From Escherichia coli (GTDB taxonomy: Bacteria > Pseudomonadota > Gammaproteobacteria > Enterobacterales > Enterobacteriaceae), in NCBI RefSeq assembly GCF_044647545.1, contig NZ_CP172818.1: 64,000 bases of DNA. One strand, given 5' to 3'. A program made the position numbers and the translations under genes. Below the pieces are notes generated by a model that was given only the letters and a program-made list of their open reading frames with translations, ran no database searches and was not told where the DNA came from. Below, in pieces: positions 1-64,000 of this stretch (position 1 is its first letter; every line of letters begins with the position of its first letter).

Positions 1-139
1 AATGCAGCAGGCAGTTTTTATCTTTGGACAGCGAATTCAGAAGTATTTTTAGCGGGCTGCAACTTTTACATTTCAGCGGAAGCGGACTCGCAAATTTCCC
101 TTGAAAATACTCCGGCAGCGTTAGCTACCGGAGGGGGAA

Positions 140-913
140 TTATTTCAGCGATCCCTTAAGGAACTGTTGCAGACGAGGGCTTTGCGGGTTGCCAAATAAC
201 TGCTCCGGCGCGCCTTCTTCCTCTATTTTCCCCTGATGGAGAAAAATGACGTGAGTAGAAACATGGCGAGCAAAGCCCATTTCGTGGGTCACCACCACCA
301 TGGTTTTCCCCTCTTCTGCCAGTTGCTGCATAATACGCAACACTTCGCCTACCAGTTCAGGATCGAGCGCCGAGGTAGGTTCATCAAACAGTAAAACTTC
401 CGGTTCCATTGCCAGCGCCCTTGCGATGGAAACACGCTGTTGCTGACCGCCGGAAAGATGCACCGGATATTTCCCCTGCGCACGTTCGTCTATCCCGACT
501 TTCGCCAGATACTTCACCGCCCGCTCGCGCGCTTCCTGCTTGCTCAGGCCCAACACCTGAATCGGCGCTTCCATGACGTTTTCCAGCACCGTCATATGGC
601 TCCAGAGATTGAAGTGCTGGAATACCATCGTCAGGCGTGTGCGCAGTAAGCGCAGCTGATTTTTATCGGCGACTTTGAGTTGACCATCTTTGTCGCGCAC
701 CAGATTGATCGTCTGGCCATTGACCACGATCGATCCTTCGCTCGGTTTTTCGAGGAAGTTAATGCAGCGCAGAAAGGTACTTTTCCCCGATCCCGACGAT
801 CCGATGATACTTATGACATCTCCGGCATTCGCTTGCAATGAGACCCCTTTCAGCACTTCGTGTTCGCCGTAGCGTTTGTGCAAATCGATAACGTTTAATT
901 TATTCTCGGACAT
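140..913 (-). CDS. hisP: Histidine/lysine-arginine-ornithine ABC transporter ATP-binding protein
   Basis: 257-aa ORF with Walker A (GSSGSGKST), ABC signature (LSGGQQQR) and Walker B; first of hisJQMP order. Confidence 0.92.
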
Positions 914-920
914 CGTATTC

Positions 921-1637
921 TCAGTGCGTTGAAGAAGGTTTCACATGCTGCAACCAGCGTTTTTCAGCTCTGCGAAAGAGGCTGATCAGGACATAAGAGA
1001 TGATTAAATAGAGCACCGCGGCAATGCCGAAGGCGGTAAAAGGTTGATATGTGGCGGCGTTAATATCGCGGGCAATTTTCAGCAGATCCGGCACCGTGGC
1101 AGTAAATGCCAGCGCAGTAGAGTGCAGCATCAGGATCACTTCGTTGCTGTATGCCGGTAACGCAATACGCAGCGCAGAAGGCAAAATAATGCAGCGATAC
1201 ATTTTAAAGGTCGAGAAGCCATAGGCTCTGGCGGCTTCAATTTCCCCATGCGGCACTGAACGGATTGCCCCGGCAAAAATCTCGGTAGTGTAAGCGCAGG
1301 TGTTAAGCGTCAGCGCCAGCACGGTACAGTTCAGACCACTGCGAAAAAAGGCGTTAAGGAACTCGGTTCCCTTAACAATCTCCAGCGTGTACATGCCGGA
1401 ATAGAACACCAGCAACTGAACATACAGCGGCGTACCGCGAAAAATATAGGTAAATAACCAGATTGGAAACTGGATGTATTTATTACTTGAGACGCGACCA
1501 ATCGCCAGAAACAGCGCCAGAACTCCGCCTATCACTACCGACAAAATCAGCAGCCACAGGGTGATCGCCACGCCAGTAAAGCGATAACCGTCAGTCCACA
1601 GCAGTGGTTTCCAGTATTCATGTAAGATTTCGATCAC
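921..1637 (-). CDS. hisM: Histidine ABC transporter permease
   Basis: 238-aa multi-TM ORF adjacent to hisP; overlaps hisQ by 4 bp. Confidence 0.9.
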
Positions 1638-2320
1638 AGGTCAGCCCTCTTCACACCCACGGAGTAGCGGCGTTCAAGGAACAGCAGCACACCATTGGAA
1701 ACGGTGGTGAAAACAAGATAAATCACGCCACAGACGATAGCGAAATAGAACGGTTCCCAGGTACTTTTGCCTGCCAGCTGCGTGGCTTTGACCACATCTT
1801 CCAGGCCGAGTAACGAAACCAGTGCGGTAGATTTGAGGATCACCTGCCAGTTGTTGCCAATGCCTGGCAGGGCGTAACGCATCATCGCCGGAAACATGAT
1901 CCGCCGAAACACTTGCCCACGAGTAAAACCGAACGCCGTCGCCGCCTCTATATGTCCTTTCGGCACTGCCATAAAAGCACCACGGAACGTTTCGGTAAAA
2001 TAAGCACCGTAGATAAAACCGAGAGTAATAATACCAGCGACCATCGGATCGATATCAATCTGCCCGACGCCCATCGCCTCCGTCACCGTGTTTAGTGCAA
2101 TCTGCAAACCGTAGAAAATTAGCAGCATCAACACCAAGTCCGGCACGCCTCGAATCAGCGTGGTGTACCCTTCGAAAATCAGCCCCGAAAGCCGATTTTG
2201 CGAGAGCTTACCGCCAGCGCCAATTAAACCGATGATTACAGCGAGCACTACAGAGCTGATAGCCAGCTCCAGCGTGACGAGCGCACCCTGTAAAATAACA
2301 CCTGAAAACCCATACAACAT
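1634..2320 (-). CDS. hisQ: Histidine ABC transporter permease
   Basis: 228-aa multi-TM permease ORF; operon position. Confidence 0.9.
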   Translation of the reverse strand: MLYGFSGVILQGALVTLELAISSVVLAVIIGLIGAGGKLSQNRLSGLIFEGYTTLIRGVPDLVLMLLIFYGLQIALNTVTEAMGVGQIDIDPMVAGIITLGFIYGAYFTETFRGAFMAVPKGHIEAATAFGFTRGQVFRRIMFPAMMRYALPGIGNNWQVILKSTALVSLLGLEDVVKATQLAGKSTWEPFYFAIVCGVIYLVFTTVSNGVLLFLERRYSVGVKRADL

Positions 2321-2409
2321 GCTGCCTGTCCTGTCGTGTGTGGTGAATTACCGCCTCTTGTCTCCCTCCGGTTACCCGAAGGGAGCGGGCTTTCTTTCAC
2401 CGATGGCGA

Positions 2410-3192
2410 TTAACCACCATAAACATCAAAATCGAAGTACTTTTTCGCTAATTTCTCGTAAGTACCGTCAGCGCGCATTTCGGCAAAGGCTTTGTTCAGT
2501 GCCTCGCGCAGTTCGTTATCTTCTTTACGCAGGCCCATGCCGGTCCCTACGCCAAACAGTTTTTCATCTTTAACAGACGGGCCACCGAATTTGTAATCTT
2601 TACCGACGGGTTGTTTGAGGAAACCTTCGCTGGCTGCGACCTCATCCTGGAACGCGGCATCAATACGTCCGGCAGTCAGGTCAGAATAAATATTGTCCTG
2701 CCCCTGATAAGAAACGATTTCAATGCCTTTTGGTGCCCAGTGTTCGTTACCGAACGTCTCCTGGGTGGTGCCCTGCAATACGCCTACCCGTTTGCCTTTC
2801 AGCGATTCGACTGTCGGCTGAATGTCGGAATTTTTCGCCACCACCAGACGAGAATCGGCAGCGTACAGTTTGTCGGTGAAGGCTATTTCTTGCTGACGTT
2901 TTTCCGTAATGGAAAGCGATGACATGATGGCGTCAATCTTCTTCGCTTTTAAGGACGGGATTAACGCATCCAGTGGGTTTTCGACAAACGTACATTGCGT
3001 ATTGATGCGTTTGCACAACTCCTTCGCCAGATCGATATCGAAGCCAACCAGTTCACCTTGTGAATTTTTTGATTCAAATGGCGCATAGGTCGGATCGGTA
3101 CCGATGCGGATGTTTTGCGGAATCGCAGCAAACGCCGCAGTTGCGCTGGAGAAGGCCAGAACCAGAGAGAGCGATAGCACCAGTTTTTTCAT
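2410..3192 (-). CDS. hisJ: Histidine-binding periplasmic protein
   Basis: 260-aa ORF with signal peptide; strongly similar to the adjacent argT product. Confidence 0.9.
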
Positions 3193-3337
3193 AATGTCCT
3201 CAACTGACAGTCTTTTTATAGGGAATATTTACAGGTTTGTTACACTTATCGTGCCATAAAATTGACCATCAAGGCAAAATATCCCGCCCCGTTAGACGTA
3301 TTATTTTTCATTAAAAATGCTTAAGTATGCATTTCAA

Positions 3338-3354
3338 TGCACCACGATAGTGCA
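3338..3354. promoter_or_regulatory. NtrC-like palindrome TGCACCAcgaTAGTGCA upstream of hisJ
   Basis: Close match to the NtrC consensus TGCACCA-N3-TGGTGCA; a second half-site-like GTGCACCATG lies about 10 bp downstream. Confidence 0.35.
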
Positions 3355-3412
3355 ACAAACCTGGCGTGCACCATGATGATCATTCCATCAGGTACAGCTT
3401 CCCTGCGACGTA

Positions 3413-4195
3413 TCAGTCACCGTAGACATTAAAGTCGAAATACTTTTTCGCCATCTTGTCGTAGGTGCCGTCCTGACGCAGCTCGTTAAGCGCCTTATTG
3501 AAGGCCGCCGTCAGTTCAGCATCATCTTTACGCAGCCCTACACCGGTGCCGTCACCGAAGTATTTTTTGTCTTTCACTGATGGGCCTGCAAAGGCGAAAT
3601 CTTTACCGGCGGGTTGCTTAAGGAAACCTTCGCTGGCAGCAACCTCATCTTGTAACGCAGCATCCAGGCGTCCTGCAGCCAGATCGGAATAGACCAAATC
3701 CTGGTTAGCATAGGCCACCACATCGACCCCCTTACTGCGCCAGTTATCATTGGCATACGCTTCCTGGGTTGATCCCTGCAGCACACCAACATGTTTACCT
3801 TTCAGTGAATCCAGCGTTGGCTGAATCGGTGAACCTTTGGCAGCAATCAGACGAGAGTCTGCGGCGTACAGCTTGTCGGAGAAAGCAATCTCCTGCTGAC
3901 GTTTATCGGTAATGGAAAGCGACGAAATAATGGCGTCGATTTTTTTCGCTTTCAGTGAGGGGATCAGCGCGTCAAAGTCACTGGCAACCCAGGTACATTT
4001 CACCTGCATCCGTTTGCACATCTCGTTACCGAGATCGATATCAAAGCCAACAAAGTCACCTTTGGCATCTTTCGATGAGAACGGCGCATAGGTGGTATCA
4101 GTTCCGATACGTACCGTCTCCGGTAGCGCCGCATAGCTGGAAGCCGCTGCGGAGAGACCGACTAACAAAGACAGAGCGAGAATCGACTTCTTCAT
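3413..4195 (-). CDS. argT: Lysine/arginine/ornithine-binding periplasmic protein
   Basis: 260-aa ORF with signal peptide; paralog of hisJ immediately upstream. Confidence 0.9.
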
Positions 4196-4263
4196 ACATA
4201 ACCCTCAAGTGAAAATGGCTTTTTTATGTTGTGTATTGTGTTGTGTGTTTGCAGGCTCTTTCA

Positions 4264-4279
4264 TGCAGGTCTTATGCCA
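4264..4279 (-). promoter_or_regulatory. Candidate sigma-54 promoter (TGGCAT-N5-CTGCA) upstream of argT
   Basis: Reverse complement reads tggcataagacctgca, matching the -24 GG / -12 GC spacing, about 70 bp upstream of the argT start. Confidence 0.55.
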
Positions 4280-4460
4280 TCTTGACGACAACAGTAACAT
4301 TCAACGTTAAATATGTTAATAAGACGTTGCATTATTGTCCTGAAGTTGAAGATAGCAGGTATAGCGGTTGAATCGCAGCGTTTCGATTGAATGGCAGAAA
4401 CAAAATGTCGAGGATTTGATCGCGGTTGCAAAATTGCCCTGAAACAGGGCAACAGCGGAG

Positions 4461-5030
4461 TTATGCGCCCTGCCAGCGGGCAAAGAGATCTTCAGGAAGC
4501 GTTATGGCGAATTGATCGAGTACACGGTTAACCGTCTGATTTATCACATCATCAAGGGATTGCGGGCGATGATAAAACGCCGGAACGGGAGGCATAATCA
4601 CCGCACCGATTTCTGCTGCCTGAGTCATTAAACGCAGATGGCCTAAGTGCAATGGTGTTTCACGTACGCAGAGCACCAACGGGCGACGCTCTTTCAGCAC
4701 AACATCTGCCGCACGGGTCAGTAAGCCATCAGTATAGCTATGGACAATGCCGGACAGGGTTTTGATTGAACAGGGTAAAATCACCATCCCCAGTGTCTGG
4801 AAAGAACCGGAAGAAATGCTGGCAGCAATATCGCGCGCATCGTGCGTCACATCGGCTAATGCCTGCACTTCGCGCAGGGAAAAATCCGTTTCGAGGGATA
4901 AGGTCTGGCGCGCGGCCTGGCTCATCACCAAATGCGTTTCAACATCTGCGACATCGCGCAGAACCTGTAATAAGCGCACGCCATAAATCGCGCCGCTGGC
5001 ACCGCTGATGCCTACAATGAGTCGTTTCAT
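4461..5030 (-). CDS. ubiX: Flavin prenyltransferase UbiX
   Basis: 189-aa ORF, flavoprotein fold (MKRLIVGISGASGAIYG). Confidence 0.9.
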   Translation of the reverse strand: MKRLIVGISGASGAIYGVRLLQVLRDVADVETHLVMSQAARQTLSLETDFSLREVQALADVTHDARDIAASISSGSFQTLGMVILPCSIKTLSGIVHSYTDGLLTRAADVVLKERRPLVLCVRETPLHLGHLRLMTQAAEIGAVIMPPVPAFYHRPQSLDDVINQTVNRVLDQFAITLPEDLFARWQGA

Positions 5031-5124
5031 AAATAGTTGCCCTGTCAGACTTGCAGGCAGACTTTGCAGGATTTCGGCGGGAGTTGCAAGTCAGGGTGCC
5101 AGACCGGCACCCTGAGCGAAGGCA

Positions 5125-6642
5125 TCATCCTTCGTTATGCATTTCGAGATTTTCCACTTCGTTCTGACGTTGCACGGCTTTGGCGTCGTCATTACGTAAC
5201 GTATCGAGGAAATCGAGGTAGCCCTGATCAACATCTTTGGTGACGTAGACGCCGTTGAACACCGAGCATTCAAACTGCTGGATATCCGGGTTTTCAGCGC
5301 GAACGGCTTCGATCAAATCGTTCAGATCCTGGAAAATCAACCCGTCAGCACCGATGATCTGGCGAATTTCATCTACTTCACGACCGTGAGCGATAAGCTC
5401 CGTAGCGCTCGGCATATCGATACCGTAAACGTTCGGGAAGCGAATTTCCGGTGCCGCAGAAGCGAGGTACACTTTCTTCGCTCCGGCTTCGCGTGCCATC
5501 TCGATAATCTGCTCAGAAGTGGTGCCACGGACGATGGAGTCGTCGACCAGCAGGACGTTTTTATCGCGGAACTCGGCGCGGTTGGCGTTCAGTTTACGGC
5601 GCACGGACTTACGACGCAGCTGCTGACCCGGCATGATGAAGGTGCGGCCAACATAGCGGTTTTTAACGAAGCCCTGGCGGTACGGTTTGCCCAGAATACG
5701 CGCAATTTCCAGCGCGATATCACACGAGGTTTCCGGAATAGGGATCACCACGTCGATATCCAGATCTTCCCATTCGCGGGCAATTTTCTCGCCCAGTTTG
5801 GTGCCCATATTCACGCGCGCACTGTAAACGGAAATTTTGTCGATGAACGAGTCCGGGCGGGCAAAGTATACATACTCAAACAGGCACGGATTGCTGACCG
5901 GATTGTCAGCACATTGACGGGTAAACAACTGCCCTTCTTCAGTGATGTAAATCGCTTCGCCCGGCGCGACGTCACGCAGGAAATCAAAGCCCAGCGTATC
6001 GAGCGCAACGCTTTCGGAAGCGACCATATATTCTGTGCGGTTCTCGTCAATATCACGTTTTCCCAGTACCAGCGGACGAATCCCGTTAGGATCGCGGAAA
6101 GCAACCATACCGTGGCCGATGATCATCGCCACACAGGCATACGCGCCGCGGATTAAGCGGTTTGTAGCAGCGATGGCGGCGAAAATGTTGTCGGCTTCCA
6201 GCGGGTAGTGGCGGAAGTTGTCCAGTTCGCTGGCAAAGATATTAAGCAGAATTTCCGAGTCGGAAGTGGTGTTGATGTGGCGGCGTTTTTCTTCAAACAG
6301 TTTTTTACGCAACTCGTGAGCGTTGGTCAGATTGCCGTTGTGGGCAAGCGTAATGCCATACGGAGAGTTAACGTAAAACGGCTGCGCTTCAGAGGCGCTG
6401 GAGCTACCAGCCGTAGGGTAACGCACATGACCAATGCCCATATTGCCCTGCAAACGCTGCATATGGCGAGCTTCAAATACATCACTCACCAGCCCGTTCG
6501 CTTTACGCAAACGGAAGCAGTTATTGGCATCTATGGTGATGATGCCGGCGGCATCCTGACCGCGATGCTGAAGCACCGTTAAGGCATCATAAATCGACTG
6601 GTTAACCGGCATAACACCGGCGATACCGACAATACCGCACAT
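5125..6642 (-). CDS. purF: Amidophosphoribosyltransferase
   Basis: 505-aa ORF beginning MCGIVGI (N-terminal Cys nucleophile) with PRTase motif. Confidence 0.95.
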
Positions 6643-6678
6643 ACGTCTTTTTCCTCGTTAAGCCACATCTCAGAGCAC

Positions 6679-7167
6679 TTACGCTCTGGGCAAGAAACTT
6701 GACGAGCTTTGCAGATAATCAAAAAACCATCTGATGATAAAACTGAACTGCGGGATCAGCTGTGATTTGCTCCAGTCTTCGCTTTTCGACACCCCGGTAA
6801 AGGAGTCGAGAAAGAAGAGAATGGCAGCAACAATCAACACACCGCGCAACGCACCGAAACAGACGCCCAACACCCGATCGGTGCCTGACAACCCCGTTTT
6901 CTCCACCAACTGGCCTATCACGAAGTTCACGATAGCACCAACGATCAGGGTAGCGATAAACAGTACCGCGATGGCAATCCCATTTCGAACCAGTTCGTCT
7001 TCAAAGCCCGTAAACCAGACTGACAGGTAAGTGTAGTAATGACTGGCAACAAAGAAAGCACAACCCCATGTCACCAGCGATAACGCTTCACGAACAAAGC
7101 CGCGGATCAGGCTAACCAGAGAGGAAAAAGCAATCACCGCGATTATGGCGTAATCAATCCAGACCAT
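6679..7167 (-). CDS. cvpA: Colicin V production membrane protein CvpA
   Basis: 162-aa multi-TM ORF immediately upstream of purF. Confidence 0.9.
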   Translation of the reverse strand: MVWIDYAIIAVIAFSSLVSLIRGFVREALSLVTWGCAFFVASHYYTYLSVWFTGFEDELVRNGIAIAVLFIATLIVGAIVNFVIGQLVEKTGLSGTDRVLGVCFGALRGVLIVAAILFFLDSFTGVSKSEDWSKSQLIPQFSFIIRWFFDYLQSSSSFLPRA

Positions 7168-7225
7168 ATGTGTCCCACGATTTTACGCCCTGTCATCCTG
7201 TTCGGGGCGCATTCTAACAGAAAAA

Positions 7226-7241
7226 GAAAACGTTTGCGTAG
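7226..7241. promoter_or_regulatory. PurR box (gaaaACGTTTGCGTa) in the cvpA-purF promoter region
   Basis: Matches the PurR operator consensus ACGCAAACGTTTTC in reverse complement, upstream of cvpA. Confidence 0.6.
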
Positions 7242-7306
7242 GGATTTCCTTCCCACGCATCAATAAAAATGGCGCTGAAAAAATATTCAACGCCATCGAC
7301 TTTTTA

Positions 7307-7396
7307 TGCCTTTGCGGCATCGGGCAATGCGTGTCGGATGCGGCGTGAACGCCTTATCTGTACCAGATAAGACGCGTTAGTATCGCATCAGGCAAG
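7307..7396. repeat. REP/BIME-type extragenic palindromes between dedD and cvpA
   Basis: Contains tcggatgcggcgtgaacgccttatctg and an inverted second copy, both resembling the REP consensus gccggatgcggcgtgaacgccttatccggc. Confidence 0.6.
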
Positions 7397-7402
7397 ACCA
7401 TA

Positions 7403-8071
7403 TTAATTCGGTGTATAACCCATTACCACGCCGCTTAAGCCAGAAAGTTGCTTCAACTCACCCAGCGAACCTTTCAGCTTATCTTTCGAGGCATCCGGCC
7501 CAACCAGAATACGGGTAATTTTACCCTGCACTGGCGTGGATGGCGACGTATAAACCCGATAACCGGCACCGCGCAGCTTACCGACAATCTCATTCACTTT
7601 ATCGGCATTTTTCAGCGCCCCCAGTTGTACAACATAGGCTTTACCCGTTGGCGCTGCTTTTTCTTCCACGACCGGCTTCGGCGCAGGTGGTGCTTCAACC
7701 TTCGGTTTCGGCGGCTCCACCGGTTTCGGCTTCGGTGGGGCGACCGGTGCAGGTTCCGGTTCAAACTCGGTGTTATTGGCTGCAATAGTGGCCGGATCGA
7801 GCGACGGTGCTGCGGCATCACCTGCCCGCACCTCTTCCGCTGCGCCTTCCGGCGGCTGCGTCGGCAACGCCTGAGTGGCGGCTGGCATCATATCAGGCTC
7901 ATCGCGATCGCCCGCTTTCGGCACCAGCGGGATAGCCGCGAACTCATCCTGATAATGTTTTTTCTGCCCGTCCAGCAGCCCTGGAAGTACTATCACCCCC
8001 AGCGCCACCAGCACGATCGTGCCCACTAACCGATTCTGAAACTTACTTGCCACCGCTTCTCCTCGCGTCAA
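7403..8071 (-). CDS. dedD: Cell division SPOR-domain protein DedD
   Basis: ORF with N-terminal TM segment, Pro/Ala-rich linker and C-terminal SPOR-like domain; true start uncertain (ORF begins at TTG; a GTG lies at 8053). Confidence 0.8.
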   Translation of the reverse strand: MTRGEAVASKFQNRLVGTIVLVALGVIVLPGLLDGQKKHYQDEFAAIPLVPKAGDRDEPDMMPAATQALPTQPPEGAAEEVRAGDAAAPSLDPATIAANNTEFEPEPAPVAPPKPKPVEPPKPKVEAPPAPKPVVEEKAAPTGKAYVVQLGALKNADKVNEIVGKLRGAGYRVYTSPSTPVQGKITRILVGPDASKDKLKGSLGELKQLSGLSGVVMGYTPN

Positions 8072-9311
8072 TCACTTCCATGACATGTGCGACCGTGTGG
8101 AACGAACCACACACCAGCACGGTATCTTCCGCTTTAGCGTCCGCCATTGCGGCATCCCATGCCTGCGCCACGCTATCAAATGATTTGCCGTTACCCAAAT
8201 GCTCAAGCAGTTGTTCTGCCGTGGCACCGCGCGGCCCTTCCAGTGGCGCACAATACCAGTCATCAACCACGCTTTTCAACCAGGCCAGAGTTCCGGCAAT
8301 ATCTTTATCATGTAGCATACCGATAACCGCCAGCACGCGCCCGTTTTTCGGTAGCGCTTTCATACGCCCGGTGAGATATTCCGCCGCATGTGGATTATGC
8401 GCGACATCAAAAATAACGCGTGGCGACTCGCTCACAATCTGGAAACGTCCCGGCAAAATTGCGCTGGCAATCCCGTCGCGAATGGCATTTTCACTGACCT
8501 CCAGCCCGCTGGCACGCAGTGCCGCCAGCGCCGTTGCGGCATTCGGTTGTGGGACAAGCGGCAACGGCAGATTTTCCAGCGTGCCGTGAGCATCGCTAAA
8601 CGTCCAGTCATGATCGGTGACGGAATAGTTCCACTCAACGCCCCGACGTTGTAGCAGTGCACCTTTTTCCTGCGCCACATCAGCAATGGTAGAAGGCATT
8701 TCCGGCTCACCGACAATTGCCGGTTTTTCGCTGCGGAAGATGCCTGCTTTCTCGCGACCAATACTTTCGCGATCTGGCCCCAGCCAGTCGGTATGATCCA
8801 GCGCAATGCTGGTTACTACCGCGACATCGGCATCGACAATATTGGTTGCGTCCAGACGACCGCCCAGCCCTACTTCCAGAATCACCACGTCAAGTTGTGC
8901 CTGTTTGAACAGCCACAACGCCGACAGCGTACCGTACTCGAAATAGGTCAGGGAAATATCACCGCGTGCCGATTCAATCTCCGCAAAAGAGGCGGTGTGG
9001 GCCGATTCCGGCAATTCCTGGCCCTGCACACGTACGCGCTCGGTATAACGCACCAGATGCGGCGAACTGTAGACGCCCACGTTGTACCCTGCCGCCATCA
9101 GAATCGACTCCAGCGTACGGCAGGTGGTGCCTTTGCCATTCGTGCCCGCAACGGTAAACACAAATGGCGCTGGTTTCAGAACGCCAAGACGCGCCGCGAC
9201 CTGGCTCACGCGCTCAAGGCCGAGATCGATAGTTTTACTGTGCAGGTTTTCCAGATAAGAAAGCCACGAAGCCAGAGGCGACGCGGCTTGAGGAGTGCGT
9301 TTGATAATCAT
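8043..9311 (-). CDS. folC: Bifunctional folylpolyglutamate synthase / dihydrofolate synthase
   Basis: 422-aa ORF with Mur-ligase type P-loop (GTNGKGTT). Confidence 0.9.
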   Translation of the reverse strand: MIIKRTPQAASPLASWLSYLENLHSKTIDLGLERVSQVAARLGVLKPAPFVFTVAGTNGKGTTCRTLESILMAAGYNVGVYSSPHLVRYTERVRVQGQELPESAHTASFAEIESARGDISLTYFEYGTLSALWLFKQAQLDVVILEVGLGGRLDATNIVDADVAVVTSIALDHTDWLGPDRESIGREKAGIFRSEKPAIVGEPEMPSTIADVAQEKGALLQRRGVEWNYSVTDHDWTFSDAHGTLENLPLPLVPQPNAATALAALRASGLEVSENAIRDGIASAILPGRFQIVSESPRVIFDVAHNPHAAEYLTGRMKALPKNGRVLAVIGMLHDKDIAGTLAWLKSVVDDWYCAPLEGPRGATAEQLLEHLGNGKSFDSVAQAWDAAMADAKAEDTVLVCGSFHTVAHVMEVIDARRSGGK

Positions 9312-9380
9312 GGTATCCGCTGATTCGTTACGGTGAGAATAGCAAAAGGGCAGAGCCAGTGGCCCTGCCCTTATCAGTTA

Positions 9381-10295
9381 TCAGGCCTCAGGTTCCTGAT
9401 CTGGTACCGGTGGCACCACTACGCCTTCACGCGGCGCTTCAGGATTCGGCGCTGGCAGATTCATCAACTTCGCCAGAATACTCGCCAGTTTCAGGCGCAT
9501 TTCCGGACGACGGACGATCATGTCGATCGCGCCTTTCTCGATCAGGAATTCACTGCGCTGGAATCCTGGCGGCAGTTTTTCGCGAACGGTCTGTTCGATA
9601 ACACGCGGACCGGCAAAGCCGATTAACGCTTTCGGTTCAGCGATGTTGAGATCGCCCAGCATGGCGAAACTTGCAGAAACACCACCCATGGTCGGGTCGG
9701 TCAGCACGGAGATGTACGGCAAGCCGCGCTCCTGCATTTTTGCCAGCGCCGCAGAGGTTTTCGCCATCTGCATCAGCGACATCAGTGCTTCCTGCATACG
9801 TGCGCCACCAGAGGCGGAGAAGCAGATCAGTGGGCAGTTATCTTCCAGCGCCTGCTCAACGGCACGCACGAAACGTGCACCTACCACAGACCCCATGGAA
9901 CCGCCCATAAAGGCGAACTCGAATGCCGCAGCGACAACCGGCATTCCATACAGGGTGCCTTTCATCACCACCAGCGCATCTTTTTCGCCGGTTTCTTTCT
10001 GCGCAGATGCCAGACGGTCTTTATACTTCTTGGAGTCACGAAACTTCAGCACATCTTTCGGCTCAAGCTCGCTACCCAGCTCCACAAGGCTTCCTTCATC
10101 TAACAGGCTATGCAGGCGATTACGCGCTGTCATACGCATGTGATGGTCACACTTCGGACAGACCTCAAGATTACGTTCCAGCTCAGCGCGGTATAAAACC
10201 TGACCGCAGCTATCACACTTAGTCCACACCCCTTCAGGAATGCTCGCCTTGCGGGTGGGAGTAATGTTGCTTTTAATTCGTTCAATCCAGCTCAT
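9381..10295 (-). CDS. accD: Acetyl-CoA carboxylase carboxyltransferase beta subunit
   Basis: Zn-ribbon CxxC...CxxC N-terminus followed by carboxyltransferase domain; ATG at 10295 (MSWIERIK) gives 304 aa, the track ORF carries an upstream extension. Confidence 0.9.
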
Positions 10296-10450
10296 TAGGG
10301 ACCTTTCTGTCTGAACCTGGTTCGATGCCAGTTTTATCTTTGGGGACGCATAATGCCATTTTTGCCCCCAACAGACCATGAATGTTGCACATTAAAACAT
10401 AACAGCCCGAAACTTTGGATAAAAAAGTGGTCGAACCGCGGAGTTACTTT

Positions 10451-11110
10451 TTATTTTGCGGCGCGTGCCGCAGCGCGTTTGTGGCGAATAAATTCGAAAA
10501 CACCTGGCAATATTGAAACAAAAATAATGCCAACAATCATCAGTTTAAGGTTGCTCTGAATGAAGGGGAGCGTTCCGAAGAAATAACCCGCGTAGGTAAA
10601 AATCAGTACCCATAGCAACGCGCCGATGACGTTAAAAGCGGCGAAATGACGGTACGACATGTGGCCCATTCCCGCAACAAACGGCGCGAACGTTCTGACG
10701 ATCGGCACAAAACGGGCGAGAATAATCGTTTTGCCGCCATGTTTCTCATAAAACTGATGGGTTTTGTCGAGATAACTGCGACGAAAGATTTTCGAATCCG
10801 GATTACTGAACAGTTTGTCACCAAATAACCGTCCAATGGTGTAGTTCACCGCGTCACCCACAATCGCGGCGATCAGCATCAGCACCACCATCATATGGAC
10901 GTTGAGATCGTTGGTTTCCAGTGATGCCAACGCACCGGCAACAAACAGCAATGAATCACCCGGTAAAAACGGCGTTACCACCAGACCGGTTTCACAGAAC
11001 AAAATTAAGAACAAAATGGCATAAACCCAGACGCCATACTCCGCGACCAGTTCTGCCAGATGCACGTCAATGTGCAGGATAAAATCGATGAGGAAATAAA
11101 TCAGGTCCAT
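10451..11110 (-). CDS. dedA: DedA-family inner membrane protein
   Basis: 219-aa multi-TM ORF. Confidence 0.85.
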
Positions 11111-11192
11111 ATTTGCCTATGCCTTGTACTCGTCATCTATCAGGCTGTAACTACGTTGGCTACAGCCTGAAATGTTCCGAGCATTATTCTCG

Positions 11193-12005
11193 TTAGTCCG
11201 CCAGAAATAGCGGGCCCATTGGCGGTTTTGGAAGATCATACCGGTCAGGGTAATCCACCGCGACCAGATACAGCCCTTCCGCTTTTGCCGTTGCTGCCGC
11301 CAGCGTTCTGTCCTTTGCCGCTAGCAACTCTGCTATCCAGCTCTCCGGCTGGTTGTGGGCACCGACTTCCATCAGGCTGCCGACAATATTCCTGACCATA
11401 TGATGTACAAAGGCATTCGCTTTGATATCTACCACCACATAAGGACCGTGACGCGTGACATTAATATGCATAACGTTGCGCCACGGGGTCCGGGACTGAC
11501 ACTGCACCGCACGGAACGAGGTGAAATCATTCTCGCCCAGCAAGCATTGCGCAGCCCGATGCATCCGTTCAGCGTCCAGCGGTTCGTAAAAATGGGTTAC
11601 CCCTTTACTCAGTACCGCCGGGCGCAGCCGATGATTGTAGATGATGTAGCGATAACGGCGAGCCGTGGCGCTAAATCGGGCATGAAAATCATCAGGTACA
11701 GCTTTAACCCAACGCACGGCGATGTCACCAGGTAAATTCGCATTTACGCCCAACGTCCACGCAGCGTCTTTGCGCTGCGCGGTCGTTTCGAAATGCACTA
11801 CCTGCCCGGTGCCGTGTACACCTGCGTCAGTACGCCCGGCGCAGAAGACGGTGATGGGTTCGTTCGCCACCTGGGAGAGCGCCTTTTCCAGCTTCTCCTG
11901 CACACTGCGTACTTCATTCTGCCGTTGCCAGCCGTAATACTTACTGCCGTCGTACTCAATGCCCAGCGCAATTTTATAAACTGGCGGTTGTTGCTGGTCG
12001 GACAT
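11193..12005 (-). CDS. truA: tRNA pseudouridine(38-40) synthase
   Basis: 270-aa ORF; overlaps usg stop. Confidence 0.9.
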
Positions 12006-48963: not shown

Positions 48964-50295
48964 ATGGAAAACGCTAAAATGAACTCGCTCATCGCCCAGT
49001 ATCCGTTGGTCAAGGATCTGGTTGCTCTTAAAGAAACCACCTGGTTTAATCCTGGCACGACCTCATTGGCTGAAGGTTTACCTTATGTTGGCCTGACCGA
49101 ACAGGATGTTCAGGACGCCCATGCGCGCCTGTCTCGTTTTGCACCCTATCTGGCAAAAGCATTTCCTGAAACTGCTGCTACTGGGGGGATTATTGAATCA
49201 GAACTGGTTGCCATTCCGGCTATGCAAAAACGGCTGGAAAAGGAATATCAACAACCGATCAGCGGGCAACTGCTACTGAAAAAAGATAGCCATTTGCCCA
49301 TTTCCGGCTCCATAAAAGCACGCGGCGGGATTTATGAAGTCCTGGCACATGCAGAAAAACTGGCTCTGGAAGCGGGGTTGCTGACGCTTGAAGATGACTA
49401 CAGCAAACTGCTTTCCCCGGAGTTTAAACAGTTCTTTAGTCAATACAGCATTGCTGTGGGCTCAACCGGAAATCTGGGGTTATCAATCGGCATTATGAGC
49501 GCCCGCATTGGCTTTAAGGTGACAGTGCATATGTCTGCTGATGCCCGGGCGTGGAAAAAAGCGAAACTGCGCAGCCATGGCGTTACGGTCGTGGAATATG
49601 AGCAAGATTATGGTGTTGCCGTCGAGGAAGGACGTAAAGCAGCGCAGTCTGACCCGAACTGTTTCTTTATTGATGACGAGAATTCCCGCACGTTGTTCCT
49701 TGGGTATTCCGTCGCTGGCCAGCGTCTTAAAGCGCAATTTGCCCAGCAAGGTCGTATCGTCGATGCTGATAACCCTCTGTTTGTCTATCTGCCGTGTGGT
49801 GTTGGTGGTGGTCCTGGTGGCGTCGCATTCGGACTTAAACTGGCGTTTGGCGATCATGTTCACTGCTTTTTTGCCGAACCAACGCACTCCCCTTGTATGT
49901 TGTTAGGCGTCCATACAGGATTACACGATCAGATTTCTGTTCAGGATATTGGTATCGACAACCTTACCGCAGCGGATGGCCTTGCAGTTGGTCGCGCATC
50001 AGGCTTTGTCGGGCGGGCGATGGAGCGTCTGCTGGATGGCTTTTATACCCTTAGCGATCAAACCATGTATGACATGCTTGGCTGGCTGGCGCAGGAAGAA
50101 GGTATTCGTCTTGAACCATCGGCACTGGCGGGTATGGCCGGGCCTCAGCGCGTGTGCGCATCAGTAAGTTACCAACAGATGCACGGTTTCAGCGCAGAAC
50201 AACTGCGTAATGCCACTCATCTGGTGTGGGCGACGGGAGGTGGAATGGTGCCGGAAGAAGAGATGGAGCAATATCTGGCAAAAGGCCGTTCATAA
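48964..50295 (+). CDS. dsdA: D-serine ammonia-lyase (dehydratase)
   Basis: 443-aa ORF with PLP-lysine motif (SGSIKARGG). Confidence 0.95.
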
Positions 50296-50304
50296 CGTTT
50301 CAAC

Positions 50305-50342
50305 GCAGCATCGCCATCCTTTCCCTGGGTGAGCGATGCTGC
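50305..50342. terminator. 10-bp perfect inverted repeat (GCAGCATCGC…GCGATGCTGC) between convergent dsdA and emrY
   Basis: Stem-loop with 18-nt loop in the convergent intergenic region. Confidence 0.4.
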
Positions 50343-50399
50343 CGATGGCGCAGACTTAAGATCCCCGGTCTTACCCGCTATAACCCCTTGCTTTTACCA

Positions 50400-51938
50400 T
50401 CACCCAACGCCTTTCGCTGTAAACGGCGGTTTCGCAAACCAAACCAAAACCGTAAGTAAGATAAAAGCAATAGCCGCCATACGGAAAATCTCATTTGCAG
50501 AAATAGAAAGTGACTGCTGGGTTATTTCATTATTAATTTCATTAAGAACTCCTGAAAGCGAACCATAGTATTTATCCATAATTTGTGACGATGAATTAAA
50601 CACGGGGTTAAATTGATCGATGGTTGCTGTCAACTGACTATGGTGTAACGATTCGCGGCGTCCCCACAGTGTCATTGTCAACGACGTACCAACTGATCCT
50701 GACAAGGTGCGAAAAAAATTACTCATACTCGAGGCATTGGCAAATTTATTATCTGGCAAGCCTGAAAACGAAATCGTTGTTAAGGGTAAAAAGAAACAGG
50801 CAACGGCGAATCCCTGGAAAAACTGTGGCAAAATGATGCCTGTAAAATCAATCGTTGGCATAAATGTCACAGAACGCCAGTAATAGCAAACCGCATACAT
50901 CAAAAAACTAAATGTCACCAACAACCGCATATCTATTTTGTTGCCATAACGCCCTATCAAAGGTGATATTAATAGCGGCATGATACCGATGGGCGCATAG
51001 GCAAGTCCGGCCCATATCGCATTATACCCCATCGTTTCCTGGAGTAACTGCGGCATAAGGACGATCGCTCCAGAGTAAAATAAATACGCGCATGTGATAC
51101 TCACAATACCAATGGTGAAATTACGGGACTTAAACAAACTGAGATCAAGAATCGGGTTCTCTGAGGTCGACTCCCAAATGACTAAAGAGATCAGAGAAAT
51201 AACTGATACTACTGTTAATATTATTATTGTACTCGAGTTGAACCAATCCAGATCGCGCCCTTTATCAAGCATAATTTGCAAGCCACCAACACCGAGCACT
51301 AACAGGGTCAGTCCTGGTAGATTCATTTTGACCGGTGAAGTCTCAGTTTCTCGTCCTTTAAGTAAGGTTAAGCATAATGTCAGGACGATAATCCCCATAG
51401 GGACATTGATTAAAAATATCCAACCCCAGCTAAAGTTATCACAAATATAACCGCCCAATATCGGCCCACATATCGGCGCGATAATCACGGTCATAGACCA
51501 TAATGCCAGAGCAAATGTTCTTTTTTCTGGTGGATAATTCCTTAATAATAAACTCTGTGACAGTGGAATTAACGGCCCCGCCATTAATCCCTGAACGACT
51601 CTAAAAAATATCAGCACATCAAGATTGGTCGATAAACTACACATTAAGGAAGACAGCGAAAAAAAAGTGACTGAAAGTAAAAATAACCTTAATTCGCCTA
51701 TTCTTTGTGCCAGCCTGCCGGTAACAGGGATCGCAATGGCATTTGCTACGCCAAACGAAGTGATAACCCAGGTGCCTTCGTCTGTTGATGCTCCCAGAAA
51801 GCCAGATATTGTCGGTATTGCGACGTTAGAAATAGTGGAATCCAACATTTGCATAAACGTCGCTAATGACAATGCAATAGTAACGCACCATAACGTCCCA
51901 CCGGTTAATGGTGCCGGAGTTGATTTAGTGATTGCCAT
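50400..51938 (-). CDS. emrY: MFS multidrug efflux pump (EmrB-like)
   Basis: 512-aa 14-TM-like ORF. Confidence 0.9.
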   Translation of the reverse strand: MAITKSTPAPLTGGTLWCVTIALSLATFMQMLDSTISNVAIPTISGFLGASTDEGTWVITSFGVANAIAIPVTGRLAQRIGELRLFLLSVTFFSLSSLMCSLSTNLDVLIFFRVVQGLMAGPLIPLSQSLLLRNYPPEKRTFALALWSMTVIIAPICGPILGGYICDNFSWGWIFLINVPMGIIVLTLCLTLLKGRETETSPVKMNLPGLTLLVLGVGGLQIMLDKGRDLDWFNSSTIIILTVVSVISLISLVIWESTSENPILDLSLFKSRNFTIGIVSITCAYLFYSGAIVLMPQLLQETMGYNAIWAGLAYAPIGIMPLLISPLIGRYGNKIDMRLLVTFSFLMYAVCYYWRSVTFMPTIDFTGIILPQFFQGFAVACFFLPLTTISFSGLPDNKFANASSMSNFFRTLSGSVGTSLTMTLWGRRESLHHSQLTATIDQFNPVFNSSSQIMDKYYGSLSGVLNEINNEITQQSLSISANEIFRMAAIAFILLTVLVWFAKPPFTAKGVG

Positions 51939-53101
51939 TAAAGTTGTCCATTATGCGAAATAATGTTGCTAATTTCTTTTTCTATCGGACTGGTATCGAT
52001 AATTAAAGCCTTACTGGTATAAGCAGGCATGGACGTCACGGTTGAAGCCAGATCGGGCATATCGGCAATGTCTTCGTTCCTGGTATCAATAGTTGCAGTC
52101 ATCGATAAACCAATGCGCAAGGGATGTTCCATGAGTTCTTTTGGATCAAGAGAAACCTCAACCGGTACACGCTGAACGATTTTGATCCAATTCCCTGTCG
52201 CATTTTGTGCAGGTAATAAGGAGAACGCATTGCCGGTTCCCATATTGATCCCTGTCACCCGACCATGAAACACAACATTTTCACCATAAAGATCGCTAAT
52301 AATATTGACCGATTGACCAATCCGCACATCCGTGAGTTGTGTTTCTTTAAAGTTGGCATTAACCCACATTTGACGTGCCGGTACGACAGCCATTAACGAT
52401 TGTCCGGGACTCACTGTTTCGCCGACCTGAACACTTCGCTGGGCAATATAGCCGGTAACCGGACTCTTAATATCCGTACGTTTAAGCGCCAACCAGGCTT
52501 CTTTGGTTGCATCCGCCGCTTCAACGACTTGTGGCTGACGGTTTAATGGTGTGTTCATTACTAAAGCTTTATTCGCTTTATAAGCCTGAATAGCAGCATT
52601 CAATGCCGCTTTGCTACTTATTAACGTATCTTTGGTATGCTCCAGCGTTTCTTTTGAAATAACCCCCTGCTTCGCTAAAGGTACACGACGGTTATAATCT
52701 TCTAAAGATTGTTGATACTGAATACGAGCTGAAGCGACTTCGGCACTGTATTGTTTATCCTGTAAGTACAGTTTATTCGTTTGCCGAACAATATTGGCCA
52801 GATTATTTTTAGCTTTATTGAGTGCGATAGTGGCATCAGTCTTATCCAGTGAGACTAAAATGTCACCCTGTCGAACGTAGTTCGTATCTTTATGATTAAC
52901 GACAGTGACGCTGCCTGAAACTTGTGCAGAAATTGGATCTGCATTTCCCGTGACATAGGCGTCATCTGTACTAATCATGTCTTCTAATTCCATTGACCAA
53001 TAGGCATAGGCACCTGAAAACGCAATAAATAAAACTACCGCTAACAAAGCAAAATATTTTTTTCTGTCAGAATGTTTTTTATTTGAATTAATCTGTTCCA
53101 C
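51938..53101 (-). CDS. emrK: Multidrug efflux membrane fusion protein (EmrA-like)
   Basis: 387-aa ORF; overlaps the emrY start. Confidence 0.9.
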   Translation of the reverse strand: MEQINSNKKHSDRKKYFALLAVVLFIAFSGAYAYWSMELEDMISTDDAYVTGNADPISAQVSGSVTVVNHKDTNYVRQGDILVSLDKTDATIALNKAKNNLANIVRQTNKLYLQDKQYSAEVASARIQYQQSLEDYNRRVPLAKQGVISKETLEHTKDTLISSKAALNAAIQAYKANKALVMNTPLNRQPQVVEAADATKEAWLALKRTDIKSPVTGYIAQRSVQVGETVSPGQSLMAVVPARQMWVNANFKETQLTDVRIGQSVNIISDLYGENVVFHGRVTGINMGTGNAFSLLPAQNATGNWIKIVQRVPVEVSLDPKELMEHPLRIGLSMTATIDTRNEDIADMPDLASTVTSMPAYTSKALIIDTSPIEKEISNIISHNGQL

Positions 53102-53274
53102 TTTTATCTCTCATTTCGCATAGATGAAATTTATGAATTGAATGAAAAGAGAATTCATTCTTCATATCAAACACAGTGCATGTGTTGCACATTATCCCAG
53201 GAACGTTGGAGGCCTAATTTAAATGAGGTGCAAAAAAAACAACAGAGGACTAAACCGTGGCTTTTGCAATACAA

Positions 53275-53292
53275 TTCTTACGCCTGTAGGAT
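53275..53292. promoter_or_regulatory. Candidate EvgA box TTCTTACGcc-TGTAGGAT in the emrK–evgA divergent intergenic region
   Basis: Imperfect inverted repeat resembling the EvgA consensus TTCPyTACA-N2-TGTAPuGAA. Confidence 0.4.
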
Positions 53293-53515
53293 TAGTGAGA
53301 AGACTTATAGTGCTAATGTGAAACTATAAATCATCGGTACAATCCCTGATTTTATTGTTGACATTTCATATATGCCGACTATTTATATGGTATACTTGTC
53401 GAATTATCTTAAAGGAAGCTCAAATTTTCTTATTTTTTTGAGAAAATGAGATGATGCCTTATGTCTGTATTACTACAGGGAGAAGGGAAATGCTTCATTG
53501 CAAAGGGAATAATCT

Positions 53516-54130
53516 ATGAACGCAATAATTATTGATGACCATCCTCTTGCTATCGCAGCAATTCGTAATTTATTGATCAAAAACGATATTGAAATCTTAG
53601 CAGAGTTGACTGAAGGCGGAAGTGCCGTTCAGCGGGTGGAAACACTTAAGCCTGATATCGTCATCATTGATGTCGATATCCCCGGAGTTAACGGTATCCA
53701 GGTGTTAGAAACGCTGAGGAAGCGCCAATATAGCGGAATTATTATTATCGTCTCCGCTAAAAATGACCATTTTTACGGGAAACATTGTGCTGATGCTGGC
53801 GCTAATGGTTTCGTGAGTAAAAAAGAAGGCATGAACAATATCATTGCGGCTATTGAAGCTGCAAAAAATGGCTACTGCTATTTCCCTTTCTCTCTCAACC
53901 GGTTTGTTGGAAGTTTAACGTCCGACCAGCAAAAACTCGACTCCTTATCGAAACAAGAAATTAGTGTCATGCGGTATATTCTTGATGGCAAGGATAATAA
54001 TGACATTGCTGAAAAAATGTTCATCAGCAACAAAACTGTCAGCACGTATAAAAGTCGCTTGATGGAAAAATTAGAATGCAAATCACTGATGGATCTTTAC
54101 ACATTCGCACAACGTAACAAAATCGGCTAA
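53516..54130 (+). CDS. evgA: Response regulator EvgA (NarL/FixJ family)
   Basis: 204-aa ORF with receiver domain and C-terminal LuxR-type HTH. Confidence 0.95.
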   Translation: MNAIIIDDHPLAIAAIRNLLIKNDIEILAELTEGGSAVQRVETLKPDIVIIDVDIPGVNGIQVLETLRKRQYSGIIIIVSAKNDHFYGKHCADAGANGFVSKKEGMNNIIAAIEAAKNGYCYFPFSLNRFVGSLTSDQQKLDSLSKQEISVMRYILDGKDNNDIAEKMFISNKTVSTYKSRLMEKLECKSLMDLYTFAQRNKIG

Positions 54131-54134
54131 CCAC

Positions 54135-57100
54135 ATGAAGTTTTTACCCTATATTTTTCTTCTCTGTTGTGGTCTTTGGTCGACCATAAGTTTCGCAGAC
54201 GGAGATTACATCGAATATCGTGGCATCAGTAGTAACAACCGTGTCACACTTGATCCACTACGTCTGAGCAACAAGGAATTACGTTGGCTCGCGAGCAAAA
54301 AAAATCTTGTGATTGCAGTACACAAGTCCCAAACAGCTACGTTGTTGCATACCGATTCGCAGCAACGGATTCGTGGTATTAATGCTGATTATTTAAATCT
54401 TTTAAAAAGAGCGTTAAATATCAAATTAACACTCCGGGAATACGCAGATCATCAAAAAGCAATGGACGCGCTGGAAGACGGTGAAGTTGATATAGTGTTA
54501 TCACATTTAGTTGCTTCGCCGCCTCTTAATGATGACATTGCTGCAACTAATCCTCTGATAATTACCTTTCCTGCGTTGGTCACTACCCTTCACGATTCAA
54601 TGCGACCGCTTACCTCATCAAAACCAGTAAATATTGCTCGAGTAGCAAATTATCCCCCAGACGAGGTAATTCATCAATCATTTCCAAAAGCAACAATTAT
54701 CTCTTTTACAAATTTATATCAGGCATTAGCATCCGTCTCAGCCGGACAGAATGATTACTTTATTGGTAGTAACATCATTACCAGCAGTATGATTTCCCGT
54801 TATTTTACTCACTCCTTAAATGTAGTGAAGTATTATAACTCACCGCGTCAATATAACTTTTTATTAACCAGAAAAGATTCAATCGTTCTTAATGAAGTAC
54901 TCAATCGATTTGTTGATGCTTTAACAAATGAAGTTCGCTATGAAGTATCACAAAATTGGCTTGATACAGGAAACCTGGCCTTTCTGAACAAACCATTAGA
55001 ACTCACTGAACATGAAAAACAGTGGATTAAGCAGCATCCCGATTTAAAGGTGCTAGAAAATCCTTACTCGCCACCCTATTCTATGACAGATGAAACTGGC
55101 TCAGTTCGGGGCGTGATGGGTGATATTCTTAATATTATTACCTTGCAAACAGGTTTAAATTTTTCTCCGATCACCGTTTCACACAATATTCATGCTGGGA
55201 CACAGCTTAACCCCGGTGGATGGGATATATTGCCCGCCGCTATTTATAGTGAAGATCGAGAAAATAATGTTTCATTTGCTGAAGCTTTCATAACAACGCC
55301 TTACGTTTTTGTCATGCAAAAAGCGCCTGACAGTGAACAAACATTAAAAAAAGGAATGAAAGTTGCCATTCCATATTATTATGAGCTTCATTCGCAATTA
55401 AAAGAGATGTATCCGGAGGTAGAGTGGATAAAAGTCGATAACGCCAGCGCTGCATTTCACAAGGTCAAGGAAGGTGAACTTGATGCTCTGGTCGCGACAC
55501 AGTTAAATTCGCGTTACATGATCGACCATTACTATCCTAATGAACTTTATCATTTTCTTATTCCCGGCGTTCAGAATGCATCACTTTCGTTCGCTTTTCC
55601 TCGCGGAGAACCGGAACTTAAGGATATTATTAATAAAGCACTGAATGCAATTCCCCCAAGCGAAGTTCTGCGCCTGACGGAAAAATGGATTAAAATGCCC
55701 AATGTGACCATTGACACATGGGACCTCTATAGCGAGCAATTTTATATTGTCACGACATTATCCGTTTTATTAGTTGGCAGTAGCCTTTTATGGGGATTCT
55801 ACCTGTTACGCTCAGTTCGTCGTCGTAAAGTCATTCAGGGTGATTTAGAAAACCAAATATCATTCCGAAAAGCACTCTCGGATTCCTTACCGAATCCAAC
55901 TTATGTTGTAAACTGGCAAGGTAATGTCATTAGTCATAATAGTGCTTTTGAACATTATTTCACTGCGGATTACTACAAAAATGCAATGTTACCATTAGAA
56001 AACAGTGACTCACCCTTTAAAGATGTTTTTTCTAATGCGCATGAAGTCACAGCAGAAACGAAAGAAAATCGAACAATATACACACAGGTATTTGAAATTG
56101 ATAATGGCATCGAGAAAAGATGCATTAATCACTGGCATACATTATGCAATCTGCCAGCAAGCGAACATGCTGTTTATATTTGTGGTTGGCAAGATATTAC
56201 CGAGACGCGTGATTTAATTCATGCACTCGAAGTAGAGAGAAATAAAGCGATCAATGCAACTGTCGCAAAAAGTCAGTTTCTGGCAACAATGAGTCACGAA
56301 ATAAGAACACCAATAAGCTCCATTATGGGCTTCCTGGAACTTCTGTCGGGTTCTGGTCTTAGCAAGGAGCAACGGGTGGAGGCGATTTCACTTGCCTACG
56401 CCACCGGACAATCACTCCTCGGCTTAATTGGTGAAATCCTTGATGTCGACAAAATTGAGTCGGGTAACTATCAACTTCAACCACAATGGGTCGATATCCC
56501 TACTTTAGTCCAGAACACTTGTCACTCTTTCGGTGCGATTGCTGCAAGCAAATCCATCGCATTAAGTTGCAGCAGTACGTTTCCTGAACGCTACCTGGTT
56601 AAGATCGACCCTCAGGCGTTTAAGCAGGTCTTATCTAATTTACTGAGTAATGCTCTCAAATTTACTACCGAGGGAGCAGTAAAAATTACGACCTCCCTGG
56701 GTCACATTGATGACAACCACGCTGTTATCAAAATGACGATTATGGATTCTGGAAGTGGATTATCGCAGGAAGAACAACAACAACTGTTTAAACGCTATAG
56801 CCAAACAAGTGCAGGTCGTCAGCAAACAGGTTCTGGTTTAGGCTTAATGATCTGCAAAGAATTAATAAAAAACATGCAGGGCGATTTGTCATTAGAAAGT
56901 CATCCAGGCATAGGAACGATATTTACGATCACAATCCCGGTAGAAATTACCCAACAAGTGGCGGCTATAGAGACAAAAGCAGAACAACCTATCACACTAC
57001 CTGAAAAGTTGAGCATATTAATCGCGGATGATCATCCGACCAACAGGCTATTACTCAAACGCCAGCTAAATCTATTAGGATATGATGTTGATGAAGCCAC

Positions 57101-57728
57101 TGATGGTGTGCAAGCGCTACACAAAATCAGTATGCAACATTATGATCTGCTTATTACTGACGTAAATATGCCGAATATGGATGGTTTTGAGTTGACTCGC
57201 AAACTCCGTGAGCAAAATTCTTCCTTACCCATCTGGGGGCTTACAGCCAACGCACAGGCTAACGAACGTGAAAAAGGGTTAAATTGCGGCATGAACTTAT
57301 GTTTGTTCAAACCGTTGACTCTGGATGTACTGAAAACACATTTAAGTCAGTTACACCAGGTTGCGCATATTGCACCTCAGTATCGCCACCTTGATATCGA
57401 GGCCCTGAAAAATAATACGGCGAACGATCTACAACTGATGCAGGAGATTCTCATGACTTTCCAGCATGAAACGCATAAAGATCTACCCGCTGCGTTTCAT
57501 GCACTAGAAGCTGGCGATAACAGAACTTTCCATCAGTGTATTCATCGCATCCACGGTGCGGCTAACATCCTGAATTTGCAAAAGTTGATTAATATTAGCC
57601 ATCAGTTAGAAATAACACCTGTTTCAGATGACAGTAAGCCTGAAATTCTTCAGTTGCTGAACTCTGTAAAAGAACACATTGCAGAGCTGGACCAGGAGAT
57701 TACTGCTTTCTGTCAGCAAAATGACTAA
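54135..57728 (+). CDS. evgS: Hybrid sensor histidine kinase EvgS
   Basis: 1197-aa ORF: periplasmic binding-protein-like domains, TM, HisKA (ATMSHEIRTP), HATPase, receiver and HPt domains. Confidence 0.95.
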   Translation: MKFLPYIFLLCCGLWSTISFADGDYIEYRGISSNNRVTLDPLRLSNKELRWLASKKNLVIAVHKSQTATLLHTDSQQRIRGINADYLNLLKRALNIKLTLREYADHQKAMDALEDGEVDIVLSHLVASPPLNDDIAATNPLIITFPALVTTLHDSMRPLTSSKPVNIARVANYPPDEVIHQSFPKATIISFTNLYQALASVSAGQNDYFIGSNIITSSMISRYFTHSLNVVKYYNSPRQYNFLLTRKDSIVLNEVLNRFVDALTNEVRYEVSQNWLDTGNLAFLNKPLELTEHEKQWIKQHPDLKVLENPYSPPYSMTDETGSVRGVMGDILNIITLQTGLNFSPITVSHNIHAGTQLNPGGWDILPAAIYSEDRENNVSFAEAFITTPYVFVMQKAPDSEQTLKKGMKVAIPYYYELHSQLKEMYPEVEWIKVDNASAAFHKVKEGELDALVATQLNSRYMIDHYYPNELYHFLIPGVQNASLSFAFPRGEPELKDIINKALNAIPPSEVLRLTEKWIKMPNVTIDTWDLYSEQFYIVTTLSVLLVGSSLLWGFYLLRSVRRRKVIQGDLENQISFRKALSDSLPNPTYVVNWQGNVISHNSAFEHYFTADYYKNAMLPLENSDSPFKDVFSNAHEVTAETKENRTIYTQVFEIDNGIEKRCINHWHTLCNLPASEHAVYICGWQDITETRDLIHALEVERNKAINATVAKSQFLATMSHEIRTPISSIMGFLELLSGSGLSKEQRVEAISLAYATGQSLLGLIGEILDVDKIESGNYQLQPQWVDIPTLVQNTCHSFGAIAASKSIALSCSSTFPERYLVKIDPQAFKQVLSNLLSNALKFTTEGAVKITTSLGHIDDNHAVIKMTIMDSGSGLSQEEQQQLFKRYSQTSAGRQQTGSGLGLMICKELIKNMQGDLSLESHPGIGTIFTITIPVEITQQVAAIETKAEQPITLPEKLSILIADDHPTNRLLLKRQLNLLGYDVDEATDGVQALHKISMQHYDLLITDVNMPNMDGFELTRKLREQNSSLPIWGLTANAQANEREKGLNCGMNLCLFKPLTLDVLKTHLSQLHQVAHIAPQYRHLDIEALKNNTANDLQLMQEILMTFQHETHKDLPAAFHALEAGDNRTFHQCIHRIHGAANILNLQKLINISHQLEITPVSDDSKPEILQLLNSVKEHIAELDQEITAFCQQND

Positions 57729-57768
57729 ATAGCGGCTCCCACAATGTTCAAATGTGGGAGCTATTTAC
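57727..57768. terminator. Bidirectional terminator hairpin between evgS and yfdE
   Basis: GCTCCCACA-atgttcaaa-TGTGGGAGC with A/T-rich flanks on both sides. Confidence 0.55.
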
Positions 57769-57783
57769 CAGCACATCTTACAT

Positions 57784-58929
57784 TTATGATGAGAACTCCT
57801 GGCGAATTTGTTCCCCATGCTGGTCGAGCGTTGCCGCTCCCGGCATAACATGCGGGTCCGCACAGCCGCTAATTTTTATCGGATTACCCGGCATCATTAT
57901 TCCCCCGGCTTCAATCAACATATTTCTTGCCTGAGTTTGTGGTAAATTAATGGCCTCAGCCACACTTAATAACGGCGCGACAGGCACACCAACTTCATGT
58001 ATTCTGGCTAACCAAACTTCAGCTGCCTGCGTTTTTAACGTCCGCTCAATATATTGTTTAAGAATAGCCTGGTTTTGTACGCGTAAAATATTGCTGATAA
58101 ATCGGGGATCATCAACCAGCTCCGTCAGATCCAGTGCCTGACATAACGCAGAAAAAAGCTTGTCATTACCACAACAAATCGTAATCGGCTTATCCTGAGT
58201 ATCGAAAACATCAAAAGGTGCCATGTAGGGATGGCGATTTCCCAGACGTTGTGGTGACTTCCCAGTCGCGATATATGCCATCAGTCCGTGCTCCAGAAAA
58301 CTCAGAGTGGCATCAAACATCGCTATATCGACATGCGCACCTCTCTGGCTCTTTTCGCGGCCATAAAGTGCACTCACTATTCCACTGAATAAATAAACAC
58401 CGCCACATAGATCCGCAAGAGAGGTACCAACGCGCACTGGCGGAGCATCAGGGTATCCTGTTTCCATCATTATCCCGCTCATTGCCTGAATGATGGTATC
58501 GTAGGCAGGAGCATCTTTTAGCGGACCGGTATGTCCGAAACCTGACGATGAAGCATATATAAGGCGCGGGTTGATTTCTTGTAACCTTTCCCATGAAAAC
58601 CCGAGTTTTTCCATTGTACCTGGGCGAAAATTCTCAGCTAATACATCAGCTTGTTTAAGCATATTTATAAATATACTTTTATCGTGATCATTCTTTAAAT
58701 CAAGAACCACACTCTCTTTGCCATGATTAATAAAACTGTAATAGAGTGACTGTCCATCCACATAGGGACCAAATGTGCGGGTATCATCACCATGGCCCGG
58801 CGGCTCAACTTTAATTACCCTTGCGCCCATATTACAAAGAAGTTGAGTTCCGAAAGGTCCATTAAGGACATGTGTCATATCGATAACTAATAAGCCTTCA
58901 AACGGCCCTTTGCTTTCATTATTTGTCAT
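57784..58929 (-). CDS. yfdE: CoA-transferase family III protein (acetyl-CoA:oxalate CoA-transferase-like)
   Basis: 381 aa from MTNNESKG; CaiB/BaiF fold. Confidence 0.85.
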   Translation of the reverse strand: MTNNESKGPFEGLLVIDMTHVLNGPFGTQLLCNMGARVIKVEPPGHGDDTRTFGPYVDGQSLYYSFINHGKESVVLDLKNDHDKSIFINMLKQADVLAENFRPGTMEKLGFSWERLQEINPRLIYASSSGFGHTGPLKDAPAYDTIIQAMSGIMMETGYPDAPPVRVGTSLADLCGGVYLFSGIVSALYGREKSQRGAHVDIAMFDATLSFLEHGLMAYIATGKSPQRLGNRHPYMAPFDVFDTQDKPITICCGNDKLFSALCQALDLTELVDDPRFISNILRVQNQAILKQYIERTLKTQAAEVWLARIHEVGVPVAPLLSVAEAINLPQTQARNMLIEAGGIMMPGNPIKISGCADPHVMPGAATLDQHGEQIRQEFSS

Positions 58930-59002
58930 TTGCTTATGCCTTGAAAAAAGCCGAAGGTGAAAAGACACTTCGGCATTTATGTAAAATCAATAACATGATT
59001 AA

Positions 59003-59947
59003 TTATGAAACCAGTCGACTGACATAAATCCACAAGGGAGCCGTGACGACAAAACCCAGTACGCTCACAGCCAATGACGCTGTACCAGTGCGGGTGTAGA
59101 CATTAAACCGACTGGCAATAATGATTCCGGAGAATGCCGGCGGTAATGCGCCTGCCAGTACCATCATCTGCAAATGTTCGCTGTTCAAATGACATGCCAT
59201 ACCCACGAGAAGCAGCGCCAGTGGCATCAGAATCAGCTTCAGGAAGGTGTTATAAGCAATTTCGGCACTGAACTCGAATTTATGTGCAGCCAGAGTCAAC
59301 CCCGCAGCGAACACCGCTACCCCTGAGTTAGCCTTCGCAATCAGATTAAAGGTTGGGTCCCATGCTGCCGGAATTTTTACCCCAACCAACACCAGGATCG
59401 TTGCCAGAACAGGTGCCCATACTACTGGCTCCTTTGCCGCAGAAATTAATGCGCTCAGATTACTATTCTTCTTACCATCCGCTCCTGAGGAAGGATTCAG
59501 CAAATACAGACCAATAGGAATAGTAATTGCGTTAACAATAATAGAAATAATTGCTACCACTAAACCTGTTGATACGGAATCACCATAAATAGGATCGAGA
59601 ACTGCAAACCCCAGGAATCCGATGGTAGGTGAGCCTGCAATTAATGCACATACTGCTGCTTCTGCATGGGTACGTTTAAAAAATTTGTAGCAACCAAACC
59701 AGGAGAAAAAGAAACATCCGACAATAACCACAAGTGATACAAGGGTCAGGCGAGTGTCCGCAAAAATCATTTCCCTGTTTGCCCGGGTAATAGAAACAAA
59801 TAGGGCCGCAGGAAGAGCGTAGTTTAATACCAGTTTATTAAATGCCCGGGCTTGATCTTCTGAAAAAGTTTCTCGTCTGCCGCTAAAATAACCCAACAGC
59901 ATGATTACGATAATAGGCAATAAATCGCCAATAAAAAATGTTAGCAT
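59003..59947 (-). CDS. yfdV: AEC-family membrane transporter
   Basis: 314-aa multi-TM ORF. Confidence 0.85.
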
Positions 59948-60015
59948 AATAGTATTTCCGATAAGGGTCCCCTCACCATCGATAATGAGTTGGCAAGAGG
60001 AGACGATGTCAGTAT

Positions 60016-64000: not shown

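Follow-up and report, generated by a model that had tools for sequence, protein, structure and literature searches.

Transcriptional control of the argT–hisJQMP locus of Escherichia coli: a sigma-54 promoter at argT and an NtrC site before hisJ

The window analysed here, a stretch of 64,000 nucleotides of Escherichia coli contig NZ_CP172818.1, contains the well-studied argT–hisJQMP cluster for basic-amino-acid and histidine uptake, with two paralogous periplasmic binding proteins and one HisQMP2 transporter. The sigma-54 promoter of argT and the NtrC palindrome before hisJ, both proposed by an earlier sequence-only reading of the same DNA, are real and already documented; the finding is correct and ordinary. 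The palindrome, at positions 3338..3354, is a high-affinity NtrC site occupied in nitrogen-starved cells, and it has a putative weaker partner at 3367..3383. The hisJ gene itself has a sigma-70 promoter with ArgR control, and we consider it reasonably probable that the NtrC sites form the enhancer of a weak, overlapping sigma-54-type element, and that nitrogen control reaches hisJQMP through this weak promoter together with read-through from argT.

The impact on annotation is small: a published sigma-54 promoter and NtrC site have been re-discovered from raw sequence at a textbook nitrogen-regulated transport locus. To our knowledge, NtrC activates only sigma-54 promoters, and a small but real puzzle is left, namely high NtrC occupancy before a gene whose promoter is described as sigma-70. 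What comparison across genomes shows (a position-conserved -24/-12, lineage-specific decay of the -12, and phased NtrC sites retained regardless) makes this puzzle testable by mutation.

The argT–hisJQMP locus

All five genes lie on the minus strand: argT (3413..4195), followed in the order J-Q-M-P by hisJ (2410..3192), hisQ (1634..2320), hisM (921..1637) and hisP (140..913), in concordance with the RefSeq annotation. Each of the five subunits exceeds the curated NCBIfam profile cut-off for its family. The periplasmic lysine/arginine/ornithine-binding protein ArgT scores 584 bits against an equivalog cut-off of 440, the periplasmic histidine-binding protein HisJ 599 against 459, the permease subunits HisQ and HisM 479 against 319 and 465 against 306, and HisP, the ATP-binding subunit common to HisJ and ArgT, 578 against an equivalog cut-off of 466. 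The two binding proteins, both 260 residues long, are 68% identical over 259 residues, and a single hisQ/hisM/hisP set follows them, which agrees with the earlier claim of two similar 260-residue proteins sharing one permease and ATPase; published work likewise has one transporter serving both HisJ and ArgT. Databases and papers describe argT-hisJQMP as a single unit.

Conservation was assessed in 78 Enterobacteriaceae loci with their spacers and in a separate alignment of 23 genera. The tandem argT-hisJ arrangement is found in all 78 of the related loci with upstream sequence. By sequence comparison, the only difference between the two intergenic regions of the present strain and those of K-12 MG1655 is a SNP at 3404, which touches none of the motifs. 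A promoter duplicated together with the gene was considered and rejected: local alignment of the regions upstream of argT and hisJ gave no significant score in E. coli (z 1.7), and of six loci tested only two reached significance (z 3.8 and 7.0). The hisJ-hisQ spacer (2321..2409, minus strand) holds a strong RNA hairpin with a 10-bp stem and a GUAA loop (minimum free energy -33.2 kcal/mol, z -4.2; none of 200 shuffles folds equally well), which may be a REP-type mRNA-stabilising element like that of the Salmonella his transport operon.

The argT sigma-54 promoter and the NtrC palindrome

The argT element, ATGGCATAAGACCTGCA (4264..4280, minus strand), stands 68 nt before the argT ATG on the gene strand and has its start site at about 4253. 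It has GG (4277-4278) and GC (4265-4266) dinucleotides 10 nt apart, in a TGGCAC-N5-TTGCA-like sequence. A plain search of the window for TGGCAC-N5-TTGCA with two mismatches found 19 matches, where 27.7 were expected; such a simple pattern, without enrichment, is by itself no evidence, and a ChIP-based weight matrix was used instead. This matrix rests on 41 E. coli sites validated by ChIP, the argT site not among them; in it the argT element scores 14.7 bits and ranks third of about 128,000 window positions, the first rank falling to an independent ChIP site, IS29 in evgS. Sigma-54 ChIP-seq in E. coli mapped the identical sequence as site OS22, whose start site is 58 nt from the ATG; ChIP-chip found an identical 18-mer bound in Salmonella, where argT has a sigma-54-dependent transcript, and RpoN holoenzyme gives a gSELEX peak in the argT/ubiX spacer. 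The literature describes argT as NtrC-activated, and an overlapping sigma-70 promoter is also present. The element recurs in 78 of 78 related loci, with scores of 12.2-18.9, at 46-141 nt (mostly 55-90) before the argT ATG. The proposed sigma-54 element at argT is thus upheld by matrix scoring, by conservation and by published binding data. The control region is probably limited upstream by a hairpin after ubiX, GUUGCCCUG-UUU-CAGGGCAAU followed by UUUUG (4433..4453, minus strand; fold -13 to -17 kcal/mol), the probable ubiX terminator.

The palindrome in the argT-hisJ spacer, TGCACCACGATAGTGCA (3338..3354, a dyad assigned to neither strand), is 17 bp long and differs at one position from the published NtrC consensus TGCACCA-N3-TGGTGCA. 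No other sequence in the window comes within one mismatch of this consensus, and the expected number of such matches is 0.01. It maps to 2424956-2424972 of K-12 (NC_000913.2), a coordinate transfer checked three ways, and thereby falls within the NtrC ChIP-seq peak 2424941-2425021, which is assigned to hisJQMP, is enriched 23.7-fold and has a resolution of about 80-100 bp. A separate, weaker NtrC peak at argT (5.4-fold) was added by eye in that study, which lists both the argT and the hisJQMP units as induced by nitrogen starvation; among the 93 targets of an in vitro NtrC gSELEX, the argT-hisJ spacer does not appear. The second, weaker NtrC-like site (3367..3383, likewise unstranded), a candidate partner for NtrC oligomerisation, has a perfect half-site TGCACCA at 3367-3373 and a degenerate distal half with four mismatches; its centre is 29 bp from that of the strong site, and it aligns with a conserved ..GGTGCA block of other genera. 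The palindrome noticed from sequence therefore matches the known NtrC regulon. The accompanying suggestion of nitrogen control of both genes stands in so far as NtrC peaks and starvation induction have been published for both, and is incomplete for hisJ, where the reported promoter is of the sigma-70 type.

An inverted repeat 59 nt past the argT stop codon might also have arisen by chance, or serve argT as an RNA hairpin or terminator, without being a protein-binding site at all. We regard this as practically excluded, given the expectation of 0.01 matches per window, the position inside the NtrC peak, and the folding results: the arms are not paired to one another in the minimum-energy fold, the region's folding is no better than that of shuffles (z -1.6), and inspection of fold and sequence after argT found neither a terminator-like fold nor a T-run. 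Across genera, moreover, the half-sites are conserved and the central bases variable, which is the pattern of a protein site and not of a stem.

The hisJ promoter and the role of its NtrC sites

Published work assigns to hisJ a sigma-70 promoter under weak repression by ArgR, which binds upstream of the -35 at a distance of 17 bp and is said to work through DNA conformation, not occlusion. No published hisJ transcription start site was found in the open literature. From these reports and the sequence we infer that the sigma-70 elements are a -35 hexamer TTGCCT (3272..3277, minus strand), in a TTTGCC block conserved across genera, and, 18 bp after it, an extended -10 TGgCACGAT (3248..3256, minus strand). 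A published promoter-up deletion of 1 nt at -78 is located in this 18-bp spacer, and shortening it to 17 would fit such an effect. As read from the sequence, two ARG-box-like 18-mers, AATGCATACTTAAGCATT and AATGAAAAATAATACGTC (3295..3333, minus strand), lie 3 bp apart in a 21-bp register, the second of them 17 bp upstream of TTGCCT; TGCATA.TTAAGC within this region is nearly invariant in the 23 genera. This sigma-70 promoter with its ArgR boxes is absent from the sequence-only reading.

The putative -10 overlaps a sigma-54-like -24/-12 element, ATGGCACGATAAGTGTA (3241..3257, minus strand), also overlooked by the earlier reader and the natural target of the palindrome. The element scores 12.6 bits, sixth of about 128,000 positions and below 95% of the validated training sites. 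It has the GG (3254-3255), and GT instead of GC at 3242-3243, so that it departs from GG-N10-GC in the GC at -12, the most strongly conserved feature of sigma-54 promoters; the pspA and pspG promoters also have GT at -12 and yet are bound by sigma-54. The centre of the palindrome is 91 bp upstream of the GG, a suitable distance for an enhancer. No IHF site with at most one mismatch occurs in either intergenic region.

Related genomes bear on how these elements should be read. The position of the hisJ-proximal element is kept, with TGGCA in 73 of the 78 Enterobacteriaceae spacers and TGGCAC invariant in the 23-genus alignment; a function as sigma-70 extended -10 could also account for this invariance. 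Of the 78 spacers, 39 have TGC within the -12 pentamer and a further 16 have GC there, and in a Citrobacter species the element is canonical, ATGGCACGATAACTGCA. The -12 has decayed in Escherichia (GTGTA against consensus-type CTGCA), Salmonella, Enterobacter and Klebsiella pneumoniae. NtrC-like sites with at most two mismatches number 59 in the 78 spacers, against 0.03 in shuffles, and their offsets from the GG fall into clusters at -140, -111 and -89/-91; the spacer motifs thus have homologues at fixed offsets in other genera. In Enterobacter and Leclercia the -12 is destroyed, with scores of -0.1 to 11, and an NtrC-like site at -110 is nevertheless retained, which argues for a role other than driving a hisJ sigma-54 promoter.

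On the reading that we prefer, the NtrC sites would act as enhancer for the sigma-54-type element at 3241-3257, in a glnAp2-like geometry in which the start predicted for sigma-54 lies about 116 and 145 bp downstream of the two site centres, and ArgR-bound DNA would occupy the place that IHF takes in other sigma-54 promoters. The arrangement looks ancestral in the Enterobacteriaceae, given the consensus-type -12 in many genera. Because the Escherichia -12 has decayed from CTGCA to GTGTA, direct initiation by NtrC and sigma-54 at hisJ is probably weak, and nitrogen control of hisJQMP in E. coli would combine this weak promoter with read-through from the argT promoter, expected because there is no terminator between the genes.

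A starker possibility, which we consider rather unlikely, is that the sites are left over from an ancestral NtrC/sigma-54 hisJ promoter, so that NtrC binds in E. coli and activates nothing at hisJ, with the nitrogen response arising only through argT read-through and the ArgR/sigma-70 promoter. In keeping with this, sigma-54 occupancy at hisJ is unreported: the main tables and supplements of the published E. coli ChIP-seq have no peak there, and the RpoN gSELEX lists give the argT/ubiX spacer and not the hisJ-proximal element. The Salmonella counterpart, TGGCACGATAGTCGCATC, is footnoted as predicted and, on earlier evidence, probably an inactive promoter. The decay of the -12 in four lineages, the description of hisJ as sigma-70 dependent, and the treatment of argT-hisJQMP as one unit point the same way. 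Against it, in genera with highly diverged flanks, including those without a usable -12, the offset of the strong site is fixed and its mismatches number 0-2. The 171-bp control core in E. coli is conserved above the neighbouring coding DNA (5107 of 5421 genomes share at least 99% identity over it, against mostly 95-99% over the 2.2 kb around it). Finally, an Escherichia-specific deletion of about 22 bp, which moves the strong site from -111 to -91, amounts to two helical turns.

It is conceivable, and we offer it only tentatively, that the hisJ control region is an evolutionary palimpsest, an ancestral astC-like NtrC-ArgR-sigma-54 promoter with three phased NtrC sites. In Escherichia, Salmonella, Enterobacter and some Klebsiella, a sigma-70 promoter would since have been written over it, taking the old -24 TGGCAC for its extended -10. 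NtrC sites held at fixed offsets despite a destroyed -12 would then imply a second, as yet undescribed job. The most interesting candidate would be that of a downstream enhancer, 0.9 kb from the argT sigma-54 promoter, whose consensus upstream site Escherichia has lost; a second would be antagonism of ArgR.

The first of these jobs can be put as a proposal of its own: NtrC bound in the spacer would loop back about 0.93 kb and activate the argT promoter from downstream, compensating in Escherichia for the want of a good upstream NtrC site. NtrC enhancers act over kilobase distances and from downstream, as is familiar from glnAp2. In E. coli no NtrC half-site with at most one mismatch occurs within 325 bp upstream of argT, and a segment of about 30 bp that follows the ubiX stop in Klebsiella, Enterobacter, Pseudocitrobacter and Pluralibacter, where it bears an NtrC-like palindrome, is missing from Escherichia. 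The disparity between the 23.7-fold peak in the spacer and the manually added 5.4-fold peak at argT, and the persistence of spacer sites in genera with a destroyed hisJ -12, would also be accommodated. We nevertheless judge the proposal improbable. A published 198-bp plasmid fragment without the spacer (4254-4451, from the hairpin to just past the -12) drives the highest expression among the sigma-54 promoters tested, and an argTp-lacZ fusion at the lac locus still responds to loss of GlnK; both results are to be read with the overlapping sigma-70 promoter of argT in mind, and either may be independent of NtrC. Enterobacter soli and others keep a good upstream site as well as the spacer site, which means that the two are not complementary, and across genera no clean pattern of complementarity was found between them.

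For the second job, NtrC at 3338-3354, which abuts ARG box 1 (3316-3333) at a distance of 5 bp, would compete with ArgR or distort its complex, so that starvation relieves repression of the sigma-70 hisJ promoter without sigma-54. This would account for retention of the site where the -12 is lost, and suits an ArgR repression that is weak and said to be conformational. We hold it to be very improbable, since in most genera the strong site is some 20 bp further from the ARG boxes, and weak repression limits what relief could gain. We also know of no precedent for NtrC as an anti-repressor.

Comparison with known systems

The NtrC sites at glnAp2 lie at -140 and -108. The hisJ region resembles that promoter in having two NtrC sites, one of them weaker and putative, which are spaced by about three helical turns and lie roughly 110-145 bp before a -24/-12, and in the dyad TGCACCA-N3-TGGTGCA. 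It differs in that hisJ has a single strong NtrC site, a -12 without GC and unreported sigma-54 occupancy, and in that its sigma-70 promoter overlaps the sigma-54 element, whereas glnAp1 lies upstream.

With astCADBE the hisJ region shares the order of elements, NtrC sites followed by ArgR sites and then the -24/-12, and it has no IHF consensus between enhancer and promoter. ArgR has a documented accessory function at the sigma-54 promoter of ast and, by analogy, may be a co-activator at the putative hisJ sigma-54 promoter; in contrast, its reported role at hisJ is that of a weak repressor of the sigma-70 promoter.

Overlapping sigma-70/sigma-54 promoters, as at glmY/glmZ and at argT, chaC, mdfA and patA, likewise place the sigma-54 element within the sigma-70 footprint, where competition is possible; the overlap at hisJ, unlike these, is deduced from sequence only. 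In RNA-seq without sigma-54, argT and hisJ both rise 4- to 6-fold, and for hisJ either read-through from argT or an indirect effect could lie behind this.

The closest comparison is the same locus in other bacteria, namely the argTr and dhuA promoters of Salmonella typhimurium (Higgins and Ames; Schmitz, Nikaido and Ames 1988) and argTp and hisJp of E. coli K-12. In Salmonella the argT sigma-54 18-mer is identical, and the hisJ-proximal element beginning TGGCACGATA is present in both species; E. coli differs in having GTGTA instead of (T/C)CGCA at -12 and in lacking a 22-bp stretch of the DNA that joins the strong NtrC site to the ARG boxes. From the E. coli K-12 orthologues there is no material difference.

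The argT-hisJ locus and its counterpart in K-12

The window is a piece of the E. coli chromosome. The 2.2-kb query around argT-hisJ is present in 5425 of 5426 E. coli genomes, and is 100% identical to several complete ones. The minus strand carries hisP (140-913), hisM (921-1637), hisQ (1634-2320), hisJ (2410-3192), argT (3413-4195) and ubiX (4461-5030). All five transport proteins pass curated NCBIfam cut-offs under exactly the names HisP, HisM, HisQ, HisJ and ArgT. HisJ and ArgT, each 260 aa long, align without gaps at 68% identity, and the locus has only one permease/ATPase set, the HisQMP set known to serve both. The sequence-only reading had described tandem paralogous binding-protein genes with one such set, and because of the family names, the 68% identity and the single set, that description is correct. 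The hisJ-hisQ spacer (2321-2409, minus strand) contains a very stable hairpin with a 10-bp stem and a GUAA loop (-33.2 kcal/mol, z -4.2, with 0 of 200 shuffles as good), which is probably the REP-type element that stabilises hisJ mRNA in the Salmonella operon.

Both intergenic regions are identical to those of K-12 MG1655 but for one base, at 3404, and K-12 experiments are therefore directly applicable. Window positions convert to NC_000913.2 by adding 2,421,618, an offset checked against the position of the argT motif centre in the ChIP-seq data and against gene coordinates from an independent supplement; the current K-12 record, NC_000913.3, served for a third comparison, in which the gene lengths and the 220-bp spacer agreed. 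Past approximately 25 kb of the window, published K-12 coordinates transfer non-linearly, which suggests strain-specific insertions. The closest annotated strain has an AAA-family ATPase gene and a hypothetical gene at 25514-27515, and a hypothetical gene adjoining fadL at 41218-42465, all presumably absent from K-12.

Nitrogen-control elements at argT and in the spacer

A search of the 64-kb window with the plain sigma-54 consensus, allowing up to two mismatches, gave 19 matches vs. 27.7 expected and was uninformative; a weight matrix was therefore built instead, trained on 41 other intergenic E. coli sites validated by ChIP-seq. Its top match in the window, CTGGCATACATTATGCA at 56132-56148 on the plus strand (17.8 bits, 3' end of evgS), is the published intragenic sigma-54 ChIP-seq site IS29, which lies outside the training set, and this makes the matrix credible. 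IS29 points away from any nearby gene on the same strand. The argT element, ATGGCATAAGACCTGCA (4264-4280, minus strand, 68 nt upstream of the argT start codon, ATG), scores 14.7 bits and ranks third among approximately 128,000 window positions. It corresponds letter for letter to site OS22 in the ChIP-seq map of E. coli sigma-54, and its predicted start lies 58 nt upstream of the ATG. The identical 18-mer is bound by sigma-54 in Salmonella, whose argT is known to be under sigma-54/NtrC control; gSELEX with RpoN holoenzyme gives a peak within the argT/ubiX spacer; and the element was found in 78 of 78 related Enterobacteriaceae loci. The good -24/-12 match noticed before argT is borne out by all of these. 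Two other strong sigma-54-like matches, at 10517-10533 (minus strand, inside the dedA 3' end, 222 bp before accD) and 48653-48669 (plus strand, inside the dsdA 3' end), score 14.9 and 14.65 bits; the paper on sigma-54 ChIP-seq in E. coli names neither dedA nor dsdA in its main text.

The palindrome in the argT-hisJ spacer, TGCACCACGATAGTGCA (3338-3354), has one mismatch to the published NtrC consensus TGCACCA-N3-TGGTGCA, and is the sole match at that stringency in 64 kb, where 0.01 would be expected. A second site, 29 bp away at 3367-3383, has a perfect TGCACCA half. In K-12 (NC_000913.2) the palindrome occupies 2424956-2424972, within the NtrC ChIP-seq peak 2424941-2425021, which Brown et al. 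report as 23.7-fold and give to hisJQMP; their peak at argT is weaker (5.4-fold, a by-eye addition), and their list has both the argT and the hisJQMP units induced by nitrogen starvation. With these peaks and this induction, the proposed nitrogen control of both genes is supported and not new to the literature: the observation is real, the interpretation is right, and both are already published for this exact sequence. The palindrome was also considered as a terminator or RNA hairpin and rejected; its arms stay unpaired in the fold of lowest energy, folding of the region is no stronger than that of shuffled sequences (z -1.6), and there is no T-run after it. Judged by spacer fold and T-run, no terminator is evident between argT and hisJ.

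The hisJ promoter and the role of NtrC

The Charlier laboratory reports a sigma-70 promoter for hisJQMP, with weak repression by ArgR, which binds 17 bp upstream of its -35 element. Along the gene strand (minus), two ARG-box-like 18-mers in a 21-bp register (3295-3333) are followed, after a 17-bp spacer, by the probable -35 TTGCCT (3272-3277) and, after 18 bp more, by the probable -10 TGgCACGAT (3248-3256); no published hisJ start site was found in the open literature. In a laboratory-evolution study, a 1-nt deletion at -78 from the hisJ ATG gave higher promoter activity. This position, window 3270, falls within the 18-bp spacer of the assigned promoter. Shortening from 18 to 17 bp is a classic sigma-70 promoter signature. 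That NtrC might serve here to antagonize ArgR at the adjoining ARG box we regard as very improbable.

Overlapping the -10 is a sigma-54-like element, ATGGCACGATAAGTGTA (3241-3257, minus strand; 12.6 bits, sixth in the window), which has the -24 GG and, at -12, GT in place of GC. The palindrome centre lies 91 bp upstream. The Salmonella counterpart has already been listed as a predicted sigma-54 promoter, and a footnote there cites earlier evidence that it is inactive; for E. coli, neither ChIP-seq nor gSELEX reports a sigma-54 signal at hisJ, and the hisJ control region has no IHF consensus. The earlier claim about hisJ was right as to nitrogen control and missed both the sigma-70/ArgR promoter and the sigma-54-like element.

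High NtrC occupancy is seen in front of hisJ, a gene with a sigma-70 promoter and a sigma-54 element that looks weak. NtrC is not known to activate any but sigma-54 promoters. We lean toward a reading in which a weak hisJ sigma-54 promoter is still driven by NtrC and read-through from the argT promoter, past a spacer without evident terminator, would add to hisJQMP transcription. That the NtrC sites and the -24-like element are mere leftovers seems unlikely. In published K-12 RNA-seq data (PMC4551910 supplement), loss of sigma-54 takes argT from 127 to 550 RPKM and hisJ from 109 to 703 RPKM; at 42 C, cells that have no sigma-54 or a bypass mutant of it show argT, hisJ, hisM and hisP raised about 4- to 6-fold. 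For the argT rise, the only one they discuss, the authors' explanation is that an overlapping sigma-70 promoter is occluded by sigma-54 (PMC4551910). Such occlusion could occur at hisJ too, but read-through or an indirect effect would account for the hisJ rise equally well.

Comparison across Enterobacteriaceae

Eighty loci from different Enterobacteriaceae species were retrieved, 78 of which include the upstream region, and all 78 have the argT-hisJ tandem. An alignment of the spacer over 23 genera shows conservation of the GGTGCA halves of NtrC-like sites, TGCATA.TTAAGC (the first ARG box), TTTGCC (the hisJ -35 hexamer) and TGGCAC. The region around the hisJ -12 is variable: the pentamer contains TGC in 39 of 78 spacers (CTGCA, CTGCT, ATGCA, GTGCT, CTGCC) and GC without TGC in 16, GC is missing from the -12 position in 18, including Escherichia (GTGTA), and the TGGCA anchor was not found in 5. 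Elements of 16-18.5 bits, at or above the 16.0-bit median of validated E. coli sites, occur at hisJ in Citrobacter, Franconibacter, Kluyvera, Pseudocitrobacter, Buttiauxella and Mangrovibacter. In the last two, the inter-motif bases differ yet GG-N10-GC is retained, a pattern that points to selection for sigma-54 function in these genera.

NtrC-like sites with up to two mismatches number 59 across the 78 spacers (0.03 in shuffles), clustering at -140, -111 and -89/-91 from the GG. Escherichia lacks a segment of about 22 bp, or approximately two helical turns, at window about 3334/3335, which holds the -89 site in other genera; its absence moves the strong NtrC site from -111 to -91. A segment of approximately 30 bp immediately past the stop codon of ubiX (window about 4455-4460), with an NtrC-like site in other genera, is likewise missing. 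Both deletions, Escherichia-specific in comparison with loci L020, L027, L046, L060 and L073, are shared by E. albertii. Of 5421 E. coli genomes, 5107 have a 171-bp control core with 99% identity or more, vs. mostly 95-99% for the 2.2 kb around it.

The second deletion bears on the idea that the spacer sites act as a remote downstream enhancer of the argT promoter. In E. coli, the 325 bp preceding argT contain no recognisable NtrC half-site, the NtrC ChIP signal at argT is weak, and Enterobacter and Leclercia retain the spacer sites despite a destroyed hisJ -12; however, a plasmid-borne 198-bp argT fragment that lacks the spacer shows high activity, and loss of GlnK still affects an argTp fusion placed at lac. 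We consider the remote enhancer improbable, more so than relic sites. Upstream of the argT sigma-54 element (4290-4430, minus strand), blocks GATCAWATCCTC, CTGCTATCTT and TTATTAACAWATTTAACG are near-invariant in 23 genera and match neither the NtrC nor the IHF consensus. A hairpin 3' of ubiX (4433-4453, minus strand) looks like its terminator; in three Klebsiella/Raoultella loci (L067, L069, L073) these columns are unable to form it and instead read TGGTGCA or TAGTGCA, an NtrC-like right half-site.

Taken together, the comparative evidence indicates a putative ancestral NtrC/sigma-54 promoter for hisJ, with ArgR sites apparently occupying the position where IHF would otherwise sit. The sole residual interest is this comparative picture, of a sigma-54 promoter that would be in decay beneath a sigma-70 one while phased NtrC sites are retained. 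The two NtrC sites lie approximately 116 and 145 bp upstream of the putative hisJ sigma-54 start, a spacing much like that of the NtrC sites at glnAp2. The arrangement with ArgR sites is reminiscent of astCADBE, whose sigma-54 promoter has ArgR as an accessory factor.
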